From a phage, in the NCBI GenBank assembly GCA_012112355.1, contig GCA_012112355.1_3028.1: a stretch of DNA of 64,000 nucleotides; one strand, 5' to 3'. This document shows positions 1-64,000 of this stretch, piece after piece. A program made the position numbers and the translations under genes. Under the pieces are notes generated by a model. That model was given only the letters and a program-made list of their open reading frames with translations, did no database searches and had not been told where the DNA came from. Numbering within the stretch: position 1 is the first letter of the stretch; each line of letters opens with the position of its first letter.

Positions 1-588
1 AGATTGATTCAGGAATTTAGATTCATCGTAGTTACTAAATCCAGAAACTTGTTTAACTTTCAGTACAAAGTTAGCACCTTCCCACGGACAAGTTACATCA
101 ACCGGAGTTTCGCCCATTTCAACATCAACCGCAATCATCGCGTTGATTTTATCCCAGATTTTCTTACCGAAACGATATTTAAATACTTTACCTTCGTTTT
201 CTGGAGCAGCTGGGTCTTTTACAACAAGAATGTTAGCCCAGTAAGAAGTTTTACGTTTAACAAGACCGTATTCTTTATTGTCAGTGTTGTACAAATCATT
301 TTTATTGATGTACTGACATACTGGACAAGAATCGTAATCACCGTGGGTGGATGAACAGTTTTCAATATACCATTTACCATTTTTCTTGAAACCGTGATTT
401 ACAAGAATTGCGAATGGTGCTTGTTCATCATTTTTAGACGGAAGAAAACGAATTACTGCTTGACCGTTACCCGCATTGTCGAGTTTCAGTTTCCACTCGC
501 CTTTATCTTCAGAAGAAAAACCACCTTTATTTCCAGCCAGTTTAGCCATTTGCGCAGCGAGTTCAGCAGTAGATTTACGTTTAAACAT
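1..588 (-). CDS. 32: ssDNA-binding protein gp32, N-terminal ~195 codons; 3' end runs off the window start
   Basis: Manual reverse translation from ATG near 588 gives [17 protein letters not shown]...[12 protein letters not shown]..., the T4 gp32 N-terminus and zinc-binding core. Open at the window edge, so absent from the ORF track. Confidence 0.85.
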
Positions 589-688
589 TTTTATTTCCTT
601 TTTTAATTTAATTAACAGTTGGTGCTATGACGATGTATGACCTCATAGCTGGTCAGTGAGATAATTATAATTTATTTATAATAAGCAA
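589..688 (-). promoter_or_regulatory. gene 32 5' leader: A/U-rich UUAAA-repeat translational operator region plus a TATAAATA late-promoter motif (revcomp near 673-680)
   Basis: mRNA-sense sequence upstream of the ATG reads ttaattaaattaaaaaaggaaataaaa-ATG; T4 gp32 autoregulates translation at such a site. Confidence 0.45.
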
Positions 689-1342
689 TTAATACTTACA
701 AGATTTCACAGTTTCAATAAAAACTTTTTTAGCTTCCTGTGAATCGATATTTAAAATTTTTCTATAAGCTTTTAACTTTATAGAATAATTGTTCCAAACT
801 AAATTATTAGTCTGTTCATCATGTTTATCAATTATATTTAAAAACGAATCAAGCAAGATAAACGTCTCAAACGAAATTATGTTCGATTGCAGAAGTTTAA
901 AAATATAACTTGATTGAACTTTTGGATTATACTCAAAGATTTCTTTAAAAGCAGAAACTTCAACTTTTTTACTAAAATAGTAAATATTGCGAATATCTTC
1001 TTCAAACTTAAATTTAATTTGTTTTAAGCGTCCGATATATTCACGATAAAACACAAGTGCATCAGCGTCAGAGATGTCACCAATCCAAGCATCTTGGTTA
1101 GCAACAAGATTGCTTATAAAAATTAAAGCAAGTTCCTTTAATTTATATTTTTCTGATAACTTCTGGAAAAAATACTTATCCCTTCGCTTTTGATAAGCGG
1201 CATCAGACACCCGCATGCACCAATTATACTTAATTACATCATACTTTCCATTCATATGTTGTTTTATCATTAAGTATAATTTATAAACTGATTTACCATC
1301 AATATATCTTTCACCACCAGCAGGCATGCGGAGTTTAATCAT
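689..1342 (-). CDS. 59: helicase-loading protein gp59
   Basis: 217 aa, MIKLRMPAGGERYIDGKSVYKLYLMIKQHMNGKYDV... matches T4 gp59 in length and sequence; lies upstream of gene 32 as in T4. Confidence 0.9.
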   Translation of the reverse strand: MIKLRMPAGGERYIDGKSVYKLYLMIKQHMNGKYDVIKYNWCMRVSDAAYQKRRDKYFFQKLSEKYKLKELALIFISNLVANQDAWIGDISDADALVFYREYIGRLKQIKFKFEEDIRNIYYFSKKVEVSAFKEIFEYNPKVQSSYIFKLLQSNIISFETFILLDSFLNIIDKHDEQTNNLVWNNYSIKLKAYRKILNIDSQEAKKVFIETVKSCKY

Positions 1343-1677
1343 AGTAGAAAATCTAATGTATTAGTTTTTTCACAACGAACAACAGAAGGACGTAAAAGAT
1401 TTTCGTCAATAGCTTCTGACTGAATTTTTTCAATTATACCCGAAGGAATAAATTTAGCAAATTGAGTTTCAGGAATAGAATTTTCTTCTAAGAATGCTGT
1501 TGTAGCTTCAAGATAACTCATTCCAAATTCTTCTACCATTTTTTCAATAATAAATCCATTTTCTTGACGATCGAGAAGCTTTGCTATTTCATCCTTTTCT
1601 TTCTTGATTGAAAGTTCTTTTTCTGAAAGACCGGTCTCATCGACCGGACGAATATCATTTAGAGAAAACTGTGTCAT
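1339..1677 (-). CDS. 33: late transcription co-activator gp33
   Basis: Track ORF 1339..1686; from the internal Met the product MTQFSLNDIRPVDETGLSEKELSIKKEKDEIAKLL is 112 aa as in T4 gp33. Stop overlaps the gene 59 start. Confidence 0.85.
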   Translation of the reverse strand: MTQFSLNDIRPVDETGLSEKELSIKKEKDEIAKLLDRQENGFIIEKMVEEFGMSYLEATTAFLEENSIPETQFAKFIPSGIIEKIQSEAIDENLLRPSVVRCEKTNTLDFLL

Positions 1678-1924
1678 AAAGTTCAACTACCTCTTCAGTT
1701 TCAGCTTCAAACACATCACGGTTATCTTTATGATACAAAGCTAATAGACGATTAAACATCTTACCATCAACGCCAAGTTCATCTTTAGCACGAATTCGAA
1801 TATCTTTAATCAGTTCATTATAACCGGAAATTTTCAGTTTATGATCAGATGCTTCTTTAATAAATTTAGCCAAGTCTTCGCCATGGATAGCTTCATCAAA
1901 TTTAACCATTTCTTTTTTAGCCAT
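1655..1924 (-). CDS. dsbA: dsDNA-binding protein DsbA
   Basis: 89 aa, MAKKEMVKFDEAIHGEDLAKFIKEASDHKLKISGYNELIKD; T4 DsbA size and position between rnh and 33. Confidence 0.85.
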   Translation of the reverse strand: MAKKEMVKFDEAIHGEDLAKFIKEASDHKLKISGYNELIKDIRIRAKDELGVDGKMFNRLLALYHKDNRDVFEAETEEVVELYDTVFSK

Positions 1925-1932
1925 TATTCACC

Positions 1933-2850
1933 TCAAAATTCATTAATGCTATTAGTTAATTTAGAAAGACCCGCTTTTACAAAATATGAATAAATTTTGC
2001 CACGCGGTGGTAATTTATATGAATTATAGTAATTCACAATGTTTGAAGCAATATTATCAGGAATATAATCAAAATCAATTAGAACTAAATTTTCTTTATA
2101 ACGATTATATTCAGATTCTGTGAGAAGCACCTTAGCTTGCTCACGGTCATTAGCAATAGCTTCAACGATTGAAGTTTTCATTGAAGGAGTTCGTTCACCT
2201 TCAACTCTGGTAAACCAAAAGTCAGATCGTACTTTAACTGAAGCAACGTTATCCTTTTTGTCGCCTTTAAGGATTTTAGTCATACAGTCAATTTCAGCAG
2301 AACCGCTTTTAATTTTAACCCATTTCTTGTGCATCGGTGACCATTGCTTAACATTTGGGTATTTGTGAAGCTGTGTAAAGTCACCATCCGACGAAATGAT
2401 TAAAATCTTATGTCCTTCTAAAGAGAACTTTTTAACAAGAACAGCAATGTGGTCATCTGCTTCATACTTATCAATATCCATAACAATGTATGGCATATAA
2501 GCTTTTAATTCATCTATAACTTTATGGCTGGATTCAAAATAACCTTCCCAGTCCCAAGTAGATTCTTCTCGTGCTTTTCCACGGTTTTTCTTATAATAAT
2601 AGGCGAAATCACGACGCCAATATCCAGATTTCGCGTTATCAATACACAGTACAATTTTAGTGTATCCAAGCGTTTTTGCTTTTTTGACATTAAACTTAAT
2701 TGAGTTCAATATCAAATGACGAACCATTGATAAATTAATTTTTTCTTTATCTGGGAAGTTTACTAAAGCAGTTGAAAGCGCAATTTGACTAAAGTCAATA
2801 AAGCAAATTCCTTCTTTGTAATCTTCATCCAGCATCATTTCTAAATCCAT
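1933..2850 (-). CDS. rnh: RNase H (5'-3' exonuclease / flap endonuclease)
   Basis: Track ORF 1933..2865; from the internal Met (MDLEMMLDEDYKEG...) the product is 305 aa as in T4 RNase H. Confidence 0.9.
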   Translation of the reverse strand: MDLEMMLDEDYKEGICFIDFSQIALSTALVNFPDKEKINLSMVRHLILNSIKFNVKKAKTLGYTKIVLCIDNAKSGYWRRDFAYYYKKNRGKAREESTWDWEGYFESSHKVIDELKAYMPYIVMDIDKYEADDHIAVLVKKFSLEGHKILIISSDGDFTQLHKYPNVKQWSPMHKKWVKIKSGSAEIDCMTKILKGDKKDNVASVKVRSDFWFTRVEGERTPSMKTSIVEAIANDREQAKVLLTESEYNRYKENLVLIDFDYIPDNIASNIVNYYNSYKLPPRGKIYSYFVKAGLSKLTNSINEF

Positions 2851-2912
2851 ATGAACCTCGTTCAATTAGTGAGATTTCTATTATATACCATCCAAATCTT
2901 AAAGTAAACAAG

Positions 2913-2920
2913 TATAAATA
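2913..2920 (+). promoter_or_regulatory. T4-type late promoter core TATAAATA upstream of gene 34
   Basis: Exact TATAAATA about 35 nt upstream of the gene 34 ATG at 2955. Confidence 0.5.
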
Positions 2921-2954
2921 CTTATTATTGAAAACACAATAGGAGCCCGGGAGA

Positions 2955-5900
2955 ATGGCCGAGATTAAAAGAAAGTTCAGAGCAGAAGACGGTCTGGACG
3001 CAGGTGGTGATAAAATAATCAACGTAGCTTTAGCTGATCGTACCGTAGGAACTGACGGTGTTAACGTTGATTACTTAATTCAAGAAAACACAGTTCAACA
3101 ATATGATCCAACTCGTGGATATTTAAAAGATTTTGTAATCATTTATGATAACCGCTTTTGGGCTGCTATAAATGATATTCCAAAACCAGCAGGAGCTTTT
3201 AATAGCGGACGCTGGAGAGCATTACGTACCGATGCTAACTGGATTACGGTTTCATCTGGTTCATATCAATTAAAATCTGGTGAAGCTATTTCGGTTAACA
3301 CTGCAGCTGGAAATGACATCACGTTTACTTTACCATCTACTCCAATTGATGGTGATACTATCGTTCTCCAAGATATTGGAGGAAAACCTGGAGTTAACCA
3401 AGTTTTAATTGTAGCTCCAGTGCAAAGTATTGTAAACTTTAGAGGTGAACAAGTACGTTCAGTACTAATGACTCATCCAAAGTCACAGCTAGTTTTAATT
3501 TTTAGTAATCGTCTGTGGCAAATGTATGTTGCTGATTATAGTAGAGAAGCTATAGTTGTAACACCAGCGAATACTTATCAAGCGCAATCCAACGATTTTA
3601 TCGTACGTAGATTTACTTCTGCTGCACCAATTAATATTAAACTTCCGAGATTTGCTAATCATGGCGATATTATTAATTTCGTCGATTTGGATAAATTAAA
3701 TCCTCTTTATCATACAATTGTTACTACATACGATGAAACGACTTCAGTACAAGAAGTTGGAACTCATTCCATTGAAGGCCGTACATCAATTGACGGTTTC
3801 TTGATGTTTGATGATAATGAGAAATTGTGGAGATTGTTTGACGGGGATAGTAAAGCACGTTTACGCGTTATAACAACTAATTCTAATATTCGTCCAAATG
3901 AAGAAGTTATGGTATTTGGTGCGAATAACGGAACAGCTCAGACAATTGAACTTCAGCTTCCGACTGATATTTCTGTTGGTGATACTGTTAAAATTTCCAT
4001 GAATTACATGAGAAAAGGACAAACAGTTAAAATCAAAGCTGCCGGTGAAGATAAAATTGCTTCTTCGGTTCAATTGTTGCAATTCCCAAAACGCTCAGAA
4101 TATCCACCTGAAGCTGAATGGGTTACAGTTCAAGAATTAGTTTTTAACGGTGAAACTAATTATGTTCCAGTTTTACAACTTGCTTATATAGAAGATTCTG
4201 ATGGAAAATACTGGGTTGTGCAACAAAATGTTCCAACCGTAGAAAGAGTAGACTCTTTAAATGATTCTACTAGAGCAAGATTAGGCGTAATAGCTTTAGC
4301 TACACAAGCTCAAGCTAATGTCGATTTAGAAAATTCTCCACAAAAAGAATTAGCAATTACTCCAGAAACGTTAGCTAATCGTACTGCTACTGAAACTCGT
4401 AGAGGTATTGCAAGAATAGCAACTACTGCCCAAGTGAATCAGAACACCACATTCTCTTTTGCAGATGACCTTATCATTACTCCTAAAAAGCTGAATGAAA
4501 GAACTGCTACAGAAACTCGCAGAGGTGTCGCAGAAATTGCTACACAACAGGAAACTAATACAGGTACTGATGATACTACAATCATCACTCCTAAAAAGCT
4601 TCAAGCTCGTCAAGGTTCTGAATCATTATCTGGTATTGTAACTTTTGTATCTACTGCAGGTGCTACTCCGGCTTCTAGCCGCGAATTAAATGGTACCAAC
4701 GTTTATAATAAAAACACTAATAATTTAGTTGTTTCACCTAAAGCTTTGGATCAGTATAAAGCTACTCCAACGCAACAAGGTGCAGTAATTTTAGCAGTTG
4801 AAAGTGAAGTAATTGCTGGACAAAGTCAGCAAGGATGGGCAAATGCTGTTGTAACGCCAGAAACGTTACATAAAAAGACATCAACTGATGGAAGAATTGG
4901 TTTAATTGAAATTGCTACGCAAAGTGAAGTTAATACAGGAACTGATTATACTCGTGCAGTCACTCCTAAAACTTTAAATGACCGTAGAGCAACTGAAAGT
5001 TTAAGTGGTATAGCTGAAATTGCTACACAAGTTGAATTCGACGCAGGCGTCGACGATACTCGTATCTCTACACCATTAAAAATTAAAACCAGATTTAATA
5101 GTACTGATCGTACTTCTGTTGTTGCTCTATCTGGATTAGTTGAATCAGGAACTCTCTGGGACCATTATACCCTTAATATTCTTGAAGCAAATGAGACACA
5201 ACGTGGTACACTTCGTGTAGCTACACAAGTTGAAGCTGCTGCAGGAACACTAGATAATGTTTTAATAACTCCTAAAAAGCTTTTAGGTACTAAATCTACT
5301 GAAGCACAGGAAGGTGTTATTAAAGTTGCAACTCAGTCTGAAACTGTGACTGGAACGTCGGCAAATACTGCTGTATCTCCAAAAAATTTAAAATGGATTG
5401 TGCAGAGTGAACCTACTTGGGCAGCTACTACTGCAATAAGAGGTTTTGTTAAAACTTCATCCGGTTCTATTACATTCGTTGGTAATGATACAGTTGGTTC
5501 AACACAACCTTTAGAATCATATGAAAAAAATAGCTATGCTATATCTCCATATGAATTAAACCGTGTACTTGCTAACTATTTGCCATTGAAAGCTAAAGCC
5601 GTAGATAGTAATTTATTGGATGGTCTAGATTCATCTCAGTTCATTCGTAGGGACATTGCACAGACGGTTAATGGTTCACTAACCTTAACCCAACAAACGA
5701 ATCTGAGTGCCCCTCTTGTATCATCTAGTACTGCTACGTTCGGTGGATCAGTTTCAGCAAATAGTACATTAACTATTTCTAATACTGGAACGACTTCTTC
5801 TCGATTTACATTTGAGAAAGGTCCTGCTTCTGGTAGTAATGCTGATTCTGCATTGTATGTTCGTGTATGGGGTAATAAGTACAGCGGCGGTTCTGATGTA

Positions 5901-6827
5901 ACTCGTGCAACGATTATAGAATTCTCTGATGCTACCGGCTCTCATTTCTATTCTCAAAGAGATACGTCAAATAATGTGTTGTTCAACATTTCAGGTACGA
6001 TGCAATCAGTCAACGCTAACGTTCGTGGTGTTCTGAACGTTACAGGTGTCTCAACGTTTAATAGTTCAGTTACAGCCAATGGTGAATTCATTAGCAAGTC
6101 TGCAAATGCTTTCAGAGCAATAAACGGTGATTATGGATTCTTTATCAGGAATGATGGCGGCAGCACATATTTTATGCTTACTGCATCCGGTGATCAGACC
6201 GGTGGATTTAATGGATTACGTCCATTATCAATTAATAATCAATCCGGTCAGATTACAATTGGTGAAGGCTTAATCATTGCCAAAGGTGCTACTATAAATT
6301 CTGGCGGTTTGACTGTTAACTCGAGAATTCGTTCTCAGGGTACTAAAACATCTGATTTATATACCCGTGCGCCAACATCTGATACTGTAGGATTCTGGTC
6401 AATTGATATTAACGATTCAGCCACTTATAACCAGTTCCCAGGTTATTTTAAAATGGTTGAAAAAACTAATGAAGTGACTGGGCTTCCATACTTAGAACGT
6501 GGCGAAGAAGTTAAATCTCCTGGTACATTGACTCAGTTTGGTAATACACTTGATTCGCTTTACCAAGATTGGATTACTTATCCAACGACGCCAGAAGCGC
6601 GTACCACTCGCTGGACCCGTACATGGCAGAAAACTAAAAACTCTTGGTCAAGTTTTGTTCAGGTATTTGACGGAGGTAACCCTCCTCAACCATCTGATAT
6701 TGGCGCTTTACCATCTGATAATGCTACAATGGGGAATCTTACTATTCGTGATTTCTTACGAATTGGTAATGTTCGCATTATTCCTGACCCAGTGAATAAA
6801 ACTGTTAAATTTGAATGGGTTGAATAA
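2955..6827 (+). CDS. 34: long tail fibre proximal subunit gp34
   Basis: 1290 aa (T4 gp34 is 1289); MAEIKRKFRAEDGLDAGGDKIINVALADRTVGTDGVNVDYL N-terminus; repeated ETRRG-IAEIATQ motifs typical of gp34. Confidence 0.9.
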   Translation: MAEIKRKFRAEDGLDAGGDKIINVALADRTVGTDGVNVDYLIQENTVQQYDPTRGYLKDFVIIYDNRFWAAINDIPKPAGAFNSGRWRALRTDANWITVSSGSYQLKSGEAISVNTAAGNDITFTLPSTPIDGDTIVLQDIGGKPGVNQVLIVAPVQSIVNFRGEQVRSVLMTHPKSQLVLIFSNRLWQMYVADYSREAIVVTPANTYQAQSNDFIVRRFTSAAPINIKLPRFANHGDIINFVDLDKLNPLYHTIVTTYDETTSVQEVGTHSIEGRTSIDGFLMFDDNEKLWRLFDGDSKARLRVITTNSNIRPNEEVMVFGANNGTAQTIELQLPTDISVGDTVKISMNYMRKGQTVKIKAAGEDKIASSVQLLQFPKRSEYPPEAEWVTVQELVFNGETNYVPVLQLAYIEDSDGKYWVVQQNVPTVERVDSLNDSTRARLGVIALATQAQANVDLENSPQKELAITPETLANRTATETRRGIARIATTAQVNQNTTFSFADDLIITPKKLNERTATETRRGVAEIATQQETNTGTDDTTIITPKKLQARQGSESLSGIVTFVSTAGATPASSRELNGTNVYNKNTNNLVVSPKALDQYKATPTQQGAVILAVESEVIAGQSQQGWANAVVTPETLHKKTSTDGRIGLIEIATQSEVNTGTDYTRAVTPKTLNDRRATESLSGIAEIATQVEFDAGVDDTRISTPLKIKTRFNSTDRTSVVALSGLVESGTLWDHYTLNILEANETQRGTLRVATQVEAAAGTLDNVLITPKKLLGTKSTEAQEGVIKVATQSETVTGTSANTAVSPKNLKWIVQSEPTWAATTAIRGFVKTSSGSITFVGNDTVGSTQPLESYEKNSYAISPYELNRVLANYLPLKAKAVDSNLLDGLDSSQFIRRDIAQTVNGSLTLTQQTNLSAPLVSSSTATFGGSVSANSTLTISNTGTTSSRFTFEKGPASGSNADSALYVRVWGNKYSGGSDVTRATIIEFSDATGSHFYSQRDTSNNVLFNISGTMQSVNANVRGVLNVTGVSTFNSSVTANGEFISKSANAFRAINGDYGFFIRNDGGSTYFMLTASGDQTGGFNGLRPLSINNQSGQITIGEGLIIAKGATINSGGLTVNSRIRSQGTKTSDLYTRAPTSDTVGFWSIDINDSATYNQFPGYFKMVEKTNEVTGLPYLERGEEVKSPGTLTQFGNTLDSLYQDWITYPTTPEARTTRWTRTWQKTKNSWSSFVQVFDGGNPPQPSDIGALPSDNATMGNLTIRDFLRIGNVRIIPDPVNKTVKFEWVE

Positions 6828-6835
6828 GAGGTATT

Positions 6836-7951
6836 ATGGAAAAATTTATGACAGAGTTTGGACAAGGATATGTCCAAACGCCGTTTTTATCGGAAAGCAA
6901 TTCAGTAAGATATAAAATAAGCATAGCGGGTTCTTGCCCGCTTTCTACAGCAGGACCATACGTTAAATTTCAGGATAATCCTGTAGGAAATCAAACATTT
7001 AGCGCAGGCCTTCATTTAAGAGTTTTTGACCCTTCCACCGGAGCATTAGTTGATAGTAAATCATATGCTTTTTCGACTTCAAATGATACTACATCAGCTG
7101 CCTTTGTTAGTTTCATGAATTCTTTGACGAATAACAGACTTGTTGCTATATTAACTAGTGGAAAGGTTAATTTTCCTCCTGAAGTAGTATCTTGGTTAAG
7201 AACCGCAGGAACGTCTGCCTTTCCATCTGACTCTATATTGTCAAGATTTGACGTATCATATGCTGCTTTTTATACTTCTTCTAAAAGAGCTATCGCATTA
7301 GAGCATGTTAAATTAAGTAATAGAAAAAGCACAGATGATTATCAAACTATTTTAGATGTTGTATTTGACAGTTTAGAAGACGTAGGAGCTACCGGGTTTC
7401 CAAGAAGAACGTATGAAAGTGTTGAGCAATTTATGTCAGCCGTTGGTGGAACTAATAACGAAATTGCGCGTCTACCAACTTCAGCTGCTATAAGTAAATT
7501 ATCTGATTATAATTTAATTCCTGGAGATGTTCTTTATCTTAAAGCCCAGTTATATGCTGATGCTGATTTACTTGCTCTTGGAACTACAAATATATCTATC
7601 CGTTTTTATAATGCATCTAACGGATATATTTCTTCAACACAAGCTGAATTTACTGGGCAAGCTGGGTCATGGGAATTAAAGGAAGATTATGTAGTTGTTC
7701 CAGAAAATGCAGTAGGATTTACGATATATGCACAGAGAACTGCTCAAGCGGGACAAGGCGGTATGCGAAATTTAAGCTTTTCTGAAGTATCAAGAAACGG
7801 CGGCATTTCAAAACCTGCTGAATTTGGCGTCAATGGTATTCGTGTTAATTATATCTGTGAATCTGCTTCACCTCCGGATATAATGGTACTTCCTACACAA
7901 GCATCGTCTAAAACTGGTAAAGTGTTTGGGCAAGAATTTAGAGAAGTATAA
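6836..7951 (+). CDS. 35: long tail fibre hinge connector gp35
   Basis: 371 aa directly after gene 34; size and position of T4 gp35 (372 aa). Confidence 0.8.
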   Translation: MEKFMTEFGQGYVQTPFLSESNSVRYKISIAGSCPLSTAGPYVKFQDNPVGNQTFSAGLHLRVFDPSTGALVDSKSYAFSTSNDTTSAAFVSFMNSLTNNRLVAILTSGKVNFPPEVVSWLRTAGTSAFPSDSILSRFDVSYAAFYTSSKRAIALEHVKLSNRKSTDDYQTILDVVFDSLEDVGATGFPRRTYESVEQFMSAVGGTNNEIARLPTSAAISKLSDYNLIPGDVLYLKAQLYADADLLALGTTNISIRFYNASNGYISSTQAEFTGQAGSWELKEDYVVVPENAVGFTIYAQRTAQAGQGGMRNLSFSEVSRNGGISKPAEFGVNGIRVNYICESASPPDIMVLPTQASSKTGKVFGQEFREV

Positions 7952-7956
7952 ATTGA

Positions 7957-7979
7957 GGGAGCCTTCGGGTTCCCTTTTT
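7957..7979 (+). terminator. stem-loop (gggagcc-ttcg-ggttccc) followed by a T-run after gene 35
   Basis: Inverted repeat with UUCG loop and ctttttc tail immediately 3' of the gene 35 stop. Confidence 0.5.
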
Positions 7980-7982
7980 CTT

Positions 7983-7990
7983 TATAAATA
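7983..7990 (+). promoter_or_regulatory. T4-type late promoter core TATAAATA upstream of gene 36
   Basis: Exact TATAAATA about 24 nt upstream of the gene 36 ATG at 8014. Confidence 0.5.
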
Positions 7991-8013
7991 CTATTAAAAT
8001 AAAGGGGCATACA

Positions 8014-8676
8014 ATGGCTGATTTAAAAGTAGGTTCAACAACCGGAGGCTCTGTCATTTGGCATCAAGGAAATTTTCCATTGAATCCAGCCGGTGACGAT
8101 GTACTCTATAAATCATTTAAAATATATTCAGAATATAATAAACCGCAAGCTGCTGATAACGATTTCGTTTCTAAAGCTAATGGTGGTACTTACGCCGCGA
8201 CTGTTCGATTTAATGGAGGAGTACATGTTCCTACTATAGGTAGTAGTCAACAGTGCGGTGTTTATCCAGGTAACGGTGATGCAGCTACCTTTGCTATGGC
8301 AAATATTGACATCGTTTCGTGGAATGGTATTGGTTTTAAATCATCACAAGGTTCAGCAGACCGAACTGTTGTAATTAATGCACGTAATGGTGATATTAGT
8401 ACAAAAGGCGTTATGACAGCAGTAGGTCAAATAAGAAGTAATGCAGTTGCTCCTGTAGCAGCAAATGACCTTACTCGAAAAGATTATGTTGATGGAGCAA
8501 TAAATACTGTTACGGCAAATGCGGATTCTAGAGTTTTCCGTAAAGGAGACACTATGACTGGAAACTTAACCGCACCAAACTTTTTCTCGCAGAATCCTGC
8601 ATCTCAACCTTCACACGTTCCACGATTTGACCAAATCGTAATTAAGGATTCTGTTCAAGATTTCGGCTATTATTAA
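8014..8676 (+). CDS. 36: long tail fibre distal connector gp36
   Basis: 220 aa (T4 gp36 is 221), MADLKVGSTTGGSVIWHQGNFPLNPAGDDVLYKSFKIY, between genes 35 and 37. Confidence 0.85.
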   Translation: MADLKVGSTTGGSVIWHQGNFPLNPAGDDVLYKSFKIYSEYNKPQAADNDFVSKANGGTYAATVRFNGGVHVPTIGSSQQCGVYPGNGDAATFAMANIDIVSWNGIGFKSSQGSADRTVVINARNGDISTKGVMTAVGQIRSNAVAPVAANDLTRKDYVDGAINTVTANADSRVFRKGDTMTGNLTAPNFFSQNPASQPSHVPRFDQIVIKDSVQDFGYY

Positions 8677-8684
8677 GAGGACTT

Positions 8685-11600
8685 ATGGCTACTTTAAAAC
8701 AAATACAATTTAAAAGAAGCAAAACCGCAGGTGCACGTCCTGCTGCTTCAGTATTAGCCGAAGGTGAATTGGCTATAAACTTAAAAGATAGAACAATTTT
8801 TACTAAAGATGATTCAGGAAATATCATCGATTTAAGCATTTCTACTGGTGGTAATATCAGTGGAAATATAACTCAAACTGGAGATTATTTACAGAACGGT
8901 ACATATAATCTCAATGGAAATCAGTTTGTTTATGCAGGAAAATATATTGAATTTTTACCTAAAACAGCTGGTAATGGTGCGTGGGCAAATCAACACCTAA
9001 ATAAAGCTCCTATCTTTACAGATTTAAGTTCAACTACTTCTGTTTCAGAATACCATCCGCTGATTAAACAACGCTATAAAGATGGAACTTTTTCTGCTGG
9101 TACATTAGTAAACGAAGGTAGTTTTAAATTCCATTATATTGATGAAACCGGGACTTCAAAATACTGGACTTTTAATCGAAACGGTAATTTCATCGTAGAT
9201 TCTGGTAGTATTGAAGTTCGTGCTGGTAATATTTCCGCTTCAGGCAATATTAACTCTGCTAATGGTATTATCACCGGTCCTGAAATTGTTACTAAAAATA
9301 TTAATTTCAGTACAAAAACATTTGTAGCTAATGCTAACATTGGATATGATTGGGTTTCTTTACCTACTTGGGTTTATAACCCACCGGCTGATGGTTCTGA
9401 TAATACTACTAACGGTTTAAACTATTTGCGTAAATTGCGTGCATCAAGTGCATCAAGTATTTTCCATGAAATTGCTGATTGTCGAAAAGGCAAGCCACAA
9501 GAAATTTCTTGGTGGACAGGTGTAGGCCCGGAATCTTTCCAATGGGCGTTTGATACCTCCGGTCGTATTACTGCAGGTAAATCTATTTCGGTAGGTCTTC
9601 CTGATAATGGTACAAATGGACGTTATCCTTTAGATTCTGCGATTTCTATAGGTATTGCAATTGGTGATAACGACACCGGTATTAAATGGGTCCGCGACGG
9701 TGTTATTGATTTCATGGCTAACGGTATTTCATCTGCTACTATTTTGAATAACGGTATTAACAGTACTAAAAAATTGATGGTCGGTTATAGTCGAGATTCC
9801 GGTTCTACTTGGGATTACCCAAATAACAACCAAGCAATGTTTACTGCGCGTACCGATGTTGATGGTAATAATAACGGCGATGGACAGACTCATATCGGTT
9901 ATAGCAGCAATGCCAAGATGTATCACTATTTCCGTGGTACAGGTCGTATGTCCGTTAATATGGGCGATGGACTTCTTGTTGAGCCTGGCATTTTGGATAT
10001 TAAAACTGGTTCAAATTCGTTAAATTTGCGTGCTGATGGTACCATAGCTTCTGTTCAAACGTTAAAACTTAATAATGGATTATATTTTAATGGTGATGGA
10101 ACTAATGCTTCTCTAGTTTTTAAAGCAGCTTCAGGTATTGATGGCACTAAGCAAATCATGTGGGAAGGCGGTACACGAGCAGGTCAGAATAAGAGTTATG
10201 TAACTGTTAAAGCATGGGGTAATTCATTTAACGCATCCGGCGATCGTAATCGTGAAACAGTTTTTGAAGTTAGTGACGGGCAAGGATATTATTTTTATTC
10301 ACAGCGTATGGCTCCAAGTGGCTCTGAAACTACTGGGCCTGTTGTAACCCAGTTCAATGGACAAGTTAATGCTAGAGGAAGTATTATTACTGACGGAAGT
10401 TTTAAAGTTAATGGATTAAGCACTTTAGTCGGTAATGTTACTATGTCTAACGGTTTGTTTGTCCAAGGTGGTTCTTCTATTACTGGACAAGTTAAAATTG
10501 GTGGAACAGCTGATGCATTAAGAATTTGGAATGCTGAATACGGGGCTATTTTCCGTCGTTCTGAAGCGGCATTGCATATTATCCCGACTCCTAAAGATGC
10601 TGGAGAATCAGGTGGAATAAGCAATCTCCGTCCATTAAGTATTAGTCTTAATAATGGTATGGTACAAATGCGCCATTCTGTCACGTTAGGCGATGATGGC
10701 GCTGGCGGTAATATGATTACTGTGGACAATGATAACAAACTTGTTGTTGTTACTAGTCATAGTCGTATTTCTCCTAATTACCGTATGCAGGTAGGACAAG
10801 CAGCTTATATTGATGCTGAATGTACTGACACCGTTCGCCCGGCCGGCGCAGGCTCTTTTGCTTCCCAAAATAATGAAAATGTCCGTGCTCCGTTCTATAT
10901 GAATATTAATAGAACTGATACTAGCACATATGTTCCTATTTTAAAACAGCGATATGTTCAAGGTAACAGCTGTTATTCGTTAGGCACTTTAATTAATGGT
11001 GGTAACTTTAGAGTTCATTATCATGAAGGTGGAGACGGAAGCTCAACAGGCGCAGTTATAAAAGATTTAGGCTGGGAATTTAACAAAAACGGTGATTTTT
11101 ACTCTCCTGGTAAATTAGGTGCTGGTGCGGTTCGTATTGGTACTGACGGTAATATCACGGGCGGTTCATTACCTAACTTTGCTAACTTGAACTTGACATT
11201 AGACCGTAAAGTCAATACCCGAATGGTTTCTTATTCAGGTACTGGCGGTTGGTATAAATTAGCCACTGTAACAATGCCACAATCCACTTCAACCGTCACA
11301 TTCGAAATTGCTGGTGGTAATGGATATAATGTCAACATCCCACACCAATGCGTTACTTCGAAAATCGTTTTAAGAACTTCGAACAATAACCCGAAAGGTA
11401 TTAACGCTGTTGTTTGGTCGATGGATACCGATCAGGGTATTAAGAATGTTGCAACGGTTAATACATCAGGCGATGTTTATGACATCTATGTAAACGTTGG
11501 TACTTATGCTCAGGCGTTAGCAGTTTCTTATTATGCTACTCCTAATGCTACCATTAATCAGATATTTGCAACGGACCAACCGGGTGCAACAGAAACTGCG

Positions 11601-12656
11601 GTTGAACTTCCTGAGACGGCTATTCAAGGACAGGTTGCTAGTGTTCTGAACAACTTGGCTCCTACCCCTAACGGTGTGAAGCGTTATGAAGCCGATTCTG
11701 AAATAGCTATTAATAGCCAAACCGGTATTCGTATCAGAAGCAATGCCGATAAAACTGGTTCTGTGGCTACAATGTTACGAAATGACGGTGGCAGTTTTTA
11801 TATTCTGTTTACAGATAAAAATGCCACCGATGGCGCAGCAACTGTTAATGGTGATTGGAATAGTAAACGTCCTTTCGCAATTAACTTAACAACCGGCGAA
11901 GTGATGATGAATAATGGCATAGCTGTTCGCAGCGCTGCTTTATTCTATAATAGCATAAACGTCAAAGATAATGGTTCTATTAACTTTGATAAATCAGGTG
12001 CTAACCCGAGAAATATGAGAATATTTCATGCTGGCGATGCTTCTCGCGGTAACCGTATTGAAATTGCCGATGAAACTAACTATATTGCTTACTTTGAAAA
12101 AACTCCAGGTGGAGCTAACCGCTTTGTAGTAAATAATGCTACTGTAGCTGGTATTAATCAAACAAATTCATTTGGTATTAATATCAATAACGCACTTGGT
12201 GGAAATAGTATAGCATTTGGTGATAGCGATACTGGTATTAAGCAAAATGGCGATGGATTATTAGACATATATGCGAACAGCGTACAAGTATTCCGTTTCC
12301 AAAACGGTGATTTGTACTCATATAAAAATATAAATGCTCCAAACGTTTATATTCGTTCTGATATTCGCTTAAAATCTAATTTCAAACCTATCGAAAATGC
12401 ACTTGATAAAGTTGAAAAACTCAATGGTGTCATTTATGATAAAGCTGAATACATCGGTGGAGAGGCAATTGAAACTGAAGCGGGTATTGTAGCTCAAACG
12501 TTACAAGACGTTTTACCAGAAGCCGTCCGTGAAACAGAAGACAGCAAGGGTAATAAAATACTCACTGTTTCTTCTCAAGCCCAGATTGCTCTTCTGGTTG
12601 AAGCTGTGAAAACGCTTTCTTCTCGTGTAAAAGAACTTGAATCTAAACTTATGTAA
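8685..12656 (+). CDS. 37: long tail fibre distal subunit gp37, T2/T6-like long form with a C-terminal intramolecular-chaperone-like domain
   Basis: 1323 aa; [46 protein letters not shown] N-terminus as in gp37; internal repeats; C-terminal tail contains SDIRLK...VKELESKLM. Confidence 0.9.
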   Translation: [1323 protein letters not shown]

Positions 12657-12657
12657 A

Positions 12658-12675
12658 AGAGGGCTTCGGCCCTCT
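12658..12675 (+). other. RNA stem-loop with UUCG tetraloop (agagggc-ttcg-gccctct) between genes 37 and 38
   Basis: Perfect inverted repeat in the 30-nt 37-38 intergenic spacer; no T-run, so more likely a stabilising or processing hairpin than a strong terminator. Confidence 0.45.
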
Positions 12676-12686
12676 AAGGATTTTTA

Positions 12687-13472
12687 ATGGCAATTGTAGG
12701 TGTTCCTGGCTGGATTGGTGAATCTGCCGTGAATGAAACTGGACAACGTTGGATGGATGCTGCAATGAGAGCAGTCCGTGTTTCAGTTCCCGGTTGGATG
12801 AGCTCAATGGCCGGACAATCTAAAGAAGTATATTATAGCATTGGTGCTAGTAATTCTTATAATAAAGATACATTAATAAACTGGATAAAAGCCCAAGGCA
12901 GTACTCCTGTTGTTATTACTATTACAGGAAATATTGTTTCTCGATCTACTGGTGTTCCATGCTTAGATTTTCCTAGCTCATTAACTAATGCATACGTGAC
13001 ACTTAATATCAATTCAGGAGTGCATGTTTGGGGCCGTGGCGGGAATGGCGGAAATAACTCTGCCGGTGGAGCAGGAGGAACTGCAATAAATAATGGAATT
13101 GGAACTAGATTGCGTATTAACAACAATGGTGTTATCGCAGGAGGCGGTGGCGGCGGTGGAGGCGGATATTATTCTCCTTTTTCACAAATGAAATTGACTT
13201 TTGGCGGTGGCGGCGGTCGTCCATTTGGTGCTGCTGGCGGGTCTGCTAATATGGAACAGGGCGCTACTGCTGGTACTATTTCTGCACCTGGTAAAGGGTC
13301 TGTCAATGGTATCTATAATGGCGGGAATGGCGGTGATGCTGGTGCCGCAGGTGGTAAATGTAATATTCGTGGGCAAGGATCAGAATATAACGGCGGCGCG
13401 GCCGGTAAAGCTGTTACTGGTAATGCTCCAACTTGGACTAAGGTTGGTACAATATATGGTTCAAGAGTATAA
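12687..13472 (+). CDS. 38: receptor-recognising tail fibre adhesin gp38 (T2-type, glycine-rich)
   Basis: 261 aa, MAIVGVPGWIGESAVNETGQRWMDAAM...; poly-Gly blocks (GGGGGGGGGYY, FGGGGGRPFGAAGG) separating variable segments, as in T2/K3/Ox2 gp38. Confidence 0.85.
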   Translation: MAIVGVPGWIGESAVNETGQRWMDAAMRAVRVSVPGWMSSMAGQSKEVYYSIGASNSYNKDTLINWIKAQGSTPVVITITGNIVSRSTGVPCLDFPSSLTNAYVTLNINSGVHVWGRGGNGGNNSAGGAGGTAINNGIGTRLRINNNGVIAGGGGGGGGGYYSPFSQMKLTFGGGGGRPFGAAGGSANMEQGATAGTISAPGKGSVNGIYNGGNGGDAGAAGGKCNIRGQGSEYNGGAAGKAVTGNAPTWTKVGTIYGSRV

Positions 13473-13504
13473 TTTTTGAATAAATATCCTTAAAAGGAGG
13501 GTCT

Positions 13505-14161
13505 ATGGCAGCACCTAGAATATCATTTTCGCCCTCTGATATTCTATTTGGTGTTCTAGATCGCTTGTTCAAAGATAACGCTACTGGGAAGGTTCTTGCT
13601 TCCCGGGTAGCTGTCGTAATTCTTTTATTTATGATGGCGATTGTTTGGTATAGGGGAGATAGTTTCTTTGAGTACTATAAGCAATCAAAGTATGAAACAT
13701 ACAGTGAAATTATTGAAAAGGAAAGAAATGCACGCTTTGAATCTGTCGCCCTGGAACAACTCCAGATAGTTCATATATCATCTGAGGCAGACTTTAGTGC
13801 GGTGTATTCTTTCCGCCCTAAAAACTTAAACTATTTTGTTGATATTATAGCATACGAAGGAAGATTACCTTCAACAATAACTGAAAAATCACTTGGAGGA
13901 TATCCTGTTGATAAAACTATGGATGAATATATAGTTCATTTAAATGGACGTCATTATTATTCTGACTCAAAATTTGCTTTTTTACCAACTAAAAAGCCTA
14001 CTCCCGAAATAAACTACATGTACAGTTGTCCATATTTTAATTTGGATAATATCTATGCTGGAACGATAACCATGTACTGGTATAGAAATGATCATATAAG
14101 TAATGACCGCCTTGAATCAATATGCGCTCAGGCGGCCAGAATATTAGGAAGGGCTAAATAA
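13505..14161 (+). CDS. t: holin t
   Basis: 218 aa as T4 T; MAAPRISFSPSDILFGVLDRLFKDNATGKVLASRVAVVILLFMMAIVWY with a single N-terminal TM segment and a large periplasmic domain. Confidence 0.9.
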   Translation: MAAPRISFSPSDILFGVLDRLFKDNATGKVLASRVAVVILLFMMAIVWYRGDSFFEYYKQSKYETYSEIIEKERNARFESVALEQLQIVHISSEADFSAVYSFRPKNLNYFVDIIAYEGRLPSTITEKSLGGYPVDKTMDEYIVHLNGRHYYSDSKFAFLPTKKPTPEINYMYSCPYFNLDNIYAGTITMYWYRNDHISNDRLESICAQAARILGRAK

Positions 14162-14434
14162 TTATTTGTTCGTATACATCTCTAGATATCGATATACACC
14201 CTCAAAACCCTCGTTGAATTCGTCGATGAGGGTTTTCTTATCTTCTTGAGTTAATTCAGAAACAATTTTACGGAATGAATTCTGATTTAATTTTCTACCT
14301 TCATGCGTTACTCCAATCTCATTCAGAAATGCAATAAAATTAGCACGATTCTCAACAATATCTTCTCTGGAAAATTTAATCAAAATAGACGCAACAGTAA
14401 TAATTTCACGAACTGTATCAATGTTTTTATTCAT
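14162..14434 (-). CDS. asiA: anti-sigma-70 factor AsiA
   Basis: 90 aa, MNKNIDTVREIITVASILIKFSREDIVENRANFIAFLNEIGVTHEGRKLNQNSFRKIVSELTQEDKKTLIDEFNEGFEGVYRYLEMYTNK; T4 AsiA. Confidence 0.9.
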   Translation of the reverse strand: MNKNIDTVREIITVASILIKFSREDIVENRANFIAFLNEIGVTHEGRKLNQNSFRKIVSELTQEDKKTLIDEFNEGFEGVYRYLEMYTNK

Positions 14435-14446
14435 TAACTATACCAC

Positions 14447-14599
14447 TCAATTAGTTGACTTTGTTATAATATCATCAGACGCTTGATTTGTAAACTGGTC
14501 TGTGTTATTTTCTTCAAAAATTTTTTCTACGAATTCCTTGAACGACTTACGTTCCTGAGCTACATTATGCTCGATTACTTTTTCAAGATTATGACTCAT
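14447..14599 (-). CDS. hypothetical small protein (~50 aa), below ORF-track cutoff
   Basis: Manual translation MSHNLEKVIEHNVAQERKSFKEFVEKIFEENNTDQFTNQASDDIITKSTN from an ATG overlapping the arn stop; fills the asiA-arn gap. Coordinates approximate. Confidence 0.3.
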   Translation of the reverse strand: MSHNLEKVIEHNVAQERKSFKEFVEKIFEENNTDQFTNQASDDIITKSTN

Positions 14600-14874
14600 T
14601 CGAAATAATCTTCAATTTCATAATCATGGACGTAAATCATTATAGTTTTTAATACATCATCAATACTTTTTCCTGGAGCTGGAATTACGTAGAAATATCC
14701 TGCTTTTGAGAGGTCTTTATAAGTTCCAATCAAGAAATCATTATTCTCAAGATGTAGTTCTTCAACTAATTCATTAACAATTGAATGGTATAGGTTTGGT
14801 AGAAACTTATATAGCTTTTCTAGAATATCAATTTTGATTGTGTATTGAACCACGGATTGAGAATCAATAATCAT
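14596..14874 (-). CDS. arn: anti-restriction (anti-McrBC) protein Arn
   Basis: 92 aa, MIIDSQSVVQYTIKIDILEKLYKFLPNLYHSIV...; size and position of T4 Arn next to asiA. Confidence 0.75.
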   Translation of the reverse strand: MIIDSQSVVQYTIKIDILEKLYKFLPNLYHSIVNELVEELHLENNDFLIGTYKDLSKAGYFYVIPAPGKSIDDVLKTIMIYVHDYEIEDYFE

Positions 14875-14957
14875 AGACCTTCCCCTTATGTTTCTGTTTG
14901 CGATTAGATTCTTTAAACGCTTTCTTCTTATCCTTATGAACAGAAGCTTTATTAAAA

Positions 14958-15176
14958 TTATGTTTTGCGACTAAATTGTTCATAGTGCTGAATTACCTCT
15001 CTCAAACATTTGCATGTGAATGAAAACTTTTTAGCTACACCACATTCAAATATATGTTCTCTTAAATCGTGTGTATCCGTATATCCCATCTCAACAATAA
15101 AATGCCGTATTAGATTTTTATCTTTATCATTGAGAGAATTAAAATAATCAGATTTTGAATTAATTTCCCTGGCCAA
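14958..15176 (-). CDS. hypothetical early protein (arn.1-like position)
   Basis: 72-aa ORF in a tightly packed same-strand array between arn and motA. Confidence 0.45.
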   Translation of the reverse strand: MAREINSKSDYFNSLNDKDKNLIRHFIVEMGYTDTHDLREHIFECGVAKKFSFTCKCLREVIQHYEQFSRKT

Positions 15177-15456
15177 ATTGAATCACCTTCAGTTGACGTT
15201 TTAATTCTTTTATCATTTCTTCGTTCATCGCAATATAAAGATCGCGTAAAGCAGGTTTTAGCATGTCATTTATTATAGAACTAAATGGACATACATAATC
15301 TTTTCCTACGAGCTTTTTGGTGAATTCCATATCACAGAACTTAAATCCCGGCTCATTGGTATAAATTCCCCAATTAGTTGACATCATTTTATTGGCATAT
15401 TCTAGTGCCTGGATTTGATTCATAATTCCATCAATTTGAAACTTTTTAATATTCAT
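15160..15456 (-). CDS. hypothetical early protein
   Basis: 98-aa ORF; start overlaps the stop of the upstream ORF (coupled array). Confidence 0.5.
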   Translation of the reverse strand: MNIKKFQIDGIMNQIQALEYANKMMSTNWGIYTNEPGFKFCDMEFTKKLVGKDYVCPFSSIINDMLKPALRDLYIAMNEEMIKELKRQLKVIQFGQGN

Positions 15457-15917
15457 TAGTAAAGGTCCTCAGAGTAAAGTTCTTTTTCATTACCACCACG
15501 TTCAATACGTACTTGTCCAGCGTAAGTTGCAATAATCATTGCTTCTTCACGTGTCCAATAATTACTATATTGGTCAATAAACCCTTGGTCATCATCACAA
15601 ACTTGTTGAGTAACTAATTGAGGTTTAACTACATCTAAAACTTCTGCCATATCTTTAGAATAATGACGAGCACCTGGAATAATAAGAGTTCGTCCATCTT
15701 TTAATTTAAAACGGTTGGCTGCGCAGACAATTCGTCGTTGATACTTTTGGTTTTCATCCCAATACAGAGTCTGCCAACAGATTTCAGGAACTTCGTCTAA
15801 AACATTTTGTTCTGTATATTCACCACCGTAAGAAGCTAATTTAGCAGCCAGACTTTCCGGAGTCTCACGCGACAAAGCTTTATCTAACAGAGCTAAACGT
15901 TCTTTAAAAGTTTTCAT
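15456..15917 (-). CDS. hypothetical early protein
   Basis: 153-aa ORF with stop/start overlap on both sides. Confidence 0.5.
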
Positions 15918-16243
15918 TTAAACCATTCCTTAATACGTTGCCAAATAGATTTTTGTGCTTGTTTATTTACACCAATCGAACGAATAACCGGTTGTGACTG
16001 CTGATATTCTTTATAATCTTCTTTATAGATTTCGTAAGCTGCATCAACAAATGAACTGATCGCTGCCATGTAGTTTTTACGAAGGCCAAATGGCGCGTCA
16101 TTATTTTCACGAATAACCGTATATTGGCCTGCTTTAATCTTTACGATAGTTCCAAGATAAGCTCCATGATACCAGATGTCCCAACCCTCTTGGGTAGGTT
16201 CTGCACAACGACGAAGTTCATTAACAATTTCTAACTTGTTCAT
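15914..16243 (-). CDS. hypothetical early protein
   Basis: 109-aa ORF directly downstream of motA in the same orientation. Confidence 0.5.
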
Positions 16244-16253
16244 TATTTATTCC

Positions 16254-16889
16254 TCACAGTTCAGATGCTACAGTGATTACTGCTTCAATGTTTTCTACCG
16301 AGCGTTTAATGTCAAGATACACATTACCGTTTTTAGCGATTTTACATGACATTCCGATGTCAGTAAATTTCTGAATATGATGTTCCATCATTTTGTATCC
16401 AAAAATTCGCATGTTTCCATTGTTGTTAATTTCAAAATTACGAATTCCGTGAGTGCGTTTTTCTAAAATGGCAAGATAATTACTACGATAAGTTTCAACC
16501 TTTTTAAGAACAAATCCATTTTCATCTAAAAGTTTTAACATGAGGTCTTTATCTTCTTCCATATCGGAAGTAATCTCGCGAGCTTTACGAGTTGCTCGTT
16601 TTTTCAGTAGTTCCGGAGCATTTTCCTGTGCATATAAAGTTGCTGCATTTGAAATAATATCCTGAGCTTCACCAGTAATGATTAATCCATCACCAGATTT
16701 CTCCACCAGGCCTTTTTTAATCAATACCCCAATATTACTATTAACTACTGCGTTACCTAAATCTGGATGCACCTCACGAACTTCTGCAGCTGTAATGAAA
16801 TCTTTCTTAGCAATAGTAATTAAAATCGCAGCAGTTTTTTCATTCAGAACATCGTTAGAAGCTTTGATGATGTAAGTTACTTTAGACAT
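16254..16889 (-). CDS. motA: middle-promoter transcription activator MotA
   Basis: 211 aa, MSKVTYIIKASNDVLNEKTAAILITIAKKDFITAAEVREVHPDLGNAV...; T4 MotA size and sequence. Confidence 0.9.
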   Translation of the reverse strand: MSKVTYIIKASNDVLNEKTAAILITIAKKDFITAAEVREVHPDLGNAVVNSNIGVLIKKGLVEKSGDGLIITGEAQDIISNAATLYAQENAPELLKKRATRKAREITSDMEEDKDLMLKLLDENGFVLKKVETYRSNYLAILEKRTHGIRNFEINNNGNMRIFGYKMMEHHIQKFTDIGMSCKIAKNGNVYLDIKRSVENIEAVITVASEL

Positions 16890-16930
16890 TTTCTAATCTC
16901 CGTAATTCTGTATCAGTAGTTGATAGTTGT

Positions 16931-16960
16931 ATAGTACCACAGTATGCTTTGGTTGTAAAC
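16931..16960 (-). promoter_or_regulatory. T4-type early (sigma70) promoter upstream of motA: -35 GTTTAC, 18-nt spacer, TGG-TACTAT -10
   Basis: Minus-strand sense reads GTTTAC-aaccaaagcatactgtgg-TACTAT; member of a repeated promoter family in this window. Confidence 0.5.
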
Positions 16961-16990
16961 CGTTTTATGAAAAAATTTTTGAAATAAAAA

Positions 16991-17012
16991 AGGGAGAGCC
17001 GAGGCTCTCCCT
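16991..17012 (-). terminator. GC-rich hairpin (agggagagcc gaggctctccct) downstream of the small ORF after gene 52
   Basis: Perfect inverted repeat between the motA.1-like ORF and the motA promoter. Confidence 0.45.
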
Positions 17013-17016
17013 AAAA

Positions 17017-17166
17017 TTACTGCATGACTGTGATAACTGTCATGATAACACGTTGAATGCCGAACGCAAGAAGACCTCCTGCTACGGCTGGAACAACACC
17101 TACCCCCGCTAGTAAAATGCCGCCAGATACTAATGCAGCGCTTGTAATACCAATGAATGGACTCAT
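17017..17166 (-). CDS. small hydrophobic membrane protein (~49 aa), motA.1-like position
   Basis: Manual translation MSPFIGITSAALVSGGILLAGVGVVPAVAGGLLAFGIQRVIMTVITVMQ; ATG overlaps the gene 52 stop. Below track cutoff. Confidence 0.45.
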   Translation of the reverse strand: MSPFIGITSAALVSGGILLAGVGVVPAVAGGLLAFGIQRVIMTVITVMQ

Positions 17167-18491
17167 TTGATTTCCTCTAAATCTTTAGTGTATTCTGTAA
17201 CTACATCAGTAGTTTTCCAATATTCGTTTTCTTCTTTTTTAGCTTTAGCTTCTTCAGCAAGTTTCTTTGCTTCATCAGAAGTCATATGAAAAATATTCAT
17301 TCCAACTAGTTTATCAACATAAGAAGAATACATCTCAATTTTAGAAAGTTCTTCGGTCAGTTCTTTACGAGTTTTACCCTGTACAACAATTTCACCTGAA
17401 ATTACTTTCTTAATGAAATGCGCCTTGGCAAAGGCTAAACGAAATGCTGATTCAGTTTCTTTGATTTTGTTATCAATTCGTTTTTGGACATAAGTTTTAC
17501 GAACTTCAACGAAGTCTTTGATTAAATCAACTACGTTATCGTAAACTTGTAGCTTTCCTTTCTCATTAATAACGGTAATATTTTGGGAACGACGCTCAAT
17601 CAACCCGAAGTCTTTCATAATTTTTGCATGGCGTTCTTCTTCATTATCGCTCAAAGAATATTCTTTACGGAATTTAACTTTAAAGCCAAAGCCATGCTCA
17701 CCACAAGCATCATCCCACGTAATGAAGCCTTTATCTTCAAGTGGGTCTAAGATTTTACTCACATAAGTTTCACGATCATACTTATACGGAATCTCAGTGA
17801 TATGCATTTGAGTTCGTGAAGTAAACTTGTATGTTCCACGAATTTCATATTGCCCATCAATCTCAACGACTTCACCACGAAATTCTGGGAATTCTACCTT
17901 CGGTTTAGTTACTTTCTTTCCTTGAAGAGCTTGCAGTACAGCTTTCTTGACAGAAGAAACACTATGAGGAAGAATGTAAGTTGCATAACCAGTTGCAATA
18001 CCGGAAACACCATTAAGAAGAACAGTAGGAATAATAGGCAAATAGAAAGCAGGCGGAATGTGTTCTTTATCTTGATGTACTGGAGCATATTCAGTATCTT
18101 TATATACGTTATAGAAATTTTTACTTACACGAGCAAAAATATAACGACTAGCTGCTGCCTTTTGGACAGTACGAGAACCGAAGTTTCCTTGACCATCTAA
18201 CAAAGGAAAGTTATTATTCCAAGTATTAGCCATCAAAGCCCCTGCATCTTGTGCAGAGTTTTCACCATGGTGATATCCAAGGTCCGCTACACCACCTGCA
18301 ATAGAAGCAAGTTTGTGAAACTTATCTTTATTTCCTCGTGCCAAATCAAGAGCTCGAGCAATAACAAATCGTTGAACTGGCTTAAATCCATCAATCATAT
18401 TTGGAATAGCACGATTTTCAACCGTGTACATAGCATAAGCCAATGCTTCATTATCAATGATACTTTTTAAATCGCGATTATTCAGTTGCAT
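17163..18491 (-). CDS. 52: DNA topoisomerase II medium subunit gp52 (GyrA-like)
   Basis: 442 aa as T4 gp52; MQLNNRDLKSIIDNEALAYAMYTVENRAIPNMIDGFKPVQRFV. Confidence 0.9.
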   Translation of the reverse strand: MQLNNRDLKSIIDNEALAYAMYTVENRAIPNMIDGFKPVQRFVIARALDLARGNKDKFHKLASIAGGVADLGYHHGENSAQDAGALMANTWNNNFPLLDGQGNFGSRTVQKAAASRYIFARVSKNFYNVYKDTEYAPVHQDKEHIPPAFYLPIIPTVLLNGVSGIATGYATYILPHSVSSVKKAVLQALQGKKVTKPKVEFPEFRGEVVEIDGQYEIRGTYKFTSRTQMHITEIPYKYDRETYVSKILDPLEDKGFITWDDACGEHGFGFKVKFRKEYSLSDNEEERHAKIMKDFGLIERRSQNITVINEKGKLQVYDNVVDLIKDFVEVRKTYVQKRIDNKIKETESAFRLAFAKAHFIKKVISGEIVVQGKTRKELTEELSKIEMYSSYVDKLVGMNIFHMTSDEAKKLAEEAKAKKEENEYWKTTDVVTEYTKDLEEIK

Positions 18492-18495
18492 AAAT

Positions 18496-18636
18496 TTACC
18501 ATACTAGTGAATGTAGTGCCATAATAACATCAGAAATGAAAAGCACGACTTGAATCAATCCGAACATTACTCCATAATATAGTGCTACTAATAAAGTAGC
18601 AAGGGCTAATGAATAGCCCAAGATTTTCTTAATCAT
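18496..18636 (-). CDS. small membrane protein (~46 aa), 52.1-like position
   Basis: Manual translation MIKKILGYSLALATLLVALYYGVMFGLIQVVLFISDVIMALHSLVW; below track cutoff. Confidence 0.4.
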   Translation of the reverse strand: MIKKILGYSLALATLLVALYYGVMFGLIQVVLFISDVIMALHSLVW

Positions 18637-18787
18637 TAGTAGATAACAACACAAATGTTAAATATGCACACATACCCTGAGCTAAAGCTTGCGAAAACAC
18701 ACTGCTAGCATCGATACAGATAGTTAAAACACATGCTACTATCCAACAAATAAATGAAATAACTCCTAATAATTTTGCAATATTCAT
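18629..18787 (-). CDS. ac: acriflavine-resistance membrane protein Ac
   Basis: Manual translation MNIAKLLGVISFICWIVACVLTICIDASSVFSQALAQGMCAYLTFVLLSTND (~52 aa); size and position of T4 ac immediately after stp. Confidence 0.6.
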   Translation of the reverse strand: MNIAKLLGVISFICWIVACVLTICIDASSVFSQALAQGMCAYLTFVLLSTND

Positions 18788-18794
18788 ATTTTCC

Positions 18795-18875
18795 TCACTG
18801 GCGTCCGAAGACGCCTTTAGTTTTAAGATTATTACGATAGAACTGCATCACGTGTTCGTTGTGGAAATTACTCAT
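18795..18875 (-). CDS. stp: Stp peptide (26 aa), known modulator of host EcoprrI restriction and the PrrC anticodon nuclease
   Basis: Manual translation [26 protein letters not shown], identical to the T4 Stp peptide as I recall it; start overlaps the ndd stop (TAATG). Confidence 0.8.
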
Positions 18876-19333
18876 TAATATGCCTGCAAAACGAATTTAA
18901 AGTTATCAGCCAACATACGGTTCATTTCTTCAAGTGTTTGATACTCGGAATGATGATTACGGGTAAACGCCAAAGCTAACTGACCTTTACCAAATCCTGT
19001 CGTCAGAGGTTTCATCTTAGAAGCAGGCAGATAAAATACTGTGTATACCATATTGTTATTTGCAATAGTACGTGCAAGCTGAGACCGACGTTGACGAATA
19101 TGACTTAGAACTGCACTGAATCCTTGCTTAGAACGCTGATTACCTACATAAAATCGTGCAGACACACATGGATTACTAAATGGACGACCATCTAATTTAC
19201 TTACTAAAAAGTAAAATCCAGGTTTAGACAAAATGTCTTTGTGTGGAGTTCCCAAAAACCACTCACCGCCCTTGATTGTACCAATAACAGTAGCGCCTGC
19301 ATCATTTAGATCAGTAACAGCCATATATTTCAT
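18875..19333 (-). CDS. ndd: nucleoid disruption protein Ndd
   Basis: Track ORF 18875..19381; from the internal Met ([42 protein letters not shown]...) ~152 aa, matching T4 Ndd. Confidence 0.85.
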
Positions 19334-19393
19334 TTTAATTTCCTCTAAATTATTTTCTACTCCAAGGCCGCATGAATACATACGGCCGATAAA

Positions 19394-19609
19394 TTAATCG
19401 TCGCAGTCGACGCTCAATTCCCAGAATTCTTCTACGGTATAAGTTTCAGTATCATTTTCAATACAGAAACGTTCATTACTATTATTTGCTAAAGTAGCAT
19501 TAACTGTCGGTTTCTCGCTAGTGCTCTTAAGAGGTGAAATACGAATTAACTGATCACCATTATCTAAACAGAAAATTTCACCAACTTTTACATCTTTAAA
19601 ACTTTTCAT
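19394..19609 (-). CDS. hypothetical protein (ndd.1-like position)
   Basis: 71-aa acidic ORF directly upstream of ndd on the same strand. Confidence 0.45.
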   Translation of the reverse strand: MKSFKDVKVGEIFCLDNGDQLIRISPLKSTSEKPTVNATLANNSNERFCIENDTETYTVEEFWELSVDCDD

Positions 19610-19724
19610 AATTCACCTCAAGGAGTATAAAATCCAAATGCAGTTGTTGACCATCCCATCCAATATGGGAAATTTGCACCAATGTAAAACATGAGAATAT
19701 AAAACCAACCACTCAGCAAATTCA

Positions 19725-19922
19725 TCATTTTACACCATTCCAAATTGTTTCAACCACAGATTTTAAACCATTTTGATGAATATCCATTCCGACTACCGCC
19801 ATCAAATAGATTCCAACTACAACTGAACCTAAGGCAAAAATCAGCATGAAAATGAATAAAGCCGGAAAAATATTATCGAAAAACCATTCAATAAATGTAA
19901 AAGCACTACGTTTACGCTTCAT
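19725..19922 (-). CDS. small membrane protein
   Basis: Track ORF 19725..19943; likely start at the internal ATG (MKRKRSAFTFIEWFFDNIFPALFIFMLIFALGSVVVGIYLMAVVGM...) preceded by ttcctc (GAGGAA on minus). Confidence 0.45.
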   Translation of the reverse strand: MKRKRSAFTFIEWFFDNIFPALFIFMLIFALGSVVVGIYLMAVVGMDIHQNGLKSVVETIWNGVK

Positions 19923-19929
19923 ATTTTCC

Positions 19930-20043
19930 TCACATAAATCCAAAATAAGCGTTTAATACATCAATCATTAAAACGATTGGGAATATACTCAAAACTATTA
20001 GTATTATAACTACATTCCATATAGCTTTAATAATCTTTTTCAT
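19930..20043 (-). CDS. small membrane peptide (~37 aa)
   Basis: Track ORF 19930..20178 is probably over-extended: an early-promoter-like element lies inside it. The internal-ATG product is MKKIIKAIWNVVIILIVLSIFPIVLMIDVLNAYFGFM with an upstream GGAGG. Confidence 0.4.
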   Translation of the reverse strand: MKKIIKAIWNVVIILIVLSIFPIVLMIDVLNAYFGFM

Positions 20044-20071
20044 TTTCTGTTCCTCCGTAGTTGATAGGGTA

Positions 20072-20102
20072 ATAGTACCACGGAAGAACAGTCTTGTAAA
20101 CA
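20072..20102 (-). promoter_or_regulatory. T4-type early promoter (GTTTAC, 18-nt spacer, TGG-TACTAT)
   Basis: Minus-strand sense GTTTAC-aagactgttcttccgtgg-TACTAT; same family as the motA promoter. Confidence 0.45.
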
Positions 20103-20286
20103 ACTTTTTTAAAAATATTCGTAATAAATGTGAATACCAACTACTACCGCTGAAACCTGTGCAACCCACCACGCACAAGCAATAAGTACAGAATTCAAAA
20201 TTTTCATAATAACCTCATCACAAAAGTAAATGTTAAACAAATTACTGGAATACTAATTAACCAAACAAAACACCACCATAATGAAC

Positions 20287-20562
20287 TCATAGCTCAATCT
20301 CAGCGATTTTCATTTCATTACTATTAATAGCCTCTTTAAGACTATCTGAAAGAATTACATTCCAGTGGTCATTCATATGACCATTAACTAAGCGTGTAAT
20401 TTCTTCAGGAGTTGAAAAATAAGGCTGATCAGACTCCCAATGCGATAATCCTAAGCGAGTATAAATCATGCCTTCATCATCGCTCGAATATTCAACTGAC
20501 ACAAACTCATCAGTTATTTTATGTTTAGCGTAATAAAATTTAAATTTCATTTTATTCTCCAA
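20287..20562 (-). CDS. hypothetical protein
   Basis: 91-aa ORF upstream of denB with its own early-type promoter. Confidence 0.5.
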   Translation of the reverse strand: MENKMKFKFYYAKHKITDEFVSVEYSSDDEGMIYTRLGLSHWESDQPYFSTPEEITRLVNGHMNDHWNVILSDSLKEAINSNEMKIAEIEL

Positions 20563-20587
20563 ATCCGTATCAGTAGTTGATAGTTGT

Positions 20588-20617
20588 ATAGTACCACGGT
20601 CCTTGTGGTATGTAAAC
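20588..20617 (-). promoter_or_regulatory. T4-type early promoter
   Basis: GTTTAC-ataccacaaggaccgtgg-TACTAT on the minus strand; flanks are near-identical to the 16931 and 48154 copies. Confidence 0.45.
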
Positions 20618-20634
20618 CGTTTTGTGAAAAAATT

Positions 20635-21192
20635 TTAAATGGAAAGATACCATCCGTTGTAGTTGCTTTTTCTTACAACCTTACGAAGGTCTTCTCTGTC
20701 ACCGATGAACTTCGGAGTGTACTGGATGACACCTGGATGAATTTCTTTAGTGTTGAATATAATTATACAGTCAGCGACTTGATGATTTAGAATGGGCCCT
20801 AAATTTATTCCAGAACCATATGGATACTCTCCGCTGCATCCCGTTGTTACCGAAATCCAACGCGAGTCAGTTTGATGTGTTTTGACTTCTACACGAAGCC
20901 CGCAATATTTTGGATGCGCTAAAACATCCCATGCATACGTGTACGGATCATCGACATTTTCTTGGCCTTTATTGACATATCCGCTTAGCCAATCTGCCAC
21001 AAAAAACTCTGCGTACACAGCGATACGGCATCTTTCGATAACTTCTGCTTTATCCTGGTTCGGGTTTTGTTTTAAAGAGTATCTTGCTGTATCAGCAATT
21101 TTGACCTTCATTTCACTAGTCAAGTCACTGTTCGATAGGGTAAATGTCGGAATCTGAAATAGTCTCTGTAAACCCGGATTCGTTTTCTGCAT
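20635..21192 (-). CDS. denB: endonuclease IV DenB (dC-specific ssDNA endonuclease)
   Basis: 185 aa, same size as T4 DenB, and located next to rIIB as in T4. Confidence 0.75.
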   Translation of the reverse strand: MQKTNPGLQRLFQIPTFTLSNSDLTSEMKVKIADTARYSLKQNPNQDKAEVIERCRIAVYAEFFVADWLSGYVNKGQENVDDPYTYAWDVLAHPKYCGLRVEVKTHQTDSRWISVTTGCSGEYPYGSGINLGPILNHQVADCIIIFNTKEIHPGVIQYTPKFIGDREDLRKVVRKSNYNGWYLSI

Positions 21193-21255
21193 TTAAACTT
21201 TCCTTTATGTCGGAATCATAATTTCTCTTAAAACAAAAGGGCCGAAGCCCTTATT

Positions 21256-21450
21256 TTATTTGAATTGTGCGATTCTTTTCTCTAGACACTCAGCATAAGA
21301 TTTCATTGAGATGAACTGCGAAAGTAGCAGTTCTTGCTCAACTGCGTTAACTGTTAGAAACTTTGCGCTTTCTAAAAATTTGCTCAGTGCATTAATTTTG
21401 AGCATTAATTGATCGTATTCTTCTTTTACTCGTGCTTGATAACCTAACAT
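21256..21450 (-). CDS. hypothetical small protein
   Basis: 64-aa ORF between rIIB and denB, flanked by two GCCGAAGC hairpins. Confidence 0.45.
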   Translation of the reverse strand: MLGYQARVKEEYDQLMLKINALSKFLESAKFLTVNAVEQELLLSQFISMKSYAECLEKRIAQFK

Positions 21451-21482
21451 AATTTTCCTTAATATGATAAGGGCCGAAGCCC

Positions 21483-22421
21483 TTATTTAAATTGTTCAGT
21501 AACGTCTTCAACTACTTCGTATTGGCAGGTACGCATTTTAGCATCGTTGTAATCAATCGGAATTGATACTACATCGCGTGGATGTACTTTAACTTTTACA
21601 ACTCGGCTGGTTGAACCACCGAAGTGACGAATATAAGATTTAGAACACACATGCAGACCACGAGAACAAGTTTGTGTATCATCGTCATTCACACGAGTAC
21701 GCGGCATTTTAACTACTTTACCCGGACTGTTATCAAAGGTGTTTGAGTGACAGTCAAAGTAATTGCTGCGAACTACTTTCCAAGCATAGAAGTAACCATC
21801 TTCTGTAATTTCAATATCGTTTGCTACCAAGAAATCAAAGAGTCGAGATACCGCTTTTTGGCTTGGGTTTTCCAGCAGATTTTCCAAGAACGGAAAATAA
21901 AATTCAAAGTTTTCGCCTTTTTCCATCGAGTCAAGAATACGATCAACCAAACCAGACCGCAATTCGATATTTTGATAGAACAAGCTTCCACCTTCAATTC
22001 GAACATCGCCGGAAATATATTTTTCAACAGCACGGCGAACATTAATTTTTTGTGCAGCTTCTTCCAGCTTATCCGCTACAAGCAGATTAAGAATTTCCTG
22101 GAAGTTTGAATGAGTATTAGGAGTTGCGTTATAAGTTACACCGTCAACAGTAATTGAAATGAATTTTTTAGATGCATTCCAAATAATGTCAGATTTAGCA
22201 ACTGGAGCAATAACTGCATCGCTATTAACTTTAATTGTAATATCACCGCTAATAGTAACTTTAGAGCGTTTAGCTTCTTCAGCATTTTTCAAAACACGAC
22301 GAATTGTGTCAACCGATACACCTTGCCAATCAGCCAATTCCTGTTGGGTGTAATTACCACTTGAATACAGCTTAACAATTTCAGCTTGTTCGTTTTTGGT
22401 CAGGCATTTAATATTGTACAT
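21483..22421 (-). CDS. rIIB: rIIB protein
   Basis: 312 aa as T4 rIIB; MYNIKCLTKNEQAEIVKLYSSGNYTQQELADWQGVSVDTIRRVLKN. Confidence 0.9.
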   Translation of the reverse strand: MYNIKCLTKNEQAEIVKLYSSGNYTQQELADWQGVSVDTIRRVLKNAEEAKRSKVTISGDITIKVNSDAVIAPVAKSDIIWNASKKFISITVDGVTYNATPNTHSNFQEILNLLVADKLEEAAQKINVRRAVEKYISGDVRIEGGSLFYQNIELRSGLVDRILDSMEKGENFEFYFPFLENLLENPSQKAVSRLFDFLVANDIEITEDGYFYAWKVVRSNYFDCHSNTFDNSPGKVVKMPRTRVNDDDTQTCSRGLHVCSKSYIRHFGGSTSRVVKVKVHPRDVVSIPIDYNDAKMRTCQYEVVEDVTEQFK

Positions 22422-22432
22422 AATTTTCCTTA

Positions 22433-24610
22433 TTAGGCCGCAAGGGCCTTCATAGTTTTAGCGATTTGGGAAACTTCATCATCACTTAAAGAGTTGCGAT
22501 AACCGATGAAGTCGGAAACAATACGGAATTTCTTGGTAAACTCAGCAACCATTTTATCACTATTTTTTGAAGCATTACGTGATAATTCATCAAAGAGATT
22601 AGTTACTGTCCAGATATCATGACCGATGGTATCTTTTCCACCATTGAAATACACACCGCGTAATGAACTAACCATATTACCAAGTCGTGTATATTCTTCA
22701 GAAACTTCATCTGTACTGAAGTACTTCATCATAAAATCTAGTTCAGGATACTTGATAATTTTATCAATATATCGTTGAGCTGAACTTGAATAACCTACAT
22801 ACTTATCATAATCTACATCATCAAAAGCATCTACATATAAATCACGTAAAGCTTCAAAAATACATTGGCACTGACCAAGCTCTTTTACCTTTTTCTGCAA
22901 AAGCGGACGAATAACATAAAATTCATTAATGCCAATAAGATTAGCCATACGAATCAAAATATTCATAGATGGATGACAAAGCGATGTAGTACCATCCATA
23001 GAGAAAATATCAGAACGATGCATATACGCTACATACCCAGTAATTTCATCTGCTTCTGATGTGAGCGTAAATAATTCCTCTTTTTCCCAGCGCCCGTCTT
23101 TAATTTCAAACTTAAATGCTGTAGCAGCTTTAGGACGAGGAGCTTTACTTTTAACTATCTTTGGAATATAGCTTTTAACTAAAGCTTCAATTTCTGACAA
23201 ATAATGAATGTTAACTTCATCACTTTCAAACATCGCCATAATATCAGGAAGCAAATCAATCTGCGATTCTACTTCTGGATTAATAAACAGAAGGCGTTCG
23301 TTGTGATGAATATTCAAAGTGTTATTAAATTCACTATCATCTAACGCATGTGCTAATCCACGGACAATATTAACACGATTTTTAATATTATCAATAACGA
23401 TATTAATTTTTGTTGCATTAATACCAAACAGACGATAACTTGATGCAACGGCTGAAGTTTCATGACTTTGCTTAATGCGCTTCAGTCGAGGGTCAAGATT
23501 TACTTCATACACAACTCCTGCATTGCATAACTTACTATCAGGTTCAAACATGCTCTGCATTTTCTTATATGACAGATTTTTAGTCGTGAATTTGACTGAA
23601 TTACTAATCATATAATCTCGAGCAGAATACCCCATCTTCATCAATTCACGATATGTATGACGAGGAGATGTAGATTCTTTAAATCGTTTTACATCTTCAT
23701 TAAATGCTTTCTCACTGAGTTCTTTAACTCGTTCAATGATATTTTTACGAGTGCGATCATCTAGTGAAAGAGCCTCGCGAGATGGAGCAATATCAAGTGA
23801 ACCCATTGGAAACTTAATGTAATTCACTTCATTGCGAATGCTTAGCCAGTTACGGTCTCTAATAACACCATCGATAGGATAAACAATACCGCCATAGATA
23901 GCATATAATCCACCACGATCAGGCCAGTATCTTTCTGGATTTACACCATAATAATCATCAAAATCAGGAAAATAATCAATTTCGCGGTCAAGACCATTAA
24001 TGATAGCCAAATCTTTGAACGGTCGCATGATATAAGAAACTTCATAAGCAAAGTTTCTAAAGTCTTTTTCTTCAACTGGAACTACGATTTCAATACCAGT
24101 TTTATCATCTGGACCCATTTCTTTTACGAATGTAGGTTTAATCTGTGGGCCATCACCATCCATGTAAGCTACATAACCACGAATTTCACCTTTATGATAA
24201 GAAGTAATACTAAATGTATCAGTATAACTAAACGGAGATTTAGAACCTAACCCAAATCCGCCAATGAAATCGTTAGATTCAGCCTTAGATGAACTGAAGT
24301 ATGAATTATACAAACCAGGAGAATTATCATCACCCTGAATATCAAAATCACTCATACCCGGACCAAAATCTCGACAAACAAATCGTGGATCTAATCGTCC
24401 TGGAACTTGAATGATAAATTTTTCAGGATTTCCATTAAGTGCATGAGCATCAATCATGTTAGTAATCAATTCACGGACTACTGCGCGAATCTTGTTTGTA
24501 TACAAATCAGATGATAGAATTTTAAATACTTTAGGATTTGCTGCGATGCTAAATGCTTTTGATTTAGAACCATTACCAAGAATTGTTTCTTTTTCAGTGG
24601 TGATAATCAT
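22433..24610 (-). CDS. rIIA: rIIA protein (GHKL-ATPase-like N-terminus)
   Basis: 725 aa as T4 rIIA; [56 protein letters not shown]. Confidence 0.9.
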
Positions 24611-24620
24611 AATTTCCTCA

Positions 24621-24824
24621 TTAATTCATATTACGTTTAATAACTTCAGCAACTTCTAGTAGTTCATCTTTAGTTGCGGTGTCGGATTGAATTTTATCTC
24701 TAATATCCTTAAAGCGGTTTTTAAATTCTTCGGCTTCTCCCATATCGAAAAAGCGTTGAATGATTCTATATTCTCGATGAACTGCTTTATCAAAAAGTTC
24801 TAAATTTACTTTATATGATTTCAT
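24621..24824 (-). CDS. hypothetical protein (rIIA.1-like position)
   Basis: 67-aa ORF immediately upstream of rIIA with an early-type promoter. Confidence 0.5.
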
Positions 24825-24849
24825 TCCAATATCCTCATTTGCCCAATTA

Positions 24850-24879
24850 ATTATACCACATCCTTGTGGTAAAGTAAAC
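24850..24879 (-). promoter_or_regulatory. T4-type early promoter (GTTTAC, 18 nt, TGG-TATAAT) inside the 3' end of gene 39
   Basis: Minus-strand sense GTTTAC-tttaccacaaggatgtgg-TATAAT. Confidence 0.45.
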
Positions 24880-26699
24880 TACTGGCTCATCCATTCTTTA
24901 CGAAGGTCAGCATTATCTCCCATGAGCATTTCAAAAAGCTCTTTCCAGTTCTCAGGAAGTTTAACAACATCATATACCGGATTTTGAATCATCTCACGAT
25001 ATTCAGATTTTTCCAAAGAGCCAAGTCCCTTAATATAACGGATGCTATGTTTAGGTAGAGCATCTTTAGCACTCTCATATTCAGCGACTGTATAAAACCA
25101 TTCTTGTTTTTTACCGACCTGAGCGATGATTACAGGAGTTTTGACAAAGCGAATTCTTCCTTGCTCAAACAATTCTGGCCAATTACTAAAAAATCCGAGC
25201 AGAGAAGGATAAATGCTTCCTAGACCATCATGGTCAGCATCAGTCATAATAGCGATATTATGATAATTCAAGTTTTCAGCTTTTTCACCGAGAACTAATC
25301 CAGTGATTGCGCAAATATCAAATAGTTCTTTGTTTTTAAGCATATCTGCATAAGACATACCCCAACTGTTGAGAACTTTACCACGTAATGGATAACCACC
25401 ATGAAGTTCTTTATCACGAACATCAATAAGATATCCGATAGCAGAATCACCCTCAGTCAAGAAAAGAGTAGTGTCAGCATCTTTACCGCAAAGATTCGCT
25501 TTGATATGTTTATGAACCTTAGCTTTAGAAGCCTTTTTAGCTGCTTTAGTTTCTGCTGCTTTTTCTGCCGCCAATTTACGAGCCAAAGCAGCTTCGATAA
25601 TCGGCATTAGAATTGCTTCATTATTTAGAATAGCGCGTGAAATCTTTTTAGCATCAAGTTGAATATGACTACGGATTTCACCAAATGGAGAAGTCAAACG
25701 CTCTTTAGTTTGAGAATCAAATCGCATGTTTTTCATATCACGAACAAACATAACGATAGTCAAACATTCTTTGACACGTGCTTTAGTTACATCAATTTTG
25801 AACTTACGTTTGATTTGTGGAATAAGGTCTTCACAAATATCATCCATAACACAGTCAATGTGATGGCCACCATTCTTAGTGTGAATGTTATTGACGTACG
25901 TCAACTGACGAAAACCATCCGGTGAACGACCAACCGCAATAGAACAATTTTCTTGTTCTTGAACAATAGCATGTTCATCATACTGTCGTGCATATTTCTT
26001 AAAATTGCCCTGAACCTTTTTACCATTAAAGGTAAATTGAATATCAGGATAAACAACAGCAAGTGTTTGGAGACGATCTAGTGTAATGTCAAGATAAACT
26101 TGGGACAGCTCATTAGTTTCAAATGACATAAAATCAGGAATGAAAGTAACACGGGTTCCTTTCCATTTTCCAGGAATATCTTCCCATGATTTATTTTCCA
26201 TGCCGTTTGAACAACGAACTACAATATTATTTTGACCATCACCAGTTTCACCGACAAACATCACAGAAAAAATGTTTGTCAAACTAGAACCAACACCATT
26301 CATACCGCCAGTGACGCGTTCTTTATCATCACCGAAGTTACCACCCGCTTTTGGAATAGTCCAAGCAGCAACTGGACCAGGAATTTCTTCACCGGTAGGT
26401 GTTTTAACCATCGCTTGTGGAATACCGCGACCGTTATCTTCAACTGTTACCTGATTATTTTTAATGGTAACATTAATTTTATTCGCGAATTTAAACTTAG
26501 TACGAATACCTTCATCGACTGAGTTATCGATAATTTCATCAATAAGCTTAACAAGACCAGGTACATACTGAACACTTTCCCATTTACCAAACAGAAAGCG
26601 CTCATGCATTTCATTAGCAGAAGAGCCAATGTACATGCCACTACGCTTTTTGATATGTTCAATATCGCTCAGAATTTTAATTTCATTCTTAATCATCAC
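24879..26699 (-). CDS. 39: DNA topoisomerase II large subunit (GyrB-like), single uninterrupted ORF equivalent to T4 genes 39 plus 60
   Basis: 606 aa; MMIKNEIKILSDIEHIKKRSGMYIGSS N-terminus. T4 splits this into gp39 and gp60 with a translational bypass; here it is one continuous ORF. Confidence 0.85.
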   Translation of the reverse strand: MMIKNEIKILSDIEHIKKRSGMYIGSSANEMHERFLFGKWESVQYVPGLVKLIDEIIDNSVDEGIRTKFKFANKINVTIKNNQVTVEDNGRGIPQAMVKTPTGEEIPGPVAAWTIPKAGGNFGDDKERVTGGMNGVGSSLTNIFSVMFVGETGDGQNNIVVRCSNGMENKSWEDIPGKWKGTRVTFIPDFMSFETNELSQVYLDITLDRLQTLAVVYPDIQFTFNGKKVQGNFKKYARQYDEHAIVQEQENCSIAVGRSPDGFRQLTYVNNIHTKNGGHHIDCVMDDICEDLIPQIKRKFKIDVTKARVKECLTIVMFVRDMKNMRFDSQTKERLTSPFGEIRSHIQLDAKKISRAILNNEAILMPIIEAALARKLAAEKAAETKAAKKASKAKVHKHIKANLCGKDADTTLFLTEGDSAIGYLIDVRDKELHGGYPLRGKVLNSWGMSYADMLKNKELFDICAITGLVLGEKAENLNYHNIAIMTDADHDGLGSIYPSLLGFFSNWPELFEQGRIRFVKTPVIIAQVGKKQEWFYTVAEYESAKDALPKHSIRYIKGLGSLEKSEYREMIQNPVYDVVKLPENWKELFEMLMGDNADLRKEWMSQ

Positions 26700-26765
26700 T
26701 TATCCTCGTTTGGTTTCGGGAATATTATACTCCGGTAATCATAAAGCTAAAGGCCCGAAGGCCTT

Positions 26766-27035
26766 TTATTTAAAACGAATAGTTGAATCCTTAAAGAACA
26801 GCCCAGAACATACTGTTCCTTCTACTTTCTGCCCGGTAGGTCCAATAGCACGAAATCCAGTATGTTGGAAATCATTTTCAGAGCAACCGAACCAGTTATA
26901 TCCAGTGATTTCAATATTAGTAAAACCACTTGAAGACAAAACTTTAGTTGCATTATCAGCATCAGTACATCCTACTAAAAACACTGCTAATACTAATGCT
27001 GCGATAGAACGATTAATATATTTCATAATTTTCAC
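26766..27035 (-). CDS. predicted lipoprotein
   Basis: 89 aa; MKIMKYINRSIAALVLAVFLVGC signal peptide with lipobox. Confidence 0.55.
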   Translation of the reverse strand: MKIMKYINRSIAALVLAVFLVGCTDADNATKVLSSSGFTNIEITGYNWFGCSENDFQHTGFRAIGPTGQKVEGTVCSGLFFKDSTIRFK

Positions 27036-27403
27036 TTAAATTTAATGGCTTGAAGAAGACTAATAACTCTCAAGCGGCTTCTTTCATCTTTAACTGTAAA
27101 AGAAAGAGGATCGCCAGATTTCATAGTGATAGTGCATTCAAAATCAAAATCTTCTGTAACTTCTTCGAATAGGTCAAATTCTTCATCATAAATTAGAACA
27201 TTACTCTGAAAACTGTGAAGAATTTTTCCATCATTTCCAGATGCTGTACTAATCATTGTGACATTATTACCTTTCATATCTTCAACGATAAATTCGCTTG
27301 TAGATATTACATTACTAATAGAACCATTCCTATAAATAGCAGAAAATAGATATTTCTTTTCTTCACCTTCGCGAATGCGATATTTCTTACCGATTTTAAA
27401 CAT
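27032..27403 (-). CDS. hypothetical protein
   Basis: Track ORF 27032..27409 appears to begin at a GTG; the first ATG gives ~123 aa. Confidence 0.45.
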   Translation of the reverse strand: MFKIGKKYRIREGEEKKYLFSAIYRNGSISNVISTSEFIVEDMKGNNVTMISTASGNDGKILHSFQSNVLIYDEEFDLFEEVTEDFDFECTITMKSGDPLSFTVKDERSRLRVISLLQAIKFK

Positions 27404-27405
27404 AA

Positions 27406-27582
27406 TCACCCTTTAAGTAAGTCGTAAAATCCACCATTCACATGCTTAGGAGCAGAAGGCCGACGAGTAGACAGACGATGACATTTAGGGCAAACATCAT
27501 TTTCTCGTTCAGAAATCTTTTTAATTTTTTCATATTCATGCCCGCAATCTTCGGATTGGCATTTATAATCATACATTGGCAT
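27406..27582 (-). CDS. small zinc-ribbon protein (~58 aa)
   Basis: Manual translation MPMYDYKCQSEDCGHEYEKIKKISERENDVCPKCHRLSTRRPSAPKHVNGGFYDLLKG; CxxxxC...CPKC pairs. Below track cutoff; coordinates approximate. Confidence 0.45.
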   Translation of the reverse strand: MPMYDYKCQSEDCGHEYEKIKKISERENDVCPKCHRLSTRRPSAPKHVNGGFYDLLKG

Positions 27583-27584
27583 AA

Positions 27585-28010
27585 TTATTCCTTAAAATGT
27601 GCTTTCAACATCTGATACAAGGACCATGCCTGTTCATTATTTTCAATAGTAACTTTCATGACAGGAAATTCTGTGAAATCTTCTATTTGTTCTTGCTCTT
27701 TCTCTTCCTGCTCTTGCTCTTCGGCTGCCTGGTATGGATTTTCCACTTCATTAAAGAACTCAGCTTCGCTCGCTGAAAGCCAGATAAAATCTTCATCCAA
27801 AATATCTTTACCAGAAGATAACGCCAATTTTCCACTAGATGTCACAAGTTTAGTAGGACGACCAAGATAGTCAATATCTGTAACTCTAAAAGGTTCCATA
27901 CCTAAACGTCGTGCATAAATTCCGTTTTCAGTATGATATTTAATAAATTTTTCTTGAGCTTGTTTATTTTTAAATTGATACCATTTATTAACTTCAAATT
28001 TAATAGCCAT
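27585..28010 (-). CDS. hypothetical protein; size and position match T4 goF (comC-alpha)
   Basis: 141-aa ORF with an acidic [12 protein letters not shown] stretch; assignment by synteny and size only. Confidence 0.4.
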
Positions 28011-28225
28011 TAATAAATTTCCTTCCAGTAAGTTGTTCCATCTTCAGTAATTTCACGAAATACACCATAAATTGGTTGTTTATCACCGACTTTCTCATAC
28101 ACATAAACCGAAGTCAAGTGAGTAAACTTAACGGTATGTTCCTTTTGAACCACTACCAAATCTGGATCAAATAATACATCTTCAAATTCGTCATTAGTGC
28201 AATTCTGAACAATTTTACGTTTCAT
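28010..28225 (-). CDS. hypothetical protein; size and position match T4 cef
   Basis: 71-aa ORF, start overlapping the upstream stop; assignment by synteny and size only. Confidence 0.4.
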
Positions 28226-28238
28226 TACAATTTCCTCA

Positions 28239-28520
28239 TTAATTAAACAGTGGAGCGATACGTTTCAGAAGAGTAGCAGCACCTTTGGCGAATTTTACAT
28301 CATGAAAAACAGTTTCTTCTTCCGTTACAACACGAGCTTTAAAGTTTTCACAATCCCAATTTTTGCGAACAATCTTCAAAAGCTGCAGTAAATCTTTACA
28401 TTCAGCAATATCAATAACACATCCACGAGAATCTTCCATTATCGCACGATAACCATAAGCCATACCGTAATCGTTGAAAGATTGCTCGATGATAATTAAA
28501 TTTTCCATTTTATTCTCCAA
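28239..28520 (-). CDS. hypothetical protein
   Basis: 93-aa ORF preceded by a promoter-like repeat at 28530-28610. Confidence 0.45.
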   Translation of the reverse strand: MENKMENLIIIEQSFNDYGMAYGYRAIMEDSRGCVIDIAECKDLLQLLKIVRKNWDCENFKARVVTEEETVFHDVKFAKGAATLLKRIAPLFN

Positions 28521-28615
28521 GTTGTTTTCTGTATCAGTAGTTGATATTGATATAGTACCATAATCAACTACTGATGTATATAGTTTTATGAAAAAATTTT
28601 AAACTTTATGCAAAT

Positions 28616-29035
28616 TTATGCTAAAGCTGCTTCGCACCATTTTTTAATTTGGAATTCAGGAACTACCATGAACTGGCCTGCAAAAACAATATTGTAGAGC
28701 TTGACACCATCTTCTACCCAACGGTCCGAAATAAAACCAGCGACTTGATTCGTTGTCCATGGAGTTCCATCTGTTGCTGCCGCAATTGTGAATTTATGGT
28801 CTTTTACAACTAAAACTGAAGAACAAAGTTTCCATTTAAATGCGCTTTCTTCTGGCTCAATGAACTGACTTGAGACATAACCAATGTTACCATCAGCGTC
28901 ACGAACTTTAACCTCGTTACGACCAAAAACTGGATCACTTACAGAAAGAACTTCAACCAGCTTTCCTGCAACTTTAGAACGAGAAGCAACGGATACATAT
29001 ACGTAATCACCAGTAGAGAGATTTACAATATTCAT
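28616..29035 (-). CDS. paralog 1 of a three-member family (motB-region position)
   Basis: 139 aa; shares the C-terminal motif FISDRWVEDGVKLYNIVFAGQFMVVPE with the two ORFs upstream. Confidence 0.5.
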   Translation of the reverse strand: MNIVNLSTGDYVYVSVASRSKVAGKLVEVLSVSDPVFGRNEVKVRDADGNIGYVSSQFIEPEESAFKWKLCSSVLVVKDHKFTIAAATDGTPWTTNQVAGFISDRWVEDGVKLYNIVFAGQFMVVPEFQIKKWCEAALA

Positions 29036-29044
29036 AATAATTCC

Positions 29045-29521
29045 TTAAGCTTTACGAGGAGAAGCATAACGAGTGATTTCAGATTCTTCAACAACCCGGA
29101 AGTCACCTAAGAATACGATATTGTATAGCTTTTTACCGTCTTCAATCCATTGGTCTGTGATGAAGCCACACATCCTATCAGTTTTACTTGGACCAGCGAA
29201 ATCATCAATATAATCGAATTCTTCATCAGTTACAAATTCAACGCCTTTACACAACGCCCATTTAAATTGTGCATTAGACTCAGTGGATTCAACTTCTTCA
29301 ACAGAAGTAAAATGAGAGCTAACACGAGTTTCCAGAAATTTAGGACTTACGTAAGCGTACTGAGTTTCAGTTTTTCCAGAACTAGGAATGATTCGAACTT
29401 TAACTTCTTTAACACGACCAGTACCATTAGTACGAAGTCCTACCACTTCAACTAGACGACCTGCAGCTTTAGAACGAGATGCAGATGATACACGCTTAAT
29501 TTCACCAATATTAATAATCAT
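29045..29521 (-). CDS. paralog 2 of the same family
   Basis: 158 aa; FITDQWIEDGKKLYNIVFLGDFRVVEE; N-terminal SASRSKAAGRLVEV similar to paralog 1 (SVASRSKVAGKLVEV). Confidence 0.5.
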   Translation of the reverse strand: MIINIGEIKRVSSASRSKAAGRLVEVVGLRTNGTGRVKEVKVRIIPSSGKTETQYAYVSPKFLETRVSSHFTSVEEVESTESNAQFKWALCKGVEFVTDEEFDYIDDFAGPSKTDRMCGFITDQWIEDGKKLYNIVFLGDFRVVEESEITRYASPRKA

Positions 29522-29565
29522 AGTTATCTCTCACTTGTTAAAAAGATTTTATACTCCACGGAACC

Positions 29566-29595
29566 ATTATACTCTGGTCCCAAGAGTTTGTAAAC
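29566..29595 (-). promoter_or_regulatory. T4-type early promoter (GTTTAC, 18 nt, TATAAT)
   Basis: Minus-strand sense GTTTAC-aaactcttgggaccagag-TATAAT upstream of paralog 2. Confidence 0.4.
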
Positions 29596-30032
29596 TAGCT
29601 TACACGAACATTAATCACTGCGCTGCGAGGAACTACAGAGTACTCTCCAGCATGAACTACGTTCAGAAGTTCAACACCATCTTCAATCCACTGATCAGTC
29701 ACCCATCCACCCACAGGATTCGCGAATGGACGACGAATATAAACTGCCTTACACAGCAGATCAGTTGGATCTTCAGGTTTTTCAATTTCTGTCAATAGAC
29801 TAAAATCTTTTTCATAAATAATAAGCGGTGATACCATTCCATAATAGTTTCTAATTTCAATATACATCATACCGATAAGAATTCCGCTATTAACACTAAT
29901 AACAGTAAAAGGATATCCGCCAGTTAAACCAAGAAGTTCACAAAACTTATTATGAGCTGTATTAGACAGTACCGAAAAATTCTTAATTTCATCAAATTTT
30001 TTCAATTGATAAACAGCATTATTTTTAATCAT
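29595..30032 (-). CDS. paralog 3 of the same family
   Basis: 145 aa; C-terminal WVTDQWIEDGVELLNVVHAGEYSVVPR. Confidence 0.5.
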   Translation of the reverse strand: MIKNNAVYQLKKFDEIKNFSVLSNTAHNKFCELLGLTGGYPFTVISVNSGILIGMMYIEIRNYYGMVSPLIIYEKDFSLLTEIEKPEDPTDLLCKAVYIRRPFANPVGGWVTDQWIEDGVELLNVVHAGEYSVVPRSAVINVRVS

Positions 30033-30042
30033 AATTTTCTCT

Positions 30043-30555
30043 TTAATCTAAGGTAATAAAGCCTTTTAATTCGGCATGGGATTTACGGAACATTACTTGG
30101 TGCCCGCCAATGATAACTTGATCATCTGGCACTTCATAAATCGCAATGTACATTCCACGTTCTTTTAAGTCTTCACGCTCTTCTCGAGTGAACCATCTCA
30201 TCATATCATATTCGCTAGAGAAAGCAAAATGATATAATGCAATAAACCACAATGGAATATAATTTTCAATTCGTGAATAATCTTTATTCCATTTAGTTTT
30301 AATAACATCATTAGCATTTTCAACTAATAACTTATCATCGTGTGGAATAGGAATACTTTCATGACTTTCATAATTATCGCTATGATGATGAAATGATGAT
30401 GAATTAATACCACAAAATTTTAACCAAGTTCGAGTTTTCATAGAATCAAATCCACGATAAGGAGTCGATTGGACGCATAACTCTTGCCTAATTTTCATTA
30501 TACCACTATCATCATTTAGCGCATTAAATGATGATTCAACACGATAAATTTTCAT
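30043..30555 (-). CDS. hypothetical protein (dexA.1-like position)
   Basis: 170-aa ORF upstream of dexA. Confidence 0.45.
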   Translation of the reverse strand: MKIYRVESSFNALNDDSGIMKIRQELCVQSTPYRGFDSMKTRTWLKFCGINSSSFHHHSDNYESHESIPIPHDDKLLVENANDVIKTKWNKDYSRIENYIPLWFIALYHFAFSSEYDMMRWFTREEREDLKERGMYIAIYEVPDDQVIIGGHQVMFRKSHAELKGFITLD

Positions 30556-30582
30556 TTTATTATCCTCAGTAGCTATGGTGTT

Positions 30583-30612
30583 ATAGTACCATAACTAACC
30601 GAGGAAGTAAAC
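30583..30612 (-). promoter_or_regulatory. T4-type early promoter
   Basis: GTTTAC-ttcctcggttagttatgg-TACTAT on the minus strand upstream of the 170-aa ORF. Confidence 0.45.
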
Positions 30613-30618
30613 AACTTT

Positions 30619-31302
30619 TTATCGTTTTGTTGGAAGAGACAGAGGATCGCATTCTTCCTCTGATGGAGCGTCTTCAAGACCCATAGCATAGCGCAAAGCA
30701 TACTTCATCATCAGGATGTCTTTCGCACAGTCATGAATGGAATCATGCGCAACGAATCCATTTAAAGTTCCCTTTGGAAGAGGACACGTGGTCATATCAC
30801 GAACAAGTAGAAGTGCTTCAATTCTAGTACGAATGTCGCGTTGATTCCAGAATTTACATGGTTCTAACTTAAATGTGTCAAGCTCATTCTCAGAAACGCC
30901 GTTAAGACGTTGAATATCGCGAATGAGATCGACTAAAATTGGAAAATCAAACGACATTCCACGGCACCAGCCTTGAGATTTCCAAGGATCGATATTATGC
31001 GCATTGATGTAATCATTAAATTTTGCAATACCATCGATAGTGCTTACATCTTCATCGGATGGTGCAATATTTTTTCTAGCTTCAGGAGATTGATTCTTCC
31101 ACCATTCAATAGTGCTTTTAGTAAAAAGACGATGTCCTTTTTGGCTTTTTAAATCAAATTTGATTTTAATGCCACGTGAAACTAATTCATCAAATGTTTC
31201 AACAACTTCCGGGTTAGGGTCAAAAGCAATTACAGCCAAATCAATAACAGCTGCTTTTTCACCGCTTCCCATTGTTTCAAAATCTATAATAAAATCAAAC
31301 AT
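30619..31302 (-). CDS. dexA: exonuclease A (DnaQ-like 3'-5' exonuclease)
   Basis: 227 aa as T4 DexA; MFDFIIDFETMGSGEKAAVIDLAVIAF (DxE exonuclease motif). Confidence 0.85.
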   Translation of the reverse strand: MFDFIIDFETMGSGEKAAVIDLAVIAFDPNPEVVETFDELVSRGIKIKFDLKSQKGHRLFTKSTIEWWKNQSPEARKNIAPSDEDVSTIDGIAKFNDYINAHNIDPWKSQGWCRGMSFDFPILVDLIRDIQRLNGVSENELDTFKLEPCKFWNQRDIRTRIEALLLVRDMTTCPLPKGTLNGFVAHDSIHDCAKDILMMKYALRYAMGLEDAPSEEECDPLSLPTKR

Positions 31303-31559
31303 TAAACTTTCCTCGCTAAATCGCGAATTTGGCCTACAGTATAGTCTTGAATATAAACTTTATTAATAGGCTCATCAATAAATTTTGCCATAGATTCAAT
31401 ATCTTTTTGTATCTCTTTAAGACTGTATACTATCTTTGAAGCTTTTTCGCGAATAGTAATATTTTCAGGACCTGGATTTTCTTCAATGACAGCTTTAACA
31501 TTTGTCATAAGAGATTTAAACTGGTACCAACTCAACTCAATCATTAATAATCGCCTCAT
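31302..31559 (-). CDS. hypothetical protein, member of a tandem ~85-aa array
   Basis: 85 aa; similar in size and residue pattern to the next ORF (Q-F..L....I.E....K....L.EI..D....F....K..I.DY..G.I..L). Confidence 0.45.
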   Translation of the reverse strand: MRRLLMIELSWYQFKSLMTNVKAVIEENPGPENITIREKASKIVYSLKEIQKDIESMAKFIDEPINKVYIQDYTVGQIRDLARKV

Positions 31560-31797
31560 AAAGATAGCTAATTTCGCCTAAAACGTAATCATTGATTGTA
31601 ACAGTTTTCACTTCACCGCAAAAGAATTCTAACGCAATTAAATCTCGTTCAATTTCTTCTAATTGAAGCATCAACTTATTAGATTCAATTTTTACAGTTT
31701 CACGATTTTTACCATGAGCAATTTCATAAATTTCGCTCACTTTATCTTGAAGCAGATAAAACTGATCTTTAGTTATTTCCACGAATAGCTTCCTCAA
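31537..31797 (-). CDS. hypothetical protein, member of a tandem ~85-aa array
   Basis: 86 aa; overlaps its neighbours by 20-30 nt. Confidence 0.45.
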   Translation of the reverse strand: MRKLFVEITKDQFYLLQDKVSEIYEIAHGKNRETVKIESNKLMLQLEEIERDLIALEFFCGEVKTVTINDYVLGEISYLYEAIIND

Positions 31798-32029
31798 ATT
31801 TAATTAGTAATTTACAGACACTTTCATCTAGTGTAATTACCGTATCTGTATTACTGTGATATGATTGTTTTTCAATTCGTTTAATTGCTAATATAGTATC
31901 ACTTATAAGATAAAGCTTATGAAGGAGCTCAGCTCCTGTTACCATAACATCGAGATTATCTTGCTTATTAGTATGCTTCCTTATACCATCTATTAGACGA
32001 TTTAAATATTTTGAATTGATGTTAATCAT
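31769..32029 (-). CDS. hypothetical protein, third ~86-aa ORF of the array
   Basis: 86 aa directly downstream of dda. Confidence 0.4.
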   Translation of the reverse strand: MININSKYLNRLIDGIRKHTNKQDNLDVMVTGAELLHKLYLISDTILAIKRIEKQSYHSNTDTVITLDESVCKLLIKFEEAIRGNN

Positions 32030-32035
32030 ATAGCC

Positions 32036-33355
32036 TCACACATAAAACACATCATAACGACCACGTGTTACACCAACATAAAGAAGTTGTTGAGCTAGTT
32101 CAGCATCTGCATAATGAATACAAGGCGTATAAATGAAAGCACGGTCTACAGACATACCCTGAGCTTTATGGAATGTTGATGCAGGAAGTGCTTTCACTTT
32201 ACTAAACTGTGATTTAGCATCCCAAAAATCACTCCACGGAGCTTTTCCGCCTTTGTTCCAATTTTTATAAGTTTCTGCCGTTTTACCTAAAAATAGGTTA
32301 AACTTATATAGCTCTTCATCAGATGAAATTATTTTAATCTTTTCACGATAATATTCATCATCGCCATAAGTTTCTACTGTTAAATCCCAATGACGAATTA
32401 AGTATTCTCCAGGAACACCACGAGCTTTAACAAAGGTTGATGTATACTCTGCTTCTATAATACGAACTAATTGTCCATTATTAAAAATAATTTCTGACAC
32501 AGGCTTTCCATCAATTTTATATGTTTTAATTAATGGTTCCTGCATTACAATAATTTCACCGACAATAAAATCTTTATCAGTTTCAAAAATCTTTTTACGA
32601 ATAATGCTATTTAACTTGTCAACAGATTTATTCGTAAATGCCATTACGCGATTTTCAAACAAATCATCTAAAGATTTGACGATTGAAAAATAATTTACCA
32701 TAAAATCGCGTAAAGCGGTATCACCAGTAAATCCACGTACTCCATGCCCGTCAACAACTTTATCATAAATCCACTTACCGTTACGAACGTCAGTAGCTAC
32801 ATCAATAATAGGAGCATTACTGCGTTTAACTTCAGTGAGTTCACACTGATAAAAATCTTTATGCGTAAAGAATGGACTGATATAAGCAGTATTTTCTCCT
32901 GGGTCAACAGGTCTAATTTGCTTATTATCACCTATTCCAATTATAGTACACCACGGCGGGATAGTTGAAAGCAGAATTTTAAATAGCTTTCTATCATACA
33001 TTGACACTTCATCGCAGATTAATACTCTGCATTTAGCTAAATCTGGTACTTCCTTCTGCTCAAAGAGGACATTTTCTTCATATGTTACCGGGTTAATTTT
33101 GAGAATACTGTGAATAGTACTCGCTTCTTTCCCTGATAGTTTTGAAAGAATCTTTTTAGCTGCATGAGTAGGAGCTGCTAAAATAATGCCAGTTTCGCCC
33201 GTAGATATTAAGGCTTCAATGATGAACTTAGTAAGAGTAGTCTTACCAGTACCAGCAGGTCCATTAATAGTTACATGATGTTTCTTTTCTTTAATAGCCC
33301 TCATAACAATGTTAAAGGCATTTTTCTGGCCTTCAGTCAAATCATCAAATGTCAT
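32036..33355 (-). CDS. dda: DNA helicase Dda (SF1B)
   Basis: 439 aa as T4 Dda; MTFDDLTEGQKNAFNIVMRAIKEKKHHVTINGPAGTGKTT (Walker A). Confidence 0.9.
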   Translation of the reverse strand: MTFDDLTEGQKNAFNIVMRAIKEKKHHVTINGPAGTGKTTLTKFIIEALISTGETGIILAAPTHAAKKILSKLSGKEASTIHSILKINPVTYEENVLFEQKEVPDLAKCRVLICDEVSMYDRKLFKILLSTIPPWCTIIGIGDNKQIRPVDPGENTAYISPFFTHKDFYQCELTEVKRSNAPIIDVATDVRNGKWIYDKVVDGHGVRGFTGDTALRDFMVNYFSIVKSLDDLFENRVMAFTNKSVDKLNSIIRKKIFETDKDFIVGEIIVMQEPLIKTYKIDGKPVSEIIFNNGQLVRIIEAEYTSTFVKARGVPGEYLIRHWDLTVETYGDDEYYREKIKIISSDEELYKFNLFLGKTAETYKNWNKGGKAPWSDFWDAKSQFSKVKALPASTFHKAQGMSVDRAFIYTPCIHYADAELAQQLLYVGVTRGRYDVFYV

Positions 33356-33663
33356 CGTAAATTCCCTGCAATTGGTATACTAACAATACGCCCAGTATCT
33401 AAAATTCGCCGATATAATCTTTGTGTGTCTACATCAGGCTTAACATGTTTAACTTCTATTTTATTAAACCAAAACTTGCGTGGAGTCTCAACTAATCTTG
33501 GAATTCCCTTACCTAAAGCTAATCGATACTGCTCTTTAAGAGTAGTAAATACTTTATCAGCAATATTCCATTCAAAAAATACAGCAGGACGATGTTCATC
33601 AAGTGGAACTGGCGCCGTAAATCCGTCTTTGTCTCGGTAAACTATCACATATACATAAACCAT
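33352..33663 (-). CDS. hypothetical protein (dda.1-like position)
   Basis: 103-aa ORF whose stop overlaps the dda start. Confidence 0.5.
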   Translation of the reverse strand: MVYVYVIVYRDKDGFTAPVPLDEHRPAVFFEWNIADKVFTTLKEQYRLALGKGIPRLVETPRKFWFNKIEVKHVKPDVDTQRLYRRILDTGRIVSIPIAGNLR

Positions 33664-33664
33664 A

Positions 33665-34420
33665 TTATCCTCGGATAAGTTTAAAAATTGAACAATTTAG
33701 CGGGTATCCTCTTTTCAGTTTAAGTTTATCAATAAAAGACAAGTTTTGATACCGCTCTACACCTTGAATAATTTTATCACACATATCATATTGCATTTCT
33801 GCTTCTGACAACTTTTTCACAATTTTCCAATCCGAGCCTTTAAGAAGAACGTTCAGTTTAACAACTTCAGCGCCTTCTGCTATGCGAGAACCATCAATAC
33901 GAGCTTTAAGTGCTATAATTCTTAGCTTAATGTCAGAGGTCTGTTTTGATTTAGAAAGCTGAGAAATGTGTTCAATTCGGTTTTCACGTTTTTTCTGTAT
34001 AGCTTTAATTTGATTATAAGTCTTTTTGATTTTAGCCCATTTCTTTTCATCTAAATTTAGTTTATGAACTTTTTTCGCAGATGAACGACCAATTCGCAAA
34101 GCAAACAAATCACGTTTTTCAATTAACTCCTCTAAAGTATAATCAGAACGAAATGTATTATACTTTTTCTTTACTGCAATAACATTCCCTTTAATGTATC
34201 CAACGTTATTATCAAAACGTTCTAATGATAATTTCTCTCCTTCAATACGATTATCAAAAGGTTCTCCCGAGTAAGCACAAACTTTTTGATCTAAAATGTT
34301 CTTAATGTAATTGAAGTCTAAGTTAAAATCTTTAGAACGTCTTTTTGCAGATGCCTGAGTATGCTCTAAACGACGTTTAATTTTACGAATTTGGTTATTA
34401 GACATATTATGCAGTTTCAT
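33665..34420 (-). CDS. srd: probable Srd
   Basis: 251-aa basic protein between the modA block and dda; assignment mainly by synteny and size. Confidence 0.5.
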   Translation of the reverse strand: MKLHNMSNNQIRKIKRRLEHTQASAKRRSKDFNLDFNYIKNILDQKVCAYSGEPFDNRIEGEKLSLERFDNNVGYIKGNVIAVKKKYNTFRSDYTLEELIEKRDLFALRIGRSSAKKVHKLNLDEKKWAKIKKTYNQIKAIQKKRENRIEHISQLSKSKQTSDIKLRIIALKARIDGSRIAEGAEVVKLNVLLKGSDWKIVKKLSEAEMQYDMCDKIIQGVERYQNLSFIDKLKLKRGYPLNCSIFKLIRG

Positions 34421-34456
34421 ATTTTTATCACATCTTACGGACGGTTAACTACTTAT

Positions 34457-34486
34457 ACTATAACATTTTTACTTTAACTTGTAAAC
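34457..34486 (-). promoter_or_regulatory. T4-type early promoter upstream of srd
   Basis: GTTTAC-aagttaaagtaaaaatgt-TATAGT on the minus strand. Confidence 0.45.
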
Positions 34487-34542
34487 AATTTTATGAAAAA
34501 TGCTTTAAAAATTTCATGGTATAATGAATCTAAGTCCTTCCA

Positions 34543-35145
34543 TTATAGATTAAATCCTTCAAAATCAAGAGTATAGATAGTGTATGTTGAATACTTTTTG
34601 TACTCATATCTATCTGCAATTCTAAATACACTTCCAGCTGGTATCATTACTTCTTGTTCATCTGAAACTAATTCCATATTACGATAACGATGGCTATCCG
34701 GAAACTTAAAGTTTGGATTGTATTCTTTACAGCGTAGAGCTTTTATAGCATACTCCTGGAAATTGAATACCATAGGAGCTTTGAATTCAAAAATAACCTG
34801 TGTGTTATACTCTAAACCGGAAGCAAAATGTAGAGCTATATTTTTATCATATGAAGCTGATACGACTTTATCAAATGTAATAATATCAATTCCTTGATTT
34901 AACACCTGCTTAGTCTCGACTGGAACACCTCTCCAAAGAGGTTTATCGTTTGGAACCAAACGAGATTTGATTATTTCATTTAACCAAGTATGGTCATCTG
35001 GCTTATTAGTAATACAATGAATTAAAAGTTCAATTTCAGATAAATTAAACCCTTCAGAAAGTAATTCTTCACGAATAGAAGCACGCACCGATGCATCCAT
35101 TGATTTTATTTTAAAATCTTTTAGTTGCATTACTGAGTATTTCAT
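34543..35145 (-). CDS. modA: ADP-ribosyltransferase ModA
   Basis: 200 aa as T4 ModA; contains the EQEVMIP glutamate motif typical of R-S-E ADP-ribosyltransferases. Confidence 0.7.
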   Translation of the reverse strand: MKYSVMQLKDFKIKSMDASVRASIREELLSEGFNLSEIELLIHCITNKPDDHTWLNEIIKSRLVPNDKPLWRGVPVETKQVLNQGIDIITFDKVVSASYDKNIALHFASGLEYNTQVIFEFKAPMVFNFQEYAIKALRCKEYNPNFKFPDSHRYRNMELVSDEQEVMIPAGSVFRIADRYEYKKYSTYTIYTLDFEGFNL

Positions 35146-35765
35146 TCAACTACCTCAATATCATAAACTTTAAATGTTCCAAATGAATCGTGTAATTTTT
35201 CTTTTGAAATAGAAGTTATTTTATACTTTCCAATTGGAATCATCCATTCTTGTTCATGCACAATCATCATTAAGTTATCAGTTCTTTCTGAATCTAACCC
35301 ATCAGTATCTTCATACGTGTACTTAAACTCAGTATTAGGAGAAGAAAGTATAATATCGCTGATATGGTCAGAATAATTAAAAGCTTTATCAGTTTTTAAA
35401 CGAAGTATTGTTTCAGTGAAATATTCAGCATAAGAAAAAGAACACGCTGTATGCAAACTAGTAGTAAATGAATCTACCCTGTTCGTTGAAAACACTTCTC
35501 CAACCTGTAAATCTTTAATAAGTTCTTTTGTCGATTTTGATATACCACGATATAATTGATAAGGCGATTTAGTTAAATGCTTTTTAATGATTTTATTCAA
35601 CTGTCTGTGAAGAGCTTCATTCTTTTTGGCTTCCATACATTGCCAAAGAACAGACTGCTCAAAGTCAGTAAATTTTTCACAGACTTTTTTATACATATCA
35701 TATTGAAAATCAACGCTTTCAGCTTTTATAGATAACTGTTCAACATCTGCAGGATTAATAATCAT
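35142..35765 (-). CDS. modB: ADP-ribosyltransferase ModB
   Basis: 207 aa as T4 ModB; EQEWMIP motif; tandem with modA with overlapping stop/start. Confidence 0.7.
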   Translation of the reverse strand: MIINPADVEQLSIKAESVDFQYDMYKKVCEKFTDFEQSVLWQCMEAKKNEALHRQLNKIIKKHLTKSPYQLYRGISKSTKELIKDLQVGEVFSTNRVDSFTTSLHTACSFSYAEYFTETILRLKTDKAFNYSDHISDIILSSPNTEFKYTYEDTDGLDSERTDNLMMIVHEQEWMIPIGKYKITSISKEKLHDSFGTFKVYDIEVVE

Positions 35766-35791
35766 GATAGCCTCCGTATACTTCAGAAGCT

Positions 35792-35821
35792 ATCATATCA
35801 TCGTTAGAAAGGAAAGTAAAC
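35792..35821 (-). promoter_or_regulatory. T4-type early promoter upstream of modB
   Basis: GTTTAC-tttcctttctaacgatga-TATGAT on the minus strand. Confidence 0.4.
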
Positions 35822-35832
35822 AACTTTTTGAA

Positions 35833-36015
35833 TTATTTTGCCCAGGGAGCCCAAGGCGGAGGGTCAAGATGGTATGAAGCTAGTTCTTCTAGAAGAGCAT
35901 CTGGGGCTTCAATTCCATAATTCTGTAATACTATACGGTACTCTTTCTTATAATCACTAGAATCATTCTGGTTATTCGTAGAATGATTATCTTCTAACAT
36001 CTCAAATAAATCCAT
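35833..36015 (-). CDS. hypothetical small acidic protein
   Basis: 60-aa ORF, start overlapping the upstream stop. Confidence 0.4.
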   Translation of the reverse strand: MDLFEMLEDNHSTNNQNDSSDYKKEYRIVLQNYGIEAPDALLEELASYHLDPPPWAPWAK

Positions 36016-36023
36016 ATTAATTC

Positions 36024-36494
36024 CTAGCGATAAAAACCAAAGTGACGATTAGCTTCAATGATCTTTCTTTCTTCTTCGGACATTCTCCAGCGTAGTCCAA
36101 CATCAAAATGAGCCCAGACCATCCTAACAAATGCATTTATATCTTTAATATCTTCAATAATGAATGTTTTACTTTTAGAAGGTTGACTCGCTAATTTAAC
36201 TTTATCGTCTTCAAACATGTCAAAAAGACCATATTCATGAGCTCTTTTATAGCCTTTAATAGTTAAAGCTTCAGAAGAAGAAAATGGTGAATCTGTATTC
36301 TGCAAAATATCTTCAGTATGCTTTATAATTAGAATAACATTTTCTGGATATTTTCTTTCTTTTATATCTTTAATTAAAATATCCGGATTTTCTGCTAAAG
36401 GAATAATTAACGAGCATTTTTTATCAAGTGTATTTACTGATTTACCTTCTTTAGACATAAATTCTATTGAATATAATTTTGCTACTTCAATCAT
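36024..36494 (-). CDS. hypothetical protein (mrh/srh region)
   Basis: 156-aa ORF. Confidence 0.45.
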
Positions 36495-36651
36495 GTGATT
36501 TCCTTTTGCCTACTAATGGACCGTCAGGAATTTTGTTTTCCTGAATGTATTTCTCATTTTCTTCCATCATTTTACTACCGATTTTAAGAAGCAAATCCAT
36601 TGCTTCATTTGCTTTAGCCTTTGCCTCTTCTAACGTCATATCTTTGGTCAT
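36487..36651 (-). CDS. hypothetical small protein (~54 aa), below track cutoff
   Basis: Manual translation [54 protein letters not shown]; stop overlaps the next ATG. Coordinates approximate. Confidence 0.3.
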
Positions 36652-36851
36652 GATTTATCACCATAGATGTCTCTCATCAATTTAAGCGCTGAGCGTTCTA
36701 ATTTCTTTTCTTTCTCAGCACTAATCATTGATTTTATCCATTCTTCTGACTCGTTCTGCATTTCTTTATTTGCCTGTTCAACCCAACCATCATCAATATA
36801 CATTGAGTTTGGTCTATTGAACCATTCAAGCATTTTCTTCAGAACTTTCAT
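36648..36851 (-). CDS. hypothetical small protein
   Basis: 67-aa ORF. Confidence 0.4.
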
Positions 36852-37323
36852 TTGTTTTACCTAAAACGATAGTATGGACAGAGTCAAATTCATGAATTTT
36901 TAGCAAATTAGGATTTAAATTATTCCATAAAGAGGTAATAAAATATGATAGCGCACTTTCGTCCGTAATTATAAATTTATTTCCTTTATCTATTTTCCAA
37001 TCATATATTGAATCGTATGAATAGAAGGATAACGGTTTATTATTATAGTATGCTTCAGCAACATCAATATAGTTAGATTTAGTAAATGCTTGAATTGCCA
37101 TAAATGGAGAATTTTGTACAGTTTCAATAATTCCGATCTTTTTAAGTTTTATTTCAACATCTTCTGGAACTGGCATTGAAATAAAATCTTCTACTAGATA
37201 CATGTCATTGTCATATCTTTTATCAATCATTACTGCTACTGTAATTGGAACATCCTTGACAAACGCCATACTAATACTATTGATAGACATTTCAAACAAA
37301 ATCGCTTCCATAATTTTCCTCAA
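36826..37323 (-). CDS. hypothetical protein
   Basis: 165-aa ORF. Confidence 0.45.
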
Positions 37324-37661
37324 TCACAAGATGTAGATGAACAACTAGAATCACAAGAACTTCCACATGAATCGCCCGTCCATACATGAACAGGAACATT
37401 AGTATCATATGAATCAGAACTAGACTGTGTATTCTGTGCATTAGATGATGTAGTAGGTACTGACCAGCGCCAAGGATTTTTATAATATTCTTGGGCTTCT
37501 TCATAAGTCATAGTAACTGCTTCTACTGTTCCATCTCCCATATAAACATACTCAACTACAGTTAAAGGAAGGTAGTCATTTGAAATAGGAACTACACCTT
37601 CTCCCGGAGTTGTAGAGAAAAAATCTGTAAAGAAATTTTTAAACCAATTAAATATAAACAT
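37320..37661 (-). CDS. hypothetical protein with hydrophobic N-terminus and Ser/Cys-rich C-terminal tail
   Basis: 113 aa; ends ...[20 protein letters not shown] (six Cys in the last 17 residues). Confidence 0.45.
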
Positions 37662-37867
37662 TACAAAAAGCCTCTTTTGAATTCGACTTGCTTATCGCCA
37701 TAATCATATCGAATCTCTGCATTAAATTCGACAGAACCATCTGCGTACATCATAAATGAATGCACAACAACTTCTGTGGACCATGGCTGCAGTTCATATT
37801 TCTTCATTACATGCCGTGAAATGATAATATCTAAATCTTCATTTGGTTTAATCCAACGATTTAACAT
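37661..37867 (-). CDS. hypothetical small protein
   Basis: 68-aa ORF; its stop overlaps the start of the Cys-rich ORF. Confidence 0.4.
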   Translation of the reverse strand: MLNRWIKPNEDLDIIISRHVMKKYELQPWSTEVVVHSFMMYADGSVEFNAEIRYDYGDKQVEFKRGFL

Positions 37868-37937
37868 AGTGCTCTCCTCTATAAGATAATTCTATTATAC
37901 CACACTCATTTTGATATGTAAACTGCAAAAACGAAAA

Positions 37938-37959
37938 AAGGAACCCCGAAGGATTCCTT
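37938..37959 (-). terminator. hairpin (aaggaacc-ccgaagg-attcctt) downstream of soc
   Basis: Inverted repeat immediately 3' of the soc stop on the minus strand. Confidence 0.45.
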
Positions 37960-37964
37960 AAATT

Positions 37965-38222
37965 TTAACCACCAATACCTGGAGTTGGCGTAACAGTCCA
38001 AAGACCTTCATTAGCAGTGATCCATTCAGTACGCTGATTTTCTTCATATACTGTAGAATATGCTGCTTTTTCAGAAGGAAATGTCTGATAATGAGCACCA
38101 GAAATTTTGTGAACATCAGAATAAAGAGGGAAAGCTACAGAAATTTCTTTACCCTGAATTGTACCACCATCAACTGCTTGGTCAAATGTTTTAATATTAA
38201 CATAACCGCGAGTACTAGCCAT
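37965..38222 (-). CDS. soc: small outer capsid protein Soc
   Basis: 85 aa; MASTRGYVNIKTF...EISVAFPLYSDVHKISGAHYQTFPSEKAAYSTVYEENQRTEWI, matching T4 Soc. Confidence 0.9.
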   Translation of the reverse strand: MASTRGYVNIKTFDQAVDGGTIQGKEISVAFPLYSDVHKISGAHYQTFPSEKAAYSTVYEENQRTEWITANEGLWTVTPTPGIGG

Positions 38223-38238
38223 GTAATTCTCCTTTTAT

Positions 38239-38448
38239 TTAAATTACATGATTATTTATAATAAATTCTCGCGGAACGTTAAAATATCCGATTTTAGTTA
38301 ATATAACAACATCACCGTTAATAATTACCGGAGAATAATCTTCTGGAGTGTTAAATTTCCAATGGGATCTAATATTATATCCATCAGAACCAAATGCTCG
38401 AGTAGCCGGTCTCCCGGCTTTTTGCCACGCGTAGAAATCAAATTTCAT
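38239..38448 (-). CDS. hypothetical small protein
   Basis: 69-aa ORF between gene 56 and soc. Confidence 0.4.
   Translation of the reverse strand: MKFDFYAWQKAGRPATRAFGSDGYNIRSHWKFNTPEDYSPVIINGDVVILTKIGYFNVPREFIINNHVI
38253..38260 (-). promoter_or_regulatory. late promoter TATAAATA for soc
   Basis: Plus-strand tatttata = TATAAATA on the minus strand, about 30 nt upstream of the soc ATG. Confidence 0.5.
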
Positions 38449-38639
38449 TTTGAATGCTCTATAATTAATTTTAAAGCTTCTTCACTGACAAAAATTTCGT
38501 CAGGACCTTCTATAACTTCAACCATACGAAGTTGATTAGTTAAGAGCTCACATACGAGCTCCTTGTTATAATCTTTAAATAGCTGGTCAATACGTTTCTT
38601 ATGGGCTTTCTTAAGCTGACGCTTATTTAAACGAGCCAT
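38445..38639 (-). CDS. hypothetical small basic protein
   Basis: 64-aa ORF with stop/start overlaps on both sides. Confidence 0.4.
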   Translation of the reverse strand: MARLNKRQLKKAHKKRIDQLFKDYNKELVCELLTNQLRMVEVIEGPDEIFVSEEALKLIIEHSK

Positions 38640-39157
38640 TAATAACCTCGGTCTTGACGAGCGAAGTTTTCAGCATTTTTCAGGTAATAAAGTTTAAAGA
38701 TTTCTTCAGCCGACATTCCAAGAGCAATAAATTTATTCATGAAAAAGTGAAATTGGTCAATCAGTTCAAATTTAATTTCAAGCTGATCTTCAGGAGATAA
38801 GTCTTGAATTTTCTTGGATTGCATTTCAGAATAACGTTTCTTCCAAGGTTTCCATACAGCAGAAGCTTCTTTTTCACCATTACTCATACCACCAAGAGAA
38901 GTATATAGCTCGCGAGTTTCGTCTGCGATATAATCGTCTTGGTTTCGCAGCCAAGCAAGAACTTCTCCTGCAGTTTCAAGTGAATCAGGATGACGATTTG
39001 TTTCTGGTTTATCATTAGCCAAACGAATCTGTAAATGCCGCTGCATGTCAAGCATAACCTGCAATGGGTCAATACTGTGCATAATATACTCAGCATATGC
39101 ACGATTTGCTTTATCAACACCTTCGATCAAATGAGCACATTCATTAAAGTGAGCCAT
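38639..39157 (-). CDS. 56: dCTP pyrophosphatase gp56 (MazG-like)
   Basis: Track ORF 38639..39250 is over-extended; from the internal Met (MAHFNECAHLIEGVDKA...LQVMLDMQR...EIFKLYYLKNAENFARQDRGY) ~172 aa, matching T4 gp56. Confidence 0.85.
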   Translation of the reverse strand: MAHFNECAHLIEGVDKANRAYAEYIMHSIDPLQVMLDMQRHLQIRLANDKPETNRHPDSLETAGEVLAWLRNQDDYIADETRELYTSLGGMSNGEKEASAVWKPWKKRYSEMQSKKIQDLSPEDQLEIKFELIDQFHFFMNKFIALGMSAEEIFKLYYLKNAENFARQDRGY

Positions 39158-39228
39158 TATTTTTCCTTTCAATTCATGGGTTAGTAGATTAATTATACAA
39201 TAAATATATAAAGCAATAAGGAGGACAT

Positions 39229-39429
39229 ATGGTACAAAAATTAATGGCACTTGTTAATGCCATAAAAGGTAATAAAAAACGTATAGCTTTTACTATTTCT
39301 GCTATGGTAGGAATTTTACTCTGGAACTTTATTTTATCACCAATTGCAATTGCGCATGGTGTTAATATTCCAGTAGTTACTCTTGATACATTTGTAGATT
39401 TAGCATTTGCTTTAGTTGGGTTGATTTAA
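39229..39429 (+). CDS. hypothetical small membrane protein, the only plus-strand ORF in the minus-strand early region
   Basis: 66 aa, two hydrophobic segments; AAGGAGG seven nt upstream of the ATG; stop overlaps the gene 61 stop on the other strand. Confidence 0.45.
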   Translation: MVQKLMALVNAIKGNKKRIAFTISAMVGILLWNFILSPIAIAHGVNIPVVTLDTFVDLAFALVGLI

Positions 39430-40454
39430 ATCTTAGCATATTTAGATAGCCGCATTTTAGCCATCAACCCCTGGGCAATATTATTTTTCATATATTCCAT
39501 AATTTGTTCAGGGGTTGCACCTTCCTTTCTAATCATATCATTAACATCTTTAGATTTCCAGGGAGATTTATCCCAAAACATAATCCTTTCTCCTGCATCA
39601 ACTAATTTAGTCATTCGTTTGATAGTGTCAGGGTGACGAGGTTCATTATCTAAAACCCACACTCGTCTATCTTTAAATGGAACAACTTCTAGGTCTAATT
39701 GACCACCCGTAATAGCTATACCATTTTCAATAAAAAGTGAATCTATAGGTCCTTCTAGAACATATACATCACCATCTTTAACTCGTTCGACTCCATATAT
39801 TTTTGTTGCCTCAGGATAAGCTTTAATGGTGATATATTTTTGAGGAGCATCTTTCTTTAATGCACGTCCTTGAAAAGACTCAGCTTTTCCATTAGCATTA
39901 TAAATTGGAATAACAAGACGAGGCTCAGAAATTTCCTTTTTGTATGTTCCTGGTGCTATGCTATTAACTAATTTAGGCCATTCGGTTGTAAACCAAAGAT
40001 ATTTCCATTTATCATTTGGAATACAACGAGCTTTTACATATTTTATAATTGGATGGTCTTCCGCCAGTTTATCTAATCTAACACATGACGGAAGAGATTT
40101 AATTATTTTCTTCTCAGGTTGTTTAGGAAGTTCTTTAGGTTTTTCTACTGGACGACTTTTACCTTTTTCTTTTCTTATTTCAAAGATATACTCACGATAT
40201 AAATCGGGTTCAAACTCCTTTAAATATATTCCGATTGGTGCATGATAGTTACAGTTATAACAATGAATATTTCCTTCATTATTATCACCATAATACCATC
40301 CACGAGCTTTATTCTGGTCGGTTTTTGAATCTCCACAAACAGGGCATCTAAACCGCAATTTAAAAGTTGAACTATTATTTACTTGTGTGAATTTAGGTAA
40401 ATGAGTTAATGCACGGTATGCAAACTCATTATCAATCCAAGGTATTGATGACAT
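39426..40454 (-). CDS. 61: DNA primase gp61
   Basis: 342 aa as T4 gp61; N-terminal zinc-binding CPVCGDS...CYNC followed by a TOPRIM region. Confidence 0.9.
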   Translation of the reverse strand: MSSIPWIDNEFAYRALTHLPKFTQVNNSSTFKLRFRCPVCGDSKTDQNKARGWYYGDNNEGNIHCYNCNYHAPIGIYLKEFEPDLYREYIFEIRKEKGKSRPVEKPKELPKQPEKKIIKSLPSCVRLDKLAEDHPIIKYVKARCIPNDKWKYLWFTTEWPKLVNSIAPGTYKKEISEPRLVIPIYNANGKAESFQGRALKKDAPQKYITIKAYPEATKIYGVERVKDGDVYVLEGPIDSLFIENGIAITGGQLDLEVVPFKDRRVWVLDNEPRHPDTIKRMTKLVDAGERIMFWDKSPWKSKDVNDMIRKEGATPEQIMEYMKNNIAQGLMAKMRLSKYAKI

Positions 40455-40456
40455 TT

Positions 40457-40621
40457 TTACTCTTCTTTTTCTTTAGATTCCTCTTTTTTCTTTTTAGGAA
40501 TCTGTTCAGGACCTTTATTTACTACAGCGCCTGACGTTGTTCCAGTAGAGATATTTTCAGGATTACCACCTGAATCTCCAGCGACTATATCTTCTTTGAT
40601 AAATTCTTTATATGTTTTCAT
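40457..40621 (-). CDS. hypothetical small acidic protein (~54 aa), below track cutoff
   Basis: Manual translation MKTYKEFIKEDIVAGDSGGNPENISTGTTSGAVVNKGPEQIPKKKKEESKEKEE; its ATG lies inside repeat copy A. Coordinates approximate. Confidence 0.3.
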   Translation of the reverse strand: MKTYKEFIKEDIVAGDSGGNPENISTGTTSGAVVNKGPEQIPKKKKEESKEKEE

Positions 40622-40667
40622 ATTAACCTCTATTCATAAAAGCATTAAAAATTTGGTCATCAATAGA
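40619..40667 (-). repeat. direct repeat copy A (~49 bp) spanning a stop/start junction
   Basis: catattaa(c)ctctattcataaaagcattaaaaatttggtcatcaataga; one mismatch against the copy at 40977-41025. Confidence 0.6.
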
Positions 40668-40979
40668 TGGCGCAGTAATATTTTCTGCATCATTTAGCAA
40701 ATCATTAATTTCATCAGATAGCATAACACATGTACCTTTATTTCCTGTAATTGTTACTGCACAATTACGAACGTTTTCTTTATCAAATTTTAGGTTAATA
40801 TTTTCGTAGTGAAAATCCTTTAATGCCGAATATATCTTTAAAATGAAATTGTCTTTTACTACAATAAACCCAACCTCACTATTAAAACGCGGTTCATGGA
40901 AACTGTAATAAACCTTTTCATCTATGAAATCGTATGAAATTTTTTCCATTTTTAAATATGAAAATTCAGAACTATACAT
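40623..40979 (-). CDS. hypothetical protein (61.1-like position), paralog of the next ORF
   Basis: 118 aa; ends SIDDQIFNAFMNRG; has one VVKDN-FILKIY unit. Confidence 0.5.
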   Translation of the reverse strand: MYSSEFSYLKMEKISYDFIDEKVYYSFHEPRFNSEVGFIVVKDNFILKIYSALKDFHYENINLKFDKENVRNCAVTITGNKGTCVMLSDEINDLLNDAENITAPSIDDQIFNAFMNRG

Positions 40980-41025
40980 ATTAATCTCTATTCATAAAAG
41001 CATTAAAAATTTGGTCATCAATAGA
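40977..41025 (-). repeat. direct repeat copy B (~49 bp)
   Basis: catattaa(t)ctctattcataaaagcattaaaaatttggtcatcaataga; encodes the last 14 codons of the 210-aa ORF plus TAATATG. Confidence 0.6.
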
Positions 41026-41613
41026 AACATTTACTTTAGGCTGTTCTTCAAACGGTAATTCATATCCACATATTACAATTTTGTGATCGATACCAAAATA
41101 CACAGAAGCAATATTATTAATATTATTTTCAGTGAAATCTAAATCAACATCAATATCTTTTTGACTAACGCTCAAAGGATAATTAATACGAATAATTCGA
41201 TTATCTTTAACAAAGATTCCACCGACATACTCTGTGCTGCGTTTAAAGTTTACACGTTTCCTAAATGAAAAATATTCAGGTTCTTTATGGGCTCGACTCA
41301 TAGGGCTTAAAGTGTATTCCGAATATGAAATATCAAATCCTACACCTTCAATATGAGCCAAAGTGTCATGATTAAACCAATTATAATCGTATGCCAAATC
41401 CATTAAATTGTAATATGTGAAAGGCACCGGATTAACATCATATGTTGTACCTTTAAAATCTGCCCAGGCAACGATTTCGTTATCTTTAACAATTACAAAA
41501 ATTGTGCCAATAAGATATCCACGGTTATTTTCATCAGGCGTTATATTATAACATTGTGCATCAGGAAATTTACCGTATTTAAACGGTGGATTTTTGTGCA
41601 TATAATAAATCAT
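40981..41613 (-). CDS. hypothetical protein (61.2-like position)
   Basis: 210 aa; two VKDN-containing units (FVIVKDNEIVAW, GIFVKDNRIIRINY); ends SIDDQIFNAFMNRD. Confidence 0.5.
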   Translation of the reverse strand: MIYYMHKNPPFKYGKFPDAQCYNITPDENNRGYLIGTIFVIVKDNEIVAWADFKGTTYDVNPVPFTYYNLMDLAYDYNWFNHDTLAHIEGVGFDISYSEYTLSPMSRAHKEPEYFSFRKRVNFKRSTEYVGGIFVKDNRIIRINYPLSVSQKDIDVDLDFTENNINNIASVYFGIDHKIVICGYELPFEEQPKVNVSIDDQIFNAFMNRD

Positions 41614-41614
41614 A

Positions 41615-41908
41615 TTATTCGCCTGTGATTTCGGTTACGATATTTTTGTTATTAAAGTTTTTATCGCAATACAGAACATAATTATACTGCATTACACCAC
41701 CAGACTTAAGTTGTTTTTGCACTTCAGCTTTCATTTCAGGACGATCGCGCTCAACGATATTCATAATATCCGCTTCAATTTGAGTTTCAACTTCAGTCTG
41801 ATCTGCAGTCATAGACCATTCACACAAATCTTTATCATATCCTGCCATAGCAGGCTGAGCAGCACAAGAAGCCAAAGTAAAAATTGTAGCAAAAATAAAT
41901 TTTTTCAT
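41615..41908 (-). CDS. sp: periplasmic Spackle protein Sp
   Basis: 97 aa as T4 Sp; MKKFIFATIFTLASCAAQPAMA signal peptide. Confidence 0.8.
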   Translation of the reverse strand: MKKFIFATIFTLASCAAQPAMAGYDKDLCEWSMTADQTEVETQIEADIMNIVERDRPEMKAEVQKQLKSGGVMQYNYVLYCDKNFNNKNIVTEITGE

Positions 41909-41968
41909 GATAATCTCCTCAGTAGTTTATGTTTATATAGTATCTCAATTTCCAACAAAAGTAAACAG

Positions 41969-42280
41969 TTATTTTAAAATTTCTGCGTAATCACATGTTA
42001 CAAACTGTTTCTCTAGCTTGACGATTTTACGAAAGTATCTTTTGCATTGGCGAATCTGCCTCTTCGTAGGACGTACAGCAAACTTAATAAATTCCACTCG
42101 ACCAAATGGAGGACTTTCTTCTGCTGGAATATCTAACACCAATTCCCACGTATCTGCAATAAGTGCTTTGAATTGAGTATTTTTCCTGACGTTATACGGA
42201 GTAGGTTTAAATAAAACAATATGCATATTATCCTCGGCAATCCACTTCGCACACTTTCTTGTCATCAATGAAAGCTTCAA
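41969..42280 (-). CDS. hypothetical basic protein (61.4-like position)
   Basis: 103-aa ORF between dmd and sp. Confidence 0.45.
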   Translation of the reverse strand: MKLSLMTRKCAKWIAEDNMHIVLFKPTPYNVRKNTQFKALIADTWELVLDIPAEESPPFGRVEFIKFAVRPTKRQIRQCKRYFRKIVKLEKQFVTCDYAEILK

Positions 42281-42410
42281 CTAATGCTTTATTAACTTCA
42301 GCATATTGAGTAGTAGCCCATTGAACGTCATCTTTCATCATTGTGATTTCTTTAGTAAACATACTTTCGTTCTTAAACCACCCCATAAAAACTACTTTTA
42401 CCAATTCCAT
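42228..42410 (-). CDS. dmd: Dmd, discriminator of mRNA degradation (antitoxin against RnlA/LsoA)
   Basis: 60 aa, MELVKVVFMGWFKNESMFTKEITMMKDDVQWATTQYAEVNKALVEAFIDDKKVCEVDCRG; matches T4 Dmd. Confidence 0.85.
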   Translation of the reverse strand: MELVKVVFMGWFKNESMFTKEITMMKDDVQWATTQYAEVNKALVEAFIDDKKVCEVDCRG

Positions 42411-42439
42411 AACAATCTCCTCATTTAACCAACAAGACT

Positions 42440-42469
42440 ACTATACCATAGTCTTGTCAGCTTGTAAAC
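42440..42469 (-). promoter_or_regulatory. T4-type early promoter upstream of dmd
   Basis: GTTTAC-aagctgacaagactatgg-TATAGT on the minus strand. Confidence 0.45.
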
Positions 42470-43896
42470 TAAAATTTTAATTCATTCGCCAAAGCATCTA
42501 ACTGAGCTCGAGTGGATTCATTTCTTTGATAGCGATTCTGCTCAGCCTGAATCTGTTGTGAACCTGCTACTTCACTCACTTCAGTTGGAGTAGAATCTTG
42601 TTCAATTTCTACCCATTTTTGGTTTCCTTTTTGAACACCCATCAAAAACTTATTCCACTTATTCTTATCACCATATCGTGATTTGATTTGCTTAATGAGT
42701 TGCTGTTCAGCAGCTGCTAGCTCCTCGGTTTCAATGACCGCAAGCATAAAATCAGCTGTTGCTGGAAGACCAGCAGATTCTGCGATATCACTCATGTTAA
42801 CATCAGAAGAGTCCCAAGCTTGTTTACCGACCTGTGCTGCAGTCCAAAGAACAGTTTCGGTTTCAACAGCAAGAGCACGCAATTCCTCTGCAATAGCTTT
42901 AACAGTTGCGTAACTATTTTCTGAATAAACTCTAATGCGGCAAGATTTACAAATACCTAGATAGTCGACAATAATGATTGTTGGAACAAAATTCTTTTTG
43001 AGCTTCAATTCATTCAAGAGAGACCTGAATGTGTTAGCATCTGCCCCACCAGTAGGGTACTGTTTAACAATTAAACGACCGAGAGTAGATTTCTCACGCC
43101 ATTTTTCCATTTTTCCTTTATACTCAGCGTAAGAAATATGCCCATCATCAATGTCATCAAGAGAAACATCGAGCATATTAGCGTCAATACGTTTAGCACA
43201 GACTTCTTCTGCCATTTCCATGGAGATATAAAGAACGTTATGTCCAAGCTGTAAATAATCTGCTGCTAATGAACACAATCCTAATGATTTACCAACGTTA
43301 ACGCCAGCCATTAAAACGTTCAGTGTTCCAGTTTCAGCTCCGCCTTTAGTAATTTTGTTTAGAATTCTGAGTTTAAATGGAACCTTACGAGCTTTATTCA
43401 TATAAGATAGCCAACGTGCTTCATAGTCATCCATCCAATCATGGCCAACGTAGCTATCAAATGAAATTGATAATGCTTGTCGCATGATGTCAGGAATAGC
43501 ACCAACATCCGGCATTTTCTTATTTCGTTTTTCCGGAGGAAGCTCAGCATTAGTTTGAATTTCGATTATTTTAGACGTAGCATTAAACATCGCCCTTTGC
43601 TGAACATATTTTTCTGTTTCTTTTACTAACCAGCTGTGGTCTTCCGGAGAATCAGCCAGTTTTGAAATAAGTGTTTTTACACCAGAATATTCTGTTTCAG
43701 TAAATGAACTATTTTCTAATGCAACATTTAACGCATTAATAGATGGAACGCTATGATACTCATTAACATGAGATTTAATTAATTTGAATGTATTTTTAGC
43801 TGGACCACTTTCAAAATATTCTGAATCCATATATGGCCAAACTTTTGAAAAATAAGCTTGATCAAATATGAGATGAGAAAGAATAATTTCTACCAC
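42469..43896 (-). CDS. 41: replicative DNA helicase gp41 (DnaB-like)
   Basis: 475 aa as T4 gp41; MVEIILSHLIFDQAYFSKVWPYMDSEYF; Walker A GVNVGKS. Confidence 0.9.
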   Translation of the reverse strand: MVEIILSHLIFDQAYFSKVWPYMDSEYFESGPAKNTFKLIKSHVNEYHSVPSINALNVALENSSFTETEYSGVKTLISKLADSPEDHSWLVKETEKYVQQRAMFNATSKIIEIQTNAELPPEKRNKKMPDVGAIPDIMRQALSISFDSYVGHDWMDDYEARWLSYMNKARKVPFKLRILNKITKGGAETGTLNVLMAGVNVGKSLGLCSLAADYLQLGHNVLYISMEMAEEVCAKRIDANMLDVSLDDIDDGHISYAEYKGKMEKWREKSTLGRLIVKQYPTGGADANTFRSLLNELKLKKNFVPTIIIVDYLGICKSCRIRVYSENSYATVKAIAEELRALAVETETVLWTAAQVGKQAWDSSDVNMSDIAESAGLPATADFMLAVIETEELAAAEQQLIKQIKSRYGDKNKWNKFLMGVQKGNQKWVEIEQDSTPTEVSEVAGSQQIQAEQNRYQRNESTRAQLDALANELKF

Positions 43897-43905
43897 ACTT
43901 ACTCC

Positions 43906-44268
43906 TTAAAAGAATTTAAATTTTTTCTTTGACCTTTTATTAAATGCATCTTGCAGTTGCATTGTAATACATTTTTCTACATGAGGAGCTAACTCAGCTT
44001 TTCTTTCTTGGTCAAGAACAGCAAAGTCCATTACAACCTTTCCATCAACCCAATCCAGTTTTGTTACATACACAATGTGTGTAGAACCATCTTCTAGTTT
44101 AATGACAATCTCCTGGATAACATTTTCCATAGCGGATTTAATTATCTTAAGAGATTCATTAAAAAGACGTTCTTTTCTTTCTTCTTCCCCCTCCGAAGAG
44201 GGGGATTCATCGATAATTTCTAGATCTAAATCTAAATCATCTTTATTCATTAAATTCTTCCATATCAC
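43906..44268 (-). CDS. 40: head vertex assembly chaperone gp40
   Basis: ~114-120 aa ORF between uvsX and 41 as in T4. Confidence 0.65.
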   Translation of the reverse strand: MIWKNLMNKDDLDLDLEIIDESPSSEGEEERKERLFNESLKIIKSAMENVIQEIVIKLEDGSTHIVYVTKLDWVDGKVVMDFAVLDQERKAELAPHVEKCITMQLQDAFNKRSKKKFKFF

Positions 44269-45424
44269 TTAACTGCTCGAGGTCAGTTTCTAAATCAGCA
44301 GCTGATTTACTTTTACTTTCTGGAGATTTAAATTTTTCAACCTTTGAGTTAATCAATTCATCAACTTCAGCTTCAACAATTTCATTACTATCAATAGCAC
44401 CTAACTGATAAGCACGTTTAATAGCATCTCGGAATGGTTGATGCTTAAATAAAGGACCCCAGAATGTAGTGCAGTTGGTATCTTTTGCACGCCAAGATTT
44501 TTCTTCGCGAACCATCTCGCCGGTTTCTTCATCAAGAAATTCACGAGCATACCAGCCATTTTTAGGTTTTACCACGAATCCTAATTCTAGAGCCATATCT
44601 AACAATCCAGAATAAGGATCGATACCACCGTCAAATTTAACATCAATAAAGAATTTACTTTTTTCTTTAACGGTACGAGATTTTTCTACATTTAGAACAA
44701 ATTGATACCCCTGAAGATCAGAACCATCTTTAATTTGACGTTTACCGATAATGAATACAGTATCAGCCGAATACATTACGCCTGTACCACCTGTCATCAC
44801 GGTTTTACTAAACATTTCAATGGTTTCAATTGTATGGTTAACCGCAACGCACGGAATATTTTTAATGCTAAAATAAGGAGTAACAATACGGAATAATGAC
44901 TTCAGTGATTTAGCACGAGTCATATCTGCCACAGATTTTTCATTCAAGGCATCTTCAGTTTCTTTCTTAGAAGCCATATTACCAATTGAGTCGATGAATA
45001 CAATAACCTTTTCACCACGCTCAATAGCTTCAAGCTGGTTCACCATATCAATTTTCAGCTGTTCAACTGACTGAATCGGCGTATGAATTACTCGTTCCGG
45101 GTCAACTCCCATGGATCGCAAATAAGCTGGAGTAATACCAAATTCGCTATCATAGAATAGACAAACCGCGTCAGGATATTTGTTTAAATATGCCGCAACC
45201 ATAGTCAAAGACATATTTGATTTAAAGTGTTTAGAAGGCCCTGCGAAAATAGTTAAACCAGACTGCATACCGCCATCAATCGCACCAGAAATAGCGATAT
45301 TAAGCATTGGGATTTTTGTACGGATTACATCCTTTTCATTAAAGAATTTAGATGTAGTCAGTTCAGCAGTCATTTTAGAAGTGGAAGCTTTAATCAAACG
45401 GGATTTTAAATCTGCAATAGACAT
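44243..45424 (-). CDS. uvsX: recombinase UvsX (RecA-like)
   Basis: 393 aa; MSIADLKSRLIKASTSKMTAELTTSKFFNEKDVIRTKIPMLNIAISG...GPSKHFKS (Walker A). Confidence 0.9.
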   Translation of the reverse strand: MSIADLKSRLIKASTSKMTAELTTSKFFNEKDVIRTKIPMLNIAISGAIDGGMQSGLTIFAGPSKHFKSNMSLTMVAAYLNKYPDAVCLFYDSEFGITPAYLRSMGVDPERVIHTPIQSVEQLKIDMVNQLEAIERGEKVIVFIDSIGNMASKKETEDALNEKSVADMTRAKSLKSLFRIVTPYFSIKNIPCVAVNHTIETIEMFSKTVMTGGTGVMYSADTVFIIGKRQIKDGSDLQGYQFVLNVEKSRTVKEKSKFFIDVKFDGGIDPYSGLLDMALELGFVVKPKNGWYAREFLDEETGEMVREEKSWRAKDTNCTTFWGPLFKHQPFRDAIKRAYQLGAIDSNEIVEAEVDELINSKVEKFKSPESKSKSAADLETDLEQLSDMEEFNE

Positions 45425-45501
45425 TCATTTTTTCCATAGGCATCATTATATTTTCCTCACTGGTTAAAGATAGAGTAATTATAACACAATAAATTTAGGC
45501 A

Positions 45502-46350
45502 TTAATCAACTGCTATCGGATGAATAGCATTAAACTTATGAAATGCTTCTGATTTTTCTTTGCGCGAAACACACATGCGAAGAACCTTTAATGGCTCGTC
45601 TTCTTCACCCAACGATTTTCGTTTTTCAATATTCGATGTTTTCCAACGAGCTTGCTCTGGAAACTCTCTATTGATTTGCTCGAGCGCTCTATTATGTTTA
45701 GAATTACTACGAATTGAACTGCACCCGCCAGGAGCTTGTGCTTTTCCAGATACAACCAGATATTTGAACAAGGCCAAATGCGGATAACCTTGATTAATTA
45801 AATTGAGAAATGCATACATATCTTCGCATAAATCAATTTTTCCATACCCAATTTGTTCTGTCGTAAGTTTTCCGAGGTCATACCATGTATTCGTGAATCC
45901 ATATGAATTTTCACGATAATTACCCCAAGATGAAGTAATTTTAAAAATAGGTAGACGAGCATGGCCATGATAATACCCACAATCCATGGCATCCTCAACA
46001 TATTGAATCAATTCATAGAACTGTTCACGGGTTAATTGATTGACTTTATCTACACAACGACGGTCATCTCTTTTTCGCATTGAACTCATACGAATAGTAG
46101 TATCATCGTCAATCATCCAGATTCGTTGACCTGCATACATATCAGTAATTGCTTTACGAGTACCAGCAATTCCATTTACATCGTCAGGAATAGTTATAAT
46201 TTTAGCTCTAGACCCATAGGCATCATAATAAGCTTTTTCTTCATGTTCACGCACTACAATATGGGGTTCATAATTAGTCGGAAACATATCAAGGGCAGAA
46301 ACTGCCCCGACACGCTGATAACTTGGAATTACGAATTGAATCATTTCCAC
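45502..46350 (-). CDS. DNA glucosyltransferase at the bgt locus; probably the T2/T6-type beta-glucosyl-HMC-alpha-glucosyltransferase rather than T4 beta-gt
   Basis: 282 aa between uvsX and 42. T4 beta-gt is 351 aa with a different N-terminus, so this is not T4 beta-gt; family assignment is by position and size. Confidence 0.5.
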   Translation of the reverse strand: MEMIQFVIPSYQRVGAVSALDMFPTNYEPHIVVREHEEKAYYDAYGSRAKIITIPDDVNGIAGTRKAITDMYAGQRIWMIDDDTTIRMSSMRKRDDRRCVDKVNQLTREQFYELIQYVEDAMDCGYYHGHARLPIFKITSSWGNYRENSYGFTNTWYDLGKLTTEQIGYGKIDLCEDMYAFLNLINQGYPHLALFKYLVVSGKAQAPGGCSSIRSNSKHNRALEQINREFPEQARWKTSNIEKRKSLGEEDEPLKVLRMCVSRKEKSEAFHKFNAIHPIAVD

Positions 46351-47081
46351 TCACCTTTATAGTCTTTTTTCACAATATGAGTTTCGCCAGTATTCCACCA
46401 ATGATCAACCAAGTAAAAATGACGAGAATATACATGAAGACTTCCAACATTCCATATAATAGAACCTGCTTTATACTGACGAGTTGAATCGCCTGCATTC
46501 AAATCAGATACTAATTTATCTAATACGTATTTTTGCCATGCATAATCATTACGGAATCCGAAGACCACGTCATTTGAGCGCATGCTTACTACTGCATTGA
46601 CTTTCTTATCACGAATCAGGTACTGTACTGTATTAGTACACATGAAATCTGACATACCATCTTTATTGTAGTCAAATTGCATGGATGGACGAGTATAAAT
46701 CATGATACCACGCCGAGAATCAGGATTTTGACCAAGTTCAGCTAAACACATATCATACTGGGCATAGTTATCTTCTGACCAAATAGCCCAACCATAATTC
46801 GAGTTAATTTCGCCTTTAGAAGATGCTACCTGCTGCCAAATCTTTGGTGTTTCACCTGGAATATCTTTAACAAACAAGCTCTTAGATTTATACCATTCAA
46901 GTTCGCGCTGAATGTATTCATCATTAAGAGCACCAAAAATAAACGGTTCATCTGCTACAAATGATGCGCCAATAATTTCAATAGTTTTAACACCAGTTTT
47001 ATCAACTACGAAATCTTTTTCTTTTAATGCAAGCCCCAAATGAAGACGGATTTCTTCAACTGTCATAGAGTCACTAATCAT
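46341..47081 (-). CDS. 42: dCMP hydroxymethylase gp42
   Basis: 246 aa as T4 gp42; thymidylate-synthase-like fold. Confidence 0.85.
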   Translation of the reverse strand: MISDSMTVEEIRLHLGLALKEKDFVVDKTGVKTIEIIGASFVADEPFIFGALNDEYIQRELEWYKSKSLFVKDIPGETPKIWQQVASSKGEINSNYGWAIWSEDNYAQYDMCLAELGQNPDSRRGIMIYTRPSMQFDYNKDGMSDFMCTNTVQYLIRDKKVNAVVSMRSNDVVFGFRNDYAWQKYVLDKLVSDLNAGDSTRQYKAGSIIWNVGSLHVYSRHFYLVDHWWNTGETHIVKKDYKGEWK

Positions 47082-47085
47082 TTAA

Positions 47086-47238
47086 ACCTCAATTGATACA
47101 TTCATATTTAACTTGTAACAGTAATAAACCCCAACCTAAAATAATAGTTGGAATCATAAGAGGAACCGTTACACTATAGTATATACTTATTATAATCATC
47201 AAGATTAAAAGCAACACTGTTATAATTTTGCTTTTCAT
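47086..47238 (-). CDS. small membrane peptide (~49 aa), below track cutoff
   Basis: Manual translation MKSKIITVLLLILMIIISIYYSVTVPLMIPTIILGWGLLLLQVKYECIN; coordinates approximate (my hand indexing and the track disagree by 1 nt here). Confidence 0.3.
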
Positions 47239-47486
47239 TCCTTCTCTCTGATGATAATTACCTGATTTGGTTGTGCAGACTTTTTAGTTTCACCCGCAAT
47301 TGACCAAATAAATGTAATAAACCAACCAATAATTGACCAGTTAAACAGTAAAGATGTGAAAAAGATTCCTACTGTCGATTTTGACCCACGCATCAAAGCA
47401 ATAAACCATGGAAGCATGTATATAATAATAGCCAACACACCTGAAACTAAAACCATAAAAATTGAACCTGCTACTAAAGTTTCCAT
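47235..47486 (-). CDS. imm: superinfection immunity protein Imm
   Basis: 83 aa as T4 Imm; METLVAGSIFMVLVSGVLAIIIYMLPWFIALMRGSKSTVGIFFTSLLFNWSIIGWFITFIWSIAGE. Confidence 0.85.
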   Translation of the reverse strand: METLVAGSIFMVLVSGVLAIIIYMLPWFIALMRGSKSTVGIFFTSLLFNWSIIGWFITFIWSIAGETKKSAQPNQVIIIREKE

Positions 47487-47493
47487 ATTTTCC

Positions 47494-47874
47494 TCACTTA
47501 GTCAAATTTTTTACGCATGAATTATAAGAATTCACTACATACTCCATCGGAGCATTTTTACCAGTACGCCATTGGTAATTATTGGCCCAATTAGCCCAAA
47601 GCTCGGCGCAGTAGTTTTCAATTTTTTCTTCGCGTGTAATTACATCCGAATTACGATATGCTTGAGCAGATTCATCTGGACGAATAGCTTCGTCAAAATT
47701 CGCCTGCATTTGTTCGACTGTTTGCTTTGGAGCTTCTTTATAACACTTGACATTAGGATTATAAAATTTGCTTGAACAGTTTACAATTTTTCCTGCATCA
47801 GACTGATTTACTACCGGTCCTTGAGCTACACAACCAGTAAGACCTAATGCAATAACCAAAATAGCGATTTTCAT
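47494..47874 (-). CDS. predicted lipoprotein
   Basis: 126 aa; MKIAILVIALGLTGC lipobox; four further Cys. Confidence 0.55.
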   Translation of the reverse strand: MKIAILVIALGLTGCVAQGPVVNQSDAGKIVNCSSKFYNPNVKCYKEAPKQTVEQMQANFDEAIRPDESAQAYRNSDVITREEKIENYCAELWANWANNYQWRTGKNAPMEYVVNSYNSCVKNLTK

Positions 47875-47884
47875 AATAATTTCC

Positions 47885-48121
47885 TCAAATGCAAGTAGTA
47901 ATTACTCCAGTAGTGCTTATGCAGGTATTACCCATTTGCACACCTAAAGATCCATTTGTATTCACATGAAGATTATCATCAATTTTAACTGATATTTTAC
48001 CATTAGTGTGAATAACAGTGCTAGATTCAATCACAGGTTGAGTATCATTTTCAACACTAACAAATGGAACTGCTGCTAATGCAACTAAACAAACTGCTAA
48101 GCATCCCATAACAATTTTCAT
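47885..48121 (-). CDS. predicted secreted small protein
   Basis: Track ORF 47885..48175; likely start at the internal ATG (MKIVMGCLAVCLVALAAVPFVSVEN signal-like N-terminus), because a promoter element overlaps the N-terminal extension. Confidence 0.45.
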   Translation of the reverse strand: MKIVMGCLAVCLVALAAVPFVSVENDTQPVIESSTVIHTNGKISVKIDDNLHVNTNGSLGVQMGNTCISTTGVITTCI

Positions 48122-48153
48122 TTTATTCTCCAAATCCGTATTAGTTGATAGTT

Positions 48154-48183
48154 GTATAGTACCATGGAAGAACATTCTTGTAA
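48154..48183 (-). promoter_or_regulatory. T4-type early promoter
   Basis: GTTTAC-aagaatgttcttccatgg-TACTAT on the minus strand. Confidence 0.45.
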
Positions 48184-48271
48184 ACAGTTTTGTGAAAATT
48201 TTTTAGGGAATTCTAAATGTCCAGAATCATCTGTTTTTCATAAGTATAGATTTATATTACTTGTATGAAAA

Positions 48272-48289
48272 AGGGACCCGGAGGTCCCT
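48272..48289 (-). terminator. hairpin (agggacc-cggag-gtccct) downstream of gene 43
   Basis: Inverted repeat just 3' of the gene 43 stop on the minus strand. Confidence 0.45.
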
Positions 48290-48301
48290 AGATTTATTCT
48301 A

Positions 48302-50998
48302 TCAGCCAAACAGGAAGTCTAACGAAGCTTTTTCTTCATAGTCCATACCAGCCGATTCACACATGCCCGCAAGCGGTTTAACAAACGATTTTTGGAACAA
48401 AGTTGAGTAGTCAATCCAAGACAGTACGTCAGAACGAATTTCTTTTGGAAGTTCTGTACCCGACGGCCAAGCAATGCATTTGTCACCAAATGGATTTCCT
48501 TCACGCAATGGAAGAACCATTACTTTATTTCCATCCAAAATTGGAGCTACACCTAAACCGCTAACAGCTCGACGATAAGTTAGCACACCACGAATATGGA
48601 ACGGACATTTAAATCCTGGCCAACCTTTATCATCATATTTCGCTATATCGTTCGCAGTTTTTACTTCAGCAATAACTTTATAGTCAAGTTGACGATATTC
48701 TTTCTCGAAGTTCTTGTAATATTCTTGGACAGACTCTTCACCTTCCTGAAGAATACGACGAATACTTTCTTCGAGAGCTTCTTGGACCGCTTTAGGCGTT
48801 GAACTCTGCTGAGTTTCCATACCCATGATTTTTAGATGTGGTTCAGCAAAACGCTTATCTTCCATATCATAAACGTTCAGAGCATAACGCTTTTTCGCTT
48901 TCCAAAATCCACCAACGCCCTTTGAACCAAGTGGAGGGCAAGAAATAGCTTCACGGTCCATATGCATCAGATGCTCGCGGTTATTCATATAATCACATAA
49001 CTCACGATATGCAACATCAATCATAGGTTCCATCTTTTTCTTACCGAACTGATTCATGAATTCAACTAAATCGTTCTGCTCTTTGAATCGGTCAAGACCA
49101 ACTTTTTCAATAACTTTATCTACACAAACATATACCGAATCAGTATCACCTGCTGCAATGAAATCTTCGCCATTAGTTCCGCATACTTTATTCAGATATT
49201 CATTAATTTTACGAGCAATCCACTGAATACCAACTTGGCCGAAAATTGTGATAGCAGTAGCATTTCGCAAATCATAGTAACGGAAATGAATATTACCAAG
49301 AGCACCATAAAGACTGTTAATAAGAATTTTACGGTTCAGCTGATTTGTGTTAGCAAGTGTAGCTGCTTTTTCACATTCTTCGATCAGACTATTAAGAACA
49401 GATTCAGTGTAATTCGATAATTCATTTAAGAAATCATCACTGAACTTAACATATCGTTCAACTTCAGGTTTAGTTGAACAAGACCCTGCGCCTTTCATAA
49501 TAATCTTTTTAATAGCTTCGGCATTCATTTCTTCAGCGAACATTTTCTTTTTCCAATCTTTACGCTGGAAAAATACTTTAGCGATTTCCTTTGGAATGAT
49601 ACCTTCTTGATGCTTATCATACATCCATCCATTCGGAGAACAAGAATATTCATCACTTGGTTTAGGAGCTGTTCCTGCGATATATTCATGAATTGGATGA
49701 ACTTTAAACTGACCACGAATAGTCTCAGGACTAATGTTAACCTGACGAATAATGCTCGGATACAGAGACGTCAAGTCAAAACTCATAATATATCGACGAG
49801 CAATTGGTTTAGGTTCAAACACAAATGCACCCGGAAAACTCTGTTTAACATGCGAACCTTGTTGAGGAATAACTTTATGTTCACCTTTCAATGAGTTAAA
49901 AATAATAGCATCCCAGGTTTTAATAGGACTCATTACGCCAGAAAAAGGCATTTTAGCGTAATAAGACATACTTAAAACTAGATCGATAAACCCGCGAATT
50001 TTATCAATTGCTTGAACTGATTCTACGTCAATGATGTTATAACTAATGTATCGTTGATGATTAGTCTCACGAAGTTTATTAATAGGACCGTCGTATGGTA
50101 ATTTACCTTTTTTGGTTTCATGCTGAGCAACTGATTCCAAAGAGAATGACGGCAAATTAGTAAATGCGAATTTCTTATACAAATCTAAATAATCAAGAAT
50201 AGATACGCCATCAATAGAATAAATTTCTTTGCTACCGTACATATTTTGGATAAGTTTAGATTTTACTCGACCGATTGGAGAGAAGCGTTTCATACTACGT
50301 TCACCGAGAACCATTTTAACGCGATTCATGATATACGGAACGTCAAATCCCTCAATATTCCAACCAGTAAAAATAGCAGGTCGTTTCTGTTCCCAAAGAT
50401 TAATATATTCCATGAGCATATCACGCTCATTATCGAATGGCATATAAATTACTCGGTCAAGAATTTCTTGAGGAACTTCATCACCACCTTCACAGTCAAG
50501 CTTAGCAGCTAACTTTGCATCCCATTTTGATACTGAACCATACATTGAATTCAAAAGGTCGAAAACATAAAAACGATCATCAATTGAATCGTAATGAGTG
50601 ATAGCATCAATTTCATATTCAGCTTTCATTGGGTCCGGAAATTTATCACCAGTAACCTCAATGTCGCAGTTAGCTACACGAACAAATTTTCGGTCATAAA
50701 CAATTTCTGAACCATACGTATCACTGATATAAGCGAGTTTAAAATCGTTCATACCGAGAGCTTCGAGACCGATGTCTTCCATTCGCTTCATCCAATCTCG
50801 AGCATCTTTCATTGATGGAAATTTTTGAGGAGCGCAGTTTTTACCATAGATGTCTTTGTATTTTGACTCTTCCTTACAATGCCTAAACATAGTCGGAAGA
50901 TATTCTACTTCACGAGTACGTTCCTTTCCGTTTTCATCAATATAACGTTCAACAATGTTATTTCCAACTGTTTCGATAGAGATATAAAATTCTTTCAT
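48302..50998 (-). CDS. 43: DNA polymerase gp43 (family B)
   Basis: 898 aa as T4 gp43; MKEFYISIETVGNNIVERYIDENGKERTREVEYLPTMFRHCKEESKYKDIYG. Confidence 0.95.
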   Translation of the reverse strand: MKEFYISIETVGNNIVERYIDENGKERTREVEYLPTMFRHCKEESKYKDIYGKNCAPQKFPSMKDARDWMKRMEDIGLEALGMNDFKLAYISDTYGSEIVYDRKFVRVANCDIEVTGDKFPDPMKAEYEIDAITHYDSIDDRFYVFDLLNSMYGSVSKWDAKLAAKLDCEGGDEVPQEILDRVIYMPFDNERDMLMEYINLWEQKRPAIFTGWNIEGFDVPYIMNRVKMVLGERSMKRFSPIGRVKSKLIQNMYGSKEIYSIDGVSILDYLDLYKKFAFTNLPSFSLESVAQHETKKGKLPYDGPINKLRETNHQRYISYNIIDVESVQAIDKIRGFIDLVLSMSYYAKMPFSGVMSPIKTWDAIIFNSLKGEHKVIPQQGSHVKQSFPGAFVFEPKPIARRYIMSFDLTSLYPSIIRQVNISPETIRGQFKVHPIHEYIAGTAPKPSDEYSCSPNGWMYDKHQEGIIPKEIAKVFFQRKDWKKKMFAEEMNAEAIKKIIMKGAGSCSTKPEVERYVKFSDDFLNELSNYTESVLNSLIEECEKAATLANTNQLNRKILINSLYGALGNIHFRYYDLRNATAITIFGQVGIQWIARKINEYLNKVCGTNGEDFIAAGDTDSVYVCVDKVIEKVGLDRFKEQNDLVEFMNQFGKKKMEPMIDVAYRELCDYMNNREHLMHMDREAISCPPLGSKGVGGFWKAKKRYALNVYDMEDKRFAEPHLKIMGMETQQSSTPKAVQEALEESIRRILQEGEESVQEYYKNFEKEYRQLDYKVIAEVKTANDIAKYDDKGWPGFKCPFHIRGVLTYRRAVSGLGVAPILDGNKVMVLPLREGNPFGDKCIAWPSGTELPKEIRSDVLSWIDYSTLFQKSFVKPLAGMCESAGMDYEEKASLDFLFG

Positions 50999-50999
50999 A

Positions 51000-51045
51000 G
51001 ATATTCCTTAGTTTATAGCCCGAGTTATTAGGCTCTTGATATATT
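51000..51045 (-). promoter_or_regulatory. gene 43 translational operator hairpin plus Shine-Dalgarno
   Basis: mRNA-sense aagagcc-uaauaa-cucgggcu-auaaacuaaggaauaucu-AUG, matching the T4 gp43 autoregulatory operator as I recall it. Confidence 0.5.
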
Positions 51046-51056
51046 ATACTCCAAAT

Positions 51057-51074
51057 AAGGGGCCGAAGCCCCTT
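51057..51074 (-). terminator. hairpin (aaggggc-cgaa-gcccctt) between the 43.1-like ORF and gene 43
   Basis: GCCGAAGC-type stem-loop (UUCG tetraloop in the minus-strand transcript). Confidence 0.45.
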
Positions 51075-51078
51075 TGCT

Positions 51079-51315
51079 TTAAATTTCTACTGTACAACGC
51101 GATATAACGGACTTGCCATCTTTATTTGTGGTTTTGATAATCGCATGAAATGCGCGTTGGCGTGGGTAAACTAATCGTTGGAATTCTTTTTGGAATTCTA
51201 TTTGTTTATCTTCCGGGAGATCAAAAACCAGTTGGGTAGAAGACAGACCATATGTTTGTTTTAGATTTTCGAATATTAGAAAAGCTTCGGTAAACTGAAT
51301 CTCTGATTGTGTCAT
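51079..51315 (-). CDS. hypothetical protein between regA and gene 43
   Basis: Track ORF 51079..51366 overlaps regA by 40 nt; the internal ATG (MTQSEIQFTEAFLIFENLKQ...) gives ~78 aa. Confidence 0.4.
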   Translation of the reverse strand: MTQSEIQFTEAFLIFENLKQTYGLSSTQLVFDLPEDKQIEFQKEFQRLVYPRQRAFHAIIKTTNKDGKSVISRCTVEI

Positions 51316-51325
51316 ATAATTTACC

Positions 51326-51694
51326 TTAATTACCAATCGTATATTTAGGAACGAGTTTCCATTCATGTTTTTGTTTAAAAGAAATAACTCGGAAGTTATT
51401 AGTTAAATCTTTCATAAAAGTTCTTTGACCAGGAACGATTTCAATCAGTCCCCAATCTTCTAACAGCCATGCAATCGAATCACGACGAACTTCATCTTCT
51501 TCTGTCATTTCAACTTGACGGCCATCCATACGAAGCATTTCTTTAAAATGAACGATATAGTATAGTCCTTTTTTCTGAAGAATATGACAGGACTGATACA
51601 GAACTTTATCTTTATTATTAGCAATTCCCATACGAGTCAAAGTTTCTTTTACTTTCAGAAAATCTTCAGGTTTTTTAAGAGTAATTTCAATCAT
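51326..51694 (-). CDS. regA: translational repressor RegA
   Basis: 122 aa as T4 RegA; MIEITLKKPEDFLKVKETLTRMGIANNKDKVLYQSCHILQKKGLYYIVHFKEM. Confidence 0.9.
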   Translation of the reverse strand: MIEITLKKPEDFLKVKETLTRMGIANNKDKVLYQSCHILQKKGLYYIVHFKEMLRMDGRQVEMTEEDEVRRDSIAWLLEDWGLIEIVPGQRTFMKDLTNNFRVISFKQKHEWKLVPKYTIGN

Positions 51695-51695
51695 T

Positions 51696-52259
51696 TTACC
51701 ATTCCAATGCTAGTTTTTTGAGTTGTTTCTGTTCTTTTACGTTCTTAGTCACTTCTTTCAAAAAATCATCCGTGACTAATCCTTTAAGTTCTTTTAATAC
51801 TAAAGGTAGTTTTCCATTTTTAGTAAGAATTGATTTATAGTTAATTGCATCATTTGTATTAACTTGATACCGCTTAGCAAGTAACTTAATAATCAATACT
51901 TCGGTGGAATCTTCGACTAGTTTTGCCCATTTACCATATCTTTTACCACGAGGAACTGCAGCCATCAGATAATTAAAATGGGCTTCATCACTTAAACCTG
52001 ATCCAATTAAATTCATAGCATATACAGCTGGCATGCACTCTGGAAATTGTGATAATGCATTTTCGACCATGAATTTTGAATAATCTTTTTGAGCAATAGA
52101 GCATTTAGTTTTATTATTAATAGCTCCAATTATTTCAAAAAATTCATTTTCAGCTTTTTCTTTAAAAGAATCAGCAGCGGATTGGACAGCTGTCCAATCT
52201 TTTGAATACCAAGCAACTTGATGCTCGTTTAATTGAATATCATCTTCAAATAAGCTCAT
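51696..52259 (-). CDS. 62: clamp loader small subunit gp62
   Basis: 187 aa as T4 gp62; start coupled to the gene 44 stop. Confidence 0.85.
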
Positions 52260-52260
52260 A

Positions 52261-53235
52261 TCACTTCCACTGCATTTCGCATGCTAATTGAATGAAAAGA
52301 TAAACTAAATGTAATTCAGTGTTAGCTGCAATTCCATGATACTGATTATTTTCACCAACAATTTCGTACATACGAATAATACTTTGTGGAGTTACACGTG
52401 AATAGATTTCTTCGGCAAGTTTACCCACGAACCACGAATAATCAGCTGCATATTTTGGTGCTAAAGCTCTGAGTTGTTTAACATCTTTATTTTTGAGAGA
52501 CTCAAGAACATCATCAATAGCACCACGATCGTTAGTAACCAGTGATAAAATACCAGCATCCAAAACACCTTTAGATGAATAACTATCGAGCTCGCCAATA
52601 GTTTTACGAAAATCAGGAAAATTCTTTTTAACCAAAGCTGCTACAACTTTCATATCAGCTATAGCAATACCTTCATGTTTACAGATTTCAGTCAATCGAC
52701 GAATCATCTGCTTCATCATTTCAATTTTATCTTCATCGGTCGGTTGACCGAACGTAATAACTCGGCAGCGTGACTGAAGTGGTTTAATAATACCATCAAT
52801 ATTGTTAGCAGTAATAATAATACTACAGTTCGAACTATAAGCTTCCATAAAGGAACGAAGATGTCGCTGAGACTCTGCTAGCCCTGAACGGTCAAATTCA
52901 TCAATAACGATTACTTTTTGACGACCATCAAATGAAGCTGCACTAGCAAAATTAGTCAAAGGACCACGAACGAAATCAATTTTACAGTCTGATCCATTCA
53001 CAAACATCATATCAGCATTTACATCATGACACAATGCTTTTGCTACAGTTGTTTTACCTGTTCCTGGAGAAGGAGAATGAAGAATAATATGTGGAATTTT
53101 ACCTTTACTTGTAATAGATTTAAAGGTTTCTTTATCAAAGGCGGGAAGAATACATTCATCGATAGTAGATGGACGATATTTCTGTTCAAGAATGTGTTCT
53201 TTTTCATTTACGGTAATCATAATTTCCTCATTCAA
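52261..53235 (-). CDS. 44: clamp loader ATPase gp44 (AAA+)
   Basis: 324 aa; Walker [11 protein letters not shown]; T4 gp44. Confidence 0.9.
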
Positions 53236-53254
53236 GTTTTAGTGTAAATTATAA

Positions 53255-53268
53255 AGGGCCGAAGCCCT
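53255..53268 (-). terminator. hairpin (agggc-cgaa-gccct) between genes 45 and 44
   Basis: GCCGAAGC stem-loop in the 36-nt 45-44 spacer. Confidence 0.45.
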
Positions 53269-53271
53269 CTA

Positions 53272-53958
53272 TTAAAAATCGTGGGTAGAATCAGCTTCAA
53301 GAGCTACTACATAATTCGCGTGTTCACCTTCAAATTTAGCAGCACCTTGTTTACCTTTTGCCCAGAGCAGAAGTTTATAATTTCCTGGTTGCATTTTCAT
53401 ATTTGCCATATTGATAATGAAATTAAATGTATTTTCACCATCATAATCACCAAGAGTCAAAGAATATTTAACACGGGTAAGAGCAGAATCTTCTACTTTA
53501 TTAAAACCGTTAATTACGATTTTACCTTCTTTTACCGTGATAGCAATTGTATCAATCTGCAGACCACGAGATACACGCAACAGCTGTTGAAGGTCTTCAG
53601 CTTTAATTTCAGTAACAACAGATGCTACCGGGAATGGAATTGGTTTATTAGGAGCAACTACTGTACTCGGATCGGCTGCTGGCCAAAAAATTGTTGAACG
53701 GGCATCAGCAATTTTAATATTACCATCTTCTGACTGGGAAATTTCTGCATCGTCATTAACTAGAGACAGAATACCGAGAAAACCGTTCAAATCGTAAATC
53801 GCTACATCAAAATCAATAGTGTCAGAAATATTTGCTTCCGCATAAGTTGTACCATTAACTGCGCGAGTCATAATAAATTGACCGGATTTAAGCATAATAC
53901 CAGAGTTAATAGTAGCGAAATTTTTAAGCAGAGCAGTAGTATCTTTAGACAGTTTCAT
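53272..53958 (-). CDS. 45: sliding clamp gp45
   Basis: 228 aa as T4 gp45; MKLSKDTTALLKNFATINSGIMLKSGQFIMTRAVNGTTYAEANISD. Confidence 0.9.
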   Translation of the reverse strand: MKLSKDTTALLKNFATINSGIMLKSGQFIMTRAVNGTTYAEANISDTIDFDVAIYDLNGFLGILSLVNDDAEISQSEDGNIKIADARSTIFWPAADPSTVVAPNKPIPFPVASVVTEIKAEDLQQLLRVSRGLQIDTIAITVKEGKIVINGFNKVEDSALTRVKYSLTLGDYDGENTFNFIINMANMKMQPGNYKLLLWAKGKQGAAKFEGEHANYVVALEADSTHDF

Positions 53959-54013
53959 GTAATTTCCTTCAATTCAAATGAGATTTAATTTTATAACTAA
54001 TTTAATAAAGCAA

Positions 54014-54403
54014 TTAACGATTAAAATCAGCCGCAATTGTTTCCGCAACAATTTGTGCAGCAACAATTAGGCGTTCATCTGCATTACCGCAATAATCATC
54101 TTCAAGGCGTTCACCACATGAAGTCATAATAAATTTAGCACCGGCGTTTAGAGATTCTGTAGTATGTTTGCGCATTAGTTCAATCCATTTATTACTTACT
54201 TCACGATCGATAGCTTCATAATACGCATGACGAGCAGGTGCAGATTTAATTTTGTTCTGAATAACTTCCATTGCGTTATCAGAAAGAGACAAAACCCATG
54301 CTCGACGGATTTTATTTTGGTTTTGTGGATTTGATTCAGAACGCACGTGTTTTGGCTGAATATCTTTTACATCAACAGTATAATTCACAGTAATTTTAGT
54401 CAT
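54014..54403 (-). CDS. rpbA: RNA polymerase-binding protein RpbA
   Basis: 129 aa as T4 RpbA; position upstream of gene 45. Confidence 0.75.
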
Positions 54404-54412
54404 AATACACCT

Positions 54413-54601
54413 TTAGTCATAATAATCAGTAACAGTCCAAGCTTCATTTCTATTGGACATTATTTTTGTATATTCTGCTTTAAATGCATTCCTAAGCATA
54501 GATTCAGTAACTATATGCTCTTCATTAGAAAAATTATTTCTCAGAATATATCGTTTTATTTCAGGAATAGTTAATAGATGCTGTCCAGTTGAATATTCCA
54601 T
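54413..54601 (-). CDS. hypothetical protein (45.2-like)
   Basis: 62-aa ORF between gene 46 and rpbA. Confidence 0.5.
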   Translation of the reverse strand: MEYSTGQHLLTIPEIKRYILRNNFSNEEHIVTESMLRNAFKAEYTKIMSNRNEAWTVTDYYD

Positions 54602-54618
54602 GTTTTTCCTCCATAGAG

Positions 54619-54642
54619 ATTATACTCTAATAAATTAAAGCA
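54619..54642 (-). promoter_or_regulatory. middle (MotA-dependent) promoter: MotA box TGCTTTA, 11-nt spacer, TATAAT
   Basis: Minus-strand sense attaTGCTTTAatttattagagTATAAT upstream of the 45.2-like ORF. Confidence 0.45.
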
Positions 54643-54656
54643 TAATCTCTTATAAA

Positions 54657-56339
54657 TTAAACCATTACAGTAAATCGACCAACTTTCTTCATTTGAAGAT
54701 GCTGACCGTATGCTTGCGGGTCATGGTCTCTATGTGAAATAACAAAAACATTAGTATTTTTTAAACTATCTAAAATAGTTGAAATAGCTTTTACACCTTC
54801 AACGTCGGTCGCTGAATCAAAAACTTCATCAAGAATTAGTGTGTTTATTTTAACACCTGAAACTTTTTCAGCAATATCACGCCAAGTAAATAAAAGAGCA
54901 ATATCAATTCGTGCTTTTTCACCTTGACTAAATGAAGCATAACTAAAATCTTCACGACCACGGGATTTAATTGTCTCATTAAATTCTTCATCTAATGTAA
55001 ACACATAATCCGCTTCCATTATTTTAAGATAATGGTTAATCTGCTTATTAAATAATGGAATGTACTTTTTAATAATAGCACCTTTAATACCAGAATCTTT
55101 GAGCATGTCAGTCAAAATTCCTCTGTGGTATTTTTCCATTACTAAATTAGTTTTTGTCTTAACAATTTTATCAAGTTCTTCTTGAAGCAGTGCTATTTCA
55201 TCAGCATGGTCAATAAACTCGGATGATGCTTTTTCTATAGCTGCTTTAACTTTTTTAGCTTTATCTACCGTCGTGATTAGAGATTGCTTTTTATTGCGAA
55301 TATCATTTGCCAACGTCTGCTGGGTTTTAATATTATCTCGGTATTCATCAACAAGAACTTTTAAATTATCACGATGTGTTGAAAGCTGTTCAAATGAATG
55401 CGTGCATTCAGAAACTTTATCTTTAATTTTAGAAACAACTTTATCACCGGAACTTAATTGTGACAAACAGGTTGGACATAATCCACCTTCGTGATACATA
55501 TTAATGACTTTATTATACGAATCAATTTTCGATTTAATTAAAAATGCTTCTTGACCGATTTTATTAAATGCATCAGTCGGGTCTTCATCCAAAACAATAT
55601 TAACTAATCTTTCGTTAGCTTCTTCTATTTCCGATTTTAGCGTTCTAGCTTCTTTTGCCAAATCATCATACATATTTTGAAGACGTGTAAGGTTGTCACC
55701 CGTTAATTTTTTCTGGCGTTCAACGTTATCATTATATATTTTAATTTGTTGGATAATACTATCTTTTTTAACATCAAGCACTTGGTTTTGTGAATTTAAT
55801 TCACGTATTAGTGCTTTATTAAGCTTATCCATTTCAGCTAATGTTCCTACCTCAAGCAGGTCTTCCACAAGCTTTCTTCGCGCAGGGGTCGACAAACCCA
55901 TGAAAGGGGTATACCCTGCTGTACCAAGGACAACAATCTGCTTGAAACTGGCATATGACATTCCGATAAGCTGTTCAAATTCTGCTTGGAAATCTTTACT
56001 GCTGGCAGATTCATTAAGACGTGTACCGTTAACGGTGATTTCGAAAACGTTTGGTTTTTGTCCTCTTTTGATATAGTACTTTTTCTCATCATATTCCATC
56101 CACAGTTCAACTAAAAGTTCTTTCTTATTTGTGCTGTTTATTAATTGACCTTTCTTTACATCACGAAATGGCTTACCAAAAAGCCCAAATGTGATGGCTT
56201 CTAACATAGTAGACTTACCACCGCCATTTCGTCCAGTAATAAGAGTTTTTTGAACCTTATCTAGTTGAATGTCAATAGGATTTCCACCTACTGACATTAT
56301 ATTTTGATACCTAACTCGGTTTAGTTTAAAATTCTTCAC
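54657..56339 (-). CDS. 46: recombination nuclease subunit gp46 (Rad50/SbcC-like ATPase)
   Basis: 560 aa as T4 gp46; Walker A GRNGGGKST; coiled-coil centre with CPTC hook. Confidence 0.9.
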   Translation of the reverse strand: MKNFKLNRVRYQNIMSVGGNPIDIQLDKVQKTLITGRNGGGKSTMLEAITFGLFGKPFRDVKKGQLINSTNKKELLVELWMEYDEKKYYIKRGQKPNVFEITVNGTRLNESASSKDFQAEFEQLIGMSYASFKQIVVLGTAGYTPFMGLSTPARRKLVEDLLEVGTLAEMDKLNKALIRELNSQNQVLDVKKDSIIQQIKIYNDNVERQKKLTGDNLTRLQNMYDDLAKEARTLKSEIEEANERLVNIVLDEDPTDAFNKIGQEAFLIKSKIDSYNKVINMYHEGGLCPTCLSQLSSGDKVVSKIKDKVSECTHSFEQLSTHRDNLKVLVDEYRDNIKTQQTLANDIRNKKQSLITTVDKAKKVKAAIEKASSEFIDHADEIALLQEELDKIVKTKTNLVMEKYHRGILTDMLKDSGIKGAIIKKYIPLFNKQINHYLKIMEADYVFTLDEEFNETIKSRGREDFSYASFSQGEKARIDIALLFTWRDIAEKVSGVKINTLILDEVFDSATDVEGVKAISTILDSLKNTNVFVISHRDHDPQAYGQHLQMKKVGRFTVMV

Positions 56340-56599
56340 AAAAGATTCCTTTTAATGTATCTTTTAGACCATTCTATCATATCATCATAATCTAAAAAGT
56401 ATTCATCAAATTCAGCCATGCAAACAACACCTTGTGCTGTTTTTGATGTAATATAAATTATTCCAACATATCTAGAATCTTCTTCGGTATAATCAATGTT
56501 TGCTATGAATTCATCATTAATGTCAAATGTCGAAAACTTCACAGTATGCATCCTTAATACAAGATACAGCCATATCTCGTAATGATTTAGGTGTGTCAT
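56336..56599 (-). CDS. hypothetical protein (46.1-like)
   Basis: 87-aa ORF between genes 47 and 46. Confidence 0.45.
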   Translation of the reverse strand: MTHLNHYEIWLYLVLRMHTVKFSTFDINDEFIANIDYTEEDSRYVGIIYITSKTAQGVVCMAEFDEYFLDYDDMIEWSKRYIKRNLL

Positions 56600-56786
56600 T
56601 ATCTAAAATGTTGAAGTTAAAAGATACAGCCCAGTCAGTGCAGACTGTAACCTTTTTAATACAATTATCTTCAACCTCTAGCGGTTCAAACCAATATTCA
56701 ATAATTTCTTTATGACCAATATCATCTTTTACTTCGCATTCAAAATGCTGACTCATCATAACATTTTTAAATTCATCAAAAGTCAT
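56523..56786 (-). CDS. hypothetical protein (46.2-like)
   Basis: 87-aa ORF; overlaps the neighbouring ORF by ~75 nt, so the true start may be internal. Confidence 0.4.
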   Translation of the reverse strand: MTFDEFKNVMMSQHFECEVKDDIGHKEIIEYWFEPLEVEDNCIKKVTVCTDWAVSFNFNILDNDTPKSLRDMAVSCIKDAYCEVFDI

Positions 56787-57802
56787 TGTGTTGCCTCTAC
56801 ATATAGCTGATTTGCATATTGAATAAGTGCTTCACGGTCAGAATCAGTGATGTCTGGAATTGCATTAATGTATTCTTCCATCAATGTCTGAAGCGATTGA
56901 ACTTCAACCTCTTCGCTGTCATCTGACTCGACAGAGTTATCAATCTTTGACACAACTCGTAACGAATGCACAACTTTTTCTAGTTCAGATTCGAACTTCG
57001 TTAGATTTTTGTCTACTTCAGTTACTATAACACGTACTGATAGATTTGTAAAATCTTTATAGTCAATTTTTCCTTTAAATGGATAATGAATTCTACGATG
57101 CCAGGTAGTATTGTTTGGAATAAATTCCATTCGTTCTGTTTCTGTATCAAACATCCAGAACCCACGAGGGTCATTCTCGTCACCTGCAGTTAGTGTCCAT
57201 GGTGTCCCAATATATCTGACGTTTGCAGCCTCAGAAATAGTATGGAAGTGACCAGACCACACTTCTTTATAAGTCTTAAGGAAATCAGGTTCAAGACCGT
57301 GAGATTTCATTCCTTTATAAAAATAAAATCCATTCAGTTCCCAGTGACCAACACAAAAAGAAGCAGATGAAGTTTTGATGTGCTCAAGAATTTCACCAGT
57401 ATTTTCTTCACACATCCAAGGAATTAAATCAATTAAACATCCGTCAAAATCTACTGTTGTAGGCTTATCATATACTTTAACATTGGGATATTTAGCCAAA
57501 AGCTCAGTAGAAGCATTTGGATGCATTACATTTTTGTAGTGGAGATCGTGATTTCCTACAATAGTATGTAATGTGATTCCAGCATCATCAAGCATTTGAA
57601 CTATTTCGCGAGCGAACTCCATAGTTTTATGCGTGATTGCTTTTCGCACATCAAAAATATCGCCGTATTGAATCCATGTAGTAATTCCATTTTTCTTAGA
57701 ATATTCTATTGCTTGTTTAATTCCATCAATTTGAATACCGCGAATCCACTCATCATCAGCTTTAACGCCTAAATGCCAATCACCTAAATTTAAAATTTTC
57801 AT
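56783..57802 (-). CDS. 47: recombination nuclease subunit gp47 (Mre11/SbcD-like)
   Basis: 339 aa as T4 gp47; MKILNLGDWHLG phosphoesterase motif. Confidence 0.9.
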   Translation of the reverse strand: MKILNLGDWHLGVKADDEWIRGIQIDGIKQAIEYSKKNGITTWIQYGDIFDVRKAITHKTMEFAREIVQMLDDAGITLHTIVGNHDLHYKNVMHPNASTELLAKYPNVKVYDKPTTVDFDGCLIDLIPWMCEENTGEILEHIKTSSASFCVGHWELNGFYFYKGMKSHGLEPDFLKTYKEVWSGHFHTISEAANVRYIGTPWTLTAGDENDPRGFWMFDTETERMEFIPNNTTWHRRIHYPFKGKIDYKDFTNLSVRVIVTEVDKNLTKFESELEKVVHSLRVVSKIDNSVESDDSEEVEVQSLQTLMEEYINAIPDITDSDREALIQYANQLYVEATQ

Positions 57803-57961
57803 ATATCAAGAACCGTCATTGAAATGCAAAATAAAATTATTGAAATAAATCCATCTGGAGTGCTAAAGAACCCAATCCAACATGCTCTAGTGAATAGATA
57901 AAATGCAAGAAAAAGTATCACATATCCAAGAAATATCATTATATCAAACTCCGTATAAAGC

Positions 57962-57979
57962 TAAAGGGCCGAAGCCCTT
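57962..57979 (-). terminator. hairpin (aaagggc-cgaa-gcccttt) downstream of a-gt
   Basis: GCCGAAGC stem-loop followed by a T-rich run, overlapping the a-gt stop. Confidence 0.45.
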
Positions 57980-59181
57980 TATTTTGTAATAATGTCAAAT
58001 TGCTCTTTAAAGCAGAAGCTTGAATCTTGATGCTGATACAAAAATTCATACGCTTTTTCTCGCTCACGGTCATAAAGAGCTCGGTCAGATGACAGTTCTT
58101 TAATACGCTCGAATGTTGATTCCATATCATTTTCATCAAACCAAACGATACCGCTATCATGCGAAATTAGCGGAGTATTATCAACACGGAATTTTAAATT
58201 TTCGCCAGTAGATTTCCAAAATACCGGAATTGTTCCACATGCACCAAGCTCGAGATGAGTATATTCTAAAGAGCGCTGTAGATATTTTTTATCCAACTTA
58301 CTCAACTGATAACCAAATCCGGATTTACTCATACGTTCAAGCATTTCGCTATTTACATAACGGTCAAGAATTTGCGTTGGCAAATTAGGAGCAATTTTAA
58401 TTTGGTCTACTTGATGAAGACGATAATACTCGTATGGAATTCCTTTTTCTTTAATAGGAATGAACGCTGGAGAACGTTCCAGACCTTCCATAATAGTACT
58501 TAGTCCTGCAGGTTTAAGATGTTTTTCATGAAAATCAAACATCTGATAAAAACCTTTCCATGTAGTCGTACGACCAATCCAACGGTTGATATTCATGTTA
58601 ATTTCAGAAACATCTTTCCAGTAAGTTGACCGAACCTTCGCAATATCCATAGGAGGCTGAAAGTTATATACTGTCGGTGCTTCTTCAATATCATCAAACA
58701 GAGAAACAGTTTCTGGATACCATTCTTTCATCAGAACTTTATTAAAATCACCATTATCAGAATGGCTAAAAATAACATCAGCTCGACGAACAGTTTCTTC
58801 TAATCCCAAATTTCGACGCAAAGAAAGAGAAGAATGGTCATGCTGATAAACTACAACACGAACCGAAGGTTTAATGTTATCAATAATTTTTTTATAGTTA
58901 TTAATAGTGTCTTCTTCAACCGAAGTAGCAGGAACTGAATTGATAATTAGAATATCACAATCATTTACCAGCTTAAGTGTTTTATCATATTCTTTTGCCA
59001 ATAAAACCGGAATTGAAAATGATTTATAATCATGCGCGCAATTACGAGTAAATGATTTATCTTTAGCATAAACCAAAGTCACTTCATGACCATTTTTAAT
59101 AAACCAATCACGTTGCTCGAGTGAGAATTTTGTTACACCACAACCTTCAAGACCTCGAGCCATAAAAATACATACTTTCAT
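57979..59181 (-). CDS. a-gt: DNA alpha-glucosyltransferase
   Basis: 400 aa as T4 alpha-gt; MKVCIFMARGLEGCGVTKFSLEQRDWFIKNGHEVTLVYAKDKSF. Confidence 0.85.
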   Translation of the reverse strand: MKVCIFMARGLEGCGVTKFSLEQRDWFIKNGHEVTLVYAKDKSFTRNCAHDYKSFSIPVLLAKEYDKTLKLVNDCDILIINSVPATSVEEDTINNYKKIIDNIKPSVRVVVYQHDHSSLSLRRNLGLEETVRRADVIFSHSDNGDFNKVLMKEWYPETVSLFDDIEEAPTVYNFQPPMDIAKVRSTYWKDVSEINMNINRWIGRTTTWKGFYQMFDFHEKHLKPAGLSTIMEGLERSPAFIPIKEKGIPYEYYRLHQVDQIKIAPNLPTQILDRYVNSEMLERMSKSGFGYQLSKLDKKYLQRSLEYTHLELGACGTIPVFWKSTGENLKFRVDNTPLISHDSGIVWFDENDMESTFERIKELSSDRALYDREREKAYEFLYQHQDSSFCFKEQFDIITK

Positions 59182-59205
59182 TTAATATCCTCTTTGTTTT
59201 GGTTT

Positions 59206-59230
59206 ATTTTACCAAAAATTTATAAAGCAA
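59206..59230 (-). promoter_or_regulatory. middle promoter upstream of a-gt: MotA box TTGCTTTA, 11 nt, TAAAAT
   Basis: Minus-strand sense tatTGCTTTAtaaatttttggTAAAAT about 25 nt upstream of the a-gt ATG. Confidence 0.4.
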
Positions 59231-59232
59231 TA

Positions 59233-59250
59233 TAGGAGCCGAAGCTCCTA
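59233..59250 (-). terminator. hairpin (taggagc-cgaa-gctccta)
   Basis: GCCGAAGC-type stem-loop upstream of the a-gt promoter. Confidence 0.4.
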
Positions 59251-59421
59251 TCCGCATAATACGCCATACAGAGGCTCGTTAGAACTTTTAAATTTTATGC
59301 GCTTATATTTTATAGTTCCTTCTGCTTTAGCTTTATCATGAGACTCTTTAAAGCGTCTCATCATTTCCTCTTTAGAGGAACGAATTTTATTATAATCTAT
59401 TTCAGAAGTCTGGGTGTTCAT
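59248..59421 (-). CDS. hypothetical small basic protein (~57 aa), below track cutoff
   Basis: Manual translation MNTQTSEIDYNKIRSSKEEMMRRFKESHDKAKAEGTIKYKRIKFKSSNEPLYGVLCG; coordinates approximate. Confidence 0.3.
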   Translation of the reverse strand: MNTQTSEIDYNKIRSSKEEMMRRFKESHDKAKAEGTIKYKRIKFKSSNEPLYGVLCG

Positions 59422-59424
59422 CTT

Positions 59425-59631
59425 TCATAACTGCCACCATTTTTTGACTTGATAAGAATCAACCCACACTTTCATGTTAGGGTCTGCTCTTACAATAGGA
59501 GGATTAACTTCTTTAATTGAACTATCATGGTATTCTTTTTCAGAAATTTTCACACAAAGATGACCATTCAAAGATTCAGTAAATCCTGCATTAATTTTAA
59601 GACGCTTGAATTTTACGTGTGTAAGCATCAA
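59425..59631 (-). CDS. hypothetical protein
   Basis: 68-aa ORF. Confidence 0.4.
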   Translation of the reverse strand: MMLTHVKFKRLKINAGFTESLNGHLCVKISEKEYHDSSIKEVNPPIVRADPNMKVWVDSYQVKKWWQL

Positions 59632-59914
59632 TCATATCCTCAATTTGCGATCTAGTAGTCTTCCAAAGAATACTGATGAGTTCATCGTTATATGGCTGTT
59701 TTAGAATATCCCGACTTTTCTTGATAGCATATTCGTATTGAGCAAAATTATTGTTTTCAGCTGCGATCTGAGCGTGCTTATAAAGACGATTCAGTTCGCG
59801 TTTGTTTTTAGACAATAACTTATTTGCTTTTCTTTCTGCTTCAAGACGGTTCTTTTCTTCAATAGAAGAAATAAGCTTTTCCACTTCATCATTAATTTCG
59901 GGTTTATCAGTCAT
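59597..59914 (-). CDS. hypothetical protein
   Basis: 105-aa ORF. Confidence 0.45.
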   Translation of the reverse strand: MTDKPEINDEVEKLISSIEEKNRLEAERKANKLLSKNKRELNRLYKHAQIAAENNNFAQYEYAIKKSRDILKQPYNDELISILWKTTRSQIEDMIDAYTRKIQAS

Positions 59915-59915
59915 A

Positions 59916-60134
59916 TTATTTCTCTAATATAAAATAAAAATCATCATCTGTTAAATGATACCGATAGTTTAATTCTACACCATTAGATTTAAAAGCGGTA
60001 TCATACGGATTTTCTGGATCAATATCAATGTCAAGAGCTAAAACTTCCCTAAGATACATTTTAAGTAAATAGGGAATAGCTTCAACTTCAGGTATTTCTT
60101 CCAAGAATCCGGAGAGGTTAATCGTTAGCCTCAT
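59916..60134 (-). CDS. hypothetical protein (55.1-like position)
   Basis: 72-aa ORF immediately downstream of gene 55. Confidence 0.45.
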
Positions 60135-60675
60135 ATAAAAAATCCAAACTAGGAGAATCGTCTACAACACTTTTCTTTTCAGCCCCCGGTGTTCTATAGG
60201 TTGATTCTTCGTAATGCGTCATTTTATCGTAGATGTCTTGAATAAAAGTTTCATCTACTAACGCAACCATATCGTCGTCACGACTGTCATAGACATTGTG
60301 AACGAAGTAACTATATTTCTTTGCAACTTCCTTACGTTCTTTTTTAATACGCTGGACGAATGCATTAAAACAAGCTTGAGTTATATACGCATGTGGGTTT
60401 TTATATTTCGTTTCATCAAAATTATGAAGCCCCTTAATAGAAGCTTCTATACCATCTGCAATCATTTCTTGTTTCCAAGACTGGGTGTATCCTGAAAAGT
60501 TGAAACGTTTAGATAAGCCTTCTGCAATAAGCATAATGGCTAATCCAATAGTATCATTTTGACGAACTACTTTATTTGGGTCTTTATTATTTGCTAATTC
60601 TGTTTTCCAATCAATAATAGCTTGTAAAAGCTCTTTATTGTTTACGTAATTATATTTAGGCTTAGTTTCTGACAT
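60118..60675 (-). CDS. 55: late-promoter sigma factor gp55
   Basis: Track ORF 60118..60681; from the internal Met ([44 protein letters not shown]) 185 aa as T4 gp55. Confidence 0.9.
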
Positions 60676-60753
60676 TTTCACCTCTTAGCTCAATTCATAG
60701 ATCTATTATATCATAATATTTGAAGATCTATCTTAAAGCATAGAGGATATCAG

Positions 60754-61023
60754 TTATCTAAGTAAACAGTATGCTTGGAATACTTTTTCCATCATCTTTT
60801 TAAATTCATGAATATCTATATAATGACTAGTTAAATCAGCATGATATAAAAAGTCTAAAAACTTTTCATGTGTACTAACATATTCGCTTTCATTTAATTC
60901 AGAAACATGGCTTTCCCAATATCCAACACCAGTCTTATTTGGGAAAAATGAAATTTTCATGTATTGGTCAACATAGAAAATGCCATAATTTTCAATAGTA
61001 ATAGAAATATTAATAAATTTCAT
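60754..61023 (-). CDS. hypothetical protein
   Basis: 89-aa ORF upstream of gene 55. Confidence 0.45.
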   Translation of the reverse strand: MKFINISITIENYGIFYVDQYMKISFFPNKTGVGYWESHVSELNESEYVSTHEKFLDFLYHADLTSHYIDIHEFKKMMEKVFQAYCLLR

Positions 61024-61235
61024 ACATTCATCAACTTAGCCGCTTCAAGAGCTGCATCTAGTGAATCAAATTGGTCAACATATTCAATCAATTCGCCATA
61101 ATTGGCATATAACCACCATTGGCTAAATTCATACTCAAAGATGAATCCATTTCCTTCAATTTGAGTTAAACCATTGCCGTTTGTATTTACTTCATATCCG
61201 GCAAGACGCAAATCGTTAATAAGAGCTTCGTTCAT
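61020..61235 (-). CDS. hypothetical small acidic protein
   Basis: 71-aa ORF with stop/start overlap. Confidence 0.45.
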   Translation of the reverse strand: MNEALINDLRLAGYEVNTNGNGLTQIEGNGFIFEYEFSQWWLYANYGELIEYVDQFDSLDAALEAAKLMNV

Positions 61236-61237
61236 AA

Positions 61238-61564
61238 TTATACCTTAGTAATTTTCAGGTCTGCAAATTTTTTCTTGCGTTGATTTTTCATGCGACGAAT
61301 AGTTTTATCGGAAATTTCATGCTTTTGATAAGCTTTAGATTCTACACCAAAAGCTTTAACATCAAATTCTGACAAGATATATTGAACCAGCAATTCACGG
61401 ACAGTATTGCGTCCAATCTTCTGATCATTCTGTTTCATCGTCTGATGAAGCTCTTTTTCCCATTTATCCAAAATTTGAGGAGTTACAATATCGCCTTTTT
61501 CTAGCAAAGAAATTACTTTATCATATGCGTAAGAATTAATGGCGTTTTTAATTTGAATAGTCAT
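61238..61564 (-). CDS. hypothetical protein
   Basis: 108-aa ORF. Confidence 0.45.
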   Translation of the reverse strand: MTIQIKNAINSYAYDKVISLLEKGDIVTPQILDKWEKELHQTMKQNDQKIGRNTVRELLVQYILSEFDVKAFGVESKAYQKHEISDKTIRRMKNQRKKKFADLKITKV

Positions 61565-61602
61565 ACATTATCCTCAATTACGTTAAAATTTTATTATCCA
61601 AA

Positions 61603-61618
61603 AAGGGCCGAAGCCCTT
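61603..61618 (-). terminator. hairpin (aagggc-cgaa-gccctt)
   Basis: GCCGAAGC stem-loop overlapping the stop of the 66-aa ORF. Confidence 0.4.
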
Positions 61619-61817
61619 AGCTAAACTTTTTGGCACCCTTCCAGCCTTCATACATCATTGCGGCTGATATTAATATTGCTCCTGAGCAACTTGAATATTT
61701 GTGATTCCAAAACCAGTTTAGAAAAACTTCATCATCAATACCTTGGGCTATCATATTTTCAAAGAACTGACGACGAGATTCGGCAATTCGTTGTGATAAT
61801 TTAGATTCAGGATTCAT
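61617..61817 (-). CDS. hypothetical small protein
   Basis: 66-aa ORF. Confidence 0.4.
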   Translation of the reverse strand: MNPESKLSQRIAESRRQFFENMIAQGIDDEVFLNWFWNHKYSSCSGAILISAAMMYEGWKGAKKFS

Positions 61818-62033
61818 TTAAATTTTCCAGTTACCATTTTCATCAATAAATTTAATCCAGTCATTTACTGACCACTTAGTTGTATCGCCTTTTGGAGTAA
61901 CATTTAAAGTGTATAACCCCTGCTTAAAAAGCATTCGTTTAATATTCATATTTTCCTCAGCTGTAACGATAACATTCGTTTGATTTGCGCTTAGCAACTC
62001 GTTGAGATGTATTATAATCAAAATCATCGTCAA
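61818..62033 (-). CDS. hypothetical small protein (start uncertain)
   Basis: 71-aa track ORF overlapping the next ORF by 77 nt; the true start may be the internal ATG near 61949. Confidence 0.3.
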   Translation of the reverse strand: MTMILIIIHLNELLSANQTNVIVTAEENMNIKRMLFKQGLYTLNVTPKGDTTKWSVNDWIKFIDENGNWKI

Positions 62034-62289
62034 TGTAAACTGATTTTTTCAACTTTCTTACTTCACCACGTAATTGGCGATTTAGCTCATCTTTAACTTC
62101 TGAATCAATACCTTTCATTCTACGCCATTTATCTGAGCGAAAAATGTTTTCAACCATATCTTTATGACTTACCCCATCAGGAGCTTTACGCTTTCCGAAA
62201 TAGTCATAATCACGCACTTTTAAGTCTTTACGACGATACGTTTTACCCATGGAGTTTAATTTCCTTAGCAACTGAACTAAATGCAGCAC
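61957..62289 (-). CDS. hypothetical basic protein
   Basis: 110-aa Lys/Arg-rich ORF. Confidence 0.4.
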   Translation of the reverse strand: MLHLVQLLRKLNSMGKTYRRKDLKVRDYDYFGKRKAPDGVSHKDMVENIFRSDKWRRMKGIDSEVKDELNRQLRGEVRKLKKSVYIDDDFDYNTSQRVAKRKSNECYRYS

Positions 62290-62425
62290 GATCGCAAATC
62301 ATGCGTTTATGTAACTTGAGTATAATATAGCAAACTTCAAAACTATTTACATGAGTAACACGAACAGCATTACCATTAATGAGATAATACTGTCCCTTTT
62401 TAATTTCTTTATCAACCACAACCAT
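62243..62425 (-). CDS. hypothetical small protein
   Basis: 60-aa ORF with an early-type promoter upstream. Confidence 0.4.
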   Translation of the reverse strand: MVVVDKEIKKGQYYLINGNAVRVTHVNSFEVCYIILKLHKRMICDRAAFSSVAKEIKLHG

Positions 62426-62455
62426 ATCAATTCCTCAAAGGTAATTCATGTGTTA

Positions 62456-62485
62456 ATAATACCACAGTTTGAGCTCGTTGTAAAC
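62456..62485 (-). promoter_or_regulatory. T4-type early promoter (GTTTAC, 18 nt, TGTGG-TATTAT)
   Basis: Minus-strand sense GTTTAC-aacgagctcaaactgtgg-TATTAT. Confidence 0.45.
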
Positions 62486-62583
62486 AACTTTGTGAAAATT
62501 ATTTTAGGGAATGATAAGAAGGGAACGATAGCTTAGAATGGTAATATACAGAATGTAAGAAAGAAAGGCCCAGAGGGCCCGTC

Positions 62584-62892
62584 TCAGTCTTCTATGATAT
62601 CTCTATCATATCCAAGTGAAATGAGAGTTTCTTTGAAGTGTTTAATGTTCTTTTGTCTAGAATCATTAATGAAAATGACTGGATAACGAATGTTAAGAGA
62701 TGTGAATCCAGCGCGTTTAGCAAGAGATACAATCAGCGGACGATCATACTCAATCTTACCATTATTTGTAAGAACTTTATAGAAAGTAAAAGGAGCATTG
62801 AGCTCCTTTAGAAGTTTTGTAACTGATTGACATCCAGGACAACGACCTACTTCATCTGGAATTCCATAGACTTCAATCTTGTTTTGTTTCAC
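62584..62892 (-). CDS. nrdH: glutaredoxin/thioredoxin-like redoxin NrdH
   Basis: 102 aa; CPGC redox motif; located next to nrdG/nrdD as in T4. Confidence 0.7.
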   Translation of the reverse strand: MKQNKIEVYGIPDEVGRCPGCQSVTKLLKELNAPFTFYKVLTNNGKIEYDRPLIVSLAKRAGFTSLNIRYPVIFINDSRQKNIKHFKETLISLGYDRDIIED

Positions 62893-62894
62893 AA

Positions 62895-63107
62895 CTATTC
62901 CTTACTAAGAGCAGCATTCAGCTTGTTAGTAATTTTATCTAGACGCTTATTGAACTCGCTAGAAGATAAGCCCTTTTCTGGAGAAATCAAACTAATCACG
63001 AAAAATATAGCAATAAAAGGAATAAGGAAAATAGCTCCAACTGCCATAAACAGAAAGAATGTTACAGTTGTAAGAAAATCAGCTAAACCTTTACGAAATT
63101 TATACAT
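62895..63107 (-). CDS. hypothetical small membrane protein
   Basis: 70 aa; long hydrophobic stretch TVTFFLFMAVGAIFLIPFIAIFFVISLI. Confidence 0.45.
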   Translation of the reverse strand: MYKFRKGLADFLTTVTFFLFMAVGAIFLIPFIAIFFVISLISPEKGLSSSEFNKRLDKITNKLNAALSKE

Positions 63108-63222
63108 ATTTTACCCTTAATTGATTAACCAAGCATTGATAAGCACTAAACTATATTGCGAATAAAATTCTGGACCAAAATGAAAAATCATATCATTTAT
63201 AGTATCCATAATGTAATTCAAT

Positions 63223-63693
63223 TTAATCATGTGTCCACACCCCATCGGTATTTGACCAAAGTCGCTGATTATCTGATCCTCGCCACAGCTTTTTGGTCGG
63301 AAGATTTTTCTCATACTTCCCATCAATAATAACATCAACATATTTAAGCATTTCTAGTTGTTTAATATCTTCAAACTTATATCCTGTCCACAACCAAATG
63401 CTTTTACTGGGATAAAGATTTTTTACTGTTTGAACGATGCAATGAATAACATCTCGGTTATCAGGATAGAGAGGGTCTCCTCCAGTTATAGTTAATCCTT
63501 CTATATAATCATTATTCAAACATTCAATTAATTGTTCTAGTGTTTCACCAGTGAATGGAATACCATTTCTAGCATTCCATGTTGATTTATTATAACACCC
63601 TTCACATTTATGCAAACAACCTGTAACGAAAAGAACGACCCTGCAACCAGGGCCATTCACAAAATCGCAAGGATAAAATCTATCATAATTCAT
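63223..63693 (-). CDS. nrdG: anaerobic ribonucleotide reductase activating protein NrdG (radical SAM)
   Basis: 156 aa as T4 NrdG; CLHKCEGC cluster motif. Confidence 0.9.
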   Translation of the reverse strand: MNYDRFYPCDFVNGPGCRVVLFVTGCLHKCEGCYNKSTWNARNGIPFTGETLEQLIECLNNDYIEGLTITGGDPLYPDNRDVIHCIVQTVKNLYPSKSIWLWTGYKFEDIKQLEMLKYVDVIIDGKYEKNLPTKKLWRGSDNQRLWSNTDGVWTHD

Positions 63694-64000
63694 TGGTGTT
63701 TAACCCTATGCATGATTTCTTTATTTTTACCGAGATTAAATCCGCGTTCGTTCGGATTTCCCAAATAACCACATGTTCTTCTTATTGTATTCATCTTTTT
63801 AGGATCAGTTTCTCCACAAATAGAACAAACAAATCCGTTTTCAGTAGGAGTCATTTCATGGGTGCTTCCGCATGTAAAACATTTATCTACTGGCATGTTA
63901 ACACCAAAATAATCTAAATGTTGTGCAGCATAATCCCACACGGCCTCAAGACCTTTTAAGTTATTTTTCATATCAGGAAGTTCAACATAAGAAATGTGAC
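63690..64000 (-). CDS. nrdD: anaerobic ribonucleoside-triphosphate reductase NrdD, C-terminal part; 5' end beyond the window
   Basis: C-terminus contains the Cys zinc ribbon (CFTCGS...CSICGE) and glycyl-radical motif RRTCGYLG. The track ORF start at 63971 is an internal Met. Confidence 0.85.
   Translation of the reverse strand, partial: HISYVELPDMKNNLKGLEAVWDYAAQHLDYFGVNMPVDKCFTCGSTHEMTPTENGFVCSICGETDPKKMNTIRRTCGYLGNPNERGFNLGKNKEIMHRVKHQ

Follow-up and report, generated by a model that had tools for sequence, protein, structure and literature searches.

Introduction

The closest described relative of the locus analyzed here is AdfA, the product of T4 gene 61.2 (LeRoux et al., 2022, cited after PMC11257639 and PMC11825919). 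In PMC11257639, AdfA is reported to block the toxin DarT1, apparently through interaction with the toxin, and alleles with His at position 164 (RB69 numbering) are described as active and alleles with Arg, as in RB69, as inactive against DarT1. The survey in the same source treats phage T2 as lacking an adfA homolog. T2 contains only a half-size gene, called h118 in the following, which is the same gene as T2 gp61.2, RB32ORF033c and phrog_4122. A second described system is the modular shuffling of T4-type phages mediated by PeSLs (Arbiol et al., 2010, PMC2839356; Comeau et al., 2014, PMC4122927), in which modules are exchanged at conserved short cassettes (PMC2839356). These cassettes are intergenic and combine an early promoter with a terminator stem-loop. 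Moreover, T4 rearranges the same anti-TA island by recombination between short homologies, as described for the amplification of dmd-tifA, where the copy number of an anti-toxin gene changes through the repeats on either side of it; these events are of laboratory origin and use incidental microhomologies of 6-10 bp (Srikant, Guegler and Laub, 2022, PMC9391042).

Here we analyze a stretch of 64,000 nucleotides of phage DNA (the window), the source of which is a Tequatrovirus, i.e., a T4-like phage. The window contains a full-length AdfA family member of 210 aa (459 bits), which lies between sp and 61.1, as does the AdfA described in the sources above, and has the same C-terminal tail, and it contains next to it h118, which matches the C-terminal half of the AdfA model. 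It differs from the described system in that the window adfA allele encodes Asn, instead of the reported His or Arg, at the specificity position, and in that h118 is without the N-terminal half. In T2, h118 directly follows sp, whereas adfA precedes it in the window, where a repeat of 49 nt is then present twice. Similar to a PeSL, this short conserved repeat lies beside non-essential genes of a variable region, and insertions, deletions and replacements between close relatives have their boundaries there; unlike a PeSL, it consists of a coding 3' end, a ribosome-binding site and a start codon. With the dmd-tifA events it shares the island, but it is 49 bp long and conserved, it represents standing variation across natural isolates, and no amplification was seen.

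Organization of the Island

The initial annotation had placed the tandem genes in an accessory and anti-defence island between primase 61 and helicase 41. This placement is borne out, with AdfA itself encoded by the 210-aa gene and with spackle, a DUF7279 protein and Dmd beside it (Table 1).

Table 1. Genes and repeat copies of the island, in coordinates of the window.
Feature	Position	Strand	Remarks
gene 61, DNA primase	39426..40454	(-)	conserved flank of island
gene 61.1, 54 aa, phrog_1823	40457..40621	(-)	downstream of repeat copy 1
repeat copy 1	40619..40667	(-)	last 14 codons of h118 (SIDDQIFNAFMNRG), TAA, T, ATG of 61.1
h118, 118 aa, phrog_4122	40623..40979	(-)	single-domain paralog of AdfA C-terminal half
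repeat copy 2	40977..41025	(-)	last 14 codons of adfA (SIDDQIFNAFMNRD), TAA, T, ATG of h118
adfA (T4 gene 61.2, anti-DarT factor A), 210 aa	40981..41613	(-)	Pfam PF23813
sp (61.3, spackle)	41615..41908	(-)	stop joined to adfA start as TAA-T-ATG
61.4 homolog	41969..42280	(-)	Pfam DUF7279; mechanical ORF, TTG start, 103 aa
dmd	42228..42410	(-)	neighbour of adfA in the island
gene 41, replicative helicase	42469..43896	(-)	conserved flank of island

Gene 61.4 carries the name TifA in PMC9391042. Its mechanical ORF overlaps dmd, and the true start is probably the ATG at 42226, 1 nt past the dmd stop, which would give a protein of 85 aa; this start was derived from the 85-aa T4 gene and from the translation. 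The layout TAA-N-ATG repeats along the operon, at sp-adfA, adfA-h118, h118-61.1 and probably dmd-61.4 (window 42224-42230 and 41611-41617), a recurrence that suggests coupled translation of the entire island. The last eight codons of sp occur in two alleles, …IVTEITGE and …IIAEVVGE (window 41611-41650; sp 3' ends in loci L001-L009), which among tequatrovirus loci having adfA co-vary with the N-terminal type of adfA, MIYYMHKN vs MLYQMHKC, and also with the type of the sp/adfA junction, TAATATG vs an overlapping TAATG. The adfA allele of the window has a Mosigvirus-like N-terminus, and since the window contains a Mosigvirus-like sp/adfA pair, the mosaic block crosses the sp/adfA boundary. In a distant T4-like phage represented by the metagenomic contig ERZ27245996:k123_278436, a gene for a 206-aa HNH endonuclease (L035, 371-991) lies in the same island between helicase 41 and the dmd region; it may encode a free-standing homing endonuclease and constitute another route of exchange at the locus.

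AdfA and Its Half-Size Paralog

The 210-aa protein matches the Pfam family AdfA with an E-value of 2e-138 and 459.1 bits (cutoff 27), and its residues 1-209 align to profile positions 1-210, as is the case for a full-length member. Against the same profile and cutoff h118 reaches 31.9 bits and covers positions 113-211 only, i.e., the C-terminal half. Using BLASTP, h118 aligns to AdfA residues 111-209 with 37% identity over 105 aa (E 2e-10), and hhalign assigns its match to the AdfA C-half a probability of 98%. The similarity stays when the tails are removed (Smith-Waterman p ~1.4e-4; 1/2000 shuffles reach the score), and the two proteins form separate PHROG families, each of which matches the other. 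BLASTP, Pfam, hhalign and the tail-less Smith-Waterman comparison therefore all agree that the two upstream proteins are, as initially proposed, paralogs beyond their common tail. As judged from these matches, h118 is a partial-architecture member of the AdfA family and is newly recognised as a half-AdfA paralog. The gene is annotated as 61.2 in T2 and as RB32ORF033c in RB32-like phages, its product is 97.5% identical to the T2 copy at the amino-acid level, and it is an old gene, because orthologs with 45-50% amino-acid identity exist in Gaprivervirus.

The initial annotation had further described the two proteins as having one versus two repeat units. An internal duplication of AdfA is only weakly indicated, as the N-half and the C-half are similar with a Smith-Waterman p of ~0.02 and hhalign aligns only 11 columns of the two halves, the VKDN hairpin, with a probability of 13%. 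The AlphaFold2 model of AdfA, with a mean pLDDT of only 66, comprises two five-strand-plus-helix units of the same order in both halves, followed by a tail helix. The model of h118, a confident one (pLDDT 80), comprises five β-strands, a helix, a strand, a helix, a low-confidence linker and a C-terminal tail helix.

Where RB69 AdfA has residue 164, the AdfA of the window has Asn167 (NNINNIAS; 41113-41115), T4 AdfA has His and that of Mosigvirus SF has Arg, and h118 has Asn72 at the aligned position. Asn is also found in the Sf21 and P0006 alleles and represents a third allele at this position, which the cited publications on AdfA do not discuss. Both AdfA and h118 of the window may act as inhibitors of DarT-type toxins, and h118 could be a single-domain toxin inhibitor of different specificity.

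A 49-nt Repeat at Two Stop/Start Junctions

The initial annotation had reported a direct repeat of ~49 bp, with one base different between its copies, at the stop/start junctions of the two genes and had noted that their products end alike. A repeat search of the window returned both copies at exactly the coordinates first noted; they are identical at 48/49 positions (98%), and the C-terminal ends of the 118-aa and the 210-aa product, each followed by TAA-T-ATG, agree accordingly (Table 1). The single difference is C/T on the + strand, corresponding to G/A on the coding strand, and the copies are spaced 358 nt apart. Across the whole 64-kb window just these two copies exist at ≤3 mismatches, and none was found in 100 shuffles. 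On the coding strand each copy reads TCTATTGATGACCAAATTTTTAATGCTTTTATGAATAGAG(G/A)TTAATATG and encodes SIDDQIFNAFMNR(G/D), after which come the stop TAA, a single T and the start ATG of the following gene. Copy 1 contains a GAGG Shine-Dalgarno sequence 5 nt ahead of the 61.1 ATG; in copy 2 the base change converts GGT to GAT and thereby GAGG to GAGA. The homology ends abruptly at both edges of the 49 nt, and the aligned codons upstream of the tail are 43% identical. The tandem junction is not an assembly artefact, because ~158 independent phage records have the same junction.

Haplotypes and Mosaic Breakpoints in Public Phages

The adfA-h118 tandem was recovered from these ~158 records by a junction query at ≥80% coverage. 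Records with h118 number ~299 in total and tail-bearing records ~478, which leaves ~141 with h118 only (299 minus 158), as in T2, and ~179 with adfA only (478 minus 299), as in T4; at least 29 records, including RB3, RB5-7, RB9-10, Nami and others, contain neither gene. All of these counts are approximate, as some GenBank/RefSeq duplicates are included. As judged from the CDS coordinates of T4 and teqhad, the tandem and the adfA-only haplotype differ by exactly 358 bp, i.e., one repeat period: T4 adfA (624-1250) adjoins 61.1, teqhad has h118 (1524-1880) inserted between the two genes, and the single-copy form has one tail, which is of the copy-1 type. The adfA-only state could be ancestral or a deletion product. 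Three allele lineages of adfA differ by 6-18%, with T4/teqhad separated from either of the others by 13-18%, and each lineage occurs with and without h118 at ~98% identity (T4/teqhad, L026/wV7 and L025/L032).

Pairwise comparisons reveal mosaicism at the same places. Between the window and Sf21, 61.1 is 96.9%, the h118 body 82.4%, repeat copy 1 95.9%, repeat copy 2 93.9% and adfA 99.3-99.7% identical. Between the window and teqhad, the values are 98.1% for 61.1, 96.8% for the h118 body, 100% for both repeats, 89% for the adfA 3' half and 67% for the 5' half. In both comparisons the jumps in divergence sit at the repeats. Natural haplotypes one 358-bp period apart and divergence breakpoints at the repeats support the module gain or loss for which the repeat had initially been considered a ready substrate.

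The T2-type (sp-h118) and the RB7-type (sp-61.1) junctions have only ~15 nt (TAGAGGYTARTATG) in common with the repeat and are not simple crossover products of two 49-nt copies; simple microhomology models did not reproduce the observed sequences at these junctions either. No genuine natural amplification of the 358-bp unit was found among public phage records. An apparently duplicated h118 with four repeat copies in Yersinia phage phiD1 (L038, NC_027353.1, about 18,268-18,360) is a misassembly in the RefSeq record, as the join contains Ns and the Illumina TruSeq adapter GATCGGNNGANCNNANNTNTGAACTNNAG, present there as GATCGGAAGAGC..CTGAACTCCAG.

A Proposed Recombination Joint for AdfA-Family Cassettes

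We consider it likely, with a probability of roughly 0.75, that the 49-nt patch is a recombination joint of AdfA-family cassettes in the anti-toxin island of T-even phages. The island holds two tandem members of the family, the full-length adfA and the half-size h118, and in most members the tail is followed by a coupling junction consisting of GAGG, 5 nt containing TAA, and the ATG of the next gene. Constraints at the protein level and on the ribosome-binding site would hold this segment constant, and each cassette would thereby have a 3' border of homologous DNA, which T-even recombination can use. Through crossover or gene conversion in the tail, the two copies would differ little at synonymous sites, phages infecting the same cell would exchange the bodies of their cassettes, and the 358-bp h118 unit would be gained or lost. 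Recombination inside the 49-nt patch may be the causal mechanism. The jumps in divergence at the repeats are what recombination in a conserved joint yields, in accord with the short-homology rearrangements of this island in T4 (PMC9391042) and with the module shuffling at short cassettes in T4-type phages (PMC2839356); breakpoints at a conserved patch are, however, expected from any homologous recombination and would arise without a special role of the patch. Singer et al. (1982) reportedly found that efficient recombination in T4 takes roughly 50 bp of homology, which is the size of the 49-nt repeat.

The shared tail and junction are the known modular shuffling of T-even phages in a new form. 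The repeat is not a PeSL cassette, as there is neither a Sigma-70-like early promoter nor a terminator stem-loop at the repeats: a scan of 40300-42600 gave no terminator-like site, neither repeat is overlapped by a strong promoter-like site on the minus strand, and the best promoter match is located at 42468-42440, upstream of dmd.

If the joint acts as proposed, it represents a concrete, sequence-defined route by which the anti-toxin repertoire of T-even phages is reshuffled, and a measurable instability, i.e., loss of the 358 bp, would be predicted for research or therapy phages that have the tandem. Being a half-size paralog of AdfA, h118, which is present in ~300 phage records including T2, is a candidate counter-defence factor. 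Its identity bears on published claims that T2 is without adfA and on the failure of adfA presence to track DarTG1 resistance.

The C-Terminal Tail and Protein-Level Selection

The tail is at the same time a signature of the protein family. Its consensus, DDQIFNAFM(N/K)(R/K)(G/D), ends every known member and is the most conserved block of AdfA family alignments; no other part of the family is as constrained as this C-terminal motif of 12-14 residues. Its amino acids are the same on at least three types of body from four genera of the Tevenvirinae, i.e., on AdfA (208-216 aa; Tequatrovirus and Mosigvirus), on single-domain proteins of 118-125 aa (h118 in Tequatrovirus, g037 in Gaprivervirus and the metagenomic P0023 and P0025), and on bodies of 122-146 aa in Dhakavirus and Gaprivervirus, which align to the other bodies at the tail only. 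All family members found sit directly after sp (61.3) and upstream of 61.1 and the primase. The family appears confined to T4-like phages, because searching 1.84 billion representative proteins with a profile gave no wider family but only seven matches: six belong to the family and come from T4-like phages, and the seventh is the chimeric or truncated P0026. The initial annotation had not noted that the coding part of the repeat is also a family-wide conserved protein motif, and the repeat is therefore more than a DNA duplication.

The codons of the tail differ among lineages, with GAT/GAC, CAA/CAG, GCT/GCC, TTT/TTC, AAT/AAC, AGA/CGA and the stop TAA/TGA all occurring, and the same peptide is encoded elsewhere with 3 to 10 mostly synonymous nucleotide differences over 49 nt. 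An invariant peptide with varying codons indicates strong selection at the protein level while synonymous sites are free. In structure predictions the tail is a short helix on a flexible linker, and this tethered helix might bind a common partner or mediate oligomerisation. A more far-reaching and rather speculative reading, to which we give only a minor share of our confidence, is that the tail peptide DDQIFNAFMNRG is a portable docking helix and its DNA the joint for the exchange of bodies, that the locus accepts plug-in anti-defence cassettes, and that h118 is active. Such a helix may let the two-domain AdfA, the single-domain h118-type proteins and the 122-146-aa Dhaka/Gapriver bodies engage one partner, for example a surface conserved among DarT-like toxins or a component of the replisome; if this were true, h118, including T2 gp61.2, would be an unrecognised active anti-toxin factor. 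The amphipathicity of the tail is ordinary, as 1470/5000 shuffles reach as high a hydrophobic moment. A role of the tail as sliding-clamp-binding motif found no support, since its hydrophobic spacing is unlike that of the C-termini of the presumed gp43 (…ASLDFLFG) and gp55, both assigned in this phage from ORF length and gene order.

Selection on the protein could also account for the repeat without any exchange of DNA, with an essential C-terminal peptide retained in both genes and codon bias giving rise to the nucleotide identity. The conservation of the tail block, and the invariance of the peptide across AdfA, h118, the 122-146-aa Dhaka/Gapriver proteins, P0023 and P0025, are as this explanation predicts. 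However, all 13/13 shared tail codons are identical between adfA and h118 in the window, which has a probability of P = 2.7e-4 given the codon usage of the window, whereas outside the tail the same codon is used at only 9/27 positions with identical residues. This excess of codon identity points to exchange at the DNA level and not to protein selection alone. Since, furthermore, the coding sequences of this peptide differ at many synonymous sites in other lineages and the divergence jumps coincide with the repeats, we regard protein selection as the only cause as unlikely.

In line with a recombination joint used by different cassettes, variants of the tail are found on different bodies: wV7-type phages have the GACGAT variant on adfA, Sf21 has it on h119, and the GATGAC variant was seen on both gene bodies elsewhere. 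Homogenisation is incomplete, because the upstream copy has at least one mismatch in every tandem genome examined.

The Gapriverviruses VR25 (L023, 1359-2157) and DCP80 (L024, 1362-2157) contain a tandem pair of their own in the same slot, composed of a 144-145-aa protein and a following 119-aa h118 homolog, both ending in DDQIFNAFMKR(D/G) and TAATATG. Both genes of the Gaprivervirus tandem encode FMKR, vs FMNR in both Tequatrovirus genes, a pattern to which compositional drift may contribute. Comparing the Gapriver/Dhaka 145-aa body with the AdfA N-half gave p-values of 0.03-0.15 and an hhalign alignment of the tail only; a K-P-AQ-Y motif is suggestive, and a Foldseek search of this body against BFVD gave an E-value of 2.6e-4 with poor superposition.

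Junction Translation and RNA Structure

The repeat might instead be kept as an RNA element, in which a hairpin pairs its start (UCUAUUGAUGA) with its end (UUAUGAAUAGAGG), masks the downstream Shine-Dalgarno sequence and enforces translational coupling. Such a hairpin is present in the minimum-free-energy folds of 3/4 junctions (it is absent at T4 adfA-61.1), the TAA-T-ATG layout is typical of coupling, and GAGG is altered in the upstream copy at 12/12 tandem loci, which hints that the strength of h118 initiation matters. Folding z-scores of -0.2 to -1.4 are, however, no different from those of shuffles, and Mosigvirus and Dhakavirus tails change one stem pair on both sides without restoring the pairing (U-A to A·C or U·C). 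As the hairpin performs no better than shuffles, shows no compensatory changes, and would moreover leave the mosaicism of the cassettes unexplained, it was rejected and we hold it for quite improbable.

The alteration of GAGG follows the identity of the downstream gene. In the copy preceding an h118-type gene it reads AGAGAT (…RD) or AAAGGT (…NKG), the window having GAGA at 40983-40986; the loci compared are 10 of Tequatrovirus and 2 of Gaprivervirus (L004, L005, L009, L021, L023, L024, L029-L033 and the window). AGAGGT (…NRG) is kept in every copy preceding 61.1 and in every adfA directly followed by 61.1. At least two independent mutations underlie the changes ahead of the h118-type gene, and these may weaken the translation of h118 or reduce the homology of the repeat.

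Origin of the Half-Size Gene

A recent tandem duplication, by which h118 would have arisen from the adfA 3' half in this lineage with the 49 nt as undiverged remnant, would fit the alignment of h118 to the AdfA C-terminal half and the ability of a 47-bp deletion in phage CT01 to create a free-standing C-terminal ORF of similar extent, but it is highly improbable, as nucleotide identity is 98% in the tail and drops sharply to 43% in the bodies, the diverged Gaprivervirus orthologs mark h118 as an old gene, h118 stands alone in T2-type phages, and tests for an identity that fades gradually with distance from the tail and for a restriction of h118 to one recent clade found neither.

In the Shigella phage CT01 (L034, OK018184.1, 18144-18706) this internal deletion leaves adfA in two parts, an N-fragment of 72 aa and an ORF of 101 aa, the latter running from MSRAHKEPEYF… to the tail, and a second deletion of 15 bp is located just ahead of the tail. 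The 101-aa ORF has nearly the same extent as the AdfA region that resembles h118, and CT01 thereby provides a natural illustration of a possible origin of a half-AdfA gene.

Follow-up and report, generated by a model that had tools for sequence, protein, structure and literature searches.

The closest described counterpart of the locus analyzed here is the two-gene locus formed by dmd and 61.4 in bacteriophage T4, which is driven by an early promoter that precedes dmd and which had undergone a segmental amplification in every resistant line obtained when T4 was evolved on toxIN-bearing E. coli (Srikant, Guegler & Laub, eLife 2022, PMC9391042). In that study, infection was restored by gene 61.4 alone, and the active agent was found to be its protein rather than its RNA, as deletion of the start codon kills the function and a recoded gene keeps it. 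The 61.4 protein was further shown to co-immunoprecipitate with ToxN, and disruption of the gene to cause a loss of plaquing of ~100-fold on chromosomal toxIN, a putative ToxN site at the 3′ end of the gene being irrelevant to the function (PMC9391042). Gene 61.4 was renamed tifA (for ToxN inhibitory factor A), with a product of 85 amino acids, and the region was stated to be an anti-TA island, the other genes of which were called attractive anti-toxin candidates (PMC9391042). More recently, the homing endonuclease SegB was reported to promote the amplification of the tifA locus (2026 paper).

At the mechanistic level, TifA was shown to bind both ToxN and RNA, so that ToxN becomes sequestered on the RNA of the cell (Guegler et al., NAR 2023, PMC10853763). 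RNA binding, the interaction with ToxN, and neutralization all depend on a basic helix in the C-terminal part, which has P53-T54 as its cap and includes K55, R56, and R59, and the residue found at position 41, within a variable loop, sets the potency of the protein: F41, the T4 residue, is weak, and S41 or H41 is stronger (PMC10853763). As an inhibitor, T4 TifA is rather weak: it fails against plasmid-borne toxIN unless its gene is amplified or it carries F41S/H (PMC9391042; PMC10853763).

Two other systems help to situate TifA. The first is its operon partner Dmd (T4 gp61.5), which neutralizes RnlA (PMC9391042). Dmd and TifA are alike in being co-operonic small phage proteins that silence RNase toxins, and they share the same logic, in which a small phage protein takes the place of a labile host antitoxin. 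However, their sequences are unrelated and their isoelectric points lie far apart (4.7, hence acidic, for Dmd vs. 9.8 for TifA); moreover, Dmd binds its toxin directly, with no RNA requirement reported, and targets a type II toxin when TifA targets a type III one. The second is ToxI, together with the pseudo-ToxI through which phage PhiTE escapes the toxIN system of P. atrosepticum. Pseudo-ToxI is likewise a phage countermeasure and is directed at the same target, ToxN, but ToxI and pseudo-ToxI are RNA antitoxins that occupy the RNA groove of ToxN, whereas TifA is a protein whose mRNA is dispensable. In other words, and unlike ToxI, TifA acts with RNA, not as RNA.

The island between genes 41 and 61

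Here, we analyzed a 64,000-nucleotide stretch of phage DNA (contig GCA_012112355.1_3028.1 of assembly GCA_012112355.1; hereafter, the window), in which the original prediction had recognized dmd, a basic unknown ORF of 103 aa, and sp at positions 41615–42410, and had proposed that they form a counter-defence block. The ORF map agrees with the three ORFs and with their orientation, as all genes at 39.4–45.4 kb of the window lie on the minus strand: uvsX (44243–45424), gene 40 (43906–44268), and the helicase gene 41 (42469–43896) on one side, and the primase gene 61 (39426–40454) on the other. A megablast search with positions 41400–42600 matched 658 phage records, with a best identity of 98.7%, nearly all of which are T4-like phages (Tequatrovirus) of Escherichia, Shigella, or Yersinia. 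Over positions 40400–42500, the best match is phage teqdroes (98.8%), and the stretch from dmd to 61.2 shares 89.6% nucleotide identity with the T4 record. Judging from these matches, the window phage is a T4-like phage (Tequatrovirus) that is distinct from T4 itself.

With a probability of about 0.95, we consider that this locus is the known Tequatrovirus accessory island flanked by gene 41 (helicase) and gene 61 (primase), in which dmd, tifA, sp, and adfA encode proteins with published activities. What was determined here are the gene boundaries, the protein identities, the functional residues, the synteny, and the promoter and ribosome-binding signals; for the biochemical activities, we rely on published work on proteins that are identical or nearly so. 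T4, T2, and RB69 share this gene order, with dmd followed by tifA, and RB69 carries imm.1 and imm between tifA and sp. We searched the window for a second copy or an amplification of dmd, tifA, and sp and found each of them in single copy. Between positions 40300 and 42700, neither a known RNA element (Rfam scan at E ≤ 1) nor an intrinsic-terminator-like site was found, and NCBIfam offered no model for the six island proteins. In Pfam, by contrast, the matches of the dmd, tifA, sp, and adfA products to Dmd, DUF7279, T4_Spackle, and AdfA lie well clear of the respective gathering thresholds.

The first gene of the island, dmd (61.5; 42228–42410, minus strand), encodes a protein of 60 aa that had been named correctly from its sequence: it matches the Pfam Dmd family over its full length (PF17587; residues 1–60; 154.4 bits; E = 9.3e-46), the crystallized T4 antitoxin in PDB (5hy3_B, “Antitoxin Dmd”; E = 6.8e-37), and PHROG 2102, and 59 of its 60 residues are those of T4 Dmd. 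It would thus be expected to bind and neutralize the RNase toxins RnlA and LsoA. Between the stop of gene 41 (42469) and the start of dmd, the promoter scan returned its best match in the region at 42440–42468 on the minus strand, an early-type sigma-70 promoter of the form TTTACA-17-TATAGT with a TG extension (10/12 with TG), and it listed no site between dmd and tifA. This early promoter downstream of gene 41 would drive a two-gene dmd–tifA operon transcribed early in infection. Within this operon, the two genes are joined by a TAA-T-ATG junction, through which the translation of tifA may be coupled to that of dmd; the same junction recurs further down the island, at sp/adfA, adfA/ORF118, and ORF118/61.1.

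Identity and start of tifA

The gene that follows dmd is tifA (61.4; 41969–42226, minus strand). By tblastn, alignment, and pairwise count, its 85-aa product is identical at 85 of 85 positions to T4 orf 61.4 (records S57514.1 and OZ209057.1), and it is this 100% identity to an experimentally characterized protein that settles its identification: the middle ORF is TifA, with the exact sequence of the type member of the family. It also matches Pfam DUF7279 (PF23945; 72.7 bits vs. a gathering threshold of 24.5; E = 2.3e-20) and PHROG 2375 (E = 2.4e-38), and a search of PDB sequences returned nothing at E ≤ 1, the protein having no solved structure. The position at 61.4 and the basicity that had been attributed to it were right (pI 9.8), but its length is 85 aa and not 103 aa, and it is no longer an unknown.

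The idea that the 61.4 ORF could be a chance open frame in an otherwise noncoding dmd–sp interval has nothing but its small size to recommend it and can be discarded: the protein is conserved in 642 phage records, with identities down to about 40%, it belongs to a Pfam and a PHROG family, and its translation is required by experiment (PMC9391042). Moreover, M1, W27, E28, V44, P53–R59, K62, and R66 are invariant among five homologs from four genera, including those of RB69 and IME523 and the two copies of VR5. Compared with T4, TifA shows no protein difference in the window, and the sequence of 85 aa, the position after dmd, the TAA-T-ATG junction, the early promoter, and the F41 allele are all shared; the two phages differ instead by the allele of AdfA and by an extra 118-aa ORF in the window. 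The TifA of RB69, a more potent ToxN inhibitor, belongs to the same family, with an overall identity of 57%, and shares with the window protein the motif P53-T54-K55-R56-Q57-I58-R59 and the beta-sheet region; it differs by having H41 where the window protein has F41 and by ending without the C-terminal tail of 15 residues.

With regard to the start of the gene, the length of 103 aa stems from the longest mechanical frame (41969–42280), which opens on a TTG located 53 nt inside dmd, so that its first 18 codons fall within dmd but in a different reading frame. Directly before this TTG (42280) comes an in-frame TAG, and no Shine-Dalgarno sequence is found ahead of the TTG. By contrast with these upstream signals, the ATG at 42226 stands one base past the dmd stop (GGA-TAA-T-ATG) and is preceded by a GAGGA in the last dmd codons, which acts as Shine-Dalgarno, and the annotated genes of T4, T2, and RB69 all begin at the equivalent ATG. 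In the Dhakavirus VR5, the tifA homolog starts 121 nt after dmd and the upstream frame closes after 11 codons; in the Kanagawavirus IME523, the gene upstream of the tifA homolog is not dmd, and the frame closes after 5 codons. In both phages, the alignment of the homologs with the 85-aa form nevertheless begins at its residue 1. Because of the overlap with dmd, of the lack of a ribosome-binding site at the TTG, of the start used in relatives, and of homologs aligning from M1, tifA spans 41969–42226 and encodes 85 aa, and the length of 103 aa is a mechanical over-call; the 5′ extension (42227–42280, minus strand) corresponds to the 3′ end of dmd and is judged untranslated in that frame.

It could be argued that the product is N-terminally extended, either with a TTG start at 42280 (103 aa) or with an ATG start at 42265 (98 aa), and would thus be a TifA variant with an additional segment, as the 18 codons upstream of ATG 42226, which contain both a TTG and an ATG, are open here and in RB69 alike. 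We find this very improbable. The open stretch begins right after a stop codon and lies within the conserved dmd coding sequence, and its openness in RB69 follows from the conservation of the dmd 3′ end, read in another frame; besides, 18 open codons are plausible by chance, with a probability of (61/64)^18 ~0.4. Neither upstream start has a Shine-Dalgarno sequence, when GAGGA precedes 42226, and annotations use 85 aa (T4 and T2) or 70 aa (RB69). Furthermore, the 85-aa ORF is sufficient on its own, and deletion of its ATG abolishes the function (PMC9391042), and in VR5 and IME523, where there is no overlap with dmd, the upstream frames are closed and the homologs start at M1. Both the 103-aa TTG reading and the 98-aa ATG reading were rejected on the grounds of dmd overlap, missing ribosome-binding site, and homologs from M1.

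Inhibition of ToxN by TifA

Numbered from ATG 42226, the window protein retains every residue to which a function has been assigned, namely F41, P53, T54, K55, R56, and R59. On this basis, ToxN inhibition, carried over from the identical T4 protein, is supported as the predicted activity of TifA in the window phage. According to the mechanism worked out for the T4 protein, its Lys/Arg-rich C-terminal helix, capped by Pro-Thr, would bind RNA, while its N-terminal beta-sheet and its variable loop (residue 41) would contact ToxN, the endoribonuclease of the type III toxIN system; ToxN would then be locked into a large ribonucleoprotein assembly, for the most part on 16S rRNA, leaving the phage transcripts uncut. 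ToxN cleaves RNA at the motif GAAAU. The corresponding GAAAT occurs at 357 sites in the window vs. about 320 expected, a count that is uninformative.

The structure prediction proposed for the ORF was run as well. A single-sequence AlphaFold2 model of TifA places strands at residues 2–6, 22–24, and 27–31 and a helix at residues 55–69, with a mean pLDDT of only 45.6, too low for a fold search; at the level of secondary structure only, the order of the elements in this low-confidence model is compatible with the published order.

A different view of the protein would be that ToxN inhibition is a side activity and that TifA is mainly a general RNA-binding protein, or is tuned to another RNase toxin of the natural host. 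Several features could be read in this way: the T4-type TifA is too weak for multicopy toxIN; it binds RNA, ssDNA, and dsDNA with no obvious sequence specificity (PMC10853763); distant homologs neutralized none of the ToxN/TenpN proteins against which they were tested (PMC10853763); and some phages, such as VR5, carry two diverged tifA copies. However, the ~100-fold loss of plaquing caused by the disruption of tifA in T4 is specific to active chromosomal toxIN, and the TifA proteins of T2, T4, T6, and RB69 neutralize four closely related ToxNs and not distant ones (PMC10853763), which shows that they are specific. The ToxN escape mutations and the F41 substitutions of TifA map to a predicted interface (PMC10853763). 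We therefore hold the side-activity view to be unlikely, and it would in any case add to the main explanation rather than exclude it.

Coming back to TifA as a ToxN inhibitor, and since tifA is present once in the window, in its T4 form (F41), the window phage should, like T4, overcome chromosomal toxIN and not multicopy toxIN. Given the modest potency of the identical T4 protein, T4-type TifA may have a better natural target than the ToxN encoded by the E. coli plasmid used in the tests.

Spackle and the AdfA-type genes

Downstream of tifA, sp (61.3; 41615–41908, minus strand) encodes Spackle, which had rightly been described as a 97-aa protein with a signal peptide. It matches Pfam T4_Spackle (PF25676; residues 1–96; 152.3 bits; E = 5.8e-45) and the PDB entry “Protein spackle” (6x6o, also 6xc0/6xc1; E = 7.7e-60), 90 of its 97 residues are identical to those of the T4 record used, and the crystallized mature protein (7cn6) begins at residue 23, after the sequence ...QPAMA, as expected if a signal peptide is cleaved off there. 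Spackle acts in the periplasm, where it inhibits the gp5 tail lysozyme, and mediates superinfection exclusion (PMC7677548; PMC7650644), and in the window phage it would block the gp5 lysozyme of superinfecting T-even phages. The proposed counter-defence block thus holds for dmd and tifA but not for sp: Spackle acts on competing phages and not on host immunity, and its role is superinfection exclusion rather than counter-defence.

A promoter has been reported downstream of tifA in T4 (PMC9391042). Upstream of sp, a weak promoter-like site, read from the sequence, lies at 41937–41965 on the minus strand (TTTACT-17-TACTAT; 8/12), where it scores below the threshold of the promoter scan; sp might be transcribed from this weak promoter of its own. 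As a side observation, the regions comprising the ribosome-binding site and the start of sp (41903–41921) and of dmd (42405–42423) match each other as a direct repeat of 19 nt, imperfect except for a core of 10 nt that is exact, the two copies being 502 nt apart. The amplification junctions described in T4 carry 6–10-bp microhomology (PMC9391042), and the 10-nt core is of the same kind, as a candidate only.

The next gene, adfA (61.2; 40981–41613, minus strand), encodes a 210-aa homolog of the anti-DarT factor AdfA (PMC9391042; PMC11257639), as indicated by its match to Pfam AdfA (PF23813; residues 1–209 to positions 1–210 of a profile of 211; 459.1 bits; E = 2e-138); it is 83% identical to the AdfA of RB69 and 75% identical to that of T4. 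It would be predicted to bind DarT ADP-ribosyltransferase toxins. At residue 164 of AdfA, a His permits the neutralization of DarT1 and an Arg does not (PMC11257639). The equivalent position in the window protein (residue 167, corresponding to RB69 164) is an Asn, when T4 has a His and RB69 an Arg; a pattern scan of IMG/VR for the residue-164 codon returned only four contigs, of which three encode His and one encodes Asn, a number too small to derive allele frequencies. In T4, AdfN (gp30.3) is the dominant factor, and a deletion of adfA accordingly shows no phenotype with regard to DarTG1 (PMC11257639). As the Asn allele is neither the neutralizing His nor the inactive Arg, the contribution of AdfA in the window phage is uncertain.

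Adjacent to adfA lies a 118-aa ORF (ORF118; 40623–40979, minus strand), which belongs to a PHROG family of its own (PHROG 4122; E = 2e-72) and aligns by BLASTP with residues 111–209 of AdfA (37% identity; E = 2e-10). It also reaches Pfam AdfA (31.9 bits vs. a cut-off of 27), but over positions 113–211 of the profile only. Compared with AdfA (gp61.2; LeRoux et al. 2022), ORF118 corresponds to the C-terminal half, down to a nearly identical ending (SIDDQIFNAFMNR), and lacks the whole of the N-terminal half that AdfA possesses. From these alignments, ORF118 is a single-domain paralog of one AdfA half, and is neither an AdfA nor the 61.1 of T4. The latter is encoded further downstream by a 54-aa ORF (40457–40621, minus strand; PHROG 1823), which occupies the same position as in T4 and T2 and is identical to T4 gp61.1 at 52 of 54 residues. 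What had been described as 61.1/61.2 paralogs are hence 61.2/AdfA, of 210 aa, and a true half-paralog of 118 aa; the assignment of the latter as 61.1 did not stand, since the 54-aa ORF is 61.1.

The C-terminal half of AdfA, matched by ORF118, is also the half that holds the DarT-specificity residue. With regard to its distribution, the N-terminal half of AdfA was counted in 487 records of the phage collection, ORF118 in 333, and TifA in 642, and the ORF118 cassette is carried by roughly one in two T4-like records but not by T4. T2, which is said to lack adfA (PMC11257639), has only an ORF118-type gene, annotated “61.2”, when the window phage has both adfA and ORF118. The 358-bp ORF118 cassette is bracketed by two copies of a 49-nt direct repeat (repeat family D1) that are 98% identical and spaced by 358 nt, the first at 40619–40667, at the ORF118 3′ end, and the second at 40977–41025, where it covers the adfA 3′ end and the ORF118 start; in T4, the cassette is missing, and the gap falls precisely on the repeat. 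A tentative and rather doubtful proposal would be that ORF118 is an anti-toxin factor with a target of its own, and that the Asn-allele AdfA is adapted to a variant of DarT distinct from DarT1.

Overall, the original prediction was correct in spirit. The anti-defence role that it gave to the ORF at the 61.4 position and to the 61.2-type ORF is borne out by publications in which TifA is a ToxN inhibitor and AdfA an anti-DarT factor, and each of the systems that it suggested as targets, toxIN, RnlAB, and DarTG, is matched in print by tifA, dmd, and adfA, respectively. It was wrong about the length and the start of the ORF and about the identity of 61.1, and it was not new: the interval that it flagged is already known biology, with nothing novel left for tifA. 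Its value is one of calibration, as sequence context alone had led to an anti-toxin function, and to the right defence systems, that were shown experimentally in 2022–2023. There is also a gain for annotation, as nearly all of the matching phage records still label tifA “hypothetical”: this hypothetical protein can be renamed TifA (85 aa), and its 210-aa neighbor AdfA. Finally, the sole leads with any novelty, both outside the interval initially flagged, are the cassette that carries ORF118 and the Asn variant of AdfA, which are modest leads for work on DarTG counter-defence.

Direct repeat and gene states at the adfA/ORF118 locus

The C-terminal half of AdfA, the anti-DarT factor, has a stand-alone paralogue in ORF118 (PHROG 4122; 40623-40979, minus strand), which is found in 333 phage records. 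In several records it is labeled "major capsid domain-containing protein," and the T2 label for the ORF118-type gene is "gp61.2." ORF118 is bracketed by two copies of a 49-nt direct repeat (40619-40667 and 40977-41025), which in the window are 98% identical and spaced 358 nt apart, which cover the 3′ end common to adfA and ORF118 (...SIDDQIFNAFMNR-G/D-stop), and which enclose a 358-bp cassette. T4 is devoid of this cassette, its absence being exact at the repeat, and T2 harbors the ORF118-type gene only, whereas the window differs from both in encoding adfA together with an ORF118-type gene. Given these three states, with a cassette boundary falling at the repeat, the adfA/ORF118 locus seems to switch from one state to another through recombination at the 49-nt repeat.

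Allelic variation of AdfA

According to an earlier study, the neutralization of DarT1 is decided by AdfA residue 164 in RB69 numbering (PMC11257639). The equivalent of this residue, an Arg in RB69, is an Asn in the window (residue 167; gene at 40981-41613, minus strand) and a His in T4, and the Asn allele is also present in one IMG/VR contig. Moreover, two divergent classes of allele are distinguishable across the phage collection in the N-terminal half of AdfA, which in the window is only 61.5% identical to its T4 counterpart.

Repeats near the sp and dmd starts

At both sp and dmd, the region of the ribosome-binding site and start codon carries one copy of a 19-nt imperfect direct repeat (41903-41921 and 42405-42423); the copies are 502 nt apart and identical over a 10-nt core (AATCTCCTCA, plus strand). 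They enclose a single dmd-tifA unit and are candidates for the microhomology used in segmental amplification of the kind described for dmd-tifA in T4 (PMC9391042). We also read from the sequence a 9-bp inverted repeat (ACAAGACTA ... TAGTCTTGT; about 42432-42457, minus strand), just 3′ of the gene 41 stop, which overlaps the dmd promoter at its -10 element and was not called by the terminator scan because it is devoid of a U-run.

tifA annotation and variability of the 41-61 island

In nearly all the phage records listed, the homolog of tifA, the ToxN inhibitor gene, is a "hypothetical protein"; the label "DNA polymerase" or "putative DNA polymerase" that it bears in a few (BW-1, HP3, and JLBYU31) is a propagated annotation error. 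The 41-61 island of the Dhakavirus VR5 harbors two diverged TifA-family genes (1501-1740 and 2534-2755 of its locus), whose products both display the RPTKRQIR motif, and in RB69, which has several additional small ORFs, imm and imm.1 are inserted between tifA and sp. Overall, the gene content of the 41-61 island is highly variable across genera.

Follow-up and report, generated by a model that had tools for sequence, protein, structure and literature searches.

A probable T2/T6-type beta-glucosyl-HMC-alpha-glucosyltransferase gene at the uvsX-gene 42 locus of a Tequatrovirus-like phage

The open reading frame between uvsX and gene 42 in the 64,000-nucleotide stretch of phage DNA analysed here (hereafter the window; contig GCA_012112355.1_3028.1) is very probably an ortholog of the beta-glucosyl-HMC-alpha-glucosyltransferase of phages T2 and T6, which goes under the names ggt, ba-gt, g-gt and TAGT, and we are similarly confident that it acts in the pathway proposed below. 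Neither the gene nor its family nor its position is new, and the biology that surrounds it is already established to the point of being textbook material; the cloning of ggt from T2 and T6 dates back decades. The present analysis bears directly on the identity of the gene, its family, its fold class, its synteny and its partners in the pathway.

Homology searches placed the encoded protein in a single, well-populated family. It matched PHROG 842 ('beta-glucosyl-HMC-alpha-glucosyltransferase') with an E value of 2.4e-89 over residues 2-277, and it scored 38.4 bits against Pfam PF20691 (TAGT, 'TET-associated glycosyltransferase'), for which the gathering cut-off is 27.5 bits, spanning profile positions 3-205 of 205. 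NCBIfam contains no model for ggt or alpha-gt. The proteins of Shigella phage JK38, in which it is annotated as this very enzyme, and of Escherichia phage EO1 are identical to that of the window at 280/280 residues, while those of the Durham phages TB37 and Solly are identical at 279/280, the sole difference being D24N. An earlier note on this DNA, made from the sequence alone, had suggested a second-glucose enzyme of the T2/T6 type and named a BLASTP comparison with the T2 and T6 proteins as the check. That comparison came out positive, with 277/280 residues shared with T2 (98.9% over the full 280 aa) and 98.5% identity to T6 over the 261 aa annotated there; over 280 aligned columns, T6 shows five differences. 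The suggestion is further upheld by the JK38 and PHROG matches. A tblastn search of 50,697 phage records recovered copies of ggt in 689 of them, 473 at an identity of at least 95%, and most of the 689 records carry the gene annotated as beta-glucosyl-HMC-alpha-glucosyltransferase or glucosyl transferase.

The arrangement of the locus distinguishes the window from T4 (Table 1). In T4, the interval between uvsX and gene 42 holds segA and b-gt, whereas the spacer that separates ggt from uvsX in the window is short enough to leave no room for that pair. The first reading of the sequence had remarked on an N-terminus unlike that of T4 beta-gt; in fact the unlikeness runs along the whole length of the protein, with no sequence similarity to T4 beta-gt detected (best BLASTP E = 2.2) and with PF20691 as the only family found for the window ORF, as opposed to PF09198 (325 bits) for T4 b-gt. 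Searching the 64-kb window by tblastn with T4 beta-gt revealed no beta-gt (best E = 1.4), and equivalent searches with T4 SegA and T2 Dam returned no match in the window to segA or dam. None of JK38, wV7, teqdroes, EO1, TB37, Solly, T2 and T6 appeared among the best 60 beta-gt-bearing phage records. Tequatroviruses resembling JK38, wV7 and teqdroes share 97.8-98.4% identity with the window.

Table 1. Features of the window that bear on DNA hydroxymethylation and glucosylation, and neighbouring genes, with coordinates in the window.
Feature	Coordinates	Strand or position	Remarks
Gene 56, dCTPase	38642..39157	-	97.7% identical to T6 gp56 (tblastn)
Gene 61	39429..40454	directly after gene 56	98.2% identical to T6 gp61 (tblastn)
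uvsX	44243..45424	downstream of ggt in the direction of transcription	90% identical to T4 UvsX; Pfam T4_UVSX_C and RecA
Spacer, ggt stop to uvsX start	45425..45501	-	77 nt, identical in T2, T6 and TB37
Predicted ggt / ba-gt / TAGT CDS (beta-glucosyl-HMC-alpha-glucosyltransferase)	45502..46344	-	280 aa from the most likely start, ATG 46344; stop codon 45502-45504
Gene 42, dCMP hydroxymethylase	46341..47081	-	97% identical to T4 gp42; Pfam thymidylate synthase family
Shine-Dalgarno-like GGTGAG	46350..46355	-	5 nt upstream of ATG 46344, within the 3' end of gene 42
a-gt, DNA alpha-glucosyltransferase	57979..59181	-	400 aa; PF11440, 784 bits, E 2.4e-236, positions 1-355 of 355

The possession of alpha-gt and ggt without beta-gt, which had been anticipated as the T2/T6 combination, agrees with the published arrangement in those phages. 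TAGT is syntenic with T4 beta-GT, and Tequatroviruses with alpha-GT and TAGT and no beta-GT have been described as 'like T6' (PMC13390438), while the pairing of alpha and beta enzymes seen in T4 is rare, occurring in 6/753 genomes (PMC13216743). The T4 enzyme and ggt are encoded at the same position, between uvsX and gene 42, and both draw on UDP-glucose to form a beta-glucosidic linkage in modified phage DNA; they differ in fold (GT-B for T4 beta-gt, GT-A for ggt), in acceptor (bare 5hmC as against alpha-glucosyl-hmC) and in length (351 aa as against 280 aa), and the T4 locus also has segA, which that of the window does not.

A third type of locus was observed in some E. coli Tequatroviruses, where a homolog of beta-gt, sharing 55% identity with T4 b-gt, adjoins a TAGT with 96% identity to that of the window. 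Records with both genes include OR539218 (vB-Eco-KMB26, with the beta-gt homolog at 23132-24199 and the TAGT at 24211-25053), MZ234030, MZ234053, MK327936 and PP418986, among others, and the same adjacency occurs in T4-like phages of Enterobacter, Salmonella and Citrobacter, with the TAGT approximately 65% identical. Annotation of this locus is also inconsistent. Proteins that are 96-100% identical to T4 b-gt are mislabelled 'beta-glucosyl-HMC-alpha-glucosyl-transferase' in KM607002 (RB55), KM607003 (RB59) and PP434423, and the ggt of T2 bears the gene name 'b-gt' in LC348380. Product names at the ggt/b-gt locus are thus unreliable, and the sequence family should be used in their place.

Other parts of the window contained small ORFs of note. 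A 49-aa hydrophobic ORF (47089-47238, minus strand) lies between gene 42 and imm, and a 96-aa ORF (47885-48175, minus strand; 78 aa in relatives) lies between imm.1 and gene 43. For both, T4 has no annotation, and JK38, EL, Geo, TB37 and Solly carry counterparts labelled hypothetical. Further away, at 28616-30032 on the minus strand, there are three tandem paralogous ORFs of 139, 158 and 145 aa with a common C-terminal motif of approximately D-x-W-[IV]-E-D-G-x-[KE]-L-[YL]-N-[IV]-V-[FH]-x-G-x-[FY]-x-V-V. Alignment with JK38, the closest relative, is poor in this region, where JK38 has two 167-aa hypothetical genes between motB and dexA.

The open frame of the candidate ggt is unbroken from 45502 to 46350 on the minus strand, and in the ORF list of the window it was read from a GTG as 282 aa. 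The position of this ORF and its order between uvsX and gene 42 were given correctly in the earlier note, although it is the minus strand that carries the gene, and its length of 282 aa probably requires correction to 280 aa. The most likely start is ATG 46344-46342, the third codon of the mechanical ORF, which overlaps the TGA of gene 42 (46343-46341) as ATGA. This overlap is also present in T2, the T6 sequence around it is identical, and an 843-nt, 280-aa ggt beginning at the same ATG is annotated in T2, JK38, EL, Geo, BGP, TB37 and Solly. A start at GTG 46350 was dropped as a candidate in view of the ATGA overlap, the spacing of 5 nt between GGTGAG and the ATG, and the length of 280 aa given in the records of T2, JK38 and the Durham phages. 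The overlap further suggests that translation of ggt may be coupled to that of gene 42. A scan for sigma-70 promoters and for terminators around ggt returned 17 sites against 18.6 expected from shuffled sequence, and thus no excess.

Comparison with the two classical phages reveals few differences in the protein itself. The T2 gene (MH751506 22285..23127, AYD82639) resembles that of the window in its 280 aa, its slot between uvsX and gene 42, its ATGA overlap and its accompaniment by a T2-type alpha-gt; it departs from it by R11H, P251S and the presence of D where the window has N24. The T6 gene, ba-gt or g-gt (MH550421, AP018814), is the genetically characterised member and belongs to the same family and locus, its product differing from that of the window by Y40N, D55G, R106H and, again, a D at position 24. 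Both T6 records have unusual features within the gene. In MH550421 codon 10 is a TAG in frame, and the gene is annotated from M20, giving 261 aa, while AP018814 is without one codon of the invariant DDD79-81 and gives 279 aa. These features could represent stock-specific mutations, a history of growth in suppressor hosts, or errors made in sequencing the GAT repeat.

The lesion-like features of these laboratory T6 records (the TAG at codon 10 and the loss from DDD) invite the question of whether ggt in the window might be a sequence-intact but silent relic, either unexpressed or non-functional in its phage, particularly as T6 deleted for ba-gt is viable (PMC11078745) and the gene can evidently tolerate damage in culture. 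We regard this as scarcely credible. The window copy is free of stops and frameshifts and has all of its invariant residues intact, the ATGA coupling and the Shine-Dalgarno-like motif are conserved, and the protein is identical in phages that were isolated independently. A functional ggt remains much the preferred reading.

The partners that such an enzyme would need are also encoded in the window. The product of gene 42 makes 5-hydroxymethyl-dCMP, the root of the modification pathway, and the gp56 dCTPase keeps unmodified dCTP out of phage DNA. Genes 56 and 61 of the window have no dam between them, and the same is true of TB37, Solly and JK38; dam is present in T2, EL, Geo and BGP. The T4-like alpha-gt that had been recognised from its sequence proved to be genuine, matching the full PF11440 profile and being 91% identical to the proteins of T4 and T6, 99.0% (396/400) to that of T2, and 397-398/400 to those of TB37 and Solly. 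This gene exists as two discrete alleles, approximately 91% identical to one another, whose differences are concentrated in residues 47-118 and 221-298. T2, TB37, Solly, JK38 and the window share the first allele, and T4, T6, EL and Geo the second. Such a distribution resembles allele exchange by recombination and does not depend on which ggt allele is present.

A structural model of the window protein pointed to the same family of enzymes as the sequence searches. The first strand, beta1, comprises residues 3-7 ('QFVIP') and is followed by S8-Y9-Q10-R11, with beta4 at residues 74-77 leading into D79-D80-D81, a motif that is invariant in the alignment of homologs. As modelled, this order of secondary structure elements is the canonical GT-A donor-site layout. 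The protein fits a GT-A fold that bears a conserved acidic motif of the DXD type, and it does not fit a GT-B fold with two Rossmann domains. The C-terminal half of the model is of poor confidence, the pLDDT falling under 50 for residues 125-151 and 204-211, so that the acceptor-binding side is unmodelled; the moderate pLDDT is attributable to the shallow alignment behind the model, which consisted of 11 cluster representatives. An AF3 model of the T6 TAGT was likewise assigned to GT-A, as a sister to GT2, while alpha-GT and beta-GT are both GT-B (PMC13216743). Enzymes of the GT2-type GT-A group, such as the cellulose synthase BcsA, TarP/TarS, GlfT2 and chondroitin polymerase, share with ggt the nucleotide-diphospho-sugar transferase fold, the beta1 'IPSY' motif and the acidic DDD/DXD after beta4.

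For the catalytic chemistry of the enzyme, the linkage that it forms, the proportions of its products and the resulting defence phenotype, close relatives and the literature are our guide, and the window phage would be expected to resemble them. T2 and T6 have no b-gt, and their ggt adds a beta-linked second glucose to alpha-glucosyl-5hmC (bioRxiv 10.64898/2026.02.25.707755, PMC13390438). When T6 is without ba-gt/g-gt, gentiobiosyl-hmC is lost and approximately 75% alpha-glucosyl-hmC is found (PMC11078745, bioRxiv 10.64898/2026.02.25.707755). On the strength of these T6 deletion mutants and of 98-100% protein identity, the window enzyme is predicted to use UDP-glucose as donor and to attach the glucose to alpha-glucosyl-hmC through a beta-1,6 linkage.

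The proposed pathway would begin with gp42 and gp56, which together would secure 5hmC in the phage DNA. The alpha-gt would then place an alpha-linked glucose on approximately three quarters of the 5hmC, and ggt, translated from its ATG and probably coupled to gene 42, would add the second glucose to the first to give gentiobiosyl-hmC. The formation of a beta product from the alpha-linked UDP-glucose donor implies a reaction that is probably inverting, going by the fold class and by established GT-A enzymology, and the same enzymology suggests metal dependence from the DDD motif, with DDD79-81 the probable site of metal binding. In the finished DNA, gentiobiosyl-hmC would hide alpha-glucosyl-hmC from enzymes that recognise the latter.

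The TAGT family is nonetheless a broad one, with solitary TAGTs in 288/753 genomes and others paired with beta-GT (PMC13216743), so that the acceptor may differ from member to member, and the near-identical TAGT that lies beside a beta-gt homolog in some E. coli phages, at 96% identity, belongs to the latter kind of genome. Such breadth would accommodate a specificity other than that of the T2/T6 enzyme, in which the window protein acted directly on bare 5hmC or used another sugar donor, as the 'solitary' TAGTs of phages that have neither alpha- nor beta-GT may do. At 98-100% identity to the proteins of T2, T6 and JK38 we find this highly improbable. Furthermore, the enzyme of TB37 and Solly, just one residue different, gives gentiobiosyl-hmC and leaves approximately one third of the 5hmC bare, which argues against activity on unglucosylated 5hmC.

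The amount of second glucose varies widely among phages that carry the gene. DNA of T2 has approximately 70% alpha-glucosyl, 5% gentiobiosyl and 25% bare 5hmC, and that of T6 approximately 3% alpha-glucosyl, 72% gentiobiosyl and 25% bare 5hmC (bioRxiv 10.64898/2026.02.25.707755; PMC13390438). Measurements of TB37 and Solly DNA gave approximately one third 5hmdC, two thirds alpha-gentiobiosyl-mdC, a trace of the alpha-glucosyl form and no beta-glucosyl form, while in EL, Geo and BGP the 5hmdC, alpha-glucosyl and gentiobiosyl forms stand at roughly 1:2:2 (PMC13390438). The presence of ggt does not, then, fix the extent of diglucosylation, as T2 and T6 lie at opposite ends of this range with enzymes that are approximately 98% identical. 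Our best prediction for virion DNA of the window phage is approximately two thirds gentiobiosyl-hmC and one third bare 5hmC; alpha-monoglucosyl-hmC should be scarce and beta-glucosyl-hmC absent. DNA like that of TB37, Solly and T6 is predicted because the ggt allele and its neighbourhood match those of TB37, Solly and JK38 and not those of T2: across 38-62 kb of the window, identity was 97.9% to JK38, 97.8% to TB37 and 97.4% to Solly at 99% coverage, and dam is missing from the window as it is from these three. The D24N substitution was dropped as a functional difference from TB37 and Solly, given that the column is variable (D, G or S in homologs) and that JK38 and EO1 carry the same N as the window.

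The sequence of ggt itself offers a clue to the low level in T2. The T2 protein departs from the common Tequatrovirus sequence by R11H and P251S only, and both substitutions, which are private to T2, recur unchanged in seven records of T2 and in SV76 and do not occur in its nearest relatives teqskov and AdolfPortmann. In the alignment of homologs, R11 is invariant and adjoins the 'IPSY' donor-site motif, and P251 is nearly invariant; the positions of the two changes suggest that the low gentiobiosylation of T2 may reflect a hypomorphic enzyme. The window ggt keeps R11 and P251, as does that of every high-gentiobiosyl phage examined. The allele of EL, Geo and BGP is defined by I50V, M89I, R95K, C97R, V101I, A202S and Q203H.

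The same gene could still have a T2-like outcome in the window phage, in which second glucose is added at a few per cent of sites and the DNA behaves as if alpha-monoglucosylated, for example in being fully sensitive to Brig1 in vitro. T2 is itself a precedent, with an intact ggt and very little gentiobiosyl-hmC, and the window shares with it the T2-type alpha-gt allele (differing at just four of 400 residues) as well as an overall identity of 97.4% across 38-62 kb. Set against this resemblance, TB37 and Solly have the same T2-type alpha-gt and still reach approximately two thirds gentiobiosyl-hmC, from which it follows that the level is not dictated by which alpha-gt allele is present, and the R11H and P251S changes that are private to T2 are missing from the window enzyme. 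We therefore consider a T2-like outcome unlikely. Control of the gentiobiosyl level by the alpha-gt allele was also dropped as a general explanation, since alleles do not track phenotype: the T2-type is found in T2 (5% gentiobiosyl) and in TB37 and Solly (approximately 67%), and the T4-type in T6 (72%) and in EL and Geo (approximately 40%). It is possible, and we put it forward tentatively and with more doubt than conviction, that the ggt allele, rather than the presence of ggt or the alpha-gt allele, sets diglucosylation, with the window T6-like and T2 a natural hypomorph through R11H and P251S. If so, these two private changes would explain the sparse gentiobiosylation of T2 DNA, which has been known for a long time.

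The earlier note had also held that this combination of genes determines which host restriction systems the DNA resists, and an effect on the defences resisted is backed by work on T6 deletion mutants (PMC11078745; bioRxiv 10.64898/2026.02.25.707755). Deletion of ba-gt leaves T6 with alpha-glucosyl-hmC alone, raises its sensitivity to the Brig1 glycosylase and makes its DNA degradable by that enzyme in vitro (PMC11078745). BapA takes no glucose off T6 DNA, yet does so from T6 deleted for g-gt (bioRxiv 10.64898/2026.02.25.707755), and GmrSD targets both glucosyl isomers as well as the gentiobiosyl form (PMC13216743).

The DNA of the window phage would be expected to contain gentiobiosyl-hmC and no beta-glucosyl-hmC, with bare 5hmC accounting for roughly one quarter to one third. 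Gentiobiosyl DNA is resistant to Brig1 in vitro, yet T6 is still restricted by it in vivo, and a similar outcome may hold here. BapA would be unable to strip the glucose of gentiobiosyl-hmC, the fraction of bare 5hmC would stay a target for Brig3, and type IV enzymes of the GmrSD/BrxU kind would still cut DNA bearing gentiobiosyl-hmC and bare 5hmC. The type of gene found at this locus thus tells annotators and developers of phage therapy which sugar decoration to expect on the DNA.

What the first reader, a model, noticed from the sequence alone, without database searches (positions are those of the whole stretch)
47086..48121. Cluster of envelope-targeted small proteins around imm
Imm (membrane), a ~49-aa membrane peptide, a 126-aa lipoprotein (LTGC lipobox) and a secreted ~79-aa protein lie in a row between genes 42 and 43. 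Together with Sp and the lipoprotein at 26766-27035 they form a set of periplasm or membrane-directed early proteins, plausibly extending the Imm/Sp superinfection-exclusion system.
Basis: inference. Interest (0 to 1): 0.4.

Follow-up and report, generated by a model that had tools for sequence, protein, structure and literature searches.

The report
Envelope-protein gene row around phage imm
A T4-like phage carries four small membrane- or periplasm-directed early genes in a row around the known superinfection-immunity gene imm. Only one neighbour, the lipoprotein Imm.1, shows comparative evidence of belonging with imm, and its function is still untested.

Summary
The window is a Tequatrovirus, 99.7% identical to Shigella phage JK38. 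Four tightly packed minus-strand genes lie between DNA polymerase gene 43 and dCMP hydroxymethylase gene 42.

- **ORF78** (78 aa) has a signal peptide or signal anchor.
- **Imm.1** (126 aa) has an L-T-G-C lipobox and belongs to DUF5481/phrog_1754.
- **Imm** (83 aa) belongs to PF14373.
- **42.1/Y02C** (49 aa) is a predicted two-helix hairpin.

A run of four envelope proteins among 73 neighbouring genes has a permutation p of about 0.002.

Published work shows that Imm alone excludes T4 by binding the tape-measure protein.

- **Imm.1 has a real tie to imm.** Its family sits beside imm in seven T4-like genera and in three metagenomic contigs. In Mosigvirus it moved with imm to lie next to sp. It is under strong purifying selection (dN/dS 0.01-0.04), and the T4 orthologue is an early protein that is dispensable in the lab.
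- **ORF78 fills a variable slot.** The slot is empty in T4 and T6 and holds an unrelated ORF in T2.
- **42.1 follows the 43-42 interval, not imm.**

No fold or sequence relative suggests a mechanism for Imm.1. The genes are long catalogued, so this is a modest, testable lead.

The parts
48272..48289 (-). Intrinsic terminator just after the stop codon of gene 43 (GGGACC-loop-GGTCCC followed by a T run)
   Evidence: Conserved in T4, DalCa and CT01. Annotated as a terminator in DalCa.
48156..48184 (-). T4 early-type promoter (GTTTACA, 17 nt, TG-n-TACTAT) that drives the small-gene row
   Evidence: Almost invariant in the four-phage alignment. In T4 the same promoter and ribosome-binding site lead directly into imm.1.
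47885..48121 (-). ORF78. An accessory protein with an N-terminal signal peptide or signal anchor (MKIVMGCLAVCLVALAAVPFV) and a roughly 55-aa Thr/Asn/Val-rich C-terminal domain with two Cys (C66, C77). It sits in a variable cassette slot.
   Evidence: phrog_4189 at E 4e-30. Found in 326 phage records, against about 502 Tequatrovirus records with Imm.1. dN/dS 0.29-0.40, with dN 0.08-0.15. In-frame 7-aa duplications occur in the hydrophobic region. Absent in T4 and T6, replaced in T2.
47494..47874 (-). imm.1. A lipoprotein precursor with lipobox L12-T13-G14-C15 and Val at +2, predicted to be sorted to the outer membrane. The C-terminal part is a helical hairpin carrying the two family-invariant Cys (helix 81-104 and helix 110-125).
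   Evidence: PF17578 at 237 bits and phrog_1754 at E 1.5e-43. Lipobox pattern match. Family alignments. AF2 pLDDT 82-87 for residues about 81-126 only. dN/dS 0.01-0.04. T4 orthologue is early RNA and early protein (PMC9697503 supplements).
47235..47486 (-). imm. The inner-membrane superinfection immunity protein, in its 83-aa form. In-frame stops upstream rule out the 94-aa extension that is possible in T4.
   Evidence: PF14373 at E 7.7e-16 and phrog_1039. 98.8% identical to T4 Imm. Upstream stops. Mechanism from the preprint.
47089..47238 (-). 42.1 / Y02C-type 49-aa micro-protein, a predicted two-helix membrane hairpin. Its start overlaps the imm stop codon (ATGA).
   Evidence: phrog_3610 at E 5e-26. 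Present but unannotated in T4 RefSeq, 46/49 identical. Named 42.1 in T4T. Invariant residues Y20, P26, MIPT 28-31, W36, Q42, C47 and N49 across genera. A homologue is tagged PF26865 Phage_T4_Y02C.
46341..47081 (-). Gene 42 (dCMP hydroxymethylase), the downstream neighbour and probably on the same transcript
   Evidence: PF00303. 97% identical to T4 gp42.
41615..41908 (-). sp (Spackle), a periplasmic inhibitor of the gp5 lysozyme. The finding cites it, but it is not physically linked to the row in this genome.
   Evidence: PF25676 at E 5.8e-45 and phrog_1586. Function from PMC7677548.
26766..27026 (-). 86-aa lipoprotein (LVGC lipobox) upstream of topoisomerase gene 39. The finding cites it. Function unknown and unlinked to the row.
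   Evidence: phrog_902 at E 6e-37 with no Pfam match.

Best explanation
The gene 43-42 interval holds one early transcription unit: the gene 43 terminator, an early promoter, then four small genes that each have their own ribosome-binding site. All four products are directed to the cell envelope.

- **Imm (shown elsewhere).** Imm is the inner-membrane protein that stops superinfecting T-even phages by binding their tape-measure protein. It is sufficient on its own.
- **Imm.1 (anatomy shown, function inferred).** Imm.1 is made as a lipoprotein precursor. I predict it is lipidated at Cys15 and sent to the inner leaflet of the outer membrane, because it has no Asp at +2. It would then present a small domain stabilised by disulfide bonds, with a C-terminal helical hairpin, in the periplasm. 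It has stayed next to imm across most T4-like enterobacterial phages and moved with it in Mosigvirus. I therefore infer it is an accessory, outer-membrane-tethered layer of the same early envelope protection against incoming phage. Its target would be something conserved, such as the tail tip, the tape-measure protein or a host envelope component, rather than a phage-specific receptor.
- **ORF78 (inferred).** ORF78 is a fast-evolving accessory periplasmic or anchored protein sitting in a swap-in/swap-out slot behind the promoter.
- **42.1 (inferred).** 42.1 is a conserved two-helix micro-protein that belongs to the 43-42 interval rather than to imm.

Neither ORF78 nor 42.1 is demonstrably part of the exclusion system.
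For: **Anatomy and identity:**

**Promoter and terminator:**

**Lipobox:**
- Pattern match in the window.
- Conserved across the family.
- Cys15 nearly invariant (over 90%) in 38 sequences.
- No member listed or 48 has Asp at +2.
- Two further Cys are invariant in the 38-sequence alignment.

**Synteny of phrog_1754 with imm:**
- Tequatrovirus.
- Mosigvirus, in the order imm.1-imm-sp.
- S16, Boboto and PS2, with the lipoprotein upstream of imm.
- IME08 and SP18, with it downstream.
- Three metagenomic contigs.
- All eight family members match phrog_1754 over their full length.
- 135 Klebsiella phage records carry Imm and 135 carry the lipoprotein.

**Selection:** imm.1 dN/dS is 0.01-0.04, like imm and gene 43.

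**Expression and dispensability of T4 Imm.1:**
- Early RNA and early protein.
- Knock-down is 'Not Fit', as expected for a function that matters only in competition.

**Against a receptor-specific target:** Imm.1 is 97-98% identical in T2, T4, T6 and the window. These phages use different receptors (established knowledge).

**ORF78 slot variability:**

**42.1 independent of imm:**
Against: - No experiment links Imm.1, ORF78 or 42.1 to exclusion.
- Imm works alone from a plasmid.
- T4-like phages keep much ancestral gene order, so adjacency could be inherited synteny. The only clear joint relocation is the Mosigvirus event.
- EcS1 keeps the lipoprotein beside gene 43 with no imm in a 20-kb region.
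- Only the last 50 or so residues of the structure model are confident. Neither fold nor sequence search finds a relative, so the mechanism has no structural support.
- Lipidation, outer-membrane sorting and disulfide bonds are predicted, not shown.
Confidence: 0.45

Rival explanations
1. There is no functional module. The 43-42 interval is a tolerant, non-essential stretch behind an early promoter where unrelated small accessory genes accumulate. The four envelope proteins share only a transcript, and Imm.1 does something unrelated to superinfection.
For: - The slot upstream of imm.1 holds different content in T4 and T6 (empty), T2 (a non-hydrophobic 83-aa ORF), the window (ORF78) and CT01 (a remnant).
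- PS2 has three extra ORFs between gene 43 and the lipoprotein.
- EcS1 has the lipoprotein without a nearby imm.
- Imm is self-sufficient.
- imm.1 knock-down has no fitness cost.
Against: - Imm.1 and imm stay adjacent although their order flips in Dhaka- and Gaprivervirus.
- They moved together in Mosigvirus, leaving 42.1 behind.
- Four envelope proteins in a row is unlikely by chance (p about 0.002).
- The very strong purifying selection on imm.1 shows it has an important function of some kind.
Confidence: 0.3
2. Imm.1 is an Llp/Cor-type lipoprotein. It binds the phage's outer-membrane receptor from the periplasmic side and blocks adsorption of further phage.
For: It is a small early lipoprotein with conserved Cys pairs, like T5 Llp (PMC9586334). 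One family member gives a weak hit to the Cor family phrog_1119 at E 8e-4.
Against: - The Cor hit covers only residues 1-40, the signal peptide, and no stretch passes on its own.
- Imm.1 is 97-98% identical in T2, T4 and T6, which use different receptors (established knowledge).
- It is adjacent to imm, not to receptor-binding-protein genes.
- Fold search finds nothing.
Confidence: 0.05
3. Imm.1, and possibly ORF78, protect or remodel the infected cell's envelope for the phage's own cycle. Examples are resistance to lysis from without, support of lysis inhibition, or stabilising the link between outer membrane and peptidoglycan. They would not block DNA entry.
For: - Sp, which sits next to imm.1-imm in Mosigvirus, has a role of this kind as an inhibitor of the gp5 lysozyme.
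- The predicted anatomy of Imm.1 is a lipid anchor, a low-confidence N-terminal part and a small helical domain. Lipoproteins that reach partners across the periplasm have this build (my inference, from general knowledge).
Against: No similarity to Spackle (PF25676 matches only sp) or to any lysozyme inhibitor. No phenotype data.
Confidence: 0.17
4. ORF78 and/or the 49-aa ORF are not real genes but chance open frames in AT-rich DNA.
For: They are short. T4 RefSeq annotates neither, and T4 lacks ORF78 altogether.
Against: - ORF78 has dN/dS 0.29-0.40 over 24-40 substitutions. It has only in-frame indels among intact copies, its own GGAG site and a PHROG family.
- The 49-aa ORF is kept at 43-55% identity across genera with ten invariant residues. 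It matches phrog_3610, and a homologue is tagged with Pfam family PF26865.
Confidence: 0.03

Closest known systems
T4 imm / imm.1 locus (NC_000866: 42, imm, imm.1, 43)
   Same: Same genes in the same order and on the same strand. Imm is 98.8% identical, Imm.1 98% and the 49-aa ORF 94%. The terminator, early promoter and ribosome-binding site are the same.
   Different: The window has an extra gene, ORF78, between the promoter and imm.1. The T4 junction looks like a deletion or insertion between two ATGAAAAT repeats. The window's Imm cannot use the 94-aa upstream start available in T4. Downstream of gene 42 the window has the T2/T6-type beta-glucosyl-HMC-alpha-glucosyltransferase rather than T4 beta-gt.
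Mosigvirus (RB69/PhAPEC2-type) imm.1-imm-sp block
   Same: Imm.1 (34% identical, LTGC lipobox) lies immediately upstream of imm (64% identical).
   Different: The pair lies between dmd and sp, not between genes 43 and 42, so all three envelope genes are contiguous there. The 42.1-like peptide stayed behind in the gene 43 region, next to arabinose-5-phosphate isomerase.
Phage T5 Llp and the Cor family (superinfection-exclusion lipoproteins)
   Same: Small phage-encoded lipoproteins made early in lytic infection, facing the periplasm from the outer membrane, with an intramolecular disulfide (PMC9586334). Imm.1 has the same predicted targeting and conserved Cys pairs.
   Different: There is no sequence or fold similarity. 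Llp and Cor sit next to the receptor-binding-protein gene and are receptor-specific. Imm.1 sits next to imm and is nearly identical in phages with different receptors.
T4 Spackle (gp61.3)
   Same: An early, Sec-exported, small periplasmic protein with disulfide bonds that acts against superinfecting phage (PMC7677548). It is adjacent to imm.1-imm in Mosigvirus.
   Different: A different family: PF25676 matches only the sp gene at 41615-41908. Spackle is soluble after signal peptidase I cleavage, whereas Imm.1 has a lipobox.

Membership tests
Imm_superinfect (PF14373), T4 Imm | Pfam match above the gathering score, plus a small hydrophobic multi-helix membrane protein | tested here: met
   58.2 bits against a cut-off of 27.9. 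phrog_1039 at E 3.6e-32. 98.8% identical to T4 Imm.
Imm_superinfect (PF14373), T4 Imm | Excludes superinfecting T-even phage by binding the tape-measure protein gp29 | not testable with these tools
   Shown for T4 Imm in bioRxiv 10.64898/2026.03.06.709160. Inferred here from 98.8% identity.
DUF5481 (PF17578) / phrog_1754 (Imm.1 family) | Full-length profile match | tested here: met
   236.7 bits against a cut-off of 27, covering profile positions 1-103 of 103. phrog_1754 at E 1.5e-43.
Bacterial lipoproteins (signal peptidase II substrates) | Positive n-region, hydrophobic h-region, then lipobox [LVI][ASTVI][GAS]C with the Cys at about position 15-35 | tested here: met
   Imm.1 reads M-K-IAILVIALG-L-T-G-C15 and matches a DOLOP-type pattern. 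The Cys is nearly invariant (over 90%) in 38 family members.
Bacterial lipoproteins (signal peptidase II substrates) | Actual lipidation, globomycin-sensitive processing and outer-membrane sorting (no Asp at +2) | not testable with these tools
   The +2 residue is Val (Cys-Val-Ala-Gln). No member listed or 48 has Asp at +2. Localisation is a prediction from the E. coli +2 rule (established knowledge).
Sec signal peptide (signal peptidase I substrate), for ORF78 | n-, h- and c-regions with small residues at -3 and -1 | tested here: inconclusive
   MK is followed by a 19-residue h-region and then an acidic stretch. This fits an N-in, C-out orientation. An A14-L15-A16|A17 site exists, but it is changed in variants (ALVAV in P0028) and the h-region carries 7-aa duplications. 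A cleaved peptide and a signal anchor cannot be told apart without SignalP or an experiment. No canonical lipobox: VMGC7 comes too early and LAVC11 has Val at -1.
Llp / Cor superinfection-exclusion lipoproteins | Sequence homology to Cor/Llp | tested here: not met
   Only one family member hits phrog_1119, at E 8e-4, over residues 1-40 (the signal peptide), and no stretch passes on its own. The window's Imm.1 gives no hit.
Llp / Cor superinfection-exclusion lipoproteins | Receptor specificity: the gene is linked to the receptor-binding-protein gene and the protein varies with the receptor used | tested here: not met
   Imm.1 is flanked by gene 43/ORF78 and imm. It is 97-98% identical in T2, T4 and T6.
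T4 Spackle (PF25676) | Pfam match | tested here: not met
   None of the four cluster proteins matches it. Only the sp gene at 41615-41908 does.
Phage_T4_Y02C (PF26865) / phrog_3610 (42.1 micro-protein) | Profile match, plus the conserved P-x-MIPT...W...Q-x-K-[YF]-x-C-x-N motif | tested here: met
   phrog_3610 at E 5e-26. Motif invariant in 7 sequences from 6 lineages. PF26865 is tagged on the homologue in L020. The local Pfam copy returned no PF26865 match for the window protein.
Known anti-phage defence proteins (PADLOC-DB) | Any profile match | tested here: not met
   No match for 42.1, Imm.1 or ORF78. Imm gives only a weak 2TM-TIR hit at E 0.039.

The most novel reading that the evidence does not exclude
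The Imm.1-family lipoprotein is a so-far unrecognised third component of T-even superinfection exclusion. It would be tethered to the outer membrane and engage the incoming tail tip or tape-measure protein in the periplasm, or hand it to Imm. Together, Imm.1 (outer membrane), Sp (periplasm) and Imm (inner membrane) would then form a layered barrier across the envelope. This barrier would be conserved across enterobacterial Straboviridae.
Probability: 0.15. Interest if true: 0.6.

Novelty: new member of a known kind. Interest (0 to 1): 0.3.

Why it matters
Imm and Sp have been the only known T-even exclusion factors for about 50 years. The Imm mechanism, binding the tape-measure protein, was reported only in 2026. 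Imm.1 is a strictly conserved early lipoprotein that travels with imm. If it contributes, the model of how infected cells shut the door on later phage would need an outer-membrane component. A small protein family of unknown function (27 clusters at 50% identity among 1.84 billion representative proteins) would also gain a role.

If Imm.1 does not contribute, the row is simply a set of catalogued accessory genes. The practical value here is narrowing four candidates to one, and showing that the receptor-blocking model is unlikely.

Tried and rejected
1. **Structure route for Imm.1.** I ran two AlphaFold2 predictions, with 25 and 38 sequences. Mean pLDDT was 52 and 59, and only the C-terminal helical hairpin was confident. 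Foldseek against PDB and BFVD returned only self or homologue hits and generic helices, all at E above 0.5. A profile search of PDB sequences found nothing credible. No fold-based function can be claimed.
2. **The Cor-family hit.** It proved to be a signal-peptide match.
3. **Other libraries.** PADLOC, NCBIfam and Rfam gave nothing relevant.
4. **Paralogues.** None of the four proteins has a paralogue elsewhere in the window.
5. **First word-indexed homologue search.** It found only 3 near-identical Imm.1 proteins. The family became visible only with an alignment of phage-derived members and the exhaustive profile search.
6. **Literature.** No paper in the library discusses T4 imm.1 or DUF5481. 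It appears only in supplementary tables. Cornett 1974 (PMC355299), which covers residual exclusion in imm sp double mutants, is not held.
7. **ORF78 as a lipoprotein.** I rejected this for the window's allele because it has no canonical lipobox. One duplicated variant (P0036) does create L-A-A-C and is labelled a lipoprotein by UniRef.
Full report
**What the window is.**
The 1.5 kb around the finding is 99.7% identical to Shigella phage JK38 and at least 95% identical to about 400 other Tequatrovirus genomes. The finding lies on the minus strand between dCMP hydroxymethylase gene 42 (46341-47081) and DNA polymerase gene 43 (48302-50998). Downstream of gene 42 is a T2/T6-type beta-glucosyl-HMC-alpha-glucosyltransferase.

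**The observation.**
Four small ORFs fill the interval.
- **ORF78**, 47885-48121, 78 aa.
- **imm.1**, 47494-47874, 126 aa.
- **imm**, 47235-47486, 83 aa.
- **A 49-aa ORF**, 47089-47238.

Each has a GGAG or GAGG ribosome-binding site. The imm stop overlaps the 49-aa ORF's start (ATGA). A terminator follows gene 43 (48289-48272). A T4 early-type promoter (GTTTACA, 17 nt, TG-n-TACTAT, 48184-48156) precedes ORF78. Both are conserved in T4, DalCa and CT01. JK38 and phage 107 annotate the same four CDS.

- **Imm** matches PF14373.
- **Imm.1** matches DUF5481 at 237 bits and phrog_1754. Its N-terminus, MKIAILVIALGLTG|C, satisfies a DOLOP-type lipoprotein pattern. Apart from one spurious 40-aa TTG ORF, only Sp and the 26766 ORF also satisfy it in the whole window.
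- **The 49-aa ORF** (phrog_3610) has MKSK followed by two hydrophobic stretches, which predicts a hairpin.
- **ORF78** (phrog_4189) has MK, a 19-residue hydrophobic stretch and then an acidic segment. It is therefore exported or anchored with its C-terminus outside the cytoplasm.

By a hydropathy criterion, 7 of 73 CDS in the surrounding 41 kb have a strongly hydrophobic segment. A run of four arises in 0.2% of permutations. This test was chosen after seeing the cluster.

**Are the small ORFs real genes?**
I compared the window with five other Tequatroviruses.

| Gene | dN/dS | Note |
|---|---|---|
| imm.1 | 0.01-0.04 | as constrained as imm and gene 43 |
| ORF78 | 0.29-0.40 | dN 0.08-0.15, 20-40 times faster than imm.1 at the protein level |
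| 49-aa ORF | 0.27-0.78 | very few substitutions |

ORF78 variants differ by in-frame 7-aa duplications in the hydrophobic region. Across genera the 49-aa ORF keeps ten invariant residues: Y20, P26, MIPT 28-31, W36, Q42, C47 and N49. T4 RefSeq does not annotate it, but it is present there at 46/49 identity. T4T calls it 42.1. A homologue carries the Pfam tag PF26865, Phage_T4_Y02C.

**What published work adds.**
- Imm expressed alone from a plasmid excludes T4. It binds the helical-bundle domain of the tape-measure protein gp29 (bioRxiv 10.64898/2026.03.06.709160).
- Spackle inhibits the gp5 lysozyme in the periplasm (PMC7677548).
- T4 Imm.1 (P18057) is classed as early RNA and early protein in a time-resolved omics study (PMC9697503 supplements).
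- Its CRISPRi-ART knock-down is 'Not Fit', and its function is listed as unknown (PMC11879866 supplements).
- No held paper discusses imm.1 or DUF5481.

**Comparative genomics, the main new evidence.**

*Imm.1.* Imm.1 belongs to a small lipoprotein family. A profile search of 1.84 billion representative proteins finds 27 clusters. Nearly all have an L-[TSAV]-G-C lipobox. None of the members listed has Asp at +2. Two further Cys are invariant in a 38-sequence alignment.

Its position relative to imm:

| Lineage | Position of the lipoprotein gene |
|---|---|
| Tequatrovirus | immediately upstream of imm |
| Gelderlandvirus S16 | immediately upstream |
| Jiaodavirus Boboto | immediately upstream |
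| Muldoonvirus PS2 | immediately upstream |
| Dhakavirus IME08 | immediately downstream |
| Gaprivervirus SP18 | downstream, one micro-ORF away |
| Three metagenomic contigs | downstream |
| Mosigvirus PhAPEC2 | pair moved out of the 43-42 interval; order is now dmd, imm.1, imm, sp |

All eight phage members match phrog_1754 over their full length. Record counts agree with co-occurrence. 135 Klebsiella phage records carry Imm and 135 carry the Boboto-type lipoprotein. Counting all three lipoprotein types gives 657 + 148 + 132 records, against 1002 records with Imm, some of which are not T4-like.

The exception is Kagamiyamavirus EcS1. It keeps the lipoprotein after gene 43, and it keeps 42.1 and sp, but it has no imm in the 20 kb from srd to gene 44.

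*The 42.1 peptide.* It is translationally coupled to imm in Tequatrovirus, SP18 and one metagenomic lineage. In Mosigvirus and EcS1 it stays in the gene 43 region, coupled to arabinose-5-phosphate isomerase. It therefore follows the interval and not imm.

*ORF78.* It occurs in 326 records, against about 502 Tequatrovirus records with Imm.1.
- T4 and T6 lack it.
- The T4 junction joins the same promoter and ribosome-binding site directly to imm.1, at an ATGAAAAT shared by both genes.
- T2 has an unrelated, non-hydrophobic 83-aa ORF in the slot.
- CT01 has a scrambled remnant with a partial imm.1 duplication.

ORF78 is a cassette in a recombination-prone slot.

**Mechanism.**
Shown:
- Imm's identity.
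- The operon-like layout.
- The lipobox and export signals at sequence level.
- Early expression of the T4 orthologue of Imm.1.

Inferred for Imm.1:
- It is lipidated and sorted to the outer membrane, following the E. coli +2 rule.
- It carries a periplasmic domain whose only confidently modelled part is a helical hairpin, helices 81-104 and 110-125, at pLDDT 82-87. This hairpin holds the two family-invariant Cys.

Imm.1 is 97-98% identical in T2, T4, T6 and the window, yet those phages use different receptors. An Llp/Cor-type receptor block is therefore unlikely. The single Cor-family hit is only a signal peptide. A conserved target is more plausible: the tail tip, the tape-measure protein or a host envelope component. 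No structural or sequence relative supports any specific target.

My estimates:
- About 45% that Imm.1 is an accessory layer of the early anti-superinfection or envelope-protection function.
- About 30% that the adjacency has no functional meaning.
- About 17% that Imm.1 serves the phage's own envelope management, such as lysis from without or lysis inhibition.
- About 5% that it blocks the receptor.

**Comparison with what is known, and novelty.**
The locus is the T4 42-imm-imm.1-43 locus plus one accessory gene. All four genes are already present in hundreds of deposited genomes, mostly labelled 'hypothetical'. The kind of system, phage-encoded envelope proteins that exclude later phage, is well known from Imm, Sp, Llp, Cor and Ltp. 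If Imm.1 acts in exclusion, it would be a new family within that kind. It fails the sequence and receptor-linkage tests for Llp/Cor membership.

**Verdict.**
- Interest is modest (0.3).
- The useful outcome is a single, well-defined candidate and a clear genetic test.

Noticed in passing
window 47875-48200; L001 5010-5130 (T4); L023 (T6); L024 443-798 (T2); L016 1009-1846 (CT01): The slot between the early promoter and imm.1 is a swap site. It is empty in T4 and T6, holds ORF78 here, and holds an unrelated 83-aa ORF in T2. In CT01 it is a scrambled mosaic: the first 36 codons of imm.1, an ORF78 fragment, a second copy of the promoter's 3' part, then intact imm.1. The T4 and window junctions share ATGAAAAT, the first 8 bases of both ORF78 and imm.1.
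   Followed up: partly
window 48065-48105 (hydrophobic region of ORF78); proteins P0030, P0036, P0037: Some ORF78 alleles carry one or two in-frame 7-aa (21-bp) duplications of CLVALAA in the hydrophobic N-terminus. In P0036 this creates an L-A-A-C lipobox, and UniRef labels that allele a lipoprotein.
   Followed up: partly
window 47487-47540: In-frame stop codons lie just upstream of the imm ATG. The 94-aa N-terminally extended Imm that is possible in T4, and was used for cryo-EM in the 2026 preprint, therefore cannot be made by this phage. This is consistent with the 83-aa form being the functional one.
   Followed up: yes
L001 4637-5014 (T4 imm.1, NP_049661.1): The current T4 RefSeq record names imm.1 'iduronate sulfatase'. 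Nothing in the sequence supports this: the protein is 125 aa, matches DUF5481 and is a lipoprotein. It looks like an automated mis-annotation.
   Followed up: partly
window 41615-41908 (sp): Spackle's signal peptide also matches the lipoprotein pattern (T-L-A-S-C15). However, the mature protein is reported as 75 aa, which means cleavage after A-M-A22 by signal peptidase I (PMC7677548).
   Followed up: no
window 51079-51318: An extra 78-aa, non-hydrophobic ORF (MTQSEIQFTE...) lies between regA and gene 43. JK38 annotates it too. T4 has only a 78-bp gap there.
   Followed up: no
window 24879-26699: The topoisomerase large-subunit gene 39 is a single ORF of about 605 aa. It appears to be the unsplit form, unlike T4's separate genes 39 and 60 (recalled from memory, not checked here).
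   Followed up: no
window 26766-27026: An 86-aa lipoprotein (LVGC, then Thr-Asp-Ala-Asp) lies upstream of gene 39. It belongs to phrog_902, has no Pfam family and its function is unknown. It is a second uncharacterised early lipoprotein in this phage.
   Followed up: partly
L022 (EcS1) 5649-5972 and 15586-16002: Kagamiyamavirus EcS1 has sp, the 42.1-like peptide and an Imm.1-family lipoprotein, but no detectable imm in the 20-kb early region examined. The rest of that genome was not searched.
   Followed up: partly
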